This document shows positions 1 through 64,000 of a stretch of DNA of 64,000 nucleotides, one piece after another. Both the position numbers and the translations under genes were made by a program. A model generated the notes under the pieces. The model did not search any database. It saw nothing but the letters and a program-made list of their open reading frames with translations, and was not told where the DNA came from. This DNA is from an uncultured delta proteobacterium. Lineage in GTDB: Bacteria; Myxococcota; Myxococcia; SLRQ01. Each line of letters starts with the position of its first letter. Position 1 is the stretch's first letter. The stretch is from the NCBI GenBank assembly GCA_963727485.1, contig CAVSGM010000011.1:128001-192000 (forward strand). The letters are read 5' to 3'.

Positions 1-960
1 CTCGCCGAGGCCCTCGAGGCCTCGGGGGACGCCGCCGCCGCCGCCGAGACCCTGGCCCTGGCCGCCCGCCTCGACCCGGCCGCCGCCCCGCCGCTGACCG
101 TGGGCCGGGCCTTCGCCGCCGCCGGCGACGCGCCCGAGGCCGCGCGATGGTTCGTCCGGGGCGGGGGGGCCGCGCGCCCCGCCGCCGCCGCCGACAACCT
201 GGTGGCCCTCGCCGAGCTCCACGCCGCCGCCGGCCGCCCCGGCGAGGCCGAGGCCCGGCTCCGGGAGGCCCTCACCCGGGTCCCCGACCACGCCTGGGCC
301 CACGCGGACCTCGGGGCCCTCCTCGGGGCCAAGGGGGACCTCGGGGGCATGGTGAAGGCGCTGGAGGCGGGCCTCGGCGGCCTCCCACCCGACGATCGGG
401 ACCGCCTGGTCGACGCCGCCTCCGACCGCCTCCTCGCCGCCGGGGACGTCGGGGGCCTCCTCGCCGTCGCCGCCGCCGCCACCGCCGACGGCCACTCGTC
501 CCCGGTCACCGCCGGCGCCTACGCGGTGGGGGTCCTGCGCACCCGGGGCGGGGACCTCCGCAGGGCCCTGGTGCTCCTGCGCCCCCACCTCGGCGCCGAC
601 CTCCCCGGCGAGATCGCCGGGCCCCTCAAGAGCCTCTTCGCCGACGTCGCCTGCCGGCTGGCCGACGCCGCCCCGGACCCCGAGGCCCGGGCGGTGCTCC
701 ACCGGGCGGTGGAGGTCGCCCCGGACCACGGCGACGCGCGGCTGCGCCTGGGGCGCCTGCTTTTGGCCGCCGGCCGGAGCGGCGAGGCGCTCACGGTGCT
801 CCAGCCGGCCCCGGGTCTCCCCGGCGGCGGTGAGCGCGCCTGGGCCGAGCTCGCCCGGGCCCACCTCGCCGAGGGGCGCGAGGACCTCGCCGCCGTCGCC
901 GCCGAGCGCGCCGGCAAGGCCGCCAAGGCCTACCCGGAGCTCCGGCGCCTCGGCCGGTGA
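1..960 (+). CDS. TPR-repeat protein (5' truncated by window edge)
   Basis: Frame of ORF 100..960 stays open to base 1; repeated TPR-like helices (AEARLREALTRVPDHAWAHADLGALL; RAVEVAPDHGDARLRLGRLL). Confidence 0.8.
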   Translation, partial: LAEALEASGDAAAAAETLALAARLDPAAAPPLTVGRAFAAAGDAPEAARWFVRGGGAARPAAAADNLVALAELHAAAGRPGEAEARLREALTRVPDHAWAHADLGALLGAKGDLGGMVKALEAGLGGLPPDDRDRLVDAASDRLLAAGDVGGLLAVAAAATADGHSSPVTAGAYAVGVLRTRGGDLRRALVLLRPHLGADLPGEIAGPLKSLFADVACRLADAAPDPEARAVLHRAVEVAPDHGDARLRLGRLLLAAGRSGEALTVLQPAPGLPGGGERAWAELARAHLAEGREDLAAVAAERAGKAAKAYPELRRLGR

Positions 961-984
961 CCGCGGGTCGCCGCCCGCGGTGTC

Positions 985-2041
985 CTACCGGATGAGCGCC
1001 TCGGCCCCGCGCTCCATGGCGCCGATGCGCCCGCCGACGCCGGTGGCCTCGACCACCTGCTCCCAGATGGGCGCCGCCAGGGCCCGGGCCTTCGCCGCCC
1101 CGGCGTTCAGGATCTCCGCCACCGCCTCGGGGTCCGCCTCGAGCTCGGCGCGTCTTGCCCGCGCCGGCCCGAAGACCTCGAGGTACCGCTCGAAGAGGCG
1201 CTTCTTGTAGCTCCCGTACCCGACGCCCCCCTCGGCCCAGGTCCGCTTGTGCTCGGCGGCCTCGTCGGCCTCGCAGAGGAGCACCAAAAGCGCCAGCAGC
1301 GGCGAGCCGGCGGGCTTGGGCGCCTCCACCGGGGTGGAGTCGGTCTTCATGCCCATGATCCGCTTGCGCAGGGGCTTCTCGGCCTCGAAGAGGGGCAGGG
1401 TGTTGTCGTAGCTCTTGGACATCTTCTGCCCGTCGAGGCCCGGCACCACCGCGGCCTGCTCCAGGATCAGCGACTCGGGGAGCTTGAGGATCCCGGGAAC
1501 CCCGTTGCCCTTGCCCTCGGCGTCGGCGGGATTCCCACCCGGGGACGAAGGCGAGGTTGAACTTGGCGGCGATGTCCCGGGCGTACTCCAGGTGCTGCTT
1601 CTGGTCCTGGCCCACGGGCACCGCGTCGGAGCCGTAGAGCAGGATGTCCGCGGCCATGAGCACCGGGTAGAAGAGGAGCCCCGAGTTGGGGGCGATGCCC
1701 TTGGCGAGCTTGTCCTTGTAGCTGTGCCCGCGCTCCAGGAGGCCCACCGGGGTCACCGTGGAGAGGATCCAGGCGAGCATGGGGATCTCGGGGACGTCGC
1801 TCTGGCGGAAGAGGATCGCCCGCTCGGGATCGAGGCCGAGCGCCAGGTAGTCCAGCGCCACGTCCAGGGACGCCTGGCGCAGGCGCGCCGGGTCCCGGAC
1901 GGTGGTCAGGGCGTGGAGGTCGGCGATGAAGTACAGGGCCTCGTCCGCCTCGTCCTGGTACTGCACGAACTGGCGGAGGGCCCCGAGGTAGTTGCCCAGG
2001 TGGAGCTTCCCGGAGGACTGGACGCCCGAGAGGATTCGCAT
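985..2041 (-). CDS. trpS: Tryptophanyl-tRNA synthetase (one apparent frameshift near 1540)
   Basis: MRILSGVQSSGKLHLGNY (HIGH-like), YPVLMAADILLY, VPVGQDQKQHLE in one frame; KMSKS motif and C-terminus in ORF 985..1449. Confidence 0.95.
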
Positions 2042-2124
2042 GGCGGGGGAGGTACCATCCGGCGCCGGGGGCGGCAACTCCGGGGGCAGCGGGACGCGCC
2101 GGCGCGGCGGCCCTCCCGGCGCGG

Positions 2125-3375
2125 CTAGAGCAGCAGCAGGCTCGCGTCCTCGACCACCTGGAGGCAGAAGAGCGCGTAGAGCAGCGCCCAGGTGTCGCGC
2201 CGGTCGAGCCAGCCCTCGGCGGAGAGGTCGGCGACGGTGCGGGTGCCGTCGAGGCGCGCCACCACCTGGGCCTGGGGGCCGGTCAGGGGCAGGTCGTAGA
2301 GCTCGTAGGCGGGGGCCGGCGCCGGGGCGAGGCGCAGGTGGCCGGGGAGGAGGTCCCGGAGCACCGGCAGGGTCAGGGTGTGGACCCCCTCGAGGACCAG
2401 GTCGGTGGGGAAGATGTCGAGGCGCACCGGCTCGGCCTCGGCCTGGCGCTGGAAGGTCATCCGCCAGGTGCCCTCGCGCCAGGGAAAGAGGCTGAAGAGG
2501 ATGCCCTTGACCTGCCGGGTCACCAGGGCCCGGTGCCGCGCCCGGGAGAGGAGCCCGCGCCCGAGGAGCACCCGGTCGATGCGCTCCCCCCGCTCGCTGG
2601 CCTCCTCGGCGGCGGCGCGGATGGCCGCCTCGTCGAGGGCGCCCTGGCGCAGGAGCAGCTCGTCGAAGCGGTCCCGGCGCAGGTTGCTGGCGCCGAAGGC
2701 CGGGAGCCCCTCGTGGAAGTAGATGACCTTGCGCACCTTGCCGCGCTGGAGGTGGAGCTCGCCGGTCTCCCGGCTCACGTGGAAGGCGTTGAGCAGCCGC
2801 GGCACCGAGTGCTCGGCGAGGCTCCCGGAGGGGCCCGGGCTCGCCTTCGGGGGCTCGACCTCGGGGGCCTTCTCGGCCTGGGCGCGCAGGGCCGCCTCGA
2901 GGCCCGCCTCCGGGGGATCGAAGACGTAGTCCTGGGGCGTGCCCTCGACGGGGACCGCCTCCAGGCGCACCACCTGGTCGGGGTCGTAGGCCGGGGCCGG
3001 CGCCGGGGTGGCGTCGGGGATCAGCGCCTGGAGGCGTGCGAGGACCTCGGGGAGGTGGAAGGGCTTGTCGAAGAAGGCGTCGAGGAGGCCCCGGGACAGG
3101 GCGTCGCGCACCGAGGGGTCCTGGCGGAACACCCCGGAGATGCCCACCACCGCCGGGCGGGTGGGGAGGCGGCCGGCGGCCTCGGCGACGGCGAAGCCCA
3201 GGCCGTCGGGGAGGAGCAGGTCGAGGAGGATGCCGCCGGGGGCCGCGGCGGTGAGGGCGGCGAGGGCCTCGTCCACCCGGCGCGCCACCCGGACCTCGTA
3301 GCCGGCGTCCTCGAGGGCGGCGGCGAGGAGGCGGCCGAGCTCGGCCTGGTCCTCGACGATGAGCAGAGTGGGCAC
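2125..3375 (-). CDS. Response regulator receiver fused to DUF4388-like domain
   Basis: N-terminal LLIVED...LLDLLLPDG...FDKPF receiver; C-terminal GSLAEHSVPRLL...ETGELHL...LFPWREG pattern typical of myxobacterial DUF4388 proteins. Confidence 0.85.
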   Translation of the reverse strand: MPTLLIVEDQAELGRLLAAALEDAGYEVRVARRVDEALAALTAAAPGGILLDLLLPDGLGFAVAEAAGRLPTRPAVVGISGVFRQDPSVRDALSRGLLDAFFDKPFHLPEVLARLQALIPDATPAPAPAYDPDQVVRLEAVPVEGTPQDYVFDPPEAGLEAALRAQAEKAPEVEPPKASPGPSGSLAEHSVPRLLNAFHVSRETGELHLQRGKVRKVIYFHEGLPAFGASNLRRDRFDELLLRQGALDEAAIRAAAEEASERGERIDRVLLGRGLLSRARHRALVTRQVKGILFSLFPWREGTWRMTFQRQAEAEPVRLDIFPTDLVLEGVHTLTLPVLRDLLPGHLRLAPAPAPAYELYDLPLTGPQAQVVARLDGTRTVADLSAEGWLDRRDTWALLYALFCLQVVEDASLLLL

Positions 3376-3450
3376 CGCCAAAGGATACGGGAGGCCCCGC
3401 GGCGACGACAGCGCTTTGGCCGGCGGCGGCGACCGGGCTACCGTGGGGCC

Positions 3451-4310
3451 GTGCCCAAGGAACCCGCCCAGGTCACCGGCGTCCCCGACCCCCGCCGCGC
3501 CATCGAGCGCACCCCCACGGTGACCTGCGTGGTGCACCGCACCATGGACGGTGCCCCCGGGGCGGCGGCGGACGATCGCCTGGCCGTGGAGGCGCCCCTG
3601 GAGATCCGCCTCGACGACGCCCCGGTGGCGGTGGTCATGCGCACCCCCGGCGCCGACTTCGAGCTCGCCGCGGGGTTCCTCTTCTCCGAGGGGCTCGTCG
3701 CCTCGGCGGCCGACGTCGCCGGCATCGCCTGGTGCCGCGAGCCCGGCCAGACGGGCCCCACCAACGTGGTCTCGATGGCGACCCCGGACCGCCGGGGCCC
3801 GCGGGTGGTCGGCGATCGGCGCCGGGTGGTGACCACCACCAGCGCCTGCGGCCTCTGTGGCCGGGTGACCCTCGACGAGGTCCACCGGCGCCTGGCGCCG
3901 CTCGCGCCGCCGCCACCGCTCACCCTCGCCGACCTCGAGGCCGCCCAGGCGGCGCTCCGGGACGCCCAGCCCCGCTTCGCCGACACCGGGAGCGTCCACG
4001 GCGCCGCGCTCCTCGCCGGCGACGGAGCCCGGGTCGCCTGCTTCGAGGACATAGGCCGGCACAACGCCGTGGACAAGTGCGTGGGGCGGATGCTCCTCGG
4101 GGAGCGCCTGCCGCTGGCCGGCCACCTGCTGGTGGTCAGCGGCCGGGTGAGCTTCGAGATCGTCCAGAAGGCGGCGGTGGCCGGCATCCCGGCGGTGTGC
4201 GCCGTGGGCGGGGCCACCAGCCTGGCGGTGGACCTCGCCCGGGAGGCCGGGATGCTCCTCGCCGGGTTCGTGCGCGACGGCCGGGCGACGGTGTACGCCG
4301 GGGTGCTGGC

Positions 4311-4314
<4 letters not shown>
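3451..4314 (+). CDS. fdhD: Formate dehydrogenase accessory sulfurtransferase FdhD
   Basis: [52 protein letters not shown] motifs. Confidence 0.95.
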
Positions 4315-4938
<624 letters not shown>

Positions 4939-4964
4939 GGCCCACCTATAGCCCGGGCGCGGGC

Positions 4965-4998
4965 AAAAAAAAGCCCCGCAAGCCGAAGCTTGCGGGGC
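4965..4998 (-). terminator. Rho-independent terminator, ncRNA copy 1
   Basis: Minus strand GCCCCGCAAGC-UUCG-GCUUGCGGGGC followed by U8. Confidence 0.9.
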
Positions 4999-5334
4999 CT
5001 GGGGGACCTGGCCAGGCCGGGGGAGTACCGACCAGATCCACATCGGAGAGGGACCCCACGGTTGCCCGTGGGGCTCGTCCACGCCTCGACCGGGGGGGGA
5101 ACGAGGCGGACGAAAAGGTGGCGCAGCCTGGAGAGAAGGGCGACCCGGGCCGGGTGCCGGGGGGAGGTTCACCGGCCCGGGTCATCCCAAAGACGCTGAC
5201 TCGGCCGGTCGTGCTTGGACCGACGCGAATCCGTACGACCTGGGAAGAGCCGGCACGCACCGCTGTGCGTGCGAAGGGGGGGACCGACGTGCCGGATACC
5301 CAGGTAACTGCGCCATTTCGTATTCGGTTTTCGC
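4965..5334 (-). ncRNA. Putative ~370-nt structured sRNA with C-rich loops (copy 1; Pxr-like character)
   Basis: Lies between a sigma-54-like promoter and a terminator; nested helices (UGGCGCAG/CUGCGCCA, CCGGCACG/CGUGCCGG, GACCCGGGCCGG/CCGGCCCGGGUC); five UCCCCC motifs; close paralog at 5634-6006. 5' end inferred from promoter spacing. Confidence 0.75.
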
Positions 5335-5344
5335 AAGGAGAGAA

Positions 5345-5361
5345 TACAAGCGCGGTGCCAA
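5345..5361 (-). promoter_or_regulatory. Sigma-54 (-24/-12)-like promoter, copy 1
   Basis: TTGGCACCGCGCTTGTA versus consensus TGGCACG-N4-TTGC; spacing correct, -12 element TTGT; conserved in copy 2. Confidence 0.7.
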
Positions 5362-5633
5362 CTCGAGCCTCCGCCCGGCAGCGCGCCAATGGCCAGTCTT
5401 TTCAGGGCCTTGCGGCCCAGGCCGGGAGATGCCCCGGGGGCGGATCCGAATGCAGATCTGCAGTCTGGCCACGGATCCGTTGCGAGGCGGAAAAGCCATC
5501 GTCATTCCAGGTGCTTGCGTCGAATTCCGGCGCTCCGCTCCCGCTGGAATCGTTCCAGTATGGCAAAAAACCGAGCCTTGACGCGGACTTGGGGATGGCT
5601 TGCACCGCTGAAAGTTCCCGGGCGGGCGCGGAC

Positions 5634-5667
5634 AAAAAAAAGCCCCGCAAGCCGAAGCTTGCGGGGC
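5634..5667 (-). terminator. Rho-independent terminator, ncRNA copy 2
   Basis: Same hairpin and U8 tract as copy 1. Confidence 0.9.
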
Positions 5668-6006
5668 CTGGGGGACCTGGCCAGGCCGGGGGAGTACCGA
5701 CCAAGTCCACACCATCGAGGCGCCCCACAGTGACCCGTGGGGCTCGTCCGCTCCTCGACCGGGGGGGAGACCGAGGGGGACGAATGGGGGGCGCAGCGTG
5801 AGAAAGGAGGGAGACCCGGACCGGGTGCCGGGGGGAGGTTCACCGGTCCGGGTCATCCCAGGTACAGCGGCTCGGCCGGTCGTACTTGGACCGACGCGAA
5901 ACCGTAATGCCTGGGAAAATCCGGCACGCACCGCTGTTGATGTGCGAGGGGGGGACCGGCGTGCCGGGAACCCAGACAACTGCGCCATTTCGTATTCGGT
6001 TTTCGC
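5634..6006 (-). ncRNA. Putative ~370-nt structured sRNA with C-rich loops (copy 2)
   Basis: Paralog of copy 1 offset by about 670 bp; helices retained, including a G-C to A-U compensatory change. Confidence 0.75.
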
Positions 6007-6016
6007 GAGGAGAGAA

Positions 6017-6033
6017 TACAAGGGCGATGCCAA
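6017..6033 (-). promoter_or_regulatory. Sigma-54 (-24/-12)-like promoter, copy 2
   Basis: TTGGCATCGCCCTTGTA. Confidence 0.7.
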
Positions 6034-6340
6034 CTTGGGTCGGCCCGGAAGCAAGACCCCAATATCCAATTCTTTCAGGCGCTTGTGGTCGTGTCCGGAG
6101 GATGCCCCAGGGGCTGATCTGGATGCACATGTGCAGTCTGGCCCCGAGAGGTTTTCCAATACGAAAAAACGTAGTTATCAAGGGGCATTGAGTGTCATTC
6201 AGCGATTCCACTCCCAGCGGAATTGCTGCAGTGTGGCGAAAAACCCTGTCCTGATGCGTCTCTGGTGGGCCCTTGCACCCATGCAAGGTCCCTTCAGATC
6301 TGCAAGGCTTCCCGGGGCCCGTGGGGGCCCGCCCGCTGCC

Positions 6341-6961
6341 TCAGGCGCCGGCCCGCTCGTAGACCAGCCGGTAGACCGGCGTCCCCGTGGCCAGGTACCG
6401 CCGCTCCCGGTTCGAGGGGACCCCCAGGCCGTCGTCGGCGGTGAAGGTCCCGGGCCCCGACCGGTTCTCGAAGGGGGCCGCCCCGTCCTCGAAGGCCTCA
6501 ATCATGGCCCGGGCGTAGTCGAGGATGTCCGTGCGCAGGTAGACCCGGCCTCCGGGCCGGAGGAGCACGCCCATCATCCGCACCATCGGTGGGTCCACCA
6601 GCCGCCGCTTGTGGTGGCGCTTCTTCCACCAGGGGTCCGGGAACTGCACGTGGAAGGCGTCCACCGACCCCGGGGTGAAGAGGGTGGGCAGCAGGCGCCT
6701 CGCGTCCCCGCGCATGGCCAACACGTTCCCCAGCGCCCGGCGCTCGGCCTTCCGCACCGCCCCGGCGGCGAGCTTCGCCCGGAACTCCAGGCCCACCAGG
6801 TCGACCTCGGGGTGGGCGGCGGCGTAGTCCAGGAGGAAGTGGCCGTAGCCGAAGCCAATCTCCACCTGGAGGGGGGCGACCCGGCCGAAGCGCGCGGCCC
6901 AGTCCTCCCGGAGGTCGACGGCCAGGGGGCCGGTGGCGAAGGGGTCGTGGCGCTGGGGCAT
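6341..6961 (-). CDS. trmB: tRNA (guanine-N7)-methyltransferase
   Basis: VEIGFGYG SAM motif, FPDPWWKKRHHKRRL, LRTD. Confidence 0.93.
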   Translation of the reverse strand: MPQRHDPFATGPLAVDLREDWAARFGRVAPLQVEIGFGYGHFLLDYAAAHPEVDLVGLEFRAKLAAGAVRKAERRALGNVLAMRGDARRLLPTLFTPGSVDAFHVQFPDPWWKKRHHKRRLVDPPMVRMMGVLLRPGGRVYLRTDILDYARAMIEAFEDGAAPFENRSGPGTFTADDGLGVPSNRERRYLATGTPVYRLVYERAGA

Positions 6962-7119
6962 GGGGCGGTCGGCGGATGGCGCGCGGGGGCGGGGCGGCGG
7001 ATGATAGCGGGGCCCCCGGGAAATGTCCCGGGGACCGGTCGCGTACCGCCGCAGGTCGCCCGGTCAGATCGCCCGCCGGGGGTGCGTCCGCCGGCCACAT
7101 GCGCCATCTTGAGACTGAA

Positions 7120-7149
7120 TTGACACTCGGCGTCGCGCGTTGCTACCAC
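7120..7149 (+). promoter_or_regulatory. Sigma-70-like promoter upstream of the pspA-like gene
   Basis: TTGACA-N18-TACCAC with TGn extended -10. Confidence 0.5.
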
Positions 7150-7203
7150 GAACCACCGGTGGCGGCGGGGCGGGGCCCCACCCGGATCAGGGGATAATCG
7201 CCC

Positions 7204-7995
7204 ATGTGGCAGAGAATGAAGCGCGTCGTCCGCTCCTTCGCCAACTTCTTCATCTCGGTGGCCGAGGACCCGGAGCTCATCCTGGAGCAGAACATCCGGG
7301 ACATGAACGACGAGGTCCCCAAGATGAACGAGTCCATCGCCATGGTCCGGGCGAACGTGACCCTCCTGGAGAAGGAGCAGGCGCGCTACCAGACCGAGAT
7401 CAACGAGACCACCAGCAAGGTCAAGGCGGCGATCAAGGCCGACCGGGACGATCTCGCCGCCAGCTACGCCATCAACCTCGAGCACAACCAGAAGGCCCTG
7501 GCCCGGAGCCAGGGCCAGCTCGAGGCCGCCAAGAGCGCCTACGAGAAGGCGCTCCAGCTCAAGCGGGCGTTCATGCGCGAGAAGGAGCGCAAGACCCGCG
7601 ACGCCCTCGAGGCCATCCGCGCCCACAAGCGGGCCCAGTGGCAGGCCAAGGTCGCCAGCACCCTCGAGTCCTTCGAGATCGGCGGCCTCGACCAGGGCCA
7701 CGACGACATGATCCGCCGCATCGAGGAGAAGACGGCGGTGAACGAGGCCCGGATGGAGATGGCCCTCGACGGCCTCGACCGGGACCGGCTCCAGATCGAG
7801 GAGGACGCCGAGCGGATCCGCGCCGAGGAGGTGGTCCGCCAGCTCAAGCTGGAGATGGGCGACGACGGCACCGACGCCAGCCACCAGCTCGGCAGCGGCG
7901 AGGCCACGCGCCTCGCCAGCGTCAAGGCCGCCGACGAGGCGGCCGAGGACACCGAGGCGGCGGTTCCCGCCGAGCCCAAGGCCGAGGCCAAGTGA
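7204..7995 (+). CDS. PspA/IM30 family protein
   Basis: N-terminal amphipathic helix, AEDPELILEQNIRDM, long coiled coil, IRRIEEK..NEAR. Confidence 0.9.
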   Translation: MWQRMKRVVRSFANFFISVAEDPELILEQNIRDMNDEVPKMNESIAMVRANVTLLEKEQARYQTEINETTSKVKAAIKADRDDLAASYAINLEHNQKALARSQGQLEAAKSAYEKALQLKRAFMREKERKTRDALEAIRAHKRAQWQAKVASTLESFEIGGLDQGHDDMIRRIEEKTAVNEARMEMALDGLDRDRLQIEEDAERIRAEEVVRQLKLEMGDDGTDASHQLGSGEATRLASVKAADEAAEDTEAAVPAEPKAEAK

Positions 7996-8053
7996 TCCAC
8001 GGGAGGCGCGGGGTGGCCGTCGCCAGCGCGCGGCGCCCCCACGCGGCACACCG

Positions 8054-9091
8054 ATGACAGCACGCAAGGTCAGGCTGGGTCCCGGCGGCAAGGTCCTCAT
8101 GGTCCTCCTCGGGGTGGGCGTCATCCTCTGGGGCCTCGACGCGTACGGGTACCTCGACGGGGTCCGCAAGGCCCTCGGGTGGGAGCGGGGCCAGGCGGCG
8201 ACCGTGGTCCGCCGGGCGGTGACGCGCCCGGCCGCCCGGCCCCCCGAGGCCACCGCCCCCGCCTCCGACCCCGGTGCGACCCGTGCCGCCCCGCGCGCCG
8301 CCGCGACCGCCCCCGCCGCCGCGTCGCCCCCCGCCGACGACGCCTCGGCCCCGCTCCCGGCGCTCCCCGGGGCCACCCCCGCCGCCCTGAAGGACGGGGG
8401 CGACGCCCTCTGGGCGTCCACCGGCGGTCCGGCGCCCCAGTCCGAGCTCACCGCCCTGGTCCAGGGGCGCCTCGACCTGGCGCCCGTGGCCCTCCCGGAC
8501 CTGCTGCTCTTCGAGGACGCCGACAAGCTGGTCGTCGTCGGCGCGGTGCCGCCCCGGTCGCGGTACCTCTGCGCCGAGGCCGCCGACCCGGTGCAGGCGG
8601 TCCTCGGCGGCGCCTCCATCCACTTCGACCGGATCTCCGACGAGCTCCGGCTCGGCCTCCTCTTCGCCGCCCACGGGAAGGATCCCGCCGAGGCGGTCTC
8701 GGGCCAGGGGACGCCAGCGTTCACCAGCGCCACCCGGTCCCAGGGGGACGGCGACCACTGCGCGGACCTGGCGGCCCTCGGCGTCGACGGGCCCCGGGTG
8801 GTGGTGGCCCGGGCCACCGCGGTCCGCCTCCAGGGGCGCGCCTACCTCGCCGCGGTGAAGGCCCGGGGCGCCCTGACCCCGGCGGTGCGGGCCTGGCTCG
8901 GCGCCGACGCCCGCGACCCCTACGGCTACGCCCACCGGGCGGCGGCCCTCGCCCGGATCCACGCGACCCTCCAGTCCACGGTGGCGCCGGCGGTGCCGGC
9001 GGTGGCCCGGGACCTCCTCGCCGCCGACGCCCGGGGGGTGCTCCGGCTCTTCGCGCCCGCGAAGGCCGCGGCCCCGGGAGGCGCGCCGTGA
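8054..9091 (+). CDS. Membrane-anchored hypothetical protein (possibly degenerate solute-binding fold)
   Basis: N-terminal TM helix, Ala/Pro linker; co-oriented with pspA; stop overlaps the next start. Confidence 0.6.
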   Translation: MTARKVRLGPGGKVLMVLLGVGVILWGLDAYGYLDGVRKALGWERGQAATVVRRAVTRPAARPPEATAPASDPGATRAAPRAAATAPAAASPPADDASAPLPALPGATPAALKDGGDALWASTGGPAPQSELTALVQGRLDLAPVALPDLLLFEDADKLVVVGAVPPRSRYLCAEAADPVQAVLGGASIHFDRISDELRLGLLFAAHGKDPAEAVSGQGTPAFTSATRSQGDGDHCADLAALGVDGPRVVVARATAVRLQGRAYLAAVKARGALTPAVRAWLGADARDPYGYAHRAAALARIHATLQSTVAPAVPAVARDLLAADARGVLRLFAPAKAAAPGGAP

Positions 9092-9993
9092 GCGAGGAGC
9101 AGCCCACCGGCGACCGCCGGGACGAGGCCCTGGTCCCCGTGGAACAGGGCGGCGGCGCCCTGGCCCCACGGGAGAACGGCGGCCCCCCCGCCCGGCGCGC
9201 CCGGGTGAACTACACCAAGGAGGCGTTCCTCTCCCGGTTCAACCTGGCGCTGGTCGCCGGGGCCGTGGGCCTCTCGCTGGTGACCCTCTCGCCGCTCCCG
9301 CTGATCCTCGCCGCCGGGGGCGAGCTGGTCTACCTGGGCACCATCCCGGGGATGCGCCGCTACCAGCGCCTGGTCGACTCGCGCTTCCACGCCCTGCGCC
9401 GCCTCGAGGGCCGGCGCGCCGAGGCGCAGATCTATCGGCGCCTCTCGCCGAACCAGCAGACCACCGTCGACGCCCTCCGGGGCCTCCGGGACAAGGTCCA
9501 CGAGAACTACCAGCGCCTCGGGGGCGGGCGCGTGGTGACCGACGCCTCGCTGGGCAAGCTCGACCAGCTCCTGGTGAGCTTCGTCCGCCTCCTCGACCAG
9601 CTCAACGCCTACCGTCGCTACCTCGGCGCCACCGACCAGGGGCGCATCCAGCGCGAGCTGGCCACCTTGGAGACCGAGCTCTCCGTGGAGAAGCGCGAGC
9701 GCCTCGCCGACATCAAGCGCCGGCGCCTCGACATCCTCCACCGGCGCCTCGATCGCTTCGAGCGCGGAGAGGAGAACCGCGAGATCATCGCCCACCAGCT
9801 CGCGGCCATCGAGGACCTGATGCGGCTGATCCACGAGCAGTCCCTGACCCTGCGCGACCCCCAGGACATCTCCCGGCAGCTCGAGGCCCTGACCTCCGAG
9901 GTCGAGGAGACCGAGGGGACGGTGCGCGAGATGGAGAGCTTCCTCCAGCTCCAGGACGAGCTGGAGCGGACCCTGGCCGGCGAGAGCCCGTGA
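9088..9993 (+). CDS. Membrane-anchored coiled-coil hypothetical protein
   Basis: GTG overlaps upstream stop; two TM segments then a charged heptad-rich region; GC3-biased codons. Confidence 0.75.
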   Translation: MSEEQPTGDRRDEALVPVEQGGGALAPRENGGPPARRARVNYTKEAFLSRFNLALVAGAVGLSLVTLSPLPLILAAGGELVYLGTIPGMRRYQRLVDSRFHALRRLEGRRAEAQIYRRLSPNQQTTVDALRGLRDKVHENYQRLGGGRVVTDASLGKLDQLLVSFVRLLDQLNAYRRYLGATDQGRIQRELATLETELSVEKRERLADIKRRRLDILHRRLDRFERGEENREIIAHQLAAIEDLMRLIHEQSLTLRDPQDISRQLEALTSEVEETEGTVREMESFLQLQDELERTLAGESP

Positions 9994-10004
9994 GCGGGGG
10001 GGCG

Positions 10005-11618
10005 ATGAAGAAGATCCTGGGCGGGGTGGTGGCGGCGGCGGTGGTGGCCGCGGTGGCGGTGGCGGTGCTCCGGCACGGCGCCTCGACCCCGGTGCTGGAG
10101 GGGGTCCCGGCGGACGCGACCTCGGTGGTGTGGGTCCCGGACCTCGGGCGCCTGACCACCCAGGCGCAGGTGGCGGCGAAGGCCCTGGACCTGGAGGCCC
10201 AGCTCGAGGGGCCCCTGCGCAGCCTCTCGGCCCAGCTCGGCTTCGACCTCACCGATCCCCAGGCGGTGGCGGGCGCCGGCCTCGCCCCCCACGGCGGGGT
10301 GGCGGTCTGCACCCTCCCCGGGTCGGCCGCGCCGGTGGTGGCCCTGGAGGCGAGCGCCCCGGGCCGCCTCGACGCCACCGTGCGCCGGGTGCTTCGCCAG
10401 CGGTGGGCCCGGACGGTCGCCACCTCGACCCAGGGCGGGGTGAAGGTGACCGTGGCCACCGGGCCCCTCCACACCGCGGCCTGGGCCTTCCGGGACCGGG
10501 TGCTGGTCATCTCCGAGGGCGACGGCGCCGCGGACCGGGTGGCGGCGGTGGTGAAGACCCTCCACGGCCTCGCCGACGATCCGGCCTTCCGCGCCGCCCG
10601 GGGCCACCTCCAGGACGCGGCCCTGGTGAGCTACGCGACCCACGGCCTGGCCAAGGCCCTGGGCGCCCGGGTCCCCGGGCTCAAGACCACGGGCCTGGGG
10701 ATCTCCTTCTCGAAGCAGGGCGCCACGGTGCGCGGCTACGCCAGCCTCGACGCCGCCGGTCGCCGGGCCCTGGCGCCGCTGGCCCCCTCCGGGGACGCCG
10801 GCGCCCTCCTCGACCGGGTGGACCCCGGCGCCATCGTGGTCCTGCGTCTGTCCGGCGACCCGGTCGCCGCCTGGAAGCAGCTCCCGGCCGGGCAGCTCCC
10901 GCCGCGCCTCGCCCGGCTGAAGCGGGCCCTGGGCGCCGCCCACCTCGATCCCGCCACCGACCTGCTCCCGCTCCTCGGCCACGACGCGGTCCTCGGGGTG
11001 CGCCTGGCCCCGGCGCCGGACCTCTCCAGCGGCATCCCCAGCCTCGACCCCCGGCGCACCAACCCCTTCCACTACCTCACGGCCACCGCCCAGGTGCCCC
11101 TCACCGATCCCGCGAAGGCGGCGAAGGTCCTGCCCCAGGTGGCCCGCGCCCTGGGGCCGGCGCTCGGAGCCGCCGTGACCCGCGCCCAGGTCGACGGCAT
11201 CGACGCCTTCACCGTCCGCTACCAGCTCGGGGAGGGGATGACCTTCGGGGTCGTGGGCCACACCCTTGTCGCCGCCGGGGGCGCCCACGCCTTCCGGGAC
11301 GCGGTGGCGCGGATCCAGAGCGCCGCCGGGGGCTACCCCAAGGCCGTGGGCGATCCCCGGGCGGTGCGCCGCCTCGCCCGGCGCGGCTCCGCCTCGGGCC
11401 TCCTCGACGTGGACACCCTCCTCGCGGCGGTGCGGGGCCTGCCGGCGTCGTCGCTCGGCGGGGGCACCTTCGGGGTCATCGCCCGGGCGGCCCTCGACCG
11501 GATCACCGCGCCCCTCGAGGGCCTGCGCCTGGTCTCGGCCGACCTCGCCCCGGCGGCCGGCGGGGTCGCCTTCCACGCCCGGGTGACCTTCCACGCCCAG
11601 GGGGCCGGCGCCGGATGA
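10005..11618 (+). CDS. Secreted or membrane-anchored protein, DUF3352-like
   Basis: Signal/anchor MKKILGGVVAAAVVAAVAV; coupled to the ABC ATPase gene. Confidence 0.65.
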   Translation: MKKILGGVVAAAVVAAVAVAVLRHGASTPVLEGVPADATSVVWVPDLGRLTTQAQVAAKALDLEAQLEGPLRSLSAQLGFDLTDPQAVAGAGLAPHGGVAVCTLPGSAAPVVALEASAPGRLDATVRRVLRQRWARTVATSTQGGVKVTVATGPLHTAAWAFRDRVLVISEGDGAADRVAAVVKTLHGLADDPAFRAARGHLQDAALVSYATHGLAKALGARVPGLKTTGLGISFSKQGATVRGYASLDAAGRRALAPLAPSGDAGALLDRVDPGAIVVLRLSGDPVAAWKQLPAGQLPPRLARLKRALGAAHLDPATDLLPLLGHDAVLGVRLAPAPDLSSGIPSLDPRRTNPFHYLTATAQVPLTDPAKAAKVLPQVARALGPALGAAVTRAQVDGIDAFTVRYQLGEGMTFGVVGHTLVAAGGAHAFRDAVARIQSAAGGYPKAVGDPRAVRRLARRGSASGLLDVDTLLAAVRGLPASSLGGGTFGVIARAALDRITAPLEGLRLVSADLAPAAGGVAFHARVTFHAQGAGAG

Positions 11619-12307
11619 TCCGCCTCACCGGGGTGCGCAAGGCCTACGCCGACGGGGCGGCGACGGTGCCCGTCCTCGACGGGGTGGACCTCGAGGTCGG
11701 CGCGGGGGAGCTCCTCGCCATCCTCGGCCACAGCGGCTCCGGGAAGAGCACGCTGCTCAACCTCCTCGGGGGCCTCGACGCCGACTACCAGGGCGACATC
11801 GTCGTCGACGGGGTGCGCCTCTCGGGTCTCGACGACCGGGCCCTCTCCGCCTACCGGGCGTCGACGGTGGCCTTCGTGTTCCAGGCCTTCAACCTCCTGG
11901 CGCCGCTCACCGCCCTCCAGAACGTGCTCCTCCCCACCTGGTTCGCCCCCGGCGACGCCCCGCCCGAGGACCTCGAGGCCCGGGCCCGCGCCGCCCTCGA
12001 CCGGGTGGGCCTCGAGACGAAGGCGGGGCGGCGCCCGGATCACCTCTCCGGCGGCGAGCGCCAGCGGGTGGCCCTGGCCCGGGCGCTGATGATGCGGCCC
12101 CGGGTGCTCCTCTGCGACGAGCCCACCGGGAACCTCGACCGGGAGACCGGCGCCGGGATCATCGCGCTGTTCCGGGCGCTCGCCGACGAGGGGATCACGG
12201 TGGTCGTGGTCACCCACGAGGCCCGGGTCTCCGAGCGCGCCGATTGGGTGCTGCGCCTCGAGGACGGGCACCTGGTCGCCGGGGCCGGCGGGGAGGGTGC
12301 CCGGTGA
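11615..12307 (+). CDS. ABC transporter ATP-binding protein (LolD/MacB type)
   Basis: GHSGSGKS, LSGGERQRVALARA, LLCDEPTGNLD, VVTH. Confidence 0.95.
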   Translation: MIRLTGVRKAYADGAATVPVLDGVDLEVGAGELLAILGHSGSGKSTLLNLLGGLDADYQGDIVVDGVRLSGLDDRALSAYRASTVAFVFQAFNLLAPLTALQNVLLPTWFAPGDAPPEDLEARARAALDRVGLETKAGRRPDHLSGGERQRVALARALMMRPRVLLCDEPTGNLDRETGAGIIALFRALADEGITVVVVTHEARVSERADWVLRLEDGHLVAGAGGEGAR

Positions 12308-13594
12308 AGGCCGCGCGCCTGTGGCAGGCGACCCGCCTCAACCTCCGCCGGGACCGCCGGGGCTTCGTCCTCTCCGCCGGGGGGGTCGCGGTGGGGGTCG
12401 CCGCCTTCGTGTTCTTCGTGGCGCTGGGCCGTGGGGTGGGGCGGGTGGTGCGCGAGCGGATCTTCCCGGTGGACGCCCGGCTGGTGCGGGTGGTGCCACC
12501 GACGCTGTCGCTGGGGCGCTTCCTCGGCGGCGGGGTCCTCGACGACGGCGTGGTCGATTCGGCTCCAGGCGCTCCCCGGCGTTCGCCACGCCTGGCGGGA
12601 GCTGGCCCTGAAGGTGCCGGCGGTGAGCCGCTACGACGGCCGGTTCTTCGGCCGACCGTTGCGCCTGGGCCTGGAGATCGTCGGCGTCGGCGTCGACCCG
12701 GGCTACGTCGCAGGCGAGCTCGGCCGGGGCCGGCGCTTCGCCGATCCCGGGGACACGGGCCCGGTGCCGGTGGTGGTGGCCCGTCGCCTCCTCGACCTCT
12801 ACGACGAGAGCTTCGCCGCCGCCCGGGGCCTCCCGAGGATCACCCCCAAGATGATCGAGGGCTTCCGCTTCCCCCTCACCCTCGGCGAGAGCTACGTGAC
12901 CACCGCCGGCGTCCACGGCGCCCCGCGCACGGTGGACCTCGAGGTCGCCGGCGTCGGCGACCGGGCGATCCTCGGGGGCGTGACCCTGCCGCTTGCCACC
13001 GTGCGTCGGTGGAACGCCGCCTATGGGGTGAAGGCCAGAGGCTACCAGGCGGTGATCCTCGAGGCGGCAGACCCCGGCGCCGTCCCCGGCGTCATGGCGG
13101 CGGTGCGGCGGATGGGCTTCGAGGTGGACACCCGGGACCGGCGCCTGGCCAGCCAGGCGGGCGCGGTGGTCACCGTGACCACCGTGAGCCTCTCGCTCCT
13201 CTCGGTGCTCATCCTCGCCCTGGCGGCGGTGAACATCGCCCGGGCCGCCTTCGCCCAGGTGGCGGCCCGGACCCGGGAGCTGGGGCTGATGCGGGCGCTG
13301 GGGGCGCGGCGCGGGGACGTGCGCGCCATGGTCCTCGCCGAGGCGGCGGTGGCGGGCCTCGCCGGGGGCGTGCTGGGGGTGGTCCTGGGCGTCTCCGCCG
13401 GGCACCTCGCCGATCTCGCCGCGGCCCGGTGGCTCCCGCCGTTTCCCTTCAAGCCCGGGAGCTTCTTCGCCTACGGTGGGTGGCTGGTGCCCGCGGCCCT
13501 GGGGGCGGCGATCCTCGCCTCGATCCTCGGGGCGGTGGTGCCCGCGGCGCGGGCGGCGCGCCTGGATCCGGCGCGGGCGATCTCGGGAGGGTGA
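12304..13594 (+). CDS. ABC transporter permease, FtsX/MacB type (frameshift near 12555)
   Basis: N-terminal TM, periplasmic domain, RTRELGLMRALGARRGDV, PAARAARLDP. Confidence 0.88.
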
Positions 13595-14397
13595 CGGTGG
13601 GTGAGCCAGGGAATGGGGGCGCGGTCGGGCGCGGCGACGCGACCGGGCAGGAGGCCGGGCGCCCGGGCATCCTCGGCGAGCGGGCGGCCCGGTGGGAGGC
13701 GCTCCCGGTGCTCCTCCTCGGCGCGGTCGTGGGCTACCTCGCCGTCAGCCGCCTCGCGCTGCGCGCCGGCGCCCTGTCCGCCCCCGCCTCGGCGCTCCTC
13801 CACCTGCCCCCGGCGGGGTTCTGGATCCCGGTGGCGGCGGTGACCGCGCCGGTGGGCCTGGTGGCCCTCTGGTGCGCCCTGCGCCGGGGCTCCGCGGTGC
13901 CGGTGCGCCTCTTCTACCTCCTCGCCGCCGGCGTCCTGTTCACCCAGGTCTTCCTCCTCCCGGCGGTGCGCCTCCCGCCGACGGTCACCGCCGACTTCAC
14001 CATGACCTCGAGCCTCCAGGTGGTGGCGACGCGCCTGGCCACCCTGAGCCAGGGCGGGGCGCTCCCGGTGGACCCGGCGGTGGCCCGGCGGGCGGTGGAG
14101 GGGCTGCCCCCGCCGCCCTACCGCCGGGCCGGGGCGCCCCTCGGCCGCTGGCACCTGGTGGTGCGCGCCGGCTGCTCGGGCCCGGCGACGCGCCCGGGGA
14201 CCCTGGCGGTGGGCACCGTGGTCTACTGCGTGGCGCCGGATCGCCACGCCGGATGGCTCACCCTGGTCGGCACCGGCGGGCGCGCCCTGGGGCCCCCGGC
14301 GATGGGCCGGGACGGCCAGGGGCACCTGGTGGTGGTGCCGGTGCGTCCGAGCGACGTCCGGGACACCCTCCCGGCCCGGATCGACCGCCCCCGGTGA
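13591..14397 (+). CDS. Hypothetical membrane protein
   Basis: GTG overlaps the permease stop; three hydrophobic helices then a soluble domain. Confidence 0.65.
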   Translation: MTVGEPGNGGAVGRGDATGQEAGRPGILGERAARWEALPVLLLGAVVGYLAVSRLALRAGALSAPASALLHLPPAGFWIPVAAVTAPVGLVALWCALRRGSAVPVRLFYLLAAGVLFTQVFLLPAVRLPPTVTADFTMTSSLQVVATRLATLSQGGALPVDPAVARRAVEGLPPPPYRRAGAPLGRWHLVVRAGCSGPATRPGTLAVGTVVYCVAPDRHAGWLTLVGTGGRALGPPAMGRDGQGHLVVVPVRPSDVRDTLPARIDRPR

Positions 14398-14640
14398 CCC
14401 CCGAGAGGCCCGCCGTCGGGGCCGGCCGGTGGGGTGGGGCTCGTGTTGACGCCCGCTTCGGGGTCGGGGTACGGTCGATGGGTCACGGGTACCTGATTTC
14501 CTTCGGGAATTCCCCGGACACCGATCCCGCCCACAACCCATGAGGAGCACCACGATCCACCCGCGCGGGCCTGCCGCGTCTCCCCGGTGTCGGGGACGGC
14601 CAGGGACGGATCGAACCGGGGCTCCGGCAAGGTCGACGCC

Positions 14641-17184
14641 GTGAAGAGCGCGGTGCCATTCGGGAAGTACCTCCTCATCGACCGGGTGAACGTCGGCGGG
14701 ATGGCCGAGGTCTACAAGGCCAAGACCCGGGGTGTGGAAGGCTTCGAGAAGCTCGTCGCCATCAAGCGCATCCTCCCGAACATCGCGGAGGACGACGAGT
14801 TCATCACGATGTTCATCGACGAGGCGAAGATCAGCGTCCAGCTGACCCACGCCAACATCGCGCAGATCTACGACCTGGGGAAGATCGGCGACTCGTACTT
14901 CATCGCCATGGAGTACGTCCCCGGCAAGGACCTGCGGGCCATCTTCGACCGGATGCGCAAGCGTGGCGAGACCCTCCCGATCCCGCTGACCTGCTACGCC
15001 ATCAGCCGGGTCTGCGAGGGCCTCGACTACGCCCACCGGAAGAAGGACGCGGTGGGCCGCGACCTCAACATCGTCCACCGCGACATCTCGCCCCAGAACG
15101 TGCTGACCAGCTTCGAGGGCGAGGTGAAGCTCATCGACTTCGGCATCGCCAAGGCGGCGAACAAGGCGTCGAAGACCCAGGCGGGGATCCTCAAGGGCAA
15201 GTTCGGCTACATGAGCCCCGAGCAGGTGCGCGGCCTCCCGCTGGACCGGCGCAGCGACATCTTCGCCGTGGGCGTGGTGCTCTACGAGCTGCTCACCGGC
15301 GAGCGCCTCTTCCTCGGGGAGAGCGACTTCTCCACCCTGGAGAAGGTCCGCAACGTCGACGTGGTTCCGCCGTCGACCTACAACCGGCGCATCCCCGACG
15401 AGCTCGAGCGCATCGTGATGAAGGCGCTCACCAAGGACGTCGATCAGCGCTACCAGTGGTGCAGCGAGCTGGAGAACGACCTCCAGCGCTTCCTCATCAC
15501 CTCCGACACCATCTTCTCCCGCAAGGACCTGGCGACCTTCATGAAGGCCGCGTTCGCCGAGGACCTGGAGCGGGAGAAGCTGAAGAACCAGGAGGCGATG
15601 GGGGTCGACGTCGCCGCCGCCGTCAGCGCCGCCCCGCCCGTCGAGGAGATCTCCTTCGACGTCGACGACGACGTCGACCCGGACAGCACCGAGGTGGGCC
15701 CGATGCCCACCTCGGACCCGTCGATCACCTCGCCGGGGCCCGGGCCCGGCACCCAGCCCGGCGTCGCCCCGCCCGCGGGTCGGACGCCGCCGCCGGCACC
15801 CCCGGCCGCCCCCCAGCCGCCGCCCGGCGCCACGCCCCTCACCCCGCCCCCGGCGGCCCGCACCCCGGCGCCGCCCGCGGCGGCCCCGGTGTCGCCGCCG
15901 GCCGCCGGGCCCGGCAGCCGCCTCCCCCCCATCGTCCGGGGCCCCGGTCCCGGCGCCGGCCCCCCGCGGATGGGCCCCGGCGCCGGTGCGGCGCCCCCGC
16001 GCCGCCCGCCGCTCCCACCGATCCCCCTCGAGGACGGCCCCACCGGCGTCGGTGCCCAGCCCCAGCGTGCCCGCGACCGCGACCGCGACCGCAATCGCGA
16101 CGACGACGACCGGCGCGCCGGGGGCGGCGGCGCCCGCAAGGCCCTCTACGCCGTCGGCGGGCTCCTGCTCCTCGCGGCCGTCGGTGGGGGCGCGTGGTAC
16201 CTGGGCCACGCGGGGCCCAACGGCGCCGCCCCCGGGGTGCTGATCATCCGCGGCAGCCCCACCGGCGCCAAGGTCAGCGTCGACGGGGCCGAGGTCGGCG
16301 ACGTCCCCTACATCGACTCCAAGATGACCGTGGGCGAGCACCAGGTGAAGGTCGTCGCCGCCGGGTACCGCCCCTACCAGAAGCAGGTGGCGGTCCTCCC
16401 CGGTCAGACCGCCACGGTGACCGCGACCCTCAAGGAGGCGTCCCACCCCAAGGCGAGCGTCCTGGTGGTCACCGTGCCCCTCGACACCGAGGTCCTCCTC
16501 GATGGGAAGGTGGTCAAGGACGGCGGCCAGTCCCCCTGGCAGTCCAAGAGCGTCGCCGCCGGGACCTCGCACACCATCGTGGTGCACAAGCCGGGCTTCC
16601 GCGACCGCACCTTCACCTGGACCCCGGAGGCCGGCTCGGACAAGACCTTCACCGCCCAGCTCGCCTCGGCGCAGGTGACGGTGGTCGTCGACTCCACCCC
16701 CAGCCACGCCGAGGTCTTCCTCGACGGCGACAAGAAGGGCGAGACGCCCCTGACCCTCAAGGACGTCGACGCCACCGAGAAGCACGCGCTCAAGATCACC
16801 CACGCCGGGTGCTACCAGGACTACACCAGCACCCTGCTCATCGAGGACGGGCTGAGCACCAAGACCGTCGACGCCACCCTCGACAAGAAGCCCGGGTGCG
16901 GTGAGCACCACGCGGAGGTGGTACGCCACCCGCACCCGCGCCACCACCCCCGGGCCGCGGCGGCGCCGGTGGGCAACGGCACCCTGCGCCTGAACACCAA
17001 GCCGGGCTGGGCCTCGGTGTGGGTCGACGGGAAGAACACCGGGCGGCAGACGCCCCTGCTCGGCTACCAGCTCCCCGCGGGGACCCATCGGGTCACCCTC
17101 AAGGCCCCCAACGGAAAGCGCAAGGAGCTGCAGGTCACCATCCGCCCGGACAAGGTCACGACCAAGATCGTGACCATGGACTAG
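14641..17184 (+). CDS. Hanks-type Ser/Thr protein kinase with TM helix and extracellular PEGA domains
   Basis: GGMAEVYKA, VAIKR, HRDISPQN, DFG, YMSPE; Pro-rich linker; TM; PEGA repeats (STPSHAEVFLDG, GETPL). Confidence 0.95.
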   Translation: MKSAVPFGKYLLIDRVNVGGMAEVYKAKTRGVEGFEKLVAIKRILPNIAEDDEFITMFIDEAKISVQLTHANIAQIYDLGKIGDSYFIAMEYVPGKDLRAIFDRMRKRGETLPIPLTCYAISRVCEGLDYAHRKKDAVGRDLNIVHRDISPQNVLTSFEGEVKLIDFGIAKAANKASKTQAGILKGKFGYMSPEQVRGLPLDRRSDIFAVGVVLYELLTGERLFLGESDFSTLEKVRNVDVVPPSTYNRRIPDELERIVMKALTKDVDQRYQWCSELENDLQRFLITSDTIFSRKDLATFMKAAFAEDLEREKLKNQEAMGVDVAAAVSAAPPVEEISFDVDDDVDPDSTEVGPMPTSDPSITSPGPGPGTQPGVAPPAGRTPPPAPPAAPQPPPGATPLTPPPAARTPAPPAAAPVSPPAAGPGSRLPPIVRGPGPGAGPPRMGPGAGAAPPRRPPLPPIPLEDGPTGVGAQPQRARDRDRDRNRDDDDRRAGGGGARKALYAVGGLLLLAAVGGGAWYLGHAGPNGAAPGVLIIRGSPTGAKVSVDGAEVGDVPYIDSKMTVGEHQVKVVAAGYRPYQKQVAVLPGQTATVTATLKEASHPKASVLVVTVPLDTEVLLDGKVVKDGGQSPWQSKSVAAGTSHTIVVHKPGFRDRTFTWTPEAGSDKTFTAQLASAQVTVVVDSTPSHAEVFLDGDKKGETPLTLKDVDATEKHALKITHAGCYQDYTSTLLIEDGLSTKTVDATLDKKPGCGEHHAEVVRHPHPRHHPRAAAAPVGNGTLRLNTKPGWASVWVDGKNTGRQTPLLGYQLPAGTHRVTLKAPNGKRKELQVTIRPDKVTTKIVTMD

Positions 17185-17603
17185 CTGGGGAGTGCCGACA
17201 GGTTGTCCAGGCTGCCCGGATCGAGGCGGCTGATGATGCGCCCCAGCGTCTTCACGTCGAGGTGGAGGCGCTCGCCGGGCTCACTGCGCTCGTAGCGACG
17301 GGGTGGGATCTTCGGATCAAGAGCGCCGGCTCGGGCTGGCCGGTGCCGCCTCCCGAGCCGTGACACTGTGGAGCTGCCGAGCCGTAGCCGCCCAGCGATC
17401 GCCTTGCCGGACATCCGATGCTGCCGCCGGAGCTGCAGCGCCCGTTCACGCCGGTCCTGCGGGACCTGCCGCGGCATCCGACGGGGCCGCGAGGTACGGT
17501 CCAGCAGGCCCGACTGGCCTGGCTCCCCATACCGCCGCGGCCACTTGTAGGCGGTGCGCTCGCCGAGGCCCGCTGCGCCGGCAGCGTCGGCTGCGTCGCT
17601 GCC
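17181..17603 (-). mobile_element. IS481-family transposase remnant (internally deleted)
   Basis: ERTAYKW..RY...GLLDRTSRP HTH region and RRYERSEPGERLHLDVKTLGRI joined directly to a C-terminal DNLSALPS stop; catalytic core absent. Confidence 0.8.
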
Positions 17604-18860
17604 CTACCAGCCCTCGGTGCCGTCCTCGTTGTCGAGGGGGTCGTCGCTCGACGACTTCTTGTGCGACTTGTCGGTGTCGTCGACGTCGAGGTCGCGCTTT
17701 TTCCCGTTGGCGCCCTTGTGGCCGAACCAGCCGCCGGTGCCGTTGTCCCGGTCGAGGGGGTCGCTGGAGGTCACCATGTGGTCGTGGTGGCTCCGGGCGT
17801 CCTGGAGCAGCTTGCCGATGAAGCCGTCGATGTTCGCCTGGAGGTTGAAGTCGCCGTCGGGGAAGTTGGTGCGCCGGGTGGCGAGGCGCTTCTGGCTGCC
17901 CATGCTCACGATCCAGGTGTCGAGGTTCACCTCGCCGTAGGTGTGGGAGACCACGCCGTACACGACCCAGTCGCAGCCCACGTACTGGCCGAGCTTGATC
18001 ATCGCGGTGCCCACCTTGCCCCGGGCGAACTCGCGTCCCACCTCCTGCACCACGATCTGCACCTTCTTGAAGTCGGGGGTGGGCTCGAGGCCGGCGTGGA
18101 TGGTGGCGTCCTCGGTGGGGGTGATGTTCACGACCTTGCCCCAGGGCTGGGTGCCCAGGCTCTCGAGGCGCATCACGTGGCGGCCGGTGGGGATCTTGTC
18201 GAGGCTCGTCGGGGTGAAGCCGACCTGCTTGTCGTCGAGGAAGATCCGGGCGCCGGAGGGCTTGCTGTAGACCGAGACCGAGCCCATGGACCCGCTCTTG
18301 ATGCCCTGGCGCACCTGGCCGACCACCTGCTTGAGCGAGGGGTCGAAGGTCTTGGTGTCGACCCGGTAGTCGGGCTGGTAGAGGAGCAGCTCCCGGTAGA
18401 CCGCCTTGCCGTCCTGGGTGTCGCCCTGGAGGATGTAGGTGGCGGCGAGGTAGGCGAGCGCCTTGGGGTACTCGGGGACGTCGTCGATCCACGCCGCCTG
18501 CTTGCGGAGGATCTTCAGCGCCTGCTGGAACGAGGTGACCGCCTGATCGAACTGCACCGCGGTGAAGTGCTGGATGCCCTCCTGGAGCGACGCCTGGGCC
18601 GCCTTCCGGGCCCGGTTGACCGCCGGCGGCTCCTTGACCCCGAAGACCTTGGTGAGGTCGATGACCCGGAGGTCATGGTCCTGGCGGAGGGTGTGCTCGA
18701 CCATCCCGCCGAGCTTGGTGGCCCAGGTGACCGAGTCGTCGTCGTTGGGGACCAGGAACACCTGGATCCGGGGGCCGGCGAGGGCCCGGGCGGCGGGGCC
18801 GCCGGCGACGAGGACGGCGAGGGCGAGGAGGGCGAAGGGACGGAAGCTTGGACCACGCAT
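17604..18860 (-). CDS. Secreted PEGA-domain protein with helical repeat
   Basis: Signal peptide; SKPSGARIFLDDKQVGFTP PEGA motif. Confidence 0.85.
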   Translation of the reverse strand: MRGPSFRPFALLALAVLVAGGPAARALAGPRIQVFLVPNDDDSVTWATKLGGMVEHTLRQDHDLRVIDLTKVFGVKEPPAVNRARKAAQASLQEGIQHFTAVQFDQAVTSFQQALKILRKQAAWIDDVPEYPKALAYLAATYILQGDTQDGKAVYRELLLYQPDYRVDTKTFDPSLKQVVGQVRQGIKSGSMGSVSVYSKPSGARIFLDDKQVGFTPTSLDKIPTGRHVMRLESLGTQPWGKVVNITPTEDATIHAGLEPTPDFKKVQIVVQEVGREFARGKVGTAMIKLGQYVGCDWVVYGVVSHTYGEVNLDTWIVSMGSQKRLATRRTNFPDGDFNLQANIDGFIGKLLQDARSHHDHMVTSSDPLDRDNGTGGWFGHKGANGKKRDLDVDDTDKSHKKSSSDDPLDNEDGTEGW

Positions 18861-18942
18861 GCGCCCAGCCTACCAGGGCCCGGGGGGCGCCGGGGTCGGT
18901 CGATCGGCCGAAGGGTCGATCCGCGCCGGGGCGGGCCGCCGG

Positions 18943-20362
18943 CTAGGGCACGCCGAGGACGATGAGCCCGGGGCGGCGATCCGGGGCCCCCGACGAGGCC
19001 AGGGCCGCGGCGGTGCCGGCGATCACCGCCACCCCGGCGCCGGTGGCGGCCCAGAACCACCAGGTCCGGGCAAAGGGCGGGAGCTTGAAGCTCACCGGGG
19101 GCGGGGGCTTGGGCAGGGGCGCCGGCTCGGCGGCGACCTTGGGCAGCCAACCCCGGCCGAGGCCGTCGAGGTCCCGGCCCCGGCGGGCGTCGCCATCGGC
19201 GAGGACCAGGGAGGTCGTCGCCACCCGCAGGCCCTTCGCCGGGGCGTAGGCGGTGAGGTGGAGCACCGGCGGGCCCTGCTTCGCCGGGACCACGCGACCG
19301 AGAACCAGCCGGTCGGCGGGGAAGCGCGCGGCGAGGGCGGCGGCGGCCTTGGGGAGCTTCTGGGGACCGGCGGCGGCGGTGGCGGCCCCGGCGGCCTTGG
19401 CGTAGGCGCCGGCGAGGGGGCCCGCGTCGAGGCGGACCTTCACCGGTGGGCCCACCCCGGCGGCGACGTCGGTGGTGAGGACCTCGGGGAGCCGCCCCCG
19501 GCGCGCGATCACCAGGAGGTGGGTGCCCACGGTGACCTTCTCCAGGGTCAGGGGGGTCACGCCGCGCCAGCGTCCGTCGATGAGCACGTTGGCCCCGGCG
19601 GGGGCGCTGACCACGGTGAGCGGCGCCTGGGGCCGGGCGGCGACCTCGACCCGGGCGCCGTTGAAGGCCTTCGCCAGCGGCGGCGAGAAGATCGTCGGGT
19701 CGGGCTGGTGATCGGGGTCGAGGAGGAGGGCGCGGACGAAGGCGGCGTGGGCGGCGTCCTGGTCCCCGGCGAGGAACCGGGTGGCCCCGAGGAAGACCAG
19801 GGCCCGGACCAGGGGCGCCGGGGTGGCCAGGGCGGGCAGCCCGGCGGTGAAGGCCTTGGCGGCGTCCTCGAAGTCGTTGCCGGCGTGGTCGAGGTCGAGG
19901 TTGTCGTAGGCCTTGCGGCCCTCGGCGAAGGCCTGGCGCCCGTCCTCGAGGTGCCCGGCGAGGGCGGCTGCCGCGGGGCCGAGGAGGATCGGCGCCGGGT
20001 CGTAGGGGCGGACACCGGGGTCGGCGGAGAGGGCGGCGGTGAGGCGGTGCTGGGCCTCGGCGGCGAGGGCGACGTCGCCGTGCTCGGCGGCGGTGACCAC
20101 CACCAGGACCCGGGGCGCGGCCGGGTGCGCCGGGGCCGCGGGGGCGGCGGGCTTCGCCGCAGCGGCGTGGGCGGGCGCGGCGTCGGGCGCGGCGGGCGCG
20201 GGCGGGCGCGGCGTCGGAGGGCGCGGCGTCGGAGGGCGCGGCGGCAGCGTCGGCCGGGGCCGCCGGGGCGTCCCCCTCCGCGCGGGCCGCGCCGGGGACG
20301 ATCGCGAGGCTGAGGATCAGGAGCCCGGGGAGGGCGGAGGCAGGCCAGCGCATCCCCTCCAT
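18943..20362 (-). CDS. PEGA-domain protein with C-terminal membrane anchor (frameshift in low-complexity linker, about 20160-20210)
   Basis: Signal peptide in ORF starting 20362; [23 protein letters not shown] plus TM at the C-terminus. Confidence 0.8.
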
Positions 20363-20407
20363 GCTCCGCCCCCGCCCGCGCGGGTGTCAAGCGCGGATCG
20401 CCCTGGC

Positions 20408-20437
20408 TTTACAGGGGATCCGGGCCACTGCTACAAC
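20408..20437 (+). promoter_or_regulatory. Sigma-70-like promoter upstream of top6B
   Basis: TTTACA-N18-TACAAC with TGn extended -10. Confidence 0.4.
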
Positions 20438-20506
20438 CCTCGCCTACCGACGCCGGTCGCGACGCGATCCGTCGCCCCCGGCCCCGATCCGGAGGTTGAA
20501 GCGCCC

Positions 20507-22212
20507 ATGGCGAGGTCGCGTTCCGCCGCCAAGGCGGCGTCCCAGGCGGACCTCTTCGCCGCGAAGGAGAAGCCGGTGGCGAAGAAGACGGTGGCCAGCA
20601 AGACCGCGCCGGAGGCCGCCCCCCGGCGCGCGGGCAAGGGCAAGCCCCGGCGGGGCCGCACCGCCGCGGAGATGGCCACGCGCCAGCGCGAGATCAGCGT
20701 CTCCGAGTTCTTCACCAAGAACCGCCACCTCCTCGGCTTCGACAGCCCCAGCCGGGCCCTGCTCACCGCGGTGAAGGAGGCGGTGGACAACGCCCTCGAC
20801 GCCTGCGAGGAGGCGGGGATCCTCCCGGACCTGGCGGTGGAGATCGTCGAGATCGACGAGAACCGCTACCGCATCAGCGTCGCGGACAACGGCCCGGGGA
20901 TCGTCAAGGCCCAGGTCCCGAGGATCTTCGGCAAGCTCCTCTACGGCTCCAAGTTCCACACCCTCAAGCAGAGCCGGGGGCAGCAGGGCATCGGGATCAG
21001 CGCCGCGGGGATGTACGGGCAGCTCACCACCGGCCGCCCGGTGGTCATCACCTCCAAGGTCCCGAAGCGCCCGGCCCACCACTTCGAGATCGTCCTCGAC
21101 ACCGCCAGGAACCAGCCGAAGATCCTCACCGAGGACACGGTGGAGTGGGACCAGGCGTCGGGCACCCGGGTGGAGATCGAGCTCGAGGGCACCTACCGCC
21201 GCGGCACCCGTTCGGTGGACGAGTACGTGACCCTCACGGCCATGGCGAACCCCCACGCTCGCGTCCGTTACAAGGCGCCGAAGGACGACGAGGTCGAGTT
21301 CCCCCGGCAGATCGACGAGCTGCCCGTGGAGGCCCGGGAGATCAAGCCGCACCCCTACGGCGTGGAGCTCGGCGTCCTCATCAAGATGCTCCAGACCACC
21401 AAGGCGAAGAACCTCGCCCCGGCGCTCTCCAAGGACTTCTCCCGGGTGAGCCCCAAGGTGGCCCAGGAGATCTGCAAGGTCGCCGGGCTCTCGCCGCGGA
21501 TGTGGGTGAGCCAGCTGACCACCGAGCAGGTCGAGGCCCTCTACAAGGCCATCCCCAAGGTGCGGATCCTGGCGCCGCCCACCAGCTGCCTCTCGCCCAT
21601 CGGCGAGGAGCAGATGCTTGCCGGGCTCCTCGCGGGCCTCAAGGCCCAGGGGCACGAGCCGGTGTTCTCCACCGCCACCACGCGCAGCCCCGCCATCTAC
21701 CGGGGCAACCCCTTCCAGGTGGAGGTGGCGCTCGCCTACGGCGGCAACCTCCCCGCCGACGACCTGGCGCAGCTCTACCGCTTCGCCAACCGGGTGCCGC
21801 TCCAGTACCAGCAGTCGGCCTGCGCCATCACCAAGGCGGTGATGGGCGCCGGGTGGCGCAACTACGGCCTCCAGCAGTCGCGCGGGGCCCTGCCCACCGG
21901 GCCGGTTCGCTCATGGTCCACATCGCCAGCGTCTGGGTGCCGTTCACCTCCGAGTCCAAGGAGGCCATCGCCTACTACCACGAGATCCTCAAGGAGCTGC
22001 GGCTCGCCCTCCAGGAGTGCGGGCGGCAGCTCGGGCGCTTCATCCGAAGGCGCAAGCGCGAGCTCGACGAGAACCGAAGCGCGCCACATCGAGACCTACA
22101 TCCCCACATCGGCGAGGCCCTGCAGGAGATCCTCGCCCTCACCGACAAGGACCGGGACGCCACGGTGGAAGAGCTCACGGGCATCCTCCACCGGTCCCGG
22201 AAGAACGGCTGA
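20507..22212 (+). CDS. top6B: DNA topoisomerase VI subunit B (frameshifts near 21910 and 22080)
   Basis: [71 protein letters not shown]. Confidence 0.95.
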
Positions 22213-23378
22213 TGGCACGCAAGAAGACCGGAAACGGCGGCGAGGACGCCCACGCCAAGGAGAAGGCCCGCCTCGACCAGGTGACGGTGAAGGCCATCGA
22301 CGGCGCCGCCGAGGCCATCCACGCGGCGGCGCACAAGAACCAGAAGCCCGAGCTGAAGTTCCCGGTGCGCTCGCTGTCCAACGTCAGCTACGACGCGAAG
22401 CGCGGCTACTTCGAGATCGGCCGGTCGCGGAAGGTCCGCACGCTGACTGAACACCGTCAAGGCCTTCGCCCAGACCCTCAGGCTGATGGCCCTCTCCAAG
22501 GAGCTGGTGGAGACCAACGACTTCGCCACCAAGCGAGACGCCTACTACCAGATCAAGAACTGGGGCGAGGCGAAGTTCGACGAGCAGACCGAGTCCGACG
22601 CGGTGATGGACGACATCGAGGCGATGTTCTCCGCTCGCGGCGTCTCCCGCGAGCAGCTGCGCTTCGTGCCCCGAGGAGCACGGCGGCGCGGTGGCCGGCG
22701 AGCTGGTGGTCATCGACCGCGACCTCGAGACCGGCGAGCCGCATCGAGCATCGACTGCACCCGCTTCGGCTCCGGCGCCTACACCATCCCCCACTCGGTG
22801 GAGCACCTGGAGTTCGAGACCAAGGCGAAGTTCATCCTCGCCATCGAGACCGGCGGTATGTTCCAGCGCCTGCCAGCCCACAAGTACTGGCGAGAAGGCG
22901 AACTGCATCCTCGTCTCCATGGGCGGCGTGCCGACGCGCGCCTGACCCGGCGCTTCATCCGCCGGCTCTCGGACGAGCCGCAAGATCCCGGTCTACGCCT
23001 TCGTCGACTGCGACCCCTACGGGATCAGCAACATCTACCGGACCCTCAAGGTCGGCTCGGGGAACGCGGCGCACATCAACCAGTTCTTCTGCGTGCCCCA
23101 GGCGCGCTTCCTCGGCGTGACGCCCCAGGACATCATCGACTTCGAGCTCCAGGACGCCACCCACCCGCTCCAGGACGTGGACATCAAGCGGGCCAAGGAC
23201 GCCCTGAAGAACGACCCGTTCTTCCAGCACCACAAGGCCTGGCAGAAGGCGCTCAACCAGACTGCTCAAGATGGGCGTCCGCGCCGAGCAGCAGGCCCTG
23301 GCGAAGTGGGGCCTCAACTACGTGATGGACGAGTACCTCCCCGAGAAGCTGGCGAACACCGGGCGGTTCCTGCCCTGA
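22212..23378 (+). CDS. top6A: DNA topoisomerase VI subunit A (Spo11-like; multiple apparent frameshifts)
   Basis: ATG overlaps the top6B stop; TKRDAYY (catalytic Tyr region), [32 protein letters not shown] motif, AEQQAL..WG. Confidence 0.92.
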
Positions 23379-23393
23379 CGAATGGAGGCGGCG

Positions 23394-24200
23394 ATGACGC
23401 GGTGGCTCTTGCTCTCCCTGTGCGTGGTGTCCCTCTCCGGCTGCAGGGCGGGCACCTCACCGGCCGGGGCGCCGCCGCGCCCGGCGGGGTCCTCGGCGAA
23501 GGCGGCGGCGGCCGAGAGGACCGCCGAGGGGGCGTCAGGCTCGGGGGCCAAGGCGCCTTCGGCGCACCTCGTCACCGCGGCCCCTGACGCCGGCCCCCCC
23601 GTCGCCCCGGACGCCGGCCCCGCCCCGAAGGGCGCGGCCCTCGACCCGGACCACTTCGTGGGCTTCTCCGGGGACGAGACCGAGTTCGCCTGGTCGAGCT
23701 ACTCCGACGGCGCCGGGTTCTACATCCTCACCCTCGTCGCCTCCACCACCGGCGCGCGGGTCACCGACCTGCCCCTCGACTCGCCGGCGGCGAAGGCCAA
23801 GGCCCGCTCGCTCCTCACCGGGCAGGGGTTCACCGCCACCCCGGTGCCCGCCGCCAAGGTGCTCCCGGCCGGGACCACCCTGAAGGTCACCGTCCCCGAT
23901 GGCGTGGTGAACGTCGCCCTGGTCCGGGGGGAAGGGCGGTCGCCCTCAGGGCCGGCAAGGACTTCCTCGAGACCTCAAAGCACTTCGGCGCGCCGAAGGC
24001 GACCCTCTGGGGCTTCTCGCCCAAGGGGACCTATGCGGCGGTGAAGCTCACCCAGAGCGGCGGCGCCGAGCTGGGGACCGCGGTCGCCTACCACGTGGTC
24101 GACGTGAAGGCGGGGTTGGAGCGTCTCGACGGGGCGCCGGCGAAGAAGTCGGCGGCGGGGGAAGGCGGCGGGCGGCCTCCCGCCCGTCCTCGACCGCCAA
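23394..24200 (+). CDS. Putative lipoprotein (frameshifted; 3' end uncertain)
   Basis: Lipobox LSGC after a hydrophobic signal; beta-rich domain (FVGFSGDETEFAWS; LWGFSPKG in a shifted frame). Confidence 0.55.
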
Positions 24201-24205
24201 GGGGC

Positions 24206-25642
24206 CTACCGCCGCGGGGTGTCGCCGACGAAGAAGGTCGACGCCACCAGGAACCCGGCCTCGCCGAGGCGGGCCGGGAGCGAGCGCAGGACCTGCTCGG
24301 CCTTCACCAGCTCGGTGAACGACTTGTGGGAGAGGGTCGCCAGGACCGTCTCCTCGGTGCACTCCGCCGAGGCGTTGGTGGGGATCCCGGTGAGGGCGGA
24401 GATGCACCCGAAGACCTGGCCCCGGCCGAGGCGGGCGCGGACCTGGGTCTGGCCGCCGCTGCGCCCGGTGATCGCCACCTCGCCCTTGACCACCAGCCAC
24501 ACCCCGTTGGTCACCTCGCCCACCGACACCACCGGCTGACGGGCGGGGTGGCGGTGCTGGCGGAAGCGGTGGGTGAGCTCGAGGCGGGTGGCGCGGTCGA
24601 GGTCCCGGAACCCCGCGGTGGTGCCCAGGAAGGTCTCGAGGAGGCGCTGGCGGTAGAAGGCGCCGATGGCCTTCTTGGAGGCGGGGTGGTCCTTCATCAC
24701 CTCGGCGAGGGCGTGGTGGGTGACCTCGAAGACCACCGACGGCGCCCGGGCGCGGACGGTGGCGTTGCGTCGGCGCCCGGAGTAGAGGCCGAGCACCCCG
24801 GCCACCTGGCCCTCGCCGAGGACCGCGAGGAGCGAGTCGCGGCCCCCGCGGCCGGTGATGGCCTCGAGCTCGCCCTCGGCGACGATGAAGAAGCTGCGGG
24901 CGCCGGCGCCCTCCTCGAAGAGGAGGTCCCCGTCCTCGAGGGTGAGGCGGGTCATGCCGGTGGCCAGCGTCATGAACGCCCCCTGGCCCAGGCTCCCCAG
25001 AAGCGGCACCTCGCCGAGGCGGGCGCCCTCGAGGGCGGCCCGGGCGTGCTCCGCCGACGCCGGCCGGGCGCGATCGCCGGTGTGGAGCTGCTCCTCGACC
25101 ACCTCGAGGGCGGCGTCGTCCTCGGCGTAGGCCTCCGGGGGGGGCGGGGGCGGCGCCTTGGCGCTCTTCGCGGCCTGGATCCGCTCGACCTCGGCGGGGT
25201 CGTCGAGGACCTGGAGGGCCTTCACGGAGGTGGCGGTGAACTCCCGGGGGATGCGCCCGACGACGGTGCCCTCCCGGGGCGCCTCGGCCAGGGGCACGGC
25301 GATGCGCCCGGCCCCGCCGGCGCCGGGGTTCTTGGCGTAGAGGCGCGCCATCTCCAGGAGCAGCTCGTGATCGTCGGGGGCGACCGCGAGCATCTCCTTG
25401 GCCAACGCCAGGGCCCGGAGCCCCTGTCCCCGATGGGAGAGCTCGTGGACCGCCACCCGGTACCAGCGCAGGGCGCGCTTCGGTTCGCCGAGGAGCCGGT
25501 GGGCCCGGGCCACCCGCACCATGGAGCGCAGATCCTCGGGGTGCCGCTTGAGAATCTTCTGCAGGCTCTTGAGGGCGCGGCGGAGGGTCGCCGGATCCGG
25601 CGGTGACGGCGCGTGGCGCTCGGCGGGGGTGGCAGGAGACAT
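24206..25642 (-). CDS. TPR plus tandem cyclic-nucleotide-binding-domain protein
   Basis: Two CAP-like domains (LFEEGAGARSFFIVAEG...RRNATVRA; VVSVGEVTNGVWLVVKG). Confidence 0.85.
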   Translation of the reverse strand: MSPATPAERHAPSPPDPATLRRALKSLQKILKRHPEDLRSMVRVARAHRLLGEPKRALRWYRVAVHELSHRGQGLRALALAKEMLAVAPDDHELLLEMARLYAKNPGAGGAGRIAVPLAEAPREGTVVGRIPREFTATSVKALQVLDDPAEVERIQAAKSAKAPPPPPPEAYAEDDAALEVVEEQLHTGDRARPASAEHARAALEGARLGEVPLLGSLGQGAFMTLATGMTRLTLEDGDLLFEEGAGARSFFIVAEGELEAITGRGGRDSLLAVLGEGQVAGVLGLYSGRRRNATVRARAPSVVFEVTHHALAEVMKDHPASKKAIGAFYRQRLLETFLGTTAGFRDLDRATRLELTHRFRQHRHPARQPVVSVGEVTNGVWLVVKGEVAITGRSGGQTQVRARLGRGQVFGCISALTGIPTNASAECTEETVLATLSHKSFTELVKAEQVLRSLPARLGEAGFLVASTFFVGDTPRR

Positions 25643-25756
25643 CGCGGTGCGATCGTATCACGGCGATCCCGGCGCCGCGACGGGGCGACGGTGCGAGGTC
25701 CGGCGCGCCGCCCCCGGGCCCGGGTCCAGTCCGGGGCGCGTCGGTCGCCTGGCCCG

Positions 25757-28112
25757 TCAGGGGGTGCCGGCGACCGCCGACCGCAGGGGCCCCGAGGGGG
25801 AGCTGCGCAGGCCCAGGTGGAGGTCGGCGTCGATGCCGCCGGTCCCCGGCGCCCCGTAAATCCAGGCGTAGGCCCGCGCCGCCGAGAGCACGGTGCGCAC
25901 GTAGGACCGGGTCTCGTCGAAGGGGATGACCTCCACGAAGGCGTCCACGGGCAGATCGCCCCAGCGGGCGAGCCACCAATCCACCGCGCCGGCCCCGGCG
26001 TTGTAGGCGGCCAGCGCCAGGACCTCGGAGCCGTGGAAGTGGCGCAGGAGCTTCTTGAGGTGCCAGGCCCCGAGCTCGAGGTTGTAGCGGGGATCGCAGA
26101 GCCGGCGCCGGGTGGGGTGGGGGAGCCGGAGGTCCCCGGCGGCGTCCCGGGCGGTGGGGAGGATGAGCTGGGTGAGGCCGTAGGCCGCGGCGCCGGAGCG
26201 CACGCAGGTGCGCCATCCGCTCTCCCGGAGCACCAGGCCGTCGACCAGCCAGGGCGAGAGGTGGAAGCGCCGCGCCATCCGGGTGACCACGTCCACGTGG
26301 TAGCGGGGGAAGGCCTGGTGCCAGGCGCGCTCGCGCTGTGCCGGCGAGAGGCCGCCGGGGTGGCGCATCACCGCCTCGCGGTAGAGGGACCGGGCGGCGG
26401 CGGTGCGGTGGAGGCCGGCGAGGAGGTCGGCGGCGACCAGGAGGTCGCGGCCCCGCACCCGCCGGACCCGCCCGGTGAGGAACGGGGTCAGCTCCAGGGT
26501 GGCGGCGCGGACCCAGCCGAGGTGGGCCGCCTGCCGGGCGCGGCGGAGGCGGGGGCCCGGGGGCCGGCGGACCTCGGAGCTGGGCGGGGTGGGCAAAAGC
26601 GACACCGCCGCGGCGCCGGCGAGGTGCGCCCGGGAGAGCGCCGCGTAGTACGAGAGGGGGTAGCGCGAGAGGATGGCCCGGTAGCCCGCCTGGGCGGCGG
26701 CGATGTGCCCGGCGCGGCCCAGGGCCCGCGCCGACCAGTAGAGGCTCCGGGCGGCGGCGGTGATGGGGGCGGCGCCGCGCTCGGTCTCCCGGGCGGCGCG
26801 CGCCGGGGCCTCCTTGGCGGCGGTGGCGAAGAACTCGGCGGCGCGCGCGGCGTGGCCGAGGCGGAGCTGGACCCAGCCCATGAGGAAGAGGGCCCGGGGG
26901 CGCCTCGGGTCCACCGGGTTGAGGAGCAGGAACGCCCGGAGGTGGCGCCGCGCCGCGGTGTAGGCCCGGAGCCGGGCCTCCAGGGTGGCGGCGGCGAGGA
27001 GGGCCCTCGGGGCCAGGGGGTGGTCCGCGTGGTCCGCGGCCACGGCGGCGAAGGCCCGGGCGGCGGCGTGGTCCTGGCCCGCGGCCCGGGCGGCGACGCC
27101 CAGGGCGTAGGTGGCCCGGGCCGAGAGGTCGGTGTCCCCGGCGTGGGTGGCGCGGCGGGCGGCCTCGGCGAAGCGGGTCATGGCCTCGGGGTCGTGGCCG
27201 GCGCGGTGGGCGAGGCGGCCCCGGAGGAAGAGGATCGTCGCCCGGAGCGGCCGGGCCCGGGGCGTGGCCCGCGAGGCGGGCGAGGGCGGCGGCGCGGTGG
27301 CGGGTGGTGAGGGCCGCGGCGAGGTCGGACCAGGCCCGGGCGAGGTGCCGGTGGTGGTGGGCGTCGAGGACGGCGAGCCGGCCGGCGGCCCGGGCGGCCA
27401 CCGGGCCCCCGGGGTGGGCGAGGACCGCGGCCCGGAACGCCTGCGCCGCCCGGAACCGGTGGTCGAGGGCGGACTCGGCGCGGCCGAGGCGGAAGAGGAC
27501 CTCGTCGGCCCGGGGGGCGTCGGGGGTGTGGCGCCAGGGCCGCAGGGTCTTCGCCACCGCCTTGGCCTCGCCGAGGTCGAGGCGGACGTCGGCCAGGAGG
27601 AGCAGCGCGTCGAGGTGGAACCGGCTGTCCTCGGGGACCGCGGCGAGGACCTCCGAGGCCTTGGCGTCCTGGCCCAGGTGGTGGAGGGCGGCGCCGAGGT
27701 GGTAGCGCACCCGGTCGCGGAGGAGGGGCCCGGCGAGGAGGACGCCCTCGAGGTCCTCGACGGCGTCGGCCCAGCGCCGGGCCTGGTAGAGGGCCTCGGC
27801 CCGGAGGAAGCGCGCCTCGCGGCTCGCGGCGAGGGTGCCCGGGAGGTGGTCGAGGAGCGGGAGGGCGCGGCGGCCCTGGCCGCGGGCCACCAGGGCCGCG
27901 GGCCGGCGCAGGGCCGGGGCGAGGGGCGCCGGCGGGGTGTCGCCGAGGTCGGGGGCCGCCAGCGGGACCAGCGAGGGGGCGGCGAGGTCGGCGACGGCGC
28001 CGGCGCTCCCCGTCGGGCTCGCGGCCTGGGCGCAGAGGGGCCAGGCGGCGAGGACCACCGCGGCGAAGCGGCCAGTCCGGCGGGTGACACCTCTGCCTAC
28101 ACGGGACCACAT
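25757..28112 (-). CDS. Soluble lytic transglycosylase (SLT) with TPR repeats (frameshift near 27270)
   Basis: LRESG, AYGLTQL, NLELGAWHL, LAAYNAG, IPFDETRSYV. Confidence 0.9.
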
Positions 28113-28183
28113 GGTCCCGCGAGTATACGGATCGCGGTTTCCCGGCTCCAGTTTGCGGCGGCGGCGTTTCGGGCGGGCGGCCG

Positions 28184-28939
28184 TCAGCCCACCTCGACGA
28201 CCGGGCCGTCCACCGGCCGGGCCAGGGCCAGGCGGGCGCGGCGGAGGGCGTCGTCGAGGGCGGCCCGGCCGGCGTCGAGGCGGAAGGGTCCCGAGCGCGG
28301 GAGCTCGGGGAAGACCAGGGCCACCAGGCCCGGGCGCCGCGGGACCTGCACCGAGCGGGCGGTGCGCCAGGGCGAGCGGGAGGCGAGGTGGTGGTGGAGC
28401 ACCCGGGTGCCCTTTGCGACGCCGGCGAGGCCCGGCCGGTCGGAGACCCCGCCGTCGACGTGAGGCCGGCCGTCGATCCACACCGGCTGGAAGAGCACCG
28501 GCACCGCGCAGGAGGCGTGGATGGCCAGCGCCAGGTCGCCCTGGTCGAGGACCCGGGTGCGCCGCGCCAGGACGTCGTGGACCGAGACGGTCAGCGGCAC
28601 CCGGGCTCCGGCGAAGCGCCTGAGGGGGAGCACCGCGTGAAGCTTGTCCCGGAACCGGCGACCCCGGAGCAGGCCCAGGCCCGGGCGCGGGTCCCAGAAG
28701 TCGCGGCGGGTCAGGCCCCGGAGCTCGGTGGCGATGTCGCCGGCGTCGAGGCCCGCGGCGAAGAGCCCGCCGACCAGGGCCCCGGCGCTCGACCCGGTGA
28801 GGGCCGCCGGCGCGAGGCCCGCCTCCTCGAGGGCGAGGAGGACGCCGGTGTGGGCGAAGAAGCCGAAGAAGCCCGAGGAGAGCCCCAGGGTGAAGGGGCC
28901 CTCGGCGAGCCACTCGGCGAGGGTGGGGGCGGCGGCCAT
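28184..28939 (-). CDS. Patatin-like phospholipase
   Basis: [16 protein letters not shown] nucleophile elbow, DGG motif. Confidence 0.9.
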
Positions 28940-28961
28940 GGCCGTCGAGGAGGCCCGCGGG

Positions 28962-30482
<1,521 letters not shown>

Positions 30483-30635
30483 GGGGGGGCTCCTTCGGGT
30501 CGGGTCCGTGGGGGGCCGCGCATCCTAGCAGCGGGCCCCGAGGGGGTCCAGACGGGCGCCGGGCGGGCGCCCCGGGGCGGGCGGCACCGGGCGCTACCAA
30601 GTGGCCTCCGCGTGGATAGAGTTGCCCGGCCCGCC

Positions 30636-31520
30636 ATGCCCCACGCCCTGGTCCACGCCGCCGCCGTCGACGATCTCGCCGCCGCCCCCGAGGCGCTCCC
30701 CCCGCACATCGCCGAGGCGCTGCGGGCCCACCGGCCCTACGCCCGGTTCGGGGCCCTGCTCCCGGACCTGCCCTGGTTCGCCCTGCCGTGGCGGCGCCTG
30801 GTGGACGTCGCCACCGGCCGGCCGCCGGCGCCGCCGCCCTTCGCGACCCTGCTCCACAACGGCGCCCCGGTGGCCCTGGGGCTGCGCCTCGCCGAGCTGG
30901 TCGCCGGCGCCTCGTTCGTGGGCCGGCGGCCGGGGCTGGCGGTGGTCGCCGGCTACTTCAGCCACCTCGCCCTCGACCGCACCTTCCGCCCCCCGGTCGC
31001 CGACCTGGTCCGCCGCGAGGCGATGCCCGGGGAGGCGCTGCACCAGGTCGAGCGCCGGGTGGACTGGCAGCAGGCCCTCTTCTTCCTCCGCCGGCGTGAG
31101 AACCGCGACGTCCTCGGCTGGTCGGGCCTCCCCGAGCGCCTGCAGGTGGTCAAGCGCCAGGGCTTCCCCGTCCGCGGGGTGGGGCGGGGCATCGGTCTGC
31201 TGGTGCGCACCGCCTGCGCGGACACCCTGGGCGTGGCGCCGTCGCCCTCGGATCTCGACGGCTGGGTGCGCGGGCTCTACCTCTACGGCCGCGCGCTGGG
31301 CGGGCCCCTGGGGCCGCGCTTCGGGCTCCCCAAGGACCTGGGGACCCTGCGGGCGCGGATCTACCGCGGCGAGGCCATCGACTTCGACGGGCTCTACCTG
31401 GCGGCGGTGGACCGGGCGCGGCACCACGTGCGCCGGGCGTGTCGGTACCTGACCGAGGCGGACTTCGGCCTGGACGCGCGCCGGGCGTTCTTCGAGGACG
31501 TGCCCGAGGGGGCGGCGTAG
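30636..31520 (+). CDS. Zinc-dependent phospholipase C-like family protein
   Basis: N-terminal MPHALVH, GALLPDL, GYFSHLALD pattern. Confidence 0.7.
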   Translation: MPHALVHAAAVDDLAAAPEALPPHIAEALRAHRPYARFGALLPDLPWFALPWRRLVDVATGRPPAPPPFATLLHNGAPVALGLRLAELVAGASFVGRRPGLAVVAGYFSHLALDRTFRPPVADLVRREAMPGEALHQVERRVDWQQALFFLRRRENRDVLGWSGLPERLQVVKRQGFPVRGVGRGIGLLVRTACADTLGVAPSPSDLDGWVRGLYLYGRALGGPLGPRFGLPKDLGTLRARIYRGEAIDFDGLYLAAVDRARHHVRRACRYLTEADFGLDARRAFFEDVPEGAA

Positions 31521-31894
31521 GCGTGCGGGGTGGGGTGGGGGTGCGTGGCGCGGGGGGCGGTGCGTCGCGTGGGGTGCGCGCCGCCCTGCACGGGCCGCTA
31601 CGCGCCCTCGAGGACGACCTGCGAGGTCTACGGGAGAGTCCGCCTTGCGCTCCACCTCAATAGATCAGCGGACATCCTACCGGGTCGGTCTGACACTCGT
31701 TTGGCGTTCCGCCATTCGGCAGCTTTTTGGACTGCCATCTGGCAAGCCAAGTCGGATTGTCGTTCGGCGCGCAGACCCTCGCCTGGCGCCGCCCGGCGCC
31801 GGCACCCCGCCCGCAACCTTGAGCCGCCTGGTCCCGGTGCCTAGCCTCGGAGACAACGGGGAGGGCCCGGGTGGGAGCGGCCTGGGGCAATCAG

Positions 31895-32626
31895 ATGCCG
31901 GCGCGTCCGGCCCGGAGGCGCGCTGCGGTCCGGCGCGGCGCGGCGATCGCCGTGTCCCTCGCCTTGACCGTGGGGCCCGCCCGAACCGGAAGGGCCGCCC
32001 CGCTCGAGGCCACGGCCCCCACGCCGCCCGCACCCGCGCCGCCCGCACCCGCGCCGCCCGTCCTCGCCCCCGTCCCCCTCCGCGTCCTCTCCACCGCCCC
32101 GGTCGCCATCGTCGTCCCGGCGGCGGCGGGCGCGCTCTACCTGCCCCTGGCCCTCACCTGGCGCCTCCACCCGGGCCTCGAGCTCCTCGTCGACGGCGCC
32201 TTCACCCGGGGCCCTTGGTTGGGCTGCGCCAGCCGGTCCACCGGGGGGTGGCTCTCGGTGGGGCTGGTGCGGATCTCGGCGCGGGGCACCGGGCCCCTGG
32301 TGGCGCTGAAGCTCACCGGGCGGGTGTTCGACACCCGCGGCGGGACGGCCAGCGGGTGGTTCGGGTGCAGCAGCGCCGACGTGGCGCTGCTCCAGGGCAC
32401 CGACGGCGAGGTCGGCGCCGGCGTGGACCTCGGATGGCGCTTCGCCTGGCGGCGGCTGGTGGTCGAGCCCCGCCTGGGGGTGGGCCTCGCCGTCTGCGCG
32501 AACTGCGTCGGCGGCTCGGCGTTCTTCGCGGGACCGGTGGTCCTCGGCGGCGACCGGACGCGCCGGTCCACCCGGGTGACGCTCACCCTGGACCTCGAGC
32601 TCCTACGCGTCGGGGTCCGGTTCTGA
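31895..32626 (+). CDS. Putative small outer-membrane beta-barrel protein
   Basis: Signal peptide, alternating beta strands, C-terminal LRVGVRF. Confidence 0.65.
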   Translation: MPARPARRRAAVRRGAAIAVSLALTVGPARTGRAAPLEATAPTPPAPAPPAPAPPVLAPVPLRVLSTAPVAIVVPAAAGALYLPLALTWRLHPGLELLVDGAFTRGPWLGCASRSTGGWLSVGLVRISARGTGPLVALKLTGRVFDTRGGTASGWFGCSSADVALLQGTDGEVGAGVDLGWRFAWRRLVVEPRLGVGLAVCANCVGGSAFFAGPVVLGGDRTRRSTRVTLTLDLELLRVGVRF

Positions 32627-33688
32627 GGCGGAGCCCCGCGCCGCGCCGCCGCCGGTCCCGGCCCCCACCGCGCGCGCCGGTCCGCGCACCGGGCGCCGGC
32701 CCGGGGGTGCGAGGTCGAGGTGGCGGGCGTAGGCACGGTGGACCGCCGCCGCCTCGGCGGCGAGGTCCCGGGCGAGGGGCTCGGGCGCGAGGACGATCAT
32801 GGCCGGGCCGAAGGCGCGGATGAAGCCCCGGAGCTCGGGGGTGTCGGTGACCGTGAGCTCGACCAGGGCCGAGCCGTCGGCCCGCCGCTGAAGGCGCTGG
32901 GTGGGGTGGAAGGGCGTCTCGGCGAGGACGTCGGCGGCGGCGCTGGAGACCTCGAGGCGCAGGGCCAGGGGCGGGCCGCCGGCGAAGACGCCCAGGGACT
33001 CGCGGAACCCGCTCTCGAGGTTGTGCTCCACCGGCGGCGGCTGGTGCGCCTGGCCCGGGGTGAGGACGCGGATGCGGTCGAGCCGGAGTGCGCGCGGGGT
33101 GCCGTCGAGGTCCTCGGCGACGAGGAGCAGGCCGTGGCGGTGGCGCCGGAGGCCCACGACGAAGACCTCGAGGTCCACGGGGCGCTGGCGGCCGAGGCCC
33201 TGGTAGCGCAGGTGGAGGCTGCGTCCGCTCCGGAGCGACGCGAGGATGTCGGCGAGGTGGGCCTCCCGGGCGGCGGGGTCGTCGGGGCCGTCGGCCGCCG
33301 GCGGGTCGGCGAGGACCGCGGCCACGGCGGCCACCTCGACCCCCGGCATCGTCGCCCGGAGCCGGGCCGCGGCCTCGGCGAGGGAGGCGGCGTAGGGTGC
33401 CGAGGTCTCGAGCTCGGTGGCCGCCATCCACACCGCCATCACCTCGGTGAGGGTCGGGGCTCGGGCGGGCTCCGCCGCCGGTGGGACCTCCAGGCGCCAG
33501 CGGGTGGTCGCCCCCTCCCGCTCGGGGACCAGGGGCAGTCCGGCGTCGCGAAGGGCCCCGAGGTCGCGATAGACGGTGCGCGCCGACACCCCGAGCGCCG
33601 CGGCCAGCTCGGCCGCCGAGGCGCCCCGCCGCCGAGCCTCCAGGTGCTCGACCAGGCGCCACCTTCGCTCACGGGGGTCGGATCGCAT
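32603..33688 (-). CDS. HTH-WYL-WCX transcriptional regulator (YafY/PafC-like)
   Basis: AAELAAALGVSARTVYRDL wHTH; RALRLDRI WYL-domain motif; HPTQ and FIRAFGP...VLAPEPL WCX region. Confidence 0.9.
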   Translation of the reverse strand: MRSDPRERRWRLVEHLEARRRGASAAELAAALGVSARTVYRDLGALRDAGLPLVPEREGATTRWRLEVPPAAEPARAPTLTEVMAVWMAATELETSAPYAASLAEAAARLRATMPGVEVAAVAAVLADPPAADGPDDPAAREAHLADILASLRSGRSLHLRYQGLGRQRPVDLEVFVVGLRRHRHGLLLVAEDLDGTPRALRLDRIRVLTPGQAHQPPPVEHNLESGFRESLGVFAGGPPLALRLEVSSAAADVLAETPFHPTQRLQRRADGSALVELTVTDTPELRGFIRAFGPAMIVLAPEPLARDLAAEAAAVHRAYARHLDLAPPGRRPVRGPARAVGAGTGGGAARGSASEPDPDA

Positions 33689-33709
33689 CGCACCACCATG
33701 CACCAACCT

Positions 33710-33728
33710 CGTGACGGATCCGGTCACG
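33710..33728. promoter_or_regulatory. Palindromic putative WYL-regulator operator
   Basis: Perfect inverted repeat CGTGAC-N7-GTCACG in the ~95-bp divergent intergenic region. Confidence 0.6.
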
Positions 33729-33782
33729 CGCAACCGCACGCGGGTCCCAGGGCGTGATAAACCTCGGGCATCCGGAGGATCC

Positions 33783-34775
33783 ATGCCGAACGTCGCCCTG
33801 CGTCCCAAGACCAACCTCTCGCTCTTCCGCCGAGTGGCCATCGGTACCTGGCACACCGTGGGCGACCCCACCGTCTACGGGAGCATGGACCTGCGCCTGG
33901 ACGAGGCCCTGCGCTACATCGAGGCCTACCGCGACGCCACCGGCCGCCGGCTGACCTTGAGCCACCTGATGGCGAAGGCCGTCGCCGCGGTCTTGAGCGA
34001 GCACCCCGACGCCAACGCCATCCTCCGCTTCAACCGCATCTACCTCCGCGACCAGGTGAAGCTCTTCTTCCAGGTGGCGCTGGAGGATCCCGAGACCGGT
34101 GAGGTCGACCTCTCCGGGGTCACCGTCGAGGACCCGGAGGACAAGACCCTCGGCGAGGTCCTCGACGTCTTCGAGCGCCGGGTGAAGAAGGTGAAGAAGC
34201 AGGAAGGCGACGAGCTCGCCCAGAGCCGGGGGATGTTCCGGTGGATCCCCTCGCTGCTCCTCAACTTCGTGCTCTCGCTCTCCGGCTTCCTCGCCTACAC
34301 CCTCAACCTCGACCTCTCGTCGGTCGGGGTGCCCCGGGACGCCTTCGGGTCGGCGATGATCACCAACATCGGGTCGCTGGGCCTCGAGGAGGCCTACGTG
34401 CCGCTGGTGCCCTACAGCCGGGTGCCCCTGCTCATCGCCATGGGCTCGGTGCGGACGATGCCGGTGGTCGAGGACGGCGAGGTGATCACCGGGAAGGTGA
34501 TGCGGGTCTCGGTGACCTTCGATCACCGGATCCTCGACGGCGCCCACGCCGCGGCCATGGCCAAGACCGTGCGCGCGTGGATGGAGCACCCCTTCGACCA
34601 CTTCGACGCCATCGAGGACGCGGCGGCGGCCTCCGCGGCCCGCGAGGCGCTCCCCGAGGCCGGCGGCGCCGCGCACGCCGCCGCGGACGCCGGCGCCGCC
34701 CGCGATCCCGCGGACGCCGGCGCCGACGCCGCCACCGATCCCGCGGTCCGCCTCGCCGAGGGCGGCGGCGACTGA
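33783..34775 (+). CDS. 2-oxoacid dehydrogenase E2-like acyltransferase, catalytic domain only
   Basis: ITNIGSLG and TFDHRILDG (HxxxDG) motifs; no lipoyl or E3-binding domain. Confidence 0.88.
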   Translation: MPNVALRPKTNLSLFRRVAIGTWHTVGDPTVYGSMDLRLDEALRYIEAYRDATGRRLTLSHLMAKAVAAVLSEHPDANAILRFNRIYLRDQVKLFFQVALEDPETGEVDLSGVTVEDPEDKTLGEVLDVFERRVKKVKKQEGDELAQSRGMFRWIPSLLLNFVLSLSGFLAYTLNLDLSSVGVPRDAFGSAMITNIGSLGLEEAYVPLVPYSRVPLLIAMGSVRTMPVVEDGEVITGKVMRVSVTFDHRILDGAHAAAMAKTVRAWMEHPFDHFDAIEDAAAASAAREALPEAGGAAHAAADAGAARDPADAGADAATDPAVRLAEGGGD

Positions 34776-36310
34776 TGCCGATCCCGGCGCCGCGGACCGT
34801 GGTCCTCACCGAGGACCAGCAGGCGGTCGTGGCGCGGTGGCGCGCCGCCCCGGACCGGGCCACCCGGGAACGGATCTACGCCGAGGCGCTGGCCGAGGGC
34901 TACGCCCCGCGCTTCGCCGAGCTGCCCCTCCACGGGGGCGTCGCCGGCCAGCCGAGGCCCCGGGCCCTGGTGAGCCTGGTGGGCCACGCCTGGCAGCCGG
35001 CGGCGCTCATGGCCGCCTGGGTCCGCCCCGAGCGCCTGCTCCTGCTGCGCACCCGGGAGCCCGCCGCCGGCGCCCCCTCGGCCCTGGAGCTGGTCAGCCG
35101 CCTCTCGGGCCTGTCCCTCGACCGCATCGAGCACCAGTGGGTCCTCGGGGGCGGCGAGCTGGCGGTCTACGAGGAGATCCGCGACTTCCTCGCCCGGGGG
35201 CGTCTCAAGCCCGACGAGCTGGCCATCGACGTCACCGGGGGCAAGAAGTCCATGGCGGTGGCGGCGGCGCTCGCGGGCTTCCTCGCCGGGGCGCGGCTGC
35301 TCTACGTCGACTACCTCGAGGTCGACCGGGGGACGCCGGTGCCGGGGACCGAGTACCCGCGGCTCCTGGCGAACCCGCTCGCCATCCTCGGCGAGATCGA
35401 CATCGACCGGATCCGCGAGGCCTTCGACGGGGGCCACTACCTCGACGCCGAGCGCCGCGCCGAGGACCTCGCCCGGCGCCTCTACGAGCCCTGGACCGCC
35501 GAGGCCCTGGGGCTCCTCGCCCGGGGCTACGGCGCCTGGCACCGCTTCGACTTCGAGCGGGCGCGCTCGGCCCTCGCCGAGCTGCGCACCCTCCTCGACG
35601 CCCGGGCGGGCCACGCCGGCGCCGCCTGGGTGGGCCGGGTGCGCCCGGTCCTCGACGGGCACCTCGCCCGCCTCGGCGCCCTCCTCGAGGCCACCGCCAA
35701 GCCCGAGACCGTGGCCGCCGGGATGCCCGGGGTCCTCAACCACCTGGCGGCGTCGGCGCGGGCCCTGGCGCAGGAGGACCTCGACGACGCCACCCTGCTC
35801 CTCTACGCCACGGTGGAGCGCTACGTGGATCTCTGCCTCTGGGTCGACGCCGGCCTCACCGACCGGGACCCGGACTACGGGCGCCTCGAGGGGCGCCTCG
35901 ACCTCGACCGGTACCGCGACCTCGGCAGCCGCCTCTTCGAGGGCCCGGCCCCCGAGCGCCCCCAGGGGCCGCTCCTCTACCTCGCGGCCGTGCGCCTCCT
36001 GGCCGCCCTGGCCCCCGAGCGCCTCCCCGATGGCGATCTCGGCTGGGTGCGGGGCCTGGGACGGATGCGCAACGAGCTGGTCCACGGCCTGGTGCCCACC
36101 CACCCGGGTGCCGGGGAGGTGGCCTCGAAGCTCGGCCGGGTCAAGGGGCTCCTGGCGCCCGCCGCCGGGGGCGAGGCGGCGCTGGAGGCCGAGCTCGCCG
36201 CCCTGCGCTTCCCGGAGATTCTGATCCCGGGCGCCCTCCGGGGCTGCGTCCGCCGGTCCCGGCGCCGGCGTCGACACCAGCCGGCCTTTGGGTGTACCCC
36301 GGAGCCATGA
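34775..36310 (+). CDS. CARF-HEPN protein (TIGR02710-like CRISPR-associated family)
   Basis: LVSLVGHAWQP, IDVTGGKKSM (CARF DxTGGxK), LLYVDY..PVPGTE..LANP, C-terminal RNELVH (HEPN RxxxxH). True 3' end may be near 36224. Confidence 0.85.
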   Translation: MPIPAPRTVVLTEDQQAVVARWRAAPDRATRERIYAEALAEGYAPRFAELPLHGGVAGQPRPRALVSLVGHAWQPAALMAAWVRPERLLLLRTREPAAGAPSALELVSRLSGLSLDRIEHQWVLGGGELAVYEEIRDFLARGRLKPDELAIDVTGGKKSMAVAAALAGFLAGARLLYVDYLEVDRGTPVPGTEYPRLLANPLAILGEIDIDRIREAFDGGHYLDAERRAEDLARRLYEPWTAEALGLLARGYGAWHRFDFERARSALAELRTLLDARAGHAGAAWVGRVRPVLDGHLARLGALLEATAKPETVAAGMPGVLNHLAASARALAQEDLDDATLLLYATVERYVDLCLWVDAGLTDRDPDYGRLEGRLDLDRYRDLGSRLFEGPAPERPQGPLLYLAAVRLLAALAPERLPDGDLGWVRGLGRMRNELVHGLVPTHPGAGEVASKLGRVKGLLAPAAGGEAALEAELAALRFPEILIPGALRGCVRRSRRRRRHQPAFGCTPEP

Positions 36311-36735
36311 ACGGCACCGCCGAGTGGCTCGTCGATGGGGGCCCGTGGATCTACGCCCTGCTGGTCGTGGGCTTCCCGGTGACCGCCATCGGCGTCGTCG
36401 GCTTCATCGGCGGGCTGATGCTCAAGGACCGCCGGGCCGCCCGCTGGCTCGCCGGGGTGGCGCTGTTGCTGACGGTGATCGTCCTCGGCATCGGCTGGGA
36501 GGCCGGGCGGGTGCAGCTGGTGCGGGGCCACGCGGCGATGAGCCACGCCCTGCCCTCGGACCGGGAGACGGTGCAGGCCGACGCCGACGCCAACGCCCAG
36601 GTGCCCAGGAACCTGGCGGTGCTCCTGGCGCTGATGCCCTTCGGGGCCGCGGTGATGCTCGGGGTCCGGGGGTTCATCGGGTGGGGCGGCGGGGCGAGGT
36701 CGTCGAAGCCCGAGGCGGTCGAGGACGCGGAGTGA
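36307..36735 (+). CDS. Small three-TM membrane protein (MotA/TolQ/ExbB-like character)
   Basis: GGAG RBS; WLVDGGPWIYALL N-terminus; three hydrophobic helices. Confidence 0.65.
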   Translation: MNGTAEWLVDGGPWIYALLVVGFPVTAIGVVGFIGGLMLKDRRAARWLAGVALLLTVIVLGIGWEAGRVQLVRGHAAMSHALPSDRETVQADADANAQVPRNLAVLLALMPFGAAVMLGVRGFIGWGGGARSSKPEAVEDAE

Positions 36736-36814
36736 GCGACCGGGCGGGTGAGCGGCGCGGGGAACGGGAGCCGGCGTAGGCGCTGCGCCTCGTGGTTCGG
36801 CTGACCTGCGCCGT

Positions 36815-37281
36815 AGCGATGCGCCGCTTGAATCGGCGCACATCGCGAGGCGACGCTGGGCCGACGCCGGACGCTGCCGGCGACACGGCACGGGCGCGCC
36901 CACGGCAGGATGCGGGCGCCGAGTGATCTACCGGCGTTCGCGGGGCGGCCGGCCCTGCGCCACCGGGTGCCTGCACCCCCACGCGGGCGCGCCCGCCGGC
37001 GACCGGCCGCGGGGCCGCCGGTGCGACGCGCCTCTTGAATCGGCGCACATCGCGAGGCGACGCCGGGCCGACGCCGGGCCGACGCCGCACCGACGCCCTC
37101 CGCTGCCGGCGATACGGCACGGGCGCACCCAGGGCGGGATGCAGGCGCCGAGTGATCCACCTCCGCTCGCGCGGCGGCCGGCCCTGCGCCACCGGGTGCC
37201 TGCAGCCCCACGCGGGCGCGCCCGCCGGCGACCGGCCGCGTAGCCGCCGGTGCGACGCGCCGCTTGAATCGGCGCACATCC
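36815..37281. repeat. Imperfect intergenic tandem repeat (units of 207 and 229 bp) with three hairpin cores
   Basis: TTGAATCGGCGCACATC at 36828, 37035 and 37264; the intervening segments are mutually homologous. Confidence 0.85.
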
Positions 37282-37323
37282 CGGGCAAACCACGCTCCCG
37301 CGGCCCCCGACCCCCTGCGCCTC

Positions 37324-39294
37324 TCAGTGCAGATCGGCAGCCAGGATCGTCCGGAGCGCCGCAGCGGCCGCGGCGTCGTCGCCCTCGCCCCGGGCCGCTG
37401 CGTAGGCCCGCGCCGGCGCCCGGAACCGCGACTCGGGCCCCAGCGGCAGGCGCGACAGGAACCGCCCAAGCCGCGCCTCGAGGTCGGGGGGCAGCACGGC
37501 CGCCGCCCCACCGTCCGCCTCCAGGGCCCGCGCCACCCGCACCGCCGCCACCCGCCCCAGGGCGTGGTCCGTCACCGGCCCCGGGTGCGCCCCGGCCAGC
37601 GCCGCCAGCCGCGCCTCCCACCGGCGCGCCCGGGCCCCGTCGCCGGCCGCGAGGCAGGCCTCCACCGCCCGCGCGCAGGCGCCGGCGTGGGGCCAGGGCC
37701 CGGTGCCGTCGGCGTCGAGGCGGTCGGCCAGCGCGGTGAGCGCCCCGTCGAGGTCCCCGTCCGGCGCCGCGGCCTCCACCCGCAGGGCCTCGTAGGCGAG
37801 GTAGAGCTCGTTGGCCCGGCGCCATCCGTCGCTCATCCCCGGCTCCCGGTCGCTCTCGGCCCGGGCCTCGGCGAGCGCCGCCCGGGCGGCGTCGACGCGC
37901 CCGAGCCGCGCCAGGGCCCCGATGCGGTAGGCGCGGCCGATGTTCGCCTCCCAGGGGGCGGCGTCGGCGAAGCGGGCCAGGGCGTCGTCGAGGCGGACCA
38001 GGGCCTCGGCGTCCCGGCCGGCGTGGGCCTCGACCCGGCCGGCGGTGGAGGCGATGCGCGCGCCCTCCACCGCGTCGGCGGCGGCGTCGGCGGCCGCCTC
38101 GGCCTCGGCGAGGTAGGCCCGGGCCGCCTCGAAGTGGTGCCGGTCGATCATCCCGCTCGCCTCGACGTTCCGGGCCCAGGCGACCAGCGCCGGCGGGGGA
38201 CGGCCCTCGGTGAGGCGGGCGTCGAGGGCGGCGGCGACCTCCGCGGCGGCCTCCGGGCGTCCGGCGTGGGACCGGTAGGCGCACAGGAGGGTGAGCAGGG
38301 CCAGGTGGGCGGTCCACACGGCCACCGGCTCCCGTCCCAGGGCCGTCGCGATCTCGGGCCAGGCCTCGGCGAGGGCCTCGAGGCGGGCGGCGAGCACCGG
38401 CACCGGCACCGCCCGCACCCGGTCGAGCCACCGGGCCTCCTCCACCGCCTCCAGCCACGCCGGGAGGGTCGCCGGGCGGAAGGGCCCGGGGGCCAGGCCC
38501 ACCGCGTCGGCGAGGGCGTCGAGGTCTTCGACGGGGATCACCTCGGGTCCCCCGGGGGGCGAGGGCACGGCGAAGCCCACGGGGACGAAGAGCCGGCGCA
38601 CGCAGGCCCGCTCCCGGTGGAGGCCCACGACCTTGGCGTGGACCCCCCGGCGGGCGCCCTCGGGGAGCGTGAGGCGCCCGGCGTCGTCGAGGTCGCCGGT
38701 GACGGCGAAGCCCGGGTCCAGGGGCACGTCGCTCCAGGCCGAGAGGAGCATCAGGGCGAGCGCGGCGCCCATGGAGCCGCCCTCGACCCGGGGGGCGGCG
38801 GCCGCCGGGAGCTCGTCGAGGACCACCCGGTGCCACCCGAGGCGCGGGGTCAGGGGGCGGGTGCCCCGGCGCCGGGCGGCCCAGGCGAACGCGCGCTCGG
38901 CGGCGGCGTCGGCGGCGGCGTCGGCGGGGGCGGCGCCGGGCCAGAACCGGGGCCACGGCCGCTCGGCGGGGCCGAGGCGCTCGAGGCGCACCCGGAGCAC
39001 GGCGCCCAGGTCGTCGTGGCTGGAGAGCCACCAGGTCGTCCCCGGGGCCGGCACCGGTGGCCGGGTGGCCCGCGCGGGGATGGCGGCGGCGTCGCCGACG
39101 GCGAGCTCGAGGCGGGCGGCGAGGGCGTCCCTGCGCGCCGGGGCGAGGGCGCCGGCGGGGATCGCCCGGGCGGCGTTGACCGCACGCTGGCGCGCAGGAC
39201 CCCGGGCGGGATCCCCGGGGTCCACGAGGCTCTCGAGCCGGCCCAGGGCCTGCTCCAGGGCGAGGACCGGACGCAGGCGCGTGTCGTCGCTCAT
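37324..39294 (-). CDS. Lon-like (S16) protease domain without AAA+ module, fused to TPR-like repeats
   Basis: VEGGSMGAALALMLLSA...FAVTGDLDDAGRL...GVHAKV...LFVP...IPVEDLDAL matches the Lon proteolytic domain pattern (Ser-Lys dyad); C-terminal helical repeats. Confidence 0.8.
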   Translation of the reverse strand: MSDDTRLRPVLALEQALGRLESLVDPGDPARGPARQRAVNAARAIPAGALAPARRDALAARLELAVGDAAAIPARATRPPVPAPGTTWWLSSHDDLGAVLRVRLERLGPAERPWPRFWPGAAPADAAADAAAERAFAWAARRRGTRPLTPRLGWHRVVLDELPAAAAPRVEGGSMGAALALMLLSAWSDVPLDPGFAVTGDLDDAGRLTLPEGARRGVHAKVVGLHRERACVRRLFVPVGFAVPSPPGGPEVIPVEDLDALADAVGLAPGPFRPATLPAWLEAVEEARWLDRVRAVPVPVLAARLEALAEAWPEIATALGREPVAVWTAHLALLTLLCAYRSHAGRPEAAAEVAAALDARLTEGRPPPALVAWARNVEASGMIDRHHFEAARAYLAEAEAAADAAADAVEGARIASTAGRVEAHAGRDAEALVRLDDALARFADAAPWEANIGRAYRIGALARLGRVDAARAALAEARAESDREPGMSDGWRRANELYLAYEALRVEAAAPDGDLDGALTALADRLDADGTGPWPHAGACARAVEACLAAGDGARARRWEARLAALAGAHPGPVTDHALGRVAAVRVARALEADGGAAAVLPPDLEARLGRFLSRLPLGPESRFRAPARAYAAARGEGDDAAAAAALRTILAADLH

Positions 39295-39307
39295 CGGACG
39301 GAGGGCA

Positions 39308-40297
39308 TCATCCCTCGCTGGCGGGCGGCGGGTCGAGGGGCAGGGTCTCCGTCTGCTCGCCGTCGCGGCCCCGCCAGCGGACCGAGAGGGTGTGGGCGCC
39401 GTCGCCGGTGCCCGAAAGCGGCACCCACCACGAGAGGGCCACGTCCGAGCGCTGGGGCGCCGCGGGCCCCGGCGGGTCGAGGGTCACCGAGACCAGGCGC
39501 TCGAAGCGCCCGTCGGCGTCGCGGATCACCAGCCCCGGGGGCGCGTCGTCGTGCTCGGCGAGGCCGTGGGCGTGGACGAGCACCCGGCCGTCGAGGAGCC
39601 GGGCCACCGGGGGCCCGAGCGGCCGCTCGAGGATCCGGGCGAGCTCGGTCTCGGCGTCGGCGCCGTAGTGGAAGGCGACCTCGGCGTCGGCGGCGCGGCG
39701 GGTGAGGGCGAGCGCCATCCGGGCGCCGATCAGCGGTCGGGCGAGCCAGCCGGCCACCGCCTCCCGGTGGGCGGCGAGCAGCAGGGGATCGAGCCACCAC
39801 GCCGGCTGGGCGGCGCGGGCCAGGGCCTCCAGCCAGGGGGCCTCCGGGCCCTCGGGGTCCTCGGCGAGGCCCCGGGCCACCTCGGTGGCGTGCCGGGCGC
39901 CGAGGACGTCGACCTCGCCGGCCCGGGCGAGGAGGGCGCGCTCCCGGGCCGCGGCGCCGATGCCCAGGGCCCACAGCAGGCTCTCGGCGTCGTCCCGGGC
40001 GGCGGCGACGGCGAAGGCCCGCCCGGGGCCGAGGCTGGCGAGCCCCTCGGCGGCGGTCTCCAGGGACCGGTCCGCGGCGGCGGCCACCGCCTCGGCCACC
40101 TCGCCCACCACGGTCTCCCGGAGCCAGGCGTCGAGGCGCCGGGCCAGGCCGTCGACCTCGTCGCTGCGCATGAGCCGGGCGGCGGCGAGGACCGCGACCA
40201 CCGGGTCGGCGCCCGGGTCGGCGAGGGCGTGGGCGAGGGCTTCGGGCAGCCAGTCCGGGAGGACGGCGAGGTCGTCGGAGGTCAGGGGCGCGCGCAT
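39308..40297 (-). CDS. Hypothetical protein (candidate anti-sigma or protease substrate)
   Basis: GGAG RBS, GC3-biased codons; helical N-terminal part (RDDAES, WW) and beta-rich C-terminal part; sits between the sigma and protease genes. Confidence 0.7.
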   Translation of the reverse strand: MRAPLTSDDLAVLPDWLPEALAHALADPGADPVVAVLAAARLMRSDEVDGLARRLDAWLRETVVGEVAEAVAAAADRSLETAAEGLASLGPGRAFAVAAARDDAESLLWALGIGAAARERALLARAGEVDVLGARHATEVARGLAEDPEGPEAPWLEALARAAQPAWWLDPLLLAAHREAVAGWLARPLIGARMALALTRRAADAEVAFHYGADAETELARILERPLGPPVARLLDGRVLVHAHGLAEHDDAPPGLVIRDADGRFERLVSVTLDPPGPAAPQRSDVALSWWVPLSGTGDGAHTLSVRWRGRDGEQTETLPLDPPPASEG

Positions 40298-40403
40298 CGG
40301 TCGGTCTCCAGGGCGACGGCGACCCCCGGCCGGCGAGTGGTCGGGCGCGGGTCTGGCGGGGCCGCCGTGTGGCGCCGACGCCCCCCTCGCGCGGCATCTG
40401 ACA

Positions 40404-41099
40404 TCAGGACTCGTCCTCCTCGCAGCCCACCAGGCGCACCAGGAGATCCGCCTCCGCCGGGGTGATCTCCCCGGTCTCGAGGAGGGCCTGCACCGCCTCG
40501 CACCCGGCGACCTTCCCCCGGCGTCGGTACTGGTAGATCCGGTCCCGGGCCCGGCGCAGCGCCACCTTGTCGTCCGGGTCGTCGGGGGCGGCCCACCGGG
40601 CGATCTGGGCGTCGATGTCGGTGCCGACGATCCGGGCCTCGAGGTGGACCCGGAGGTTGTGGCGGACCATCTCCAGGTCCCGCTCCCGGTGCAGGCGGGC
40701 GAGGGCCCCCTCGAGGCGGTCGAGGAGGGTCTCCATGTCCTGGCCGGCCAGGGGGTCGGGGGTGGCCGGGGCCCTTTGTTGCGGTGCATCATCCAGGTCC
40801 ACCAGGCGTCGCTCCCGGCGGATGACGTCGAGGACGTAGCGCTGGAGGATCCGGCTGCACCAGGCCCGGGCGGCGCGGTCGTCGTCGCCCCGGAACCGGG
40901 CCCGGCCCAGGCTCGCCTTGAGGACCACCTTCTGGATCGCCTCGTCGATGAGATCGTCCGAGGCCCGGTAGAACCGGCGGCGCACCACCCCCGGCGCGAA
41001 GTGCCGCAGCTCCTGGTAGAGGTGGCTGGCGGCGCGCTCACGGTCCATGCGGCTGGTCGCGTCCGAGGCGAGGATCTGGAGCCACTGGCACAGGCTCAT
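40404..41099 (-). CDS. Divergent ECF-type sigma factor
   Basis: Region-2-like DEAIQKVVLK...F...AWCSRILQRYVLDVIRR; region-4-like RDRIYQYRRRG. Confidence 0.72.
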   Translation of the reverse strand: MSLCQWLQILASDATSRMDRERAASHLYQELRHFAPGVVRRRFYRASDDLIDEAIQKVVLKASLGRARFRGDDDRAARAWCSRILQRYVLDVIRRERRLVDLDDAPQQRAPATPDPLAGQDMETLLDRLEGALARLHRERDLEMVRHNLRVHLEARIVGTDIDAQIARWAAPDDPDDKVALRRARDRIYQYRRRGKVAGCEAVQALLETGEITPAEADLLVRLVGCEEDES

Positions 41100-41213
41100 G
41101 GCGGCGGATGGTGCCAGACTCCGGCCCCGGGGGCGAGGATCCCGGCGTGCACGGCGATCCGGATGGCCTATCCTTTGGCCCAAGGCCGCCCGTTCCCCGC
41201 CCCCGGAGGCCCC

Positions 41214-42302
41214 GTGTCCCCGTCCGTCCTCCTCCTCTTCGTCGCCGGCGTCGTCCTGCTCCTCGTGGGCGCCGAGCTCCTGGTCCGCGGCGCCTCGCGC
41301 CTCGCGGTGGCCGTGGGGCTCTCGCCGCTCGTGGTGGGGCTGACGGTGGTCGCCTTCGGCACCAGCTCCCCGGAGCTGGCGGTGAGCGTCCACGGGGCGC
41401 TCGTCGGCCAGCCCGACGTGGCCCTGGGCAACGTCATCGGCAGCAACGTCATCAACGTCCTGGTGATCCTGGGCCTCACCGCGCTGGTCGCGCCCATCGC
41501 CGTGGCGCCCCGGCTCCTGCGGGTGGACGTGCCCCTGATGATCGGGGCCTCGGTGGCGGTGCTCCTCATGGGCCTCGACGGCCACCTGGGGTGGGCCGAC
41601 GGAACGATCCTCCTCGCCGGCGCGGTGGGCTACACCGCCTTCGTGGTCCAGCGGGCCCGGCGCGAGCGGGGCATCCTCGCCGCCGAGTACGAGGGCGAGT
41701 ACGGCCTCCACGGCGACCGCCCGAGCCTGGGGGTCCAGGGCCTGCTCATCGTCGCCGGCCTGGGCCTGCTGGTGCTGGGCTCCCGGTGGCTGGTGGACGG
41801 CGCCGTGGCCCTCGCCCACCACCTGGGCCTCTCGGAGCTGGTCATCTCCATCACCATCGTCGCCCTGGGCACCTCGCTCCCCGAGCTCGCCACCTCGCTG
41901 GTCGCCAGCCTCCGGGGCGAGCGCGACATCGCCGTGGGCAACGTCATCGGCTCCAACCTCTTCAACCTCCTGGTGGTCCTCGGGGCCGCGGCCCTGGTGG
42001 CGCCCGGGGGCATCCCCGTGGGCGCGCAGTCCCTCCACCTGGACCTGCCGGTGATGATCGCGGTCGCCGTCGGGTGCCTGCCGGTGTTCTTCACCCGCCA
42101 CGCCATCGACCGCTGGGAGGGCGCGCTCTTCCTCGCGTACTTCGGCGCCTACACCACCTACATCTTCCTCCGGGCCACCGGGTCGGCGGTGCTCCCGGCC
42201 TTCGACCTGGTGATGCTGGGGGCGGTGGTGCCCCTGACGGCGCTGGTCTTCGTGGTGCTGGTGATCCGGCACCTGCAGCGCGAGTCCCATAGCCACGCCT
42301 AG
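41214..42302 (+). CDS. Calcium/sodium antiporter (CaCA, YrbG-like)
   Basis: Two alpha repeats: GTSSPEL...GNVIGSN and GTSLPEL...GNVIGSN. Confidence 0.94.
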   Translation: MSPSVLLLFVAGVVLLLVGAELLVRGASRLAVAVGLSPLVVGLTVVAFGTSSPELAVSVHGALVGQPDVALGNVIGSNVINVLVILGLTALVAPIAVAPRLLRVDVPLMIGASVAVLLMGLDGHLGWADGTILLAGAVGYTAFVVQRARRERGILAAEYEGEYGLHGDRPSLGVQGLLIVAGLGLLVLGSRWLVDGAVALAHHLGLSELVISITIVALGTSLPELATSLVASLRGERDIAVGNVIGSNLFNLLVVLGAAALVAPGGIPVGAQSLHLDLPVMIAVAVGCLPVFFTRHAIDRWEGALFLAYFGAYTTYIFLRATGSAVLPAFDLVMLGAVVPLTALVFVVLVIRHLQRESHSHA

Positions 42303-43094
42303 GTCCCGTCGAGAACCTCCCGGAGCACGTCGGGTCGATCGGTCATCATCCCGCCGACCCCGAGGGCCACCAGGTCCGCCATCGCCTGCCGGTCGTCGAC
42401 GGTCCACACGTTGACCCAGCGCCCGGCGTGCTCGGCGGCGGCGAGGAGCCCGGCGTCGACCACGTGGAGGCCCGCGACCGACACCGGCAGATTCGAGCAC
42501 CGCGTAGGGGACGTCGTCGGGGAGGGTCCCGGCCCGGGCGGCGACCACGAAGGCCGTGGCCGCCCGCCTCGGGTAGAAGTGGCAGCCCTCCGGGAAGGCG
42601 TCCACCAGCGCCCGGGCGCGGCGGTCGTCCTCGGAGCCGCAGCACACCCGGTCGACCGCGTCCGCGTCATGGACCGCGTCGGCGAAGGCCTCGGAGAGGT
42701 CCGGCCCGCCGGGCTTGAGCTCCACGTTGAAGCGGGTGTCCGGGTACCGGCGCAGGACCTCGTCGAGGGTCGAGAGGGTGAGCCCCTGGCCCCGGAAGGG
42801 GTGGGTGTGGCCGCCGTCGGGGCTGAAGGTGAAGCCCGCGTCCCGGCCGAGCACCTCGGCGGCGTCCAGGGACCCCACCCGCCCGGGCCGCCCGGTGAGC
42901 CGCGCCAGATCGTCGTCGTGGCAGACCACCAGCACCCCGTCCCGGGTCCCCTGCACGTCGATCTCCAGCATGTCGGTCCGGTAGAGCTCGGTGGCCAGGT
43001 CGAAGGCCGCCACCGTGTTCTCCGGCGCCAGGGCGCTGCCGCCCCGGTGGGCGATGTGCAGGGTCGGCTTCAGGCCCTCCAGGAACGGGTGCAT
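42299..43094 (-). CDS. Glycerophosphodiester phosphodiesterase (frameshift near 42490)
   Basis: IAHRGG, PENT, EIDVQ, HDD, NVELK, VWTVD, TDRP. Confidence 0.92.
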
Positions 43095-43279
43095 GGGCGG
43101 TAGGGTAGGGGCCAGGGGTGGGCGGGCGCCAGGGGGGCTGCTGCATGGAGGCCAGTGAATTGTTCTAGCGGCCACCGCCTCATCGTTGTCTGCGCGCCCG
43201 CGGCCAGCGCCACACCCGAAGCGGATCGGTGGGCGCATGGCTTCGCCGCTGCGGTGGTTCGATCGCGAGGAGGGTGCGC

Positions 43280-44538
43280 ATGACAACGGGCAAGCTGGCA
43301 GGACGGATCGCGGTGACGTTCTTCCTGGCGCTGACTTGTGCCGCCTGCGGGCCGTACCTCAAGAACGTGGAGGTGAGCCGCCTCGCGTTCCGCAGCAGCG
43401 AGCGCTGCACCCAGGGGCCGCTGTTGGTGCACTTCAAGGCCTCCGGCGCCAGGTGGGGTGAGCAGTTCTCGGTGGCCATCGTCGGGCCGCGGGCGGTGCA
43501 GGGCCAGGCCACCCTGGCGGTGGACGGAAAGCGCAAGACGCAGAGCCGATTCCGCAGCTACCACACCTGGAAGCAGACCCACCCCAGCCGCGTCCGCTCC
43601 CAGCAGGACCTCGAGGCCAACAACACCCGCTGCCTGCAGCGCCCCGAGCCGGTAGTCGCCGGCCAGGACGCTCCCTCAACCGGCGGAGCTGCCGCACCAC
43701 CGACCGTGGCGCATCGGGAAACCGTCGTGGCGCCGCCGCCACCTGCGCCCGCCGCACGACCCAGGCCCGAGGCCCCTGTCGGTCCGGCCCACCTGGTGCT
43801 GCTGCCGGGTCGGTCCGACGACCGGGGTGTCGGCCACCACCGCGCGGACGTGATCTCATACACCTGGACCAGCAACGATCCCGACGCGACGCACGGCCCG
43901 TTCCGCAAGGGCGAGGACATCACGGTGCGCATCTGGTCCTCCGAGCCCAACGACCTGAAGGGGGCCTCCATCGTGGCGATCCACCAGATCTTCCAGCCCA
44001 GCGACGAGAAGAAGTGGATTGCGAAACTGCGTCAGGACGAGCGCCACCAGCAGCAGGCGTGGAAGGAGGCCGAGGCCAAGGCTCGGGAGCGCGACAACTA
44101 CTGCTTCGCCCACCACGACAGCGAGGACTGCTGGGGCAAGGGGGGCTATGCCGGGAGGGTCAAGCATCAGCGGGAAGCCCAGGAGCGGGCGTGGAAGCGG
44201 GCGCGCGAGGCCGCGAAGCACCCGAAGTCCAAGAAGGTCGTGCGGGTTGCCAGGCGCCCCGTGGCCGGACCGCCGCCCGCGGCCAAGGCCGAGACCCCGC
44301 CGCCGCGTCCCACCCCGCACGCCGAGTGGATCAACGGCTATTGGCACTGGAGCGGCACGGCGTGGGTGTGGTTCGGCGGCTGGTGGCGTGTGCCCAGGCG
44401 CGATCGCAGGCCGCCTGCGGTCGTGACGGCCACCGCTGGCTGTGGGTGTCCGGCCACTGGGGCCTGCGGGGCGGCGTGCATGTGGATGTGCACGTGGAGC
44501 TGCCGGTGCCGGTGCCTCGGAGGGCCCAGGGGCGGTAG
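43280..44538 (+). CDS. Putative lipoprotein with WXXGXW repeats (frameshift near 44420)
   Basis: Lipobox-like AAC; WINGYWHW, WFGGWW, WVSGHW. Confidence 0.7.
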
Positions 44539-44749
44539 GCGCGTGGACGATGGTGAGCCAGTAGGCGTCCGAGCCAGCGGTGCGCGGTGGGCCGGTCGTC
44601 GCGTGCAGGCTGGACCGCGGCAAGCGGTCGCAGGCCAGCATCTTACGGTAGGATGAGTCCCCGCGGACCCGCGGGGCCGGTCCCGCAAGGGCCGACCGGT
44701 CAACCGGCCGCACCGAAGACCTGTACGTTCCGGAACCATGGAGATCTGT

Positions 44750-47221
44750 ATGCGCTGGCTCGCGACGGGGTTGCTCTTCGCTTCGATCCTCTTCGTCGCG
44801 CCGGGCTGCGGACAGCAGGCGGGGGGCGGCGCGGACGGCGGGCCCCTCGCCGATGGCGGGTGGCTCCCGGACGGCGGGCGGCTCCCGGACGGCGGGCGGC
44901 TCCCGGACGGCGGCGGCTCCCGGACGGAGGCGTCCCGGGGGCCTGCACCAGCCAGTCGGACTGCGACGGCGGCGTGTGCGTCGGCGGGACCTGCTGCGCC
45001 GCGGCCGACGTCTGCGGGAACGCCTGCTGCGGCGGCGGCGAGGTCTGCCTGTTCAACGCCTGCGTGACCCCCGGCCAGTCCTGCCACACGGGCGAATGAC
45101 TGCGATCCCGGCCAGTACTGCGAGACCGGGCTCGGCGGCGCGGCCGACGGCGGCATGGGCCCCGACGGCGGCACCGGCTCCGACGGCGGCGCCACCTGCA
45201 CCCAGTCGCTGCCGCTCCAGGGCCGCTGCCTCGACCTCCCGACCGTCTGCGGCGCCGACGGCGGCGCGGGGGCGTCCGACGGGGGCTGCGTCGCGAGCTG
45301 CGAGTACCACCCGAAGGCGGGACAGCTGACCGCCGTGGCGAGGTGGAGCTGGGGCCCCACCGCCCAGAAGTATCCGAACGACACCGACGTCTGGTCCACC
45401 CCCGTGGTCGGCCGCGTCTACGACGCCAACTGCGACGGCAAGGTCGACGAGCTCGACGCCCCCGACGTCATCTTCGTCTCGGGCGACTCGATCAACCCCT
45501 CCACCGGGCTCGGCACCTACTGCTCCAACTCCGCGGTCGCCGGTGCGTGCAAGAAGGGGGTGCTCCGCATGCTCGACGGCCGGACCGGACAGGAGATCTG
45601 GTCGCTCGCCAAGGCGAGCCCGACCTCCGAGGGCTTCGCCGGCGTCTCGGTGGCCATCGGCGACATCGACGGCGACGGACGGATGGACATCGTCGCGGTG
45701 ACCGGGGAAGGGTACGTGGTGCTGATCGACGCCAACGGCAAGGTGCTCCGCACCAGCGACAAGCCCATCCCGGCGGCCTCGTCGGGCAACTTCGGCTGGG
45801 GAGGCGGCCTGGCGGTCGCGGACATGGACGGCGACGGCCACCCCGAGATTGCCTACGGGGCGACCGTCTTCACCACCACCGGCGGCAAGATCACCCTGAA
45901 GTTCTCCGGCACCGCGGGACAGGGCGGGGGAAACGAGGGCGAGGACCTGTCGACCTTCGTCGACCTCGACGGCGCGCCCGACGGGCACCTCGAGCTCCTC
46001 GCGGGGAACACGGCCTACAGGGCGGACGGCTCGATCCTCTGGAATCGCACCGACCTCACCGACGGGTTCCCCGGCGTCGGCGACTTCGACCAGAACGGCA
46101 CCCCCGAGGCGGTGCTGGTGACCAAGGGCACCCTCACCCTCCTCGACGGCAAGACGGGGGCGACGGTGCTCGGCCCGGTCAAGCTCCCCGGCAACGGCTT
46201 CGGCGGTCCGCCGACGGTGGCCGACTTCGACGGCGACGGCAAGCCGGAGATTGGCGTGGCCCAGCAGAACTACTACTCGGTGCTCAAGCCGAAGTTCGGG
46301 AGCAACACCATCGACGTCCTCTGGAAGACCCAGAACCACGACCTGAGCTCCGCGGTGACCGGCTCGAGCGTCTTCGACTTCGAGGGCGACGGGAAGGCCG
46401 AGGTGATCTACGCCGACGAGTGCTTCCTCTGGGTCCTCGACGGGCAGACGGGGGCGGTGCGCTTCGCCGCGTCCCACACCTCGTTCACCGCGACCGAGAC
46501 GTCACTCCTCGCGGACATCGACGGCGACGGCCGCGCCGAGATGCTCATGGTCTCGAACAGCGCCGACCCGAGCTCGCACGGCTGGCACTGCCTGGACTCG
46601 AGCGGCAACCCGATCACCATGAACGGTGTCACCTGGAAGCCCGGCCCGGCGGCGGGCGAGTCCTACCGCGGGATCACGGTCTTCGGAGACCGGGCGAACT
46701 CCTGGGTGGGCACGCGCACCCTCTGGAACGAGCACACCTACCACGTCTCCAACATCTGCGACGACCGGGACTCCGCCTGCGACGCGCCGAACGTCTACGG
46801 CAGCATCCCCAAGGTGGAGAAGAAGAACTGGCTCGTGCCCTGGCTGAACGACTTCCGTCAGAACGTGCAGGACAAGGGGCTCTTCGACGCACCCGACGCC
46901 ACGGTGTCGCTCTCGGTGTCGTGCGGCAACCCGATCGGCGCGTCGGTCTCGGTGCGCAACGCCGGCCTCGCCTCGCTGCCGGCCGGTGTCCAGGTGCAGG
47001 TGCTGGTGCAGGCGACGGGGACGGTGGTGGGGCAGGGGACGACGGCGCACGCGCTCTCGCCCGGCCAGACCGAGAAGCTCTTCGTGTCGCTCGATCCGTC
47101 GGCCACCCTGAGCGACACGTTCATCGCCAAGATTGTCGTCGATCCGACGAACCCGACCTTCCACGAGTGCCGCACCGACAACGACGAGAGCGCCCCCACG
47201 GGGGCGTTCTGCCCGCATTGA
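44750..47221 (+). CDS. Cys-rich FG-GAP/VCBS-repeat lipoprotein with C-terminal CARDB-like domain (frameshifts about 44915-45100)
   Basis: Lipobox APGC; DGG repeats; Cys-rich modules; repeated DxDGDG.(P/A)E motifs; VRNAG...ECRTDN. Confidence 0.85.
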
Positions 47222-47238
47222 CCGCCCGTCAGCGGGGG

Positions 47239-48323
47239 TCAGTAGATCCAGGGGACGATGCGGCGCGGGACCCGCTGGCGGTAGGTGTCCCACAGGGCGC
47301 CGTACTTGGCGGCGCAGCGGCGGTCGTCGTCCCGCTCGCGGGAGACGAGGAGGGCGACGTAGTAGAGCGGGTAGAGCCACGGCCACAGGCGGTCGGGCCA
47401 GCCGAGGGCGAGGGCGAGGCCGAGCCCCATCAGGATCTCGCCGAGGTAGTTCACGTGCCTGGAGACGGCCCAGAAGCCGCTGCACAACAGCGCCCGCTCG
47501 CCGTCGCTGACCGTCCGCGGGGGGATGAGGCCGAGGAAGGCGCGCTCGGGGGCGATCTTGAAGGTGAACTTCTGCAGGTTGGCGCCCCGCGACAGGCTCC
47601 AGCCGGCGAAGAAGACGACGGCGTAGACTGCCAGCAGCACGGTCGGGGTGTGCGGGTTCGGGAGCTCGGCCGTGCCCCAGAGGCCGACCGCGTAGAAGTA
47701 CGGGTAGAAGACGAGGCAGCCCCAGCCGAGCTTGAAGCCGACCCGCTCGGCGAAGAGATCGTAGGTGTAGAGGTGGACCCGCTCGAAGGTGAGGTAGTCG
47801 ACGACGAACCAGGAGAAGAGGCCGAGGTAGAGGGTGACGCCGGGCGAGGGATTGGCCGGGTAGAGGAGCCGGTGGTGGGCGGCGAAGGCGAGCAGGTTGA
47901 GCTCGAGCATCACCGCGCCGAAGAGGTAGAGGAACATCTTGGCGTCGACGCGGCCGCCGAAGCCCTGGGGGTTCTCGAGCCGGCCGAGGAAGAGGTCGGC
48001 GAGGAGCCCGCGGCCGGTCGGCGGGGCGCGGAGCACGATGACGGCGGTGAACAGCCGAGCCCGAGGGTGCAGGCGCCGGCGAGCCCCTCCCAGCGGACGG
48101 TCCACAGGGCGTCCCAGGGGAGCGCCCCCGAGGCGCCGAGGCCCACCCAGGCGGCGACGGTGACGATGAGGACCAGGAGGCCGTTGAGCCGGTAGCGCAG
48201 CGGCTCGCCGGTGCCGGGATCGCGGACGTAGCCGGCCACGCGCCGGGCCGGCAGCGCGAGGTGGAGGGCCAGGACCAGCCCGCAGACGAGCCAGGGTGCG
48301 AAGAATCCCGCCAAGTGTGCCAT
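47239..48323 (-). CDS. ERG4/ERG24-family sterol reductase-like protein (frameshift near 48065)
   Basis: YRLNG, FLGRLENP, GFKLGWG, ANLQKFTFK, LLCSGFWAVSRHVNYLGE, RERDDDRRCAAKYG..W..Y. Confidence 0.9.
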
Positions 48324-48443
48324 GCGTCGCGCAGGGTAGCAGAGCGTGCCGGCCCTGCCACCGGCAACCGCACGGGCGACGCCGGGGCCGTTGCGCCTCG
48401 CGGCGGGAGGCGTAGCCTGGGCGCCGCGCAGGAGGAGGAGGCC

Positions 48444-49274
48444 GTGAGCGAGGACTTCAGAGCCAGATACGGGCCGTGGGCCCTGGTCGCCGGAGCGTCG
48501 GAGGGCCTCGGCGAGGCGTTCGCCGCCGGGATCGCCGCCCGGGGGGTGAACGTCGCCATGGTGGCGCGCCGGGCCGACACGCTGGAGCGCACCGCGGCGC
48601 GCGTGGCCGAGGCCCACGGGGTCGAGACCCGGGCGCTTTGCGCCGACCTCTCCGACCCACGGGCCCCGGCGCGGCTCCTCGACGCGGTGGCGGAGCTCGA
48701 CCTCGGGCTCTTCGTCTACAACGCGGCGCTGTCGGTGCCGGGGCCGTACCTCGACGTCGACGCCGGCGTCCACCTCGCCGCCATCCAGACCAACTGCGCC
48801 AGCCCGGCGGCGCTCGCCCACGGCCTCGGGCGCCGCCTGCGAGACCGGGGGCGCGGCGGGATCCTGCTGGTGTCGTCGCTCTCGGCCTTCTACGGGGCCG
48901 GCTACCTGGCGACCTACGCGGCGACCAAGGCCTTCGGGCTGACCCTCGCCGAGGGGCTCTGGGCCGAGCTCTCGGACGCGGGGGTGGACGTGCTCGCGAC
49001 CTGCGCCGGCTCGACCCTCACCCCGGGCTACGCGGCGCGGGCCCCGGCGCGGCTGCCGAGGCTGGCGCCGGCCCCGATGGACCCGGCCGCGGTGGCCGAG
49101 GACGCCCTGCACCAGCTCGGCCGCCGCGGGCCGCGCGTCATCCCCGGGCGAGCCAACCGCGTGGCCAGCTTCCTCCTGCGCGCCTTCGTGCCGCGGCGCC
49201 GCGCCATCCGCATCATGACCGAGGCCGGCCGGGCCGTAGCCGAGGCGGAAGGCCGCCGGGAGGGCGACGGCTGA
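48444..49274 (+). CDS. Short-chain dehydrogenase/reductase
   Basis: AGASEGLG, YNAA, YAATK. Confidence 0.93.
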   Translation: MSEDFRARYGPWALVAGASEGLGEAFAAGIAARGVNVAMVARRADTLERTAARVAEAHGVETRALCADLSDPRAPARLLDAVAELDLGLFVYNAALSVPGPYLDVDAGVHLAAIQTNCASPAALAHGLGRRLRDRGRGGILLVSSLSAFYGAGYLATYAATKAFGLTLAEGLWAELSDAGVDVLATCAGSTLTPGYAARAPARLPRLAPAPMDPAAVAEDALHQLGRRGPRVIPGRANRVASFLLRAFVPRRRAIRIMTEAGRAVAEAEGRREGDG

Positions 49275-49332
49275 TCGGGGCCAGGTCCGCCGCTCGACAG
49301 CGAGCCCGGCTTCCCCTTGGGTGGAGGCCTTC

Positions 49333-49400
49333 CAAGGGTGTAGGAAGCATGAACGCCCTTGTCGGACCTACCCCGGGGCGCCCCAAGGCCTATATCCTAT
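49333..49400 (+). repeat. ~68-bp imperfect direct repeat, copy A
   Basis: GGTGTAGGAAGCATGA...TCGGAC.TAC..GGGG...CCCCAAGGCCTATATCC; second copy at 53384. Confidence 0.85.
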
Positions 49401-49698
49401 CGTAGAATCGGGGTCTGCGACGGAGCGCCGGGTTCCAAATTCTGATTCAGGTCATTCAAGGTCGGCGTCTGTAACAATCTCAAAATGCTTCGACGACGTA
49501 CGCATTTGCATTACCGATCCGTCGTTTGAAGGTTTGCTGGTTGAGGTGTTTGACCGGGTTGGGGGTAGCGCCATAGGCAATGCAGGCATTACGTCGCACA
49601 TGCCTGGCTCTCTCGATGACCTCGCAACGCTAACGAGCAGTGCGCGAAACGCTCAAAGATGAGCCTGTTGTGAGCGTTGAGAAAAAAGGAATAGTGTT

Positions 49699-51279
49699 GT
49701 GAAACCGAATATTGAAATAGCAAGCAAAGCCCGTTTTGAGAAGCGCAATAGTAGAAACTGCGACCCCGTGATTCCAGGTGAGCGTGTTCCTGCACAACGA
49801 TTGCCTCGAAGCTGTTGTCACCTGTTTCTGATAGCAGTGTTGCTCGGATCTGTGTGCTGCGTGCTGCCGTCGACAGCCATGGCGAAGGAACCTATCGGCA
49901 GAACCGGCGAAGTGCAGAAGCTGACCGCCCCTACCAAAGGAGAACTCTCCTCTGCGCCCACAAAGGTAGACGTAAAACCCGTCGCGCACGATGAAGAGAT
50001 CCGAAAGCGACTCCAGCGCGTTCTGGAAGCTACCGACTGGTTTACTGACCCACAAGTCAAGGTCGAAGAAGGCGTTGTCTTTCTTAATGGCAAGGTGAAG
50101 TCCGATGAGTTGAAGAAATGGGCCGGCGATCTGGCACACAACACTCAGGACGTTGTCGCCGTGGTTAACCGACTGGAGGTGACCCAGCAGTCGGTATGGG
50201 ATTTCCACCATGCATGGAGCGGCATGCTGGCATTTTGGCGCGACTTCATCCGTGCGATTCCTTTCGTTATTTTAGGGCTGCTCATCCTGGCGCTGTCGGT
50301 GGGCAGTGCCCTGCTGACAGCTCGCGGCATCCAGGCGGTGCTGCGCTCGCGGGTTCGAAACAAACTCCTGAAAAATGTAATCGCGCGTACCGTGGGCGGG
50401 CTCGTTGTACTCTGTGGTGTCTACCTTATTCTGAGGGTCTCTGGCCTGACGCAACTGGCGTTGACGCTGGTCGGCGGCACCGGTCTGATCGGCCTGATCG
50501 TGGGTATCGCATTCCGGGATATCACCGAAAACTTCCTGTCCAGCATCTTCCTCGGTATACAGCCGCCGTTTGAGACCGGTGACCTGGTCGAGATAACCGG
50601 CGTGACCGGGTATGTGCAGCAATTGAACATGCGCACCACGATCTTGATGACCCTTGATGGAAATCTCGTGCAGATCCCCAACGCCAGTGTTTACAAGAGC
50701 AACCTCAGCAACTTCACCACCAACGCCAACCGGTGCGAGAATTTTGTCGTCGGCATTGGCTATGACGATACGATCAGTGAGGCCCAGGAGATTGCCCGGC
50801 AGGTTCTGGCAGATCACCCGGCCGTTCTGAACGACCCAGAGCCCGCGGTATTAGCTGACAGTCTGGGGAAATCTACAGTGAACCTGCGCGTCTATTTTTG
50901 GCTCAATGGCCGCGAGTACAGTTGGTTGAAGGTGCGCTCTTCGGTGATCCGGCAGGTAAAACGCGCTTTTCAGGAACATGACATTTGGATGCCCGACGAG
51001 GCCCGAGAGGTTGTCTTTCCACAAGGCATTCCTGTCACCATGCTAGAGCGAATCCCGACAGATGAGCATGCTGCAACGCCGGGGAAACAACCCCCCACCG
51101 AACCGCGGCACAAAGAAGTCGATCTGGCGTCGACGAAAGCGGAAGCCGGCTTATACAGCGAGGCCACCGTCATCAAGGAACAGGCGCGGCAGGCACAACC
51201 GCTGAAGGAAGGGGAAAATCTCTTGCCGGATGCTTCCGCAACCGTCGCACAGAGACAGACGAAGGACGCAAGTAGATAA
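49699..51279 (+). CDS. Mechanosensitive channel MscS with N-terminal BON domain (start uncertain)
   Basis: BON-like VKVEEGVVFLNG...VVNRL; GIAFRDITENFLS, PFETGD, IPNASV; clearly lower GC than the flanks. Confidence 0.9.
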   Translation: MKPNIEIASKARFEKRNSRNCDPVIPGERVPAQRLPRSCCHLFLIAVLLGSVCCVLPSTAMAKEPIGRTGEVQKLTAPTKGELSSAPTKVDVKPVAHDEEIRKRLQRVLEATDWFTDPQVKVEEGVVFLNGKVKSDELKKWAGDLAHNTQDVVAVVNRLEVTQQSVWDFHHAWSGMLAFWRDFIRAIPFVILGLLILALSVGSALLTARGIQAVLRSRVRNKLLKNVIARTVGGLVVLCGVYLILRVSGLTQLALTLVGGTGLIGLIVGIAFRDITENFLSSIFLGIQPPFETGDLVEITGVTGYVQQLNMRTTILMTLDGNLVQIPNASVYKSNLSNFTTNANRCENFVVGIGYDDTISEAQEIARQVLADHPAVLNDPEPAVLADSLGKSTVNLRVYFWLNGREYSWLKVRSSVIRQVKRAFQEHDIWMPDEAREVVFPQGIPVTMLERIPTDEHAATPGKQPPTEPRHKEVDLASTKAEAGLYSEATVIKEQARQAQPLKEGENLLPDASATVAQRQTKDASR

Positions 51280-51359
51280 TGGAACAGACATGAGTCTATT
51301 TCGTCAGCTATGATCTCCACGCAGCCGTCTGGATCTACGTCAATCACCACTACTTTATG

Positions 51360-52674
51360 GGCTCTCCTGACGCGTATGTGGGCGTAGGAGAGGCAGCAGC
51401 GTGTAGGCGCGGGTGGGCGAGAACGCCGAGAAGAGCTCCTCCGCCCGCCAGAATAGCATAGAAGCACGCACGGGACAGTGCTTTGCTGTGGGTTGAGAGA
51501 AGTAAGAGCAGGCAGGAGGATAAGTGCGCATCACGACTGTACTGGATGGGGGCTCATAGGAAGCATCTAGCTTCGCGTCACTAAGGTGGTGTTCGAGGAG
51601 GACGCGGTGGTGGTAGCAGTCGCCCCGCTTGGCGCCGCCGCGCTGTGGCGTCTGCGGCAAGCGGGCCCCCGGCTACGACGAGGACGGACGCCGAAGATGG
51701 ACGCACCTGCGCTGGGACAGAAACAGCGTGGTCCTCGAGGCGGCGGTCCGACGGGTAAGCTGCGCGACCTGCGGCGTGAGTACCGAGCTGGTGCGCTGGG
51801 ACGAGCACGGCAGCACCTTCACAGGGGACTCCGAGGAGATGGTCGCCTACCTGGCGGTGACTATGACAGGACGGCGGTGACGAGGCGACGGGCATCGCCT
51901 GGCGCACGTGGGCGCTATCGTGGAGCGGGTCGTGGCGAGGCACAGGGATCGGCGATGAAGGAGGAGCTGCAAGAGGGATGCGGCATAGACGAGATCGGCT
52001 ACGGAAGCGGCACAACTACGTCACGATAGTCGTGGACCACGACAGCAGCCGCATCGAAGAGGACACCATTGACAAGTCGGAGCCTTCACCAAGGCGACCA
52101 AGGCGCGGCTTCCGAACGCCACGACAGTCTTGGACTGCTTCCACGTGCAGCGCCTGATGACGAAAACATCGTCGATGCGGTGAGGTGCGACGAGGTGGGG
52201 GAGCTCAAAGGCACCGAGCAAGCCAAGGCAATCAAGGGCAGCAGTTACGCGCTCTTGAAGAGCGCTTGGAACCTGAACAAGGTGGGAGCATCAACAACTG
52301 GCGGAGGTGCAACGGAACAACAAGCAGATCTACCGCGCACACCTGCTCAAGAAGACTCTGGCCCAGGGGCCGACTAAGGAGCAGTGGCGGGTAGAACGCG
52401 CACTTGCGGACTGGTTGCAGTGGGCGTGTCGGTAGAGGCTCGAGCAGGTGACAAAGGCAGCGCGAACGATAAGCAAGCACCTGCAAGGCATCCTCGCGTA
52501 CGTGAAGCTGCGGCTCAACAACGGGGTCGTGGAAGGTATCAACAACCGGATCCGCATGATCACACGCAGGGCCTTTGGCTTTCGAAGCCACGGCGGCTCA
52601 TCGCTATGATCTTCCTGTGCTGCGGCAGCATCACTCTCGACCACCGCTCACGGCACACATAGATGTAAGGAATC
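51360..52674 (+). mobile_element. Degraded ISL3-family insertion sequence
   Basis: Fragmented transposase (RRVSCATCGV, DCFHVQRL, YALLK, NGVVEGINNRIRMITRRAFGFR); imperfect terminal inverted repeats GGCTCTCCTGACGCGTATGTG / CACATAGATGTAAGGAATC. Confidence 0.85.
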
Positions 52675-52920
52675 TAACTTCTGCAGGGCAGCGAGAGCAT
52701 CCGCTACGAGGGGAAACTGGTGGTACAGTTAGGTTAGTAAAGCATCTCGAACGGTTCACGGCTGATGGGTTCGATAAGCGCGGTAATCGGGAGCGTTCTG
52801 GGAAGGTTGAGGGCGTGAGCGCAGCAGAACGACGGCCTCGATGGAATCGAAGGTGGGCCATTCGCACTCCCCATGGGGGTGTCACTCGCCACACGAATCA
52901 CTCGATCCGCCTGGTTTGGT

Positions 52921-53376
52921 CTAGGCTCCGCGCAGCAGCCGGCTCAGCTCGCGGTCGAGGGCCGCCGCGAAGGTCTGCCGGTCCTTGGGACCGAAGGCCT
53001 TTGGCCCGCCGGTCACCACCCCGCCCTCGCGGAGCTCGTGCATGAAGTCGCGGATGGAGCGGCGCTCGTCCACGTTGTCCTCGGTGAAGGTCTCGCCGCG
53101 CGGCCCGAGGGTGACGACCCCCCTGTTCACGAGCGCCGAGGCGAGGGGGATGTCCTGGGTCACCGCCAGGTCGCCGGGCTCGGCGGCCTCGGCGATGTGG
53201 GCGTCGGCGACGTCGAGGCCGGCGCCGACGAGGACCGTCGAGAGGAGCTCGGAGCGGGGCAGGCTCAAGGGCCGGTTGGCCACGAACACCGCCGGGACGC
53301 GGAGCCGCGCGACGGCCCGGATGACGATGTCCCTCACGGGGCCGGGGCAGGCGTCGGCGTCGATCCAGATGCGCAT
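52921..53376 (-). CDS. YaiI/YqxD (UPF0178) family protein
   Basis: IWIDADACP, VTQDIPLA, PRGE motifs. Confidence 0.93.
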   Translation of the reverse strand: MRIWIDADACPGPVRDIVIRAVARLRVPAVFVANRPLSLPRSELLSTVLVGAGLDVADAHIAEAAEPGDLAVTQDIPLASALVNRGVVTLGPRGETFTEDNVDERRSIRDFMHELREGGVVTGGPKAFGPKDRQTFAAALDRELSRLLRGA

Positions 53377-53383
53377 GGGTCCT

Positions 53384-53451
53384 CAAGGTGTAGGAAGCAT
53401 GAGTGCGCTCATCGGACGTACTCGGGGGGCTCCCCAAGGCCTATATCCCAT
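53384..53451 (+). repeat. ~68-bp imperfect direct repeat, copy B
   Basis: Homologous to 49333-49400; offset 4050 bp. Confidence 0.85.
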
Positions 53452-53484
53452 GGGCGGAGGCGCCGGCGACCCTAGAATGCCCCC

Positions 53485-54375
53485 GTGGAAGGCGCCGAAC
53501 CGCTGGGTCAGATCACCCCCGCCGCCGGAGACGGCCGCCTCGCCTACGCGCTACTGGGCCTCGGCCCCGAGGTCGTCCTGGTTCATGGTCTCGGGGGAAG
53601 CCACCTCAACTGGATGTGCGTCGCTCCCTTGCTGGCCGAGCGCCGACGCGTCATCGTCCCCGACCTGCCAGGCTTCGGCCTGTCGCCCCGCCAGGGACGA
53701 GTGACGCTGGCACGGGCTCGCGAGGCGCTGCTTCGACTGATCGACGACGTCGCCACCGGACCGGTCACGCTGGTGGGGCACTCGTGGGGCGGCGCGGTGG
53801 CGCTCATGACGGCCGCGGCTCGTCCGGATGCGGTGAGCCGCCTCATGCTCGTCGACCCGACGCTCCCCTTCGCGTTTCACGGCAAGGTCTCCGGCGCAGC
53901 CCTGCGGGCGGCGGCGGTGATGCTCGTGCCCGTCCTGGGGCCGTGGCTGGTTCGGCGCCAGCTCGGCCGGGGAGACGGGAGGGGCCTGGTCGACACCCTG
54001 GTCCAGCTCACCGTGCACGATCCCACGCGCATCCCTGCGGACGTCATCGACGCCCACGTGACCTTCGAGCAGCGCCACTCGGATCGGACGTGGATGGCGC
54101 GCAGCCTGTGTGAAGCCACGCGTTCGCTCTTCGGGGTGATGAGCCTGCGCCGGCGCTGGTTTGCCCTCGAAGGGCGTGTCACCGCGCCGACACGGCTGCT
54201 CCACGGGGCCCACGACTCGGTGATCCCCCTCGCCACCGCGCAGGCGGCCGTCGCGCGGAACCCGTCATGGCAGCTCGACGTGCTCACGAACGTCGGGCAC
54301 GCAGGACCCCTCGAAGCCCCCGCCGCCGTGGCCGGGGCGATCCTGGACGAGGGAGAACCCCCAGCGCGTCTCTGA
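53485..54375 (+). CDS. Alpha/beta hydrolase
   Basis: HGLGGS, DLPGFG, GHSWG nucleophile, HGAHD, GH. Confidence 0.92.
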   Translation: MEGAEPLGQITPAAGDGRLAYALLGLGPEVVLVHGLGGSHLNWMCVAPLLAERRRVIVPDLPGFGLSPRQGRVTLARAREALLRLIDDVATGPVTLVGHSWGGAVALMTAAARPDAVSRLMLVDPTLPFAFHGKVSGAALRAAAVMLVPVLGPWLVRRQLGRGDGRGLVDTLVQLTVHDPTRIPADVIDAHVTFEQRHSDRTWMARSLCEATRSLFGVMSLRRRWFALEGRVTAPTRLLHGAHDSVIPLATAQAAVARNPSWQLDVLTNVGHAGPLEAPAAVAGAILDEGEPPARL

Positions 54376-54442
54376 CGCGCGCTCTAGCGGCGGCAGGGCC
54401 TGCAGGGCGATGGCCATCGCCCACGCTCCGGGTCGCTGCGTG

Positions 54443-55300
54443 TCAGGAGCGCAGCTTGTACCCGCGCGAGATCGCCAGCAGCGCCAGCGCCGAGAGGAAG
54501 ACGAGCATCCCCACCACCGCACCGAGCGACACCCAGGGCCCGACGTCGGAGATCCCCAGCAGCCCCCACCGCAGCCCGTTGACCATGTAGAGGATCGGGT
54601 TCACCCGGCTGATGGTGTCCCAGGGCGCGGGGAGCATGGAGATGGAGTAGAAGACGCCGCCGAGGAAGGTCAGCGGCGTGAGGACGAAGTTCGGCACCAC
54701 CGAGAGGTGGTCGAACTTCTCCGCCCACATGGCCACGAGCAGGCCCAGGACCGCGAACGCCGCAGCCACCGCCACCGCGAACCCCACAGTGTAGGCGAGG
54801 TGGTCGACGCGCAGGCCGGTGAAGAACACCGCGACCACGTAGACCAGCACCCCCACCACCAGCGCCCGGAGCACCGCGGCCGCCACGTAGGCGAAGAGGA
54901 TCTCCACCGAGCCCAGCGGCGCCACCAGGATGTCGATGATGGTGCCGTTGATCTTCGACTGGAACAGGGACGACGAGGTGTTGAGGAACGCGGCGTTGAT
55001 CATCGCCAGCATCACCAGGCCGGGGATGACGAACTCGATGTAGGGCACGCCCGCGACGGTCTTGAGCCGGCTGCCGAGGGCGACGCCGAAGACCAGGAAG
55101 TAGAGGCTGGTGGTCACCAGCGGCGAGAGCACCGTCTGGAGCCACACCTTCATGAACCGGCGCACCTCCTTGACGAAGAGGGTGCGCAGGCCCACGGGGT
55201 TCAAGGCCGGGGCGCCGGCGTCGGCGTTGACCACCTCGGCGGTGGGAGGCGGCCGGGGGTCGTCGGGGCCGCCGCCCGCCTGGTGCTCGGGCCCGGTCAC
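54443..55300 (-). CDS. ABC-2 type permease (YadH-like)
   Basis: KEVRRF, YIEFVIPGL, FLGGVFYSI..LP, NPILYMVNG. Confidence 0.92.
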   Translation of the reverse strand: MTGPEHQAGGGPDDPRPPPTAEVVNADAGAPALNPVGLRTLFVKEVRRFMKVWLQTVLSPLVTTSLYFLVFGVALGSRLKTVAGVPYIEFVIPGLVMLAMINAAFLNTSSSLFQSKINGTIIDILVAPLGSVEILFAYVAAAVLRALVVGVLVYVVAVFFTGLRVDHLAYTVGFAVAVAAAFAVLGLLVAMWAEKFDHLSVVPNFVLTPLTFLGGVFYSISMLPAPWDTISRVNPILYMVNGLRWGLLGISDVGPWVSLGAVVGMLVFLSALALLAISRGYKLRS

Positions 55301-56227
55301 TCGCCGGCCTCGGCGTGGGCGATGAGGTCCACGAAGATGTCCTCGAGGGTGGTCTGGGTCACCTGCACGTCGGCGACCTCGCCGGCGGCAAGCATGGTGT
55401 GGAGCGCCTGGTCGAGCTGCGCCGGCGTCGACCACGGCGAGAGGACCTCCCGCGGCGTCACCAGCTCGGCGCCGTCCGGGAGGCCGTCGGGGAGCCGGTC
55501 GAGGGGCTGGCCGAGGGTGAAGACCACGTGGCCCTGGCGGTAGCGCGCCATGAGCCGGTCGCGCTCGTCGACCAGGAGCAGCCGCCCCCGGTGGATGACG
55601 CCGATGCGGTCGGCGAGCTCCTCGGCCTCCTCGAGGTAGTGGGTGGTGAGGATGATGGTGGTGCCCTGGTCGCGGAGGCGCCGGACCTCGGTCCACAGGT
55701 CCTTGCGCAGCTCCACGTCGACGCCGGCGGTGGGCTCGTCGAGGAAGAGGAGCTTCGGCCGGTGGACCAGGGCCTTGGCCACCAGGAGGCGCCGCTTCAT
55801 CCCCCCGGAGAGGTGGCGGGTGTAGGCGTCGCGGTGGTCGAGGAGGGCGAAGGTCTCGAGGAGCCGGTCGGCCCAGGCGGGGTCCGGGGGCACGCCCATG
55901 AGCCCCATCTGGATGAGGAGGCTCTCGGCGGGGGTGAAGAAGGGATCGAAGTTGATCTCCTGGGGCACCAGGCCCAGCAGCCGGCGGGTGACCCGGAAGT
56001 CCGTATGGTTGTCCCAGCCGAAGACCCGGATGTGGCCGCAGGTGCGCCGGGCCAGGCCGGCGATGCAGTGGATGAGGGTGGTCTTGCCGGCGCCGTTGGG
56101 GCCCGAGCAGCGCGAAGATCTCCCCGGGGCGGACGGTGAGGTCCACGTGGTCGACGGCGGTGAACCCGCCGAAGCGCTTGGTGACCCCCTCGAGGACCAG
56201 GGGGGTGGGATCGCGGAGCTCGGCCAT
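55297..56227 (-). CDS. ABC transporter ATP-binding protein (YadG-like; frameshift near 56100)
   Basis: GPNGAGKTT, LSGGMKRR, LDEPTAGVD, TTHYLEEAE. Confidence 0.93.
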
Positions 56228-56263
56228 GGGGCGCCCAGGGATAGGCGGCGCCCGGGGGCCGCG

Positions 56264-57665
56264 TCAACCGCGGGAAGCCTCGGGGGCCGGTGCCCGGCGG
56301 GCGTCGAGGGCGGCGCCGACGGTGAAGCCCGCCAGGGCCGCGGCGCTCCCCCAGAGGTTCACCCCGAGGAGGGCGGCGTTGGGCCCCCCGCCCACCGAGA
56401 GGGCCGCGGGGACGGCGCCGAGGGCGAAGGCGAGGCCGAAGGCGACCCCGGGCCAGAAGGCCAGGTGGAAGGCCAGGGGCCCGGGCCGGCCGGCGCGCCA
56501 GAGCAGGAAGATCGGCGCCAGGCCGAGCACCATGGTGCCGCTGACGGTGGTGGCCTTGAGGATCGCCGCCCCGGCGAAGAGCGGCAGCGAGCCCACGACC
56601 ACCGCCACCGCCATGGCCCACCGCCCGAGGCGTACCCGGTCCATGCGCGCCAGGCGCCCGAGCCACCCGGCGTCGGCGAGGTCCACCGCGGCGGCCCGGC
56701 TCACCGAGGAGAGGGTGGAGTCGAGGGTGGAGCCCGCGGAGACCATCATCATCACCGTGGTGACCACCACCGCGGCGAGGCCCAGGCCCCGGGCGACGGC
56801 GAGCGGCGCGTCCTGGTGCACCGTCAGCCCCGAGAGCCGCGCCGAGACGCCGACCAGCCCGAAGAGCGCGATGAAGGCCCCGGCGACCCCCCCGGCGACG
56901 ACGTAGCCCAGGAGCATCTTCTTCGCCCCGGTGATGAAGGCGCGGTCGGTGAGCACCGGGTCGTGGAAGGGGTAGCTGAAGCTCTGGATCAGGCCCACCA
57001 GGACCAGGTCCACGCCGCCGTGGAGGGTCCAGTGGCCGCTCTCGACCAGGGCGGTGGCCCCGTGGCGCGGCACGATCCACGCCAGGACCAGGACCAGGAG
57101 GCCCAGCGCCACCGCGAGCTGCACCGCGTCGGTGAGGATCGACGGAGCGCAGGCCCCCGCGCAGGGAGTAGGCGAGGGTGACCGCGGTGAAGGCGAGCGC
57201 CGCGGCGTCGTAGGTGCCCGTGCCCGGGGCGCCGAAGTAGGCGCCGACCACCGCGGTGTTGGACCACACCTCGTTGAGCAGGCGCAGGGTCACCACCAGC
57301 AGGAACACCGCGGCGGCGCTGCGGCCGTAGCGGGAGGTGAGGAAGGCGGCGACGCTCGAGGCGCCGGTGCGCCTCCGGATGCCGTAGAGCACCACCCCGG
57401 CGACGGGGATCGAGAGGTACCAGGCGGCGTAGGCGGCGGCGCCGACGAAGCCGTAGGCGTCGCCGAGGTTGGCGGCGTTGGTGATGGACTTGGAGAAGAT
57501 CGAGGAGATGACCACCGAGCCGGCGAGCAGCCCCAGGCCCACCTCCCGGCCGCTCTTCGCCCGGCCCTGGAAGAACTCGGCGAGGGAGCGCGCCGTGGGC
57601 GACATGGCGAACATCGCCACGCCGTAGGCCGCCAGCACGCCCCAGAGGACGGTGGGGAGGCTCAC
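56264..57665 (-). CDS. Sodium:solute symporter-family protein (frameshift near 57140)
   Basis: Multi-TM protein; YSLRGGL...TD, YPFHDPVLTDRAF, SAGSTLDS. Confidence 0.85.
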
Positions 57666-58537
57666 GCCGCGTCGGCTCCGTCGGCGCCGGCTCCGTCGCC
57701 GGCGGTCGCGTCGGCGGCGGCGGCCGCGTGCCTCGCCTCGGCGGCGCGGCGCTCGGCCTCGGGGAGGCTCTTGACCCCGGTGGTCCACCACCCGGTGCGG
57801 ATCGGCGCCACGAACACCGCCTCGAAGCCCTCGGCCTCGAGGCGCGCCGCCCAGGCGAGGTGGTCGTACTCGACCCGGCGGATCTCGACCGAGGGGGCGG
57901 CGCCGGCGGCCAGGCGCAGGAGGGCGTAGTGCACCGCCGGGTCCCCGTCGTGATCGGGCTTGCCCACCACCCCGCAGTTCGCCGCGAACCGGCCCCCGGA
58001 GAGGTGCCGCACCCAGGGGAGCCCCGAGTGGGTGCACACGAAGCCCACCACCCCGAACTGGTCGAGCCAGGCCTCGAGGCGCCCCGCGTCGAGCTCGGAG
58101 GCGTAGAGGAACTCGTTGGTGCGCCCGGGGCTCCCGTGGCACAGGAGCACCGGGCCGGCGGCGGTCTCCACCACCGCGCGCTCGGGCCAGGCGCCGATCC
58201 AGGCGCGGCGGGCGGCGCTGAGGCCTTCGAGGGCGTGGCCGAAGCCCTGGCAGCTCACCCGCTCGTCCTCCGGGTCGTCGTAGCCGCAGCCACAGACGGT
58301 GGAGCCGGCGGCGGCCTCCTGCTCGGAGTTGCCGGCGACCAGGACGTCGAAGGCGGCCTCGACCTTGGCGAGCACCGCCTCGGAGTGGCCGTAGCAGCCC
58401 ACGGCGTCGCCGAGGCAGGCGAGCACCTCGGCGCCGGCGGCCCGGGCGTCGGCGAGGCAGGCGTCGAGGGCCGGCAGGTTGCCGTAGGGGCCGCCGAGGG
58501 CGGCGAGGGTGTGGCAGGGGGCGGGGTCTCGGCGCAT
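57662..58537 (-). CDS. Metallophosphoesterase-family protein with CGCGY motif
   Basis: GGPYGNL, CLGD, GNSE, CHGSP, CTHSG. Confidence 0.85.
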   Translation of the reverse strand: MRRDPAPCHTLAALGGPYGNLPALDACLADARAAGAEVLACLGDAVGCYGHSEAVLAKVEAAFDVLVAGNSEQEAAAGSTVCGCGYDDPEDERVSCQGFGHALEGLSAARRAWIGAWPERAVVETAAGPVLLCHGSPGRTNEFLYASELDAGRLEAWLDQFGVVGFVCTHSGLPWVRHLSGGRFAANCGVVGKPDHDGDPAVHYALLRLAAGAAPSVEIRRVEYDHLAWAARLEAEGFEAVFVAPIRTGWWTTGVKSLPEAERRAAEARHAAAAADATAGDGAGADGADAA

Positions 58538-58757
58538 GGTCTCCTCTTGGGGGTCCCGTGGGGGGGCCCCGGGAGGCTTCGCCGCCTCCGGGGATCCGGT
58601 CACGCCCTTGAATACCCCGGAAGAGGCCGGCGTCGTTCGCGGTACTTCCCCCGGCCCGTGTAAGCCGGTCCGGCGTTGCGACGCGGCGCGTCCTGCGGTG
58701 TAACCGAAGGCGGCGCGACGGCGCAGGGCTCGGGTGAACCCCCGGCCCGGAGCATCC

Positions 58758-59780
<1,023 letters not shown>

Positions 59781-59809
59781 CCCCCCGAACCTGACCCCAG
59801 GAGCCCCCC

Positions 59810-60406
59810 ATGCGCCGCCTGACCGCCCTCGTCGCCGTCCTCGCCGCCGCCGGCCTCGCCGCCCCGGCCTTCGCCGGGACCACCCACTGGACCTTCGACC
59901 CGGTGCACACCGAGGTGAACTTCGAGGTCCCCTACATGATGTTCTCCAGCGTCGACGGGAAGTTCCTCAAGTTCAAGGGGACGGTCACCCTCGACGACGG
60001 CGACGTCACCAAGTCGAAGGTGGACGTGACCATCGACCCCGCGTCGATCACCACCGGCAACAAGATGCGCGACCGGCACCTGCGCGGGGACGAGTTCTTC
60101 GACGCCAAGAAGTTCCCCAAGATCACCTTCGTGTCCTCGAAGGTCACCAAGGGCGCCGACGGGAAGCTCGAGGTCCAGGGGACCCTGACCATGCACGGGG
60201 TCTCCAAGGTCCTCACCCTCGAGGTCAAGGGCCCGAGCCCGGCGCTCACCGATCCCTCGGGCCGGACCATCCGCGCCGCCAAGGGGACGGTCACCCTGAA
60301 CCGCCACGACTTCAAGATCGACTGGAACAAGACCCTCGACAAGGGTGGGACCGTGGTGGGCAACAAGGTCGCGGTCACCATCAAGGCGGTGCTGGTCAAG
60401 CAGTAG
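59810..60406 (+). CDS. YceI-family protein
   Basis: Signal peptide; DPVHTEVNF, RDRHLR..EFFD...FP.ITF.S, GTLTMHG. Confidence 0.93.
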   Translation: MRRLTALVAVLAAAGLAAPAFAGTTHWTFDPVHTEVNFEVPYMMFSSVDGKFLKFKGTVTLDDGDVTKSKVDVTIDPASITTGNKMRDRHLRGDEFFDAKKFPKITFVSSKVTKGADGKLEVQGTLTMHGVSKVLTLEVKGPSPALTDPSGRTIRAAKGTVTLNRHDFKIDWNKTLDKGGTVVGNKVAVTIKAVLVKQ

Positions 60407-60476
60407 CGGCGGCGCGGTGTGCGCGTCCGCCGCCCGCGGGCTATGCTGGAGATCCACGCGGGAGAGGGGACGCGGC

Positions 60477-60914
60477 GTGATCGATCTGGCGACCGGCGAG
60501 CTCAAGCTCATCACCGGCGGGCGCATCGGCCCGCTGACCCGTCGCGAGGCCTTCCGCGAGAGCATCGCCGGGGCCGGCGCCGAGGAGATCCTCCGCGAGG
60601 GCGAGTGGCACGCCTACCGGCTGCTGGCCGCCGAGCGCCCGGGGCGCCTGTTCGCGGTGCTCCTCCACTTCAAGGGCAGCCGGCTCCTCGACGTGAAGCT
60701 GGCGCTGGCCTCCGACCGCTTCGGGGGCAAGCGCGACGACTGGTCGCTCGCCGGGGAGCACGCCCGCAAGCGCGCCCACGACCAGGTGCTGGCGTCGATC
60801 TTCGGCGCCCTGCCCCCCTACGACCTGGGGTGGGGGACCATCGAGTCGGTCATCGGCGCCGACGGGGGGACCAGCGTCATCTGGATCCACTACCGCGAGC
60901 CGGCGCTGGCCTAG
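60477..60914 (+). CDS. Hypothetical protein
   Basis: Purine-rich RBS, GC3-biased codons, C-terminal YDLGWGTIES motif. Confidence 0.6.
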   Translation: MIDLATGELKLITGGRIGPLTRREAFRESIAGAGAEEILREGEWHAYRLLAAERPGRLFAVLLHFKGSRLLDVKLALASDRFGGKRDDWSLAGEHARKRAHDQVLASIFGALPPYDLGWGTIESVIGADGGTSVIWIHYREPALA

Positions 60915-60936
60915 GGCGCGGGGCGTTCGCCGGGGC

Positions 60937-61842
60937 TCAGGGCGCCGGCCAGTCCACCGTCGCCGCCACCGGGAAGTGGTCCGAGGGGTAGCGTGGGGGG
61001 CTGCCGTAGCTGTGGATCCCCACCACCCAGTCGCGGACCTTCCAGGCGCCGCCGGCGACCCAGATGTGGTCGATGCGCTGGGTGGGATCCCAGGTGGGGC
61101 TCTGCTCGTTGGTGTCGATGCGGGGCTTCGCCGCCAGGTCGTAGGTGTTCTGGAACGCCGCGGCGAGGGTCTTGTAGGCGTCGGTGTCGGGCGTGGAGTT
61201 GAAGTCGCCGACGACGATGACGGGCATCTTCTTGGCCCAGGGCGCGGTGCGCGAGACCACGAGGGGCGCGCTCTTCGACTGGCTGGGCGCGGTGTTGTCG
61301 AAGTGGGTGGCGACGAAGTAGAGGTCCTTCCCGCTGGCCTCGTCCTTCAGGTGCGCCCAGGTCACCAGGCGCCAGAGGCTGTTGCCGAAGCCGGTGGACC
61401 AGGGGGTGTCGGGGGTCGGCGAGAGCCAGTAGTTGCCGTGCTCGACCTCGGTGAACCGGCTGGTCCGGTAGAAGATCGTCGCGTCCGGGTACTCGGGGAA
61501 GGTGGCGTTCGGGGTGCCCGGGTCGATGAAGTAGATGGGCGTGAACTGGGGCTCGGCGTGGAGGAACTCGGTGACCTCGCTCTTGTAGGTGAGCTCCTCG
61601 ATGCCCATGAGGTCCGGGTCGTGGCGGTCGATGGCGTCGAAGATGTAGGGGAGGCGGGTCTCCCAGGGGTCCGCGCCCGGGGCGGTGCAGAACGAGCACA
61701 TGACGTTGTAGGTCATCACCGTCAGGGGCTTGGGCGGGGGCGCCTGGGTCGTGGGCGCGGGCCCGCAGGCGCCGACGACGAGGGCGGCGAGGGCGAGGGC
61801 GGCCGGGGCGGCGGACGGCGAGAGGCGGGGGAGGCGCAGCAT
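60937..61842 (-). CDS. Endonuclease/exonuclease/phosphatase-family lipoprotein
   Basis: Lipobox VGAC; MTYNV, THFD, GDFN, IDHI, SDH. Confidence 0.92.
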   Translation of the reverse strand: MLRLPRLSPSAAPAALALAALVVGACGPAPTTQAPPPKPLTVMTYNVMCSFCTAPGADPWETRLPYIFDAIDRHDPDLMGIEELTYKSEVTEFLHAEPQFTPIYFIDPGTPNATFPEYPDATIFYRTSRFTEVEHGNYWLSPTPDTPWSTGFGNSLWRLVTWAHLKDEASGKDLYFVATHFDNTAPSQSKSAPLVVSRTAPWAKKMPVIVVGDFNSTPDTDAYKTLAAAFQNTYDLAAKPRIDTNEQSPTWDPTQRIDHIWVAGGAWKVRDWVVGIHSYGSPPRYPSDHFPVAATVDWPAP

Positions 61843-61909
61843 CGGACACCGGTACCGGGTGGGGCCGGCGAGGTCAACGGGGTCCCGGCACCCCGGAGCT
61901 GATCCGGGG

Positions 61910-62965
61910 CTACTGCGCCGTCGTCGCCACCTCGCCGCTCACCGCCAGGCGCTGCCGCCGCTTCTCCAGCATCGGGGGGATGGTGAGGAAGGTGATGGCG
62001 GCGAGGATCAGCCCGGCGCCCACCAGCTGGTGGACGCTGGGGAAGCGCTGGCCGAAGACCACCGCCAACAGCGACGAGGAGATGACCCCGGCGAGGATGC
62101 TCGAGGACCGGTTCACCGGCACGCAGAAGGTGTTCTCCCGGGGGTCGAGGTACACCAGGCTGCCGAAGATCCCCGTGCCCTGGGAGAAGACGCCGACGAG
62201 GATGGCCATGCCCAGCGCCGGCCCGCCCCAGAGGTCCACGAAGCCGCTGCGGATCTCCCCGAGGATCCCCGGACCGGCGCCCGCCGAGAGGGCGAGGATC
62301 CCGAGGAAGGCGAAGAGGACCGGCGAGGCCACCATCTGCTCCTCGACGAAGTAGCGCCGGTTCACCGCCGGGTCGTCGGTCTTGGCGATCCGGCTCATGA
62401 ACTGGAAGCGGATGAAGTAGGCGAGCAGGTAGAGGACGATGTCGACGGTGGCGATGAGGGTCAGGGTGTAGCCGCCGTGCTCGGTGAAGGCGGCGATGAG
62501 GGCCCCCAGGGAGAACACCAGGCCCATGGCCGAGAACCACCGCACCTTCCGGCCGCTCACCGCGTCTACCACCGGCGCGATGATCAGCACCCCGCCCTTC
62601 ATCAGGAGCATGGCGAAGACGATGCTGATGCCCGAGAAGGTGTAGGCCAGGGTGGTGGTGGCGATGATCCCCGCGGTGCACAGGCCGCTGAGGAAGGTCC
62701 AGAGGGTCGGCGTCGGGAGCCGCAGCCGGCCGACGGTGCGGTGGGTGGCGTAGCGCCACCAGCGCATGCCGGTGAGGAAGAGCAGCGTCGACACCGCCGA
62801 GGCGCCGACCGAGAGCGGCAGCAGGGAGAAGCCGGCGAGCGCCTGGCCGTGCATCCCCGGGAGCAGGCCCTTGGACAGCGCCTTGGTGAGGAAGCTGTAG
62901 GGGACGTAGGCGGCGAAGTAGCCGAAGGCGAACCACCAGATGCTGACGACGCGGGGCTTGCGCAT
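61910..62965 (-). CDS. Multi-pass membrane protein (DMT-like)
   Basis: About ten TM helices in two repeats. Confidence 0.7.
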   Translation of the reverse strand: MRKPRVVSIWWFAFGYFAAYVPYSFLTKALSKGLLPGMHGQALAGFSLLPLSVGASAVSTLLFLTGMRWWRYATHRTVGRLRLPTPTLWTFLSGLCTAGIIATTTLAYTFSGISIVFAMLLMKGGVLIIAPVVDAVSGRKVRWFSAMGLVFSLGALIAAFTEHGGYTLTLIATVDIVLYLLAYFIRFQFMSRIAKTDDPAVNRRYFVEEQMVASPVLFAFLGILALSAGAGPGILGEIRSGFVDLWGGPALGMAILVGVFSQGTGIFGSLVYLDPRENTFCVPVNRSSSILAGVISSSLLAVVFGQRFPSVHQLVGAGLILAAITFLTIPPMLEKRRQRLAVSGEVATTAQ

Positions 62966-63091
62966 GGGGGATACCGGGGTGGGGCCCAAAGCCTAGCCAC
63001 CGGCGCCCCGGGCGCCCGTCCGTCCGACGCCTTCGGTGCCAGGACGCCCGCCGCCGGGCCCCAGAGGGCGCCGGCGGCGGACGGATCCCGG

Positions 63092-63520
63092 CTACGCCGG
63101 CATCGCCACCTCGTCGAGGACGTGGATCACGCCGTTGCCCGCCTCGATGTCGGCGCGGGTGACGTGGGCCTTGTCGATGCCCACCTTCCCGTCCTTCACG
63201 TGGAGGGTGAACTCCTTGCCCGAAGCGGTCTTCACGTGGCTGCCGTCCTTCATCTTGGAGGCCTCCTTGCCCGTCACCTTGCCGTTGACCACGTGGTAGA
63301 GCAGCAGGGACTTCAGCTTCGCCTTGTCCTTGAGGAGGGCGTCGAGCTGGTTCTTGGGGATCTTGGCGAAGGCCGCGTCGTTGGGGGCGAAGACGGTGAA
63401 CGGCCCCTTGCCCTTCAGGGTGTCGGTGAGCCCGGCCTCCTGGATCGCGGTGAGCAGGGTCTTGAAGCTCCCGGCGTCCTTCGCGGTTCCGATGATGTCC
63501 TTCATGGATCTCTTCCTCAT
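63092..63520 (-). CDS. Fasciclin (FAS1) domain protein
   Basis: FTVFAPNDAAF, LLYHVV, NGVIHVLD. Confidence 0.93.
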   Translation of the reverse strand: MRKRSMKDIIGTAKDAGSFKTLLTAIQEAGLTDTLKGKGPFTVFAPNDAAFAKIPKNQLDALLKDKAKLKSLLLYHVVNGKVTGKEASKMKDGSHVKTASGKEFTLHVKDGKVGIDKAHVTRADIEAGNGVIHVLDEVAMPA

Positions 63521-63607
63521 GCACCCCGGGAAAGGAGGCGCGGGACGGACGGGGTGCGATGCGGCCGCCTTCGGCCACGCTCCCGTCCCGCGCGCGAACG
63601 CTTGCGA

Positions 63608-64000
63608 TCAGGACTGGCTGGGGCCGAGGGCGCGCTCCACCGCGCGGACGAGCCCGTCGGGGGGCGCGTCGCCGGTCAGCGGCCCGGAGGCGGCCCAGAG
63701 GACGTTCCCCTCCCGGTCGACGAGGAGGACATAGATGGCGTCCTCGTCGCCCAGGCCGAGGGCGGCCCGGAACTTCGCCTTGTCGAGGTAGAGGGTGATG
63801 GTCCGGGCCCGGGCGTCGGGCCCGGTGATGCCGCCGCGCATGCCGCTGTCGATGAAGAACTGGAGGAACGCGGGCAAGGCGCTGAGGGTGGGCAGCTCGT
63901 ACCACTCGAGGCCGGGGTGGGCCTCGGTGAGGGCCATGGCCGCCGGCGCCCAGGTGTCGACCTCGGCCTGCTGCTCCCGCTGGAAGGCGACGAAGAGGAG
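63608..64000 (-). CDS. Hypothetical thioredoxin-like-fold protein (5' truncated by window edge)
   Basis: Frame open to the window end; VAFQREQQAEVDTW, FIDSGMRGGI, LVDREGNVLW. Confidence 0.65.
   Translation of the reverse strand, partial: LLFVAFQREQQAEVDTWAPAAMALTEAHPGLEWYELPTLSALPAFLQFFIDSGMRGGITGPDARARTITLYLDKAKFRAALGLGDEDAIYVLLVDREGNVLWAASGPLTGDAPPDGLVRAVERALGPSQS

Follow-up and report, generated by a model that had tools for sequence, protein, structure and literature searches.

Two tandem structured RNA genes with sigma-54-type promoters behind trmB: a possible counterpart of Pxr in a bacterial family where Pxr is not found

The window analysed here is a stretch of 64,000 nucleotides from an uncultured delta proteobacterium (Myxococcota; contig CAVSGM010000011.1). 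A 1.4-kb gap in it, between trmB and a cobalamin adenosyltransferase gene, contains two units of about 670 bp, each with one predicted RNA gene on the minus strand. The features of the genes and the RNAs are as follows (positions in the window; copy B equivalents in brackets).

4564-4938, minus strand: 5' part of the cobalamin adenosyltransferase gene (PF01923), whose frame is broken near 4560; it follows the RNA in 3 of 6 loci
4954-6291, no strand: tandem duplication with units at about 4954-5622 and 5623-6291; single copy in five other loci
4965-5334, minus strand: RNA copy A, 370 nt from the predicted start, set 12 nt past the -12 element, through U8
4965-5000, minus strand: intrinsic terminator of copy A (5634-5669), a C(UUCG)G hairpin with U8
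5004-5039, minus strand: helix P8 with C-loop 4 at 5019-5023 (5673-5708), the best conserved module
5092-5099, minus strand: C-loop 3 (5761-5767), in a hairpin that is absent in relative G001
5142-5183, minus strand: helix P5 with C-loop 2 at 5159-5164 (5813-5854, loop 5830-5835); loop unpaired probability 0.97
5200-5229, minus strand: helix P4 (5871-5900), with a conserved bulge and without a C-loop
5276-5282, minus strand: C-loop 1 (5948-5954), unpaired probability 0.75 in copy A and 0.74 in copy B
5321-5329, minus strand: 5' motif AACHGAAUA (5993-6001), mostly unpaired and kept in 7 of 7 copies
5634-6006, minus strand: RNA copy B, 373 nt, fold z-score -8.0, 86% identical to copy A
6341-6961, minus strand: trmB (TIGR00091 above cut-off), which precedes the RNA in all six loci

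The first-pass annotation had described two diverged units of this size, and their identity of 79% across 673 nt bears this out. Identity differs by part, at 93% in the promoter core, 86% in the RNA body and 62% in the upstream spacer; judged from these values, constraint tracks the predicted function of each part. Among 113 consensus base pairs, two are altered on both sides between copies A and B, eight on one side and none is broken, and the compensatory G-C to A-U change reported earlier is real. A genome-wide search of the source genome (G000) found no third copy. Next to the locus, window positions 7204-9993 hold a PspA/IM30-family gene followed by two unnamed genes.

Both RNAs fold more stably than dinucleotide-shuffled sequences (60 shuffles each; z-score -6.3 for copy A). 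The five G runs given by the first-pass annotation for the plus strand are all present in copy A (5001-5005, 5019-5023, 5092-5099, 5159-5164 and 5276-5282) and all have counterparts in copy B (5670-5674, 5688-5692, 5761-5767, 5830-5835 and 5948-5954), which carries two further G runs. Its count of five UC motifs needs a correction: all five tracts exist and four of them form apical loops, with a mean unpaired probability of 0.74-0.98 in the two copies; the fifth is half-paired (0.50 and 0.23) and missing from 2 of 5 homologues. It is thus not a conserved loop, and the motif count should be four. The terminators were located in both units as described; across all seven known copies the terminator pairs have a probability of 0.98-1.0, and the best fold without the terminator costs 9-16 kcal/mol. 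A reading of the units as terminators only was rejected. The 5' motif lies 5-11 nt from the RNA start in six copies and 54 nt from it in relative G002, and because this distance varies the motif likely acts as RNA.

None of the six reading frames of copies A and B scores as coding (-0.39 to -0.61 per codon; the 1st percentile of called genes is +0.10), and we rejected a small-protein reading of the units. Frame breaks do occur in ordinary genes of this assembly: in a tryptophanyl-tRNA synthetase-like gene (window about 985-2040), in the adenosyltransferase gene (window 4400-4938) and in pxrR (G000:C1:43100-43300). Their presence in three such genes suggests indel errors of the assembly, and for this reason the exact lengths of the C runs may be off.

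Homologues were sought from several sides. The window's genome and four relatives, each in another genus, represent family f1, and a comparison of trmB regions took in 30 loci of 41 genomes. One RNA copy lies directly after trmB in all four other f1 genomes, and none was seen after trmB in the 25 loci from other families. A pattern scan of metagenomes gave 17 loci, one of which (L073) is a true homologue, also after trmB; the other 16 were rejected as lacking promoter, loops and terminator. In species genomes the same kind of scan gave nine loci, three of them carrying RNAs identical to copies already in the set and six being chance matches; viral contigs gave no match to the long RNA. The seven copies are 297-419 nt long with 7-8 helices and fold z-scores of -6.3 to -8.3. 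All share AACHGAAUA, helix P4, helices P5 and P8 with their C-loops, and the terminator, and the loops read U-C4-9 throughout.

In alignments of these copies three helices, P4, P5 and P8, covary. Pairs changed on both sides number 5 of 11 in P4, 4 of 10 in P5 and 2 of 12 in P8 (which has four one-sided changes as well); combined, two-sided changes affect 7 of 23 pairs in P4 with P8 and 9 of 21 in P4 with P5, with 96% of cells paired. The covariation score was reached by none of 500 shuffles and slid controls scored far lower; these counts come from MAFFT alignments that had not been adjusted to the structure, from seven related sequences and with shuffles that ignore kinship. A model of the long RNA detected it in 5 of 5 f1 genomes and in none of 146 other genomes of the class. 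Models of P4 with P5 and of P8 gave nothing beyond f1 in those 146 and 150 genomes of the phylum, except for one chance match in G047: across the phylum the P8 model matched 3 of 151 genomes, and the G047 match was rejected as lying inside a coding gene. No family of Rfam 15 matches the region, and the homologous loci likewise have no match to sX13 or 6C. The earlier proposal of an uncatalogued multi-loop sRNA family therefore holds, given its presence throughout the family, the covariation, the lack of an ORF and the lack of an Rfam match; the checks named with it, against Pxr, 6C and cuckoo models and for a conserved ORF, leave it in place.

Upstream of each RNA lie the following predicted control elements.

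5346-5360, minus strand: sigma-54-type promoter of copy A, TGGCAC-N5-TTGT
5450-5493, no strand: proximal degenerate box pair of copy A, matrix rank 4 genome-wide
5600-5613, no strand: distal box of copy A, an exact match whose outer partner lies beyond the duplicated unit
6018-6032, minus strand: sigma-54-type promoter of copy B, TGGCAT-N5-TTGT
6123-6166, no strand: proximal degenerate box pair of copy B, matrix rank 3 genome-wide
6273-6305, no strand: distal predicted PxrR boxes of copy B (6273-6286 exact, 6292-6305 with one mismatch; 19-bp period), the top pair in the genome

The sigma-54-type motifs named by the first-pass annotation are present (5360-5346 and 6032-6018 in reading direction); the motif recurs in 7 of 7 copies, and the genome has an rpoN gene. 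The usual -12 element of sigma-54 promoters reads TGC, whereas five of the seven copies have TGT. As regards IHF, comparison with its consensus gave an exact site in one of seven copies and two mismatches in the others, and we do not claim one.

The boxes form a palindrome, TTKCA-N4-TGMAA, with at least one exact match upstream of 7 of 7 copies. They are usually paired and lie about 245-280 bp before the promoter; another site is found closer in, between about -105 and -145. Pxr loci of family f2, which appears Myxococcus-like from its Pxr and gene order, have a pair of the same palindrome about 19 bp apart at about -90/-110 in 11 of 14 loci; the three loci without boxes are in genomes without a PxrR match at E<=1e-105. 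The 5.55 Mb of the window's genome contain only two exact matches, one per RNA copy, and the share of exact matches that belongs to the RNA is 2 of 2 in G000, 2 of 2 in G002, 1 of 2 in G003, 1 of 5 in G004 and 2 of 7 in G001. A matrix built from 38 boxes of other families places the RNA sites at ranks 1, 3 and 4 in G000, a test that is only partly independent because the box consensus was set after both groups of sites were known. The site at rank 2 is a promoter next to the gene of a paralogous activator (G000:C1:782387-783637), whose helix-turn-helix resembles that of PxrR (56% over 50 aa); in the region G000:C1:782387-784320 the activator gene and this AT-rich promoter, which has similar boxes, point away from each other.

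PxrK/PxrR are needed for Pxr synthesis, and an enhancer region is mentioned (PMC10217877; PMC5684412); the portions of the PxrK/PxrR literature available to us define no PxrR binding site. The PxrR clade (support 100/98) holds one of the 30 activators of G000. Its gene lies downstream of a kinase gene and tail-to-tail with nuoN, as in Pxr locus L008; towards the end of the gene there are two frame shifts that offset each other, which probably stem from the assembly. All five f1 genomes have a PxrR orthologue with the SHTTLWR(K/R)MR helix, and in none of the five are boxes, a promoter or an RNA found after pxrR. A search with the Pxr model RF01812 gave no match in the five f1 genomes versus 22 of 23 in f2; a model of the first Pxr hairpin, built from 19 non-f1 hairpins, matched 113 of 146 other genomes of the class (17 of which had helped to build it) versus none of the five. 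None of our conclusions depends on G196, an unpublished genome in this survey. The long RNA thus fills the gap that the hairpin model leaves in f1. Because of the shared boxes, the pxrR gene without an RNA and this complementary distribution, the long RNA is the likely PxrK/PxrR output of f1, which extends the comparison with Pxr made in the first-pass annotation.

Short C-loop RNAs lie behind similar boxes in other families. In f3, apparently Anaeromyxobacter-like, 7 of 8 pxrR loci (L083, L085, L086 and L090-L093) have an 80-nt one-loop RNA with Pxr's first loop, the box pair and a sigma-54 promoter, and with a small receiver-like gene downstream; the RF01812 search misses this RNA. Family f4 has two-loop RNAs behind boxes, in tandem in G009 (L084:1315-1821), and both one-loop and two-loop RNAs occur in f6, which the PxrR tree places as the sister of f1. 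Box pairs precede one- or two-loop Pxr-like RNAs at L084 (G009), L132 (G187), L129 (G180), L097 (G025) and L094 (G006); in G025 and G006 the RNA lies away from pxrR, in G025 on a different contig. Models of the long RNA match the two-loop RNAs of f4 and f6 only weakly, at E 0.001-0.08, rough values on hand-picked loci that we do not take as proof of homology to Pxr. At f3 loci L100-L103 and on the opposite strand of L094, a conserved ORF some 50 codons long lies behind another box pair with a sigma-54 promoter and is possibly a second PxrR target. The Pxr copies of genus g16 (L027, L028) have neither boxes nor a strong PxrR match and carry TTGTCA...TATCT upstream, so they may have switched to a sigma-70-type promoter. 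Arrays of 4-7 Pxr-like hairpins with a period of about 325 bp occur at G204:C1:1698206-1700201, G218:C1:1721319-1722663, G212:C37 and G172:C1.

We propose that sigma-54 polymerase would transcribe each unit as a stand-alone regulatory RNA gene of about 370 nt; that the PxrK/PxrR two-component system would bind the upstream boxes and activate this transcription; and that the four exposed C-rich loops would pair with G-run ribosome-binding sites and repress translation, Hfq not being needed. The long RNA would then be the f1 counterpart of Pxr: it would respond to the same input but carry four loops where Pxr has one, its gene having left the site beside pxrR for one behind trmB and, in the window's genome, having been duplicated. 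Taken as one chain, this is somewhat likelier to hold than to fail. Its links differ in strength: the long RNA is very probably transcribed, PxrR, for which the boxes are predicted sites, probably activates it, and pairing with mRNAs is fairly likely.

The 16S rRNA ends in the usual CCUCC, and U-C5-8 loops therefore suit G-run ribosome-binding sites better than GGAGG; predicted loop pairing gives -13 to -14 kcal/mol for the former versus -7 to -10 for the latter. We surveyed 4074 genes of our own calling in G000, with starts picked without ribosome-binding-site information. GGGGG is most frequent between -16 and -9, where two bins together hold 173 counts compared with about 40 in each bin further upstream, and the peak of GGGGGA is sharper still (68 versus about 7 per bin); 232 of the 4074 called genes (5.7%) have G5 at this position. 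Since such G-runs may be mere wobble ribosome-binding sites, the survey demonstrates the existence of targets but not their use. Among the 232, signalling genes show no enrichment (13 of them; OR 1.2, p 0.52), and thus no particular set of targets emerges. None of the five f1 genomes gave a match to Hfq. Published work on Pxr bears on pairing from both sides: a C-to-A change in its loop abolishes function (PMC5568312) and contacts near SD sequences are stated in the figure legend of a preprint (10.1101/2025.09.11.675593), whereas a target site is reported as predicted via SL3 and not the C-loop (PMC11928866), which we count against pairing. Besides P8, the elements best conserved in sequence are the 5' motif and P4, both without a C-loop, and pairing with ribosome-binding sites leaves their conservation unexplained.

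This conservation would be better accounted for if the long RNA were a PxrR-driven multivalent decoy or scaffold that titrates a multi-site protein by way of its four C-loops, P4 and the 5' motif, since neither P4 nor AACHGAAUA has an obvious mRNA partner. Rho, a hexameric terminator that favours C-rich RNA, is one candidate binder and KH-domain proteins are others. Four equivalent loops per molecule and the gene duplication suit titration, as does the lack of enrichment among target classes. However, RNAs with one or two loops behind the same boxes in other families show that valency is not required, the known multi-C-loop sRNAs sX13 and 6C work by pairing, and G5 runs are enriched precisely at the ribosome-binding site; we consider a decoy unlikely. 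Compatible with the input and targets of the pairing proposal is a precursor that is cut into single-hairpin sRNAs, the modules being active. Pxr is processed in two steps (PMC10217877) and the RpoN-dependent NrsZ is cut into three modules (PMC4253122); in addition, a whole hairpin is absent in G001 and pyrimidine-rich linkers separate the modules. Such a precursor is nevertheless quite improbable for an RNA whose modules are not copies of each other and in which, unlike in a simple hairpin array, a long closing helix encloses loops 1 and 2 and P4 in most individual folds.

Input from a sigma-54 activator other than PxrR, with the box likeness generic to the activator class, would fit the paralogue described above, with its similar helix-turn-helix and adjacent boxes, and the different promoter-to-box distances (about -105/-135 and -255/-275 versus -90/-110 for pxr). 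Yet all five f1 genomes have the PxrR orthologue, G000 and G002 contain no other exact box, and boxes and PxrR are missing together in three genomes, which makes this input very doubtful. A 5' leader or riboswitch (e.g. cobalamin) of the adenosyltransferase gene is nearly excluded. That gene does begin 26-60 nt past the terminator in 3 of 6 loci, but another gene is downstream in the other three and no gene follows copy B; no cobalamin family scores at E<=10 in the Rfam search, and no fold within 9 kcal/mol removes the terminator.

More tentatively, and with somewhat less than even confidence in the three statements jointly, Pxr may be no recent one-off but one form of a class-wide, PxrK/PxrR-driven system of C-loop RNAs with evolving valency; the series could run from one loop (Pxr and the 80-nt mini-forms) through two (f4, f6) to four on a 370-nt scaffold; and the long form might be a multivalent riboregulator of several mRNAs, or of mRNA and protein via P4 and the 5' motif, that could replace Pxr. 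The tandem duplication in G000 gives eight loop sites per locus. Pxr gates fruiting-body development, according to published descriptions arose recently within one suborder, and acts by a mechanism that was long unresolved. With a four-loop RNA under apparently the same regulator, in a lineage where no Pxr is found, two questions can be put to the test: whether the C-loop by itself does the work, and what PxrK/PxrR did before development. The locus also supplies a concrete candidate PxrR binding site and a rare example of a long sigma-54-type sRNA with several equal seeds. A search of the literature, largely of titles and abstracts, found no description of this RNA of about 370 nt; the same scope applies to what we state on the range and targets of Pxr.

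Among known RNAs, Pxr (RF01812) is the closest in its sigma-54 promoter, upstream boxes, PxrK/PxrR in the genome, apical U-C5-8 loop and lack of Hfq, and also in its tandem paralogues, which have separate promoters (PMC5568312). As the first-pass annotation had noted, the long RNA is longer and in another gene context: 370 nt with four loops (297-419 nt among the seven copies) versus about 108 nt with one, 7-8 helices versus 2-3 stem-loops, and after trmB versus between pxrR and nuoN. Its loops are closed by C-G type pairs, those of Pxr by GG...RCC, and it has extra helices and the 5' motif. The RF01812 model has no match at E<=10 in the region; a model of the Pxr SL1 hairpin, which reads stem-GG-U-C7-R-CC-stem, raises no long-RNA loop above background (best E 2.5 on the right strand), the C-run being shared; and the conserved SL3 segment is not seen in the alignment of long RNAs. 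With these membership tests negative, the long RNA would work like Pxr by input and loop type, yet by sequence and model it is not a member of the Pxr family.

sX13 of Xanthomonas (RF02232) resembles it in having several apical C-rich loops and in being Hfq-independent, and G-rich motifs are reported at about 5% of ribosome-binding sites there (PMC3771888), versus the 5.7% given above. At 115 nt and with three loops, sX13 belongs to an unrelated lineage, and its model reaches 25-26 bits where 50 is the cut-off, on the 3' 100 nt of the RNA only. We know of no PxrR-type control for sX13. The 6C RNA of Actinobacteria (RF01066; PMC6486639) is similar in that C-rich loops pair with mRNAs, chaperone-free and in a high-GC genome; it differs as a short two-hairpin RNA, and its model reaches 27.5 bits against a cut-off of 47, again on the 3' 100 nt only. 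Cuckoo/CcsR RNAs share 2-4 hairpins with a repeated pyrimidine loop (PMC4615179) but are alphaproteobacterial, have the loop CCUCCUCCC, a true anti-SD, and not UC5-8, and gave no match in the Rfam search. NrsZ of Pseudomonas is like the long RNA in its RpoN and two-component control and modular build, and unlike it in its loop motif ACAGGCAG, its three near-identical modules and its activation of the target (PMC4253122). Multi-C-loop sRNAs are thus already known; what is new here is the length, the valency and the apparent replacement of Pxr.

Follow-up and report, generated by a model that had tools for sequence, protein, structure and literature searches.

The closest described systems join a protease to a sigma factor. 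CalpT is cut after an alanine in the linker that joins its 23-24 kDa domain to an Ig-like 10 kDa domain, and was modelled to bind the sigma factor CalpS by its N-terminal part only (10.1101/2021.12.06.471393, 10.1101/2024.05.08.593097). In the type III-E Craspase/CASP system the TPR-CHAT protease Csx29 cleaves Csx30, the inhibitor of CASP-sigma, and the separated fragments no longer inhibit (PMC10028731). The DdvA-DdvS system of Myxococcus xanthus is an ECF sigma/anti-sigma pair with a TPR-protease sensor, for which proteolytic release has been proposed and which controls a defence island (PMC11506125). SAVED-CHAT/PCaspase/PCc-sigma is reported to be a cA3-activated caspase cascade with a kinase and an inhibitor, in which the sigma factor itself is cleaved (10.1101/2023.06.23.546230).

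The window (the whole stretch of DNA analysed, 64,000 nucleotides) carries on its minus strand the genes of a sigma factor, a middle protein and a protease, in that order (Table 1). As the preliminary description had it, the three are co-oriented and closely spaced, with gaps of 106 bp between the sigma and middle-protein genes and 13 bp between the latter and the protease gene. The GC3 of the frames is 0.95-0.98, and the composition of the trio is that of its genome (G000). No 19-mer of Kyte-Doolittle hydropathy above 1.34 occurs in any of the three products, all of which are predicted to be soluble and cytoplasmic. The gene order is common to five genomes (G000, G002, G003, G401 and G840), and a truncated contig, L021, adds a sixth case with the middle protein and the protease. 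Three further sigma homologs may pair with three middle-protein homologs, an indirect link through equal lengths of the longest contig (2149, 2567 and 11338).

Table 1. Positions of the trio, its parts and its surroundings in the window.
Feature	Position	Strand	Remark
Csm6-like CARF-6H-HEPN protein, 511 aa, R-x4-H motif	34775..36310	+	neighbour, convergent with the trio, ~1 kb downstream
Intergenic direct repeats	36809..37306		2 copies of 209 nt at 89%; 3 copies of 62 nt
ATPase-less Lon(S16)-type protease with TPR, 656 aa	37324..39294	-	helical N-domain, Lon domain, TPR superhelix
TPR superhelix, residues 275-655, putative sensor	37330..38472	-	Rap/NprR/MalT-III-like; AF2 model, fold matches
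Lys221, predicted catalytic	38632..38634	-	invariant in 6/6; only Lys of the protein
Ser174, predicted catalytic	38773..38775	-	invariant in 6/6
Putative soluble anti-sigma (middle protein), 329 aa	39308..40297	-	no Pfam, NCBIfam or PADLOC family
Ig-like beta-sandwich, residues 228-323	39329..39616	-	AF2 model; residues 226-250 predicted to contact sigma
Low-confidence linker, residues 187-225	39623..39739	-	AF2 model
Ala208, candidate P1 residue	39674-39676	-	inferred
Anti-sigma N-domain, residues 1-186, all-helical	39740..40297	-	AF2 model; predicted sigma contact
ECF-like sigma, 231 aa	40404..41099	-	Sigma70_r2 and TIGR02937 matches

The protease, judged by its sequence, is a Lon-type Ser-Lys enzyme lacking the AAA+ ATPase module that canonical LonA and LonB carry. 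It matches the M. jannaschii LonB structure 1xhk at a phmmer E of 7e-6, and the profile of its family has a Lon-type match at E 1.5e-8. The Lon domain had been proposed earlier on the basis of Ser174 and a lysine 47 residues further on, and both the spacing and the invariance of the dyad bear this out. The absence of Walker motifs is equally clear: none of the six protease homologs has a Walker A motif and, since Lys221 is the sole lysine, such a motif is impossible in this protein. The dyad is read from the sequence, the AF2 model having a pLDDT below 50 over residues 82-124 and 147-172, and the matches listed in whole-chain fold searches are all to TPR proteins. The model is helical over residues 275-655, with best fold matches to Rap, MalT-III and NprR (Z 20-23), in agreement with the TPR-like helices first noted after the Lon domain. 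There is no CHAT match in the protease in Pfam or NCBIfam, and PADLOC has no match for it.

CalpL, too, combines a helical N-domain with a Lon Ser-Lys protease that lacks the ATPase module. However, it has a C-terminal SAVED domain where the trio protease has TPR, which therefore has no recognised cA4 input, and its dyad spacing is 41 residues as against 47 or 43 in the Lon-TPR family. The earlier claim of a system free of SAVED stands, as the C-terminal half is a TPR superhelix and the only SAVED match of G000 lies on contig C3. The trio resembles Craspase in having a putatively TPR-regulated protease and a predicted sigma inhibitor, whose cleavage would be analogous, but Craspase unites a His-Cys CHAT protease with Cas7-11, whereas the trio locus has a Ser-Lys Lon and neither a Cas7-11 or Csx31 gene nor an RNA guide. 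DdvA-DdvS is likewise a myxobacterial ECF sigma/anti-sigma pair with a TPR-protease; DdvA, however, unites a periplasmic TPR-CHAT and a zinc anti-sigma domain in a single transmembrane chain, in contrast to three separate soluble proteins here. What the trio has in common with SAVED-CHAT/PCaspase is that, in Myxococcota, the genes of a protease and a sigma factor occur in association.

The middle protein is, as anticipated, a soluble two-part protein. Its AF2 model has a mean pLDDT of 91 and is helical over residues 1-186, a domain in which R101, D102, E105, S106, D130 and W167 are invariant. Its family is new, without a match in Pfam, NCBIfam, PADLOC or PDB, and none of 15 homologs matches Pfam either. 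Foldseek gave 0 matches at E<=0.001, another fold comparison gave nothing specific (best Z 6.7), and the ESM Atlas gave no usable match. The layout is that of CalpT: both are partners of 33-35 kDa built of two domains, the C-terminal one Ig-like, and both have a linker that contains Ala. The Ig-like sandwich, which stands where CalpT has its DUF2080/Ig-like domain, has generic fold matches (Z up to 5.8) and no Pfam match, and no CalpT chain is among the matches listed in the fold searches. The N-domain of CalpT, however, is MazF-like, and that of the trio partner all-helical in the AF2 model. The initial view of the middle protein has to be amended to this extent: it is no CalpT, and sequence and model point to a putative anti-sigma family of its own. 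At residue 208, 12 of 25 homologs have Ala and 17 have Ala or Ser, against an Ala background of 17%, a conservation that is moderate and alignment-dependent.

Where a row had itself been part of an alignment, its E-value is circular and was disregarded. Weak middle-protein matches in four genomes (G136, G468, G570 and G671) were dropped, having no sigma or protease context. In family f2, weak homologs (E 1e-7 to 8e-4) occur in 10 of 172 genomes, and in all four inspected 19-kb loci the homolog adjoins an ECF sigma gene with no Lon gene present, so the sigma/middle pair need not have a protease next to it.

The sigma factor has a sigma2 region at about residues 27-98 (TIGR02937, E 1.2e-6) and a divergent C-terminal half with a conserved RRARDRxYQYRRRG motif; its match to NF041236 (CASP-sigma) is weak (E 0.008, far below the cut-off). 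The preliminary description had called it a divergent ECF-like sigma and had expected sigma and Lon profiles to match. The sigma2 part of this holds, Pfam Sigma70_r2 (E 7.4e-5) and Lon_C (E 0.0076) both matching below the cut-off, but region 4 has no HMM match in Pfam. As with CalpS, partner genes are adjacent, and binding of the partner is here predicted. Modelling of the sigma-middle complex gave a score of 0.76 (runs of 0.76, 0.83 and 0.73), compared with 0.01 for the best of three controls. Among solved pairs 116 of 157 reach the score mark, among mismatched pairs 2 of 215; these figures are only rough here. At least 79% of the contacts are shared between runs, and the partner pLDDT is at least 83. 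Both domains of the middle protein are predicted to grip sigma, its sigma2 region included, whereas CalpT was modelled with its N-part only. Linker residues 202-225 lie outside the predicted interface, leaving the Ala-containing linker free. The prediction supports binding of the two proteins, as had been proposed.

We consider it likely that the trio is a cytoplasmic, protease-gated transcription switch made up of a sigma factor, a two-armed anti-sigma clamp and a Lon-TPR protease. As modelled, the anti-sigma would clamp sigma with two arms, the helical N-domain and the C-terminal Ig-like domain. The protease would be an ATP-independent, site-specific enzyme, inactive until its TPR binds a protein or peptide ligand. 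Once activated, it would cut the exposed linker, by analogy with CalpT most likely after Ala208, splitting the clamp and leaving an Ala-ended N-fragment that housekeeping proteases could remove. The freed sigma would join RNA polymerase and turn on a response that, to judge from neighbours in related loci, is most likely anti-phage or danger-related. By analogy, the trio would work by the logic of CalpL-CalpT-CalpS with the sensor swapped and a different anti-sigma, but it is not a member of that system.

Related loci place the same pair beside other proteases. In G269 a sigma homolog and a homolog of the middle-protein N-domain (hhalign 96.5%), with SLAAAS as its linker, accompany a protein with C-terminal SAVED matches (E 2.9e-6). 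Csx1-Csx20 is close by, and the genome also has Cas10-like and RAMP matches. The Lon identity of this SAVED protein comes from its motif only; hhalign gives 0.4%, and there is no PDB or Pfam match. In G511 a subtilase adjoins the sigma-middle pair. The middle-protein family is thus found with three protease types (Lon-TPR, Lon-SAVED-like and subtilase), always adjacent. To judge from the G269 locus, one and the same output module may take either SAVED or TPR as its input. Tentatively, the new anti-sigma family (helical RDDxES..D..WW plus Ig) and its sigma may be a plug-in output module wired to Lon-SAVED (cOA, in a type III host), to a subtilase, or to Lon-TPR as an innate pattern receptor. 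The last would read a phage protein directly, and one cut of the two-armed clamp would start immune transcription without the need for a guide RNA or a nucleotide messenger.

In family f1 the trio is flanked by ordinary genes (acyltransferase-like, M28 peptidase, Na/Ca exchanger and ABC transporter) and its setting is no obvious defence island; synteny with ordinary genes is kept across three genera. A STAND-like ATPase lies near the trio of G840, and a DrmD-like helicase and a HEC-01A-like ATPase near the locus of the distant cousin G592. Upstream are encoded 'DESG' proteins, tentatively named DUF3800/RNase H-like; they have no convincing match in Pfam, PADLOC or PDB. The upstream regions of five sigma genes share no conserved promoter motif, and the intergenic direct repeats lie outside the system. 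The spread is patchy, with a Lon+TPR match in 4 of the 368 genomes of the class. The protease had no match among plasmids nor the middle protein among phages, and a search for an RNA holder listed none. Word-index searches returned only 2 and 1 protease proteins and missed known homologs; they therefore say little about the range of the protease.

The system had also been described as free of CRISPR. This holds for the operon itself, and Cas10 (TIGR02577) and RAMP (PF03787) were not found in the five Lon-TPR genomes, which are incomplete (93-99% where given), whereas CalpL-CalpT-CalpS sits with type III CRISPR and its Cas10. It does not hold for the surroundings, where there is an orphan Csm6-like CARF-HEPN gene, which may be functionally linked. 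Elsewhere in G000, on a different contig, cas1 accompanies a CRISPR array. The CARF-HEPN gene is linked to the trio in all three family-f1 trio genomes and was not found in two genomes of the family without the trio; the loci of G401 and G840 showed none. In G020 its homolog lies inside a type III-A operon. Cas10 occurs elsewhere in the genomes of the cousins G592 and G642, and G000 carries, in pieces, a CBASS-like locus that includes cyclases. A search of five genomes with the SMODS HMM gave no cyclase; as it misses the cyclase genes of G000, this negative is unreliable.

The CARF-HEPN homolog in G020 is one reason to ask whether the trio and the Csm6-like RNase once formed an ancillary module of a type III system and have since been turned over to a general stress or developmental signal instead of phage defence, the TPR sensing a peptide of the host as Rap/NprR receptors do. 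We think this unlikely, despite the RRNPP peptide receptors among the best TPR matches, the conserved synteny, the genome-like composition and the protease-free pairs of family f2: the spread is patchy, the G840 and G592 loci lie among defence-type genes, and the common TPR fold reveals no ligand. The family f2 pairs would also suit a protease that does not release sigma but is transcribed by it, as an effector or negative-feedback enzyme cutting sigma or other host proteins, the anti-sigma being freed otherwise. PCaspase is reported to cut its own sigma in vitro. Such a role is improbable here, given the CalpT-like layout and exposed Ala linker of the middle protein and its constant adjacency to three protease types. 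Least probable is a TPR whose ligand is a cyclic oligonucleotide, a CRISPR complex or the CARF-HEPN neighbour, making the trio an ancillary CRISPR/CBASS arm in trans: the CARF-HEPN linkage, the cyclases of G000 and the Cas10 of the cousins favour it, but the five genomes lack Cas10 and RAMP matches, no CARF-HEPN gene was seen in two of the loci, and inherited synteny among kin explains the linkage equally well.

By analogy, the Lon-TPR trio is probably one form of the protease-based alarms that CRISPR immunity is known to use. Where CRISPR switches of this protease/anti-sigma kind have been characterised, the trigger is a cyclic nucleotide or a guide RNA; the trio has a putative TPR sensor instead. 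Composed of three wholly soluble proteins, it can be reconstituted, and so asks what TPR proteases sense and what the freed sigma switches on. The interchange of SAVED and TPR suggested by the G269 locus bears on how ancillary signalling in CRISPR developed out of stand-alone signalling, or degenerated into it.

The trio is real and conserved. As the preliminary description held, it consists of three co-oriented genes; they lie on the minus strand, with intergenic gaps of 106 bp (sigma/middle) and 13 bp (middle/protease) and GC3 values of 0.95-0.98. The sigma factor was expected to have sigma-70 regions 2 and 4. Region 2 was found (TIGR02937, E 1.2e-6; Pfam, E 7.4e-5, below the cut-off), whereas region 4 gave no HMM match. 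A segment of transmembrane strength is absent from all three proteins.

Coordinates of the trio, its surroundings and DESG-motif genes at other inspected loci (L-handles)
Feature	Position	Strand	Remarks
Sigma gene	41099-40404	-	231 aa
Middle-protein gene	40297-39308	-	329 aa
Lon-TPR protease gene	39294-37324	-	656 aa
Intergenic repeats	36809-37306		2 x 209 nt at 89%; 62-nt unit x3; between convergent genes
Csm6-like CARF-6H-HEPN gene	34775-36310	+	PADLOC E 7e-40; TIGR02710 77.6 bits vs cut-off 83.9
2-oxoacid dehydrogenase acyltransferase catalytic domain, stand-alone	33786-34775	+	overlaps CARF-HEPN start; pairing also in G002, G003
HTH-WYL-WCX transcription regulator	32603-33871	-	divergent from acyltransferase-like/CARF-HEPN genes
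DESG-motif proteins	L024 3640-4638, L059 6428-7462, L079 1137-2213, L078 7528-8505		N-terminal DESG motif, unclassified family

The protease resembles archaeal LonB protease domains (1xhk; E 7e-6 as a single sequence, E 1.5e-8 as a profile). The dyad residues, S174 and K221, the latter being its sole lysine, lie where they had been placed from the DNA. Both are invariant in 6/6 sequences, the spacing being 47 except in one, where it is 43, and Walker A occurs in none of the six, in agreement with the proposed Lon dyad lacking Walker motifs. The 380 C-terminal residues, described earlier as TPR-like helices, were modelled as a TPR superhelix having Rap, MalT domain III and NprR as its nearest folds (Z 20-23). 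Model confidence is low in places across the Lon domain, and the Lon assignment and dyad are made at the sequence level.

At E<=1e-8 the protease profile matches 5/368 genomes of the class. The match spans Lon and TPR in G000 (the source genome), G002, G003 and G840, but TPR only in G346. A second sample, built around the Polyangiales genome G401, gives a match in 9/401 genomes, G401 at full length and eight mainly over the Lon domain; none of these eight has a nearby profile match to the trio sigma or middle family. The sigma-middle-protease order is kept in all five genomes with a full-length protease (G000, G002, G003, G401, G840), bearing out the expected conservation of the triad, although three of them are kin from one family (f1) and so are not independent. 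The G840 middle protein and protease are identified by hhalign at 92.6% and 99.8%. A metagenome contig (L021) begins within the middle gene and runs on into the protease.

The middle protein has no match in Pfam, NCBIfam or PADLOC, and 35 matches at E<=0.001, the query included, among 1.84 billion representatives. Its AF2 model, built on 25 of its matches (pLDDT 91), shows residues 1-186 as helical and 228-323 as an Ig-like sandwich, joined by a linker of low confidence. It is predicted to bind the sigma factor through two arms. The modelling supports the proposed binding: the complex scored 0.76 (runs 0.76, 0.83 and 0.73) and the best control 0.01, a comparison whose score mark, attained by 116 of 157 solved pairs and 2 of 215 mismatched ones, is a rough guide here, custom alignments having been used. 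Between runs, 79% or more of the contacts recur, and partner pLDDT is 83 or higher. Structure searches with the middle protein gave no homolog of known structure, so a score due to memorised structures is less likely. On the sigma side the modelled contacts fall at residues 53-95 (within the sigma2 match), 121-159 and 201-230, and on the middle protein mainly at 105-201 and 226-250; the interface as listed does not include residues 202-225.

CalpT, the anti-sigma of the type III CRISPR cascade CalpL-CalpT-CalpS, is described in two papers (10.1101/2024.05.08.593097, 10.1101/2021.12.06.471393) as cleaved after Ala, at VLRHVA/ST or LAA/A, in the stretch joining a 23-24 kDa domain to an Ig-like one of 10 kDa; in C. 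acidaminovorans the resulting N-fragment has a predicted C-degron. By analogy, a candidate cut site lies near A208 in the middle-protein linker. Position 208 is Ala in 12/25 rows and Ala/Ser in 17/25 (Ala background 17%); with hand-chosen rows, a second alignment gives 12/18 and 16/18. The trio would work like this cascade, yet is not a member: its protease has no SAVED, there is no MazF-like domain in the middle protein, and no type III linkage was found in the trio genomes. It also differs from Craspase (PMC10028731) and DdvA-DdvS (PMC11506125). A Lon-TPR/anti-sigma/sigma operon was not found described in these papers, in others (10.1101/2023.06.23.546230, PMC11229360) or elsewhere in the mostly open-access main texts searched, and supplementary gene-neighbourhood tables could include such loci; "Lon-TPR" and variant names gave no match there.

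Matches to the middle-protein profile occur in 15/401 and 5/401 genomes of two samples. The G269 locus (L024 808-8858) encodes a DESG protein, a homolog of the sigma (30% identical across 83% of the query), a middle N-domain homolog (hhalign 96.5%; linker SLAAAS) and a 439-aa protein. The last has SAVED matches at its C-terminus (E 2.9e-6) and an S...K motif like that of Lon, a resemblance at the motif level only (hhalign 0.4%). A Csx1-Csx20 gene shares the contig, and there are Cas10-like and RAMP matches in the genome. This is probably a CalpL-like Lon-SAVED operon using the middle anti-sigma family in place of CalpT. In G511 (L035 3596-6107), a subtilase gene (E 3e-29) is immediately 5' of a same-family sigma-middle pair, with RAMP genes elsewhere in the genome. 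The middle homolog there has a different linker motif, EVIGCEDD, common to several database homologs, which possibly form a subtilase-operated subfamily.

On inspection, G592 and G642 have a DESG protein, a sigma-like gene, a partner and a Lon-TPR gene, the partner having a helical RDD..D..WW domain at the C-terminal position (hhalign only 13.8%). In G460 (L076 1082-6364), a sigma70 gene and an unknown ORF are followed by a 1072-aa helical-Lon-TPR fusion, possibly a self-cleaving single-chain version, with an LAAA-type linker between the helical domain and Lon. DESG-motif genes, presumably of an RNase H/DUF3800-like family, lie directly upstream of sigma in four loci.

In another family (f2), weak middle homologs adjoin an ECF sigma gene; a Lon gene is absent from 4/4 inspected loci, and the protease profile found nothing in 5/5 f2-type or variant genomes. 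These loci (L025-L028) conserve the ECF sigma and a distant middle homolog with no adjacent protease; a metallophosphoesterase-like gene is beside the pair, and valS/nadC-like genes are near. Elsewhere (L073, L074, L075, L080), ATPase-less Lon-like domains are followed, by eye, by a hydrophobic segment and a CHASE2-like region, one of these proteins having an apparent N-terminal kinase-like domain.

The trio had been proposed to lack SAVED and CRISPR. This stands for the protease, whose C-terminus is TPR, and for Cas10 and RAMP models, which have no match in the five trio genomes (all incomplete), but not for the surroundings, since a CARF-HEPN gene adjoins and contig C2 of G000 has cas1 and an array of 34 repeats. 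By eye, this cas1 (L060, G000:C2 1688276-1692240) is within a 560-aa ORF resembling a cas4-cas1 fusion, ahead of the array. An array scan found none on the window's contig. The CARF-HEPN protein has the R-x4-H motif. Its homologs occur in 4/41 genomes. Three of these are the family members that have the trio, the gene always being convergent with it; the fourth is G020, which has the closest other homolog among the 41, within a type III-A-like operon (gene names by eye and one RAMP match). The gene travels with acyltransferase-like and M28 peptidase-like genes, so synteny among kin explains its linkage as well as function does. Orphan Csm6-like CARF-6H-HEPN genes occur here in genomes without detected Cas10.

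Contig C3 of G000 has a fragmented CBASS-like locus (L085 3806-9089; about 719.8-725.1 kb), whose genes, several of them in pieces through either decay or assembly error, include two cyclases, E1-E2 and HNH-SAVED. The G840 trio adjoins a STAND-like ATPase gene, and the G592 Lon-TPR locus is flanked by DrmD-like helicase and HEC-01A-like ATPase genes. In this context, a defence role for the window trio is plausible.

The genes, their order, the dyad residues and the folds are established, and two-armed sigma-middle binding is predicted with controls. The trio is probably a protease-gated sigma switch. The TPR would gate the protease, which once activated would cut the middle-protein linker near A208; the cleaved fragment would be removed, and the released sigma would drive a defence output. 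The alternatives are not mutually exclusive. Domestication of the switch for stress is a lesser possibility. Action of the protease on another substrate is unlikely. Coupling in trans to nucleotide signalling or CRISPR is slightly less likely still.

The contribution of the window locus is support for assigning an anti-sigma role to a family so far unclassified, together with evidence that proteases of TPR, SAVED and subtilase type are all paired with members of this one family.
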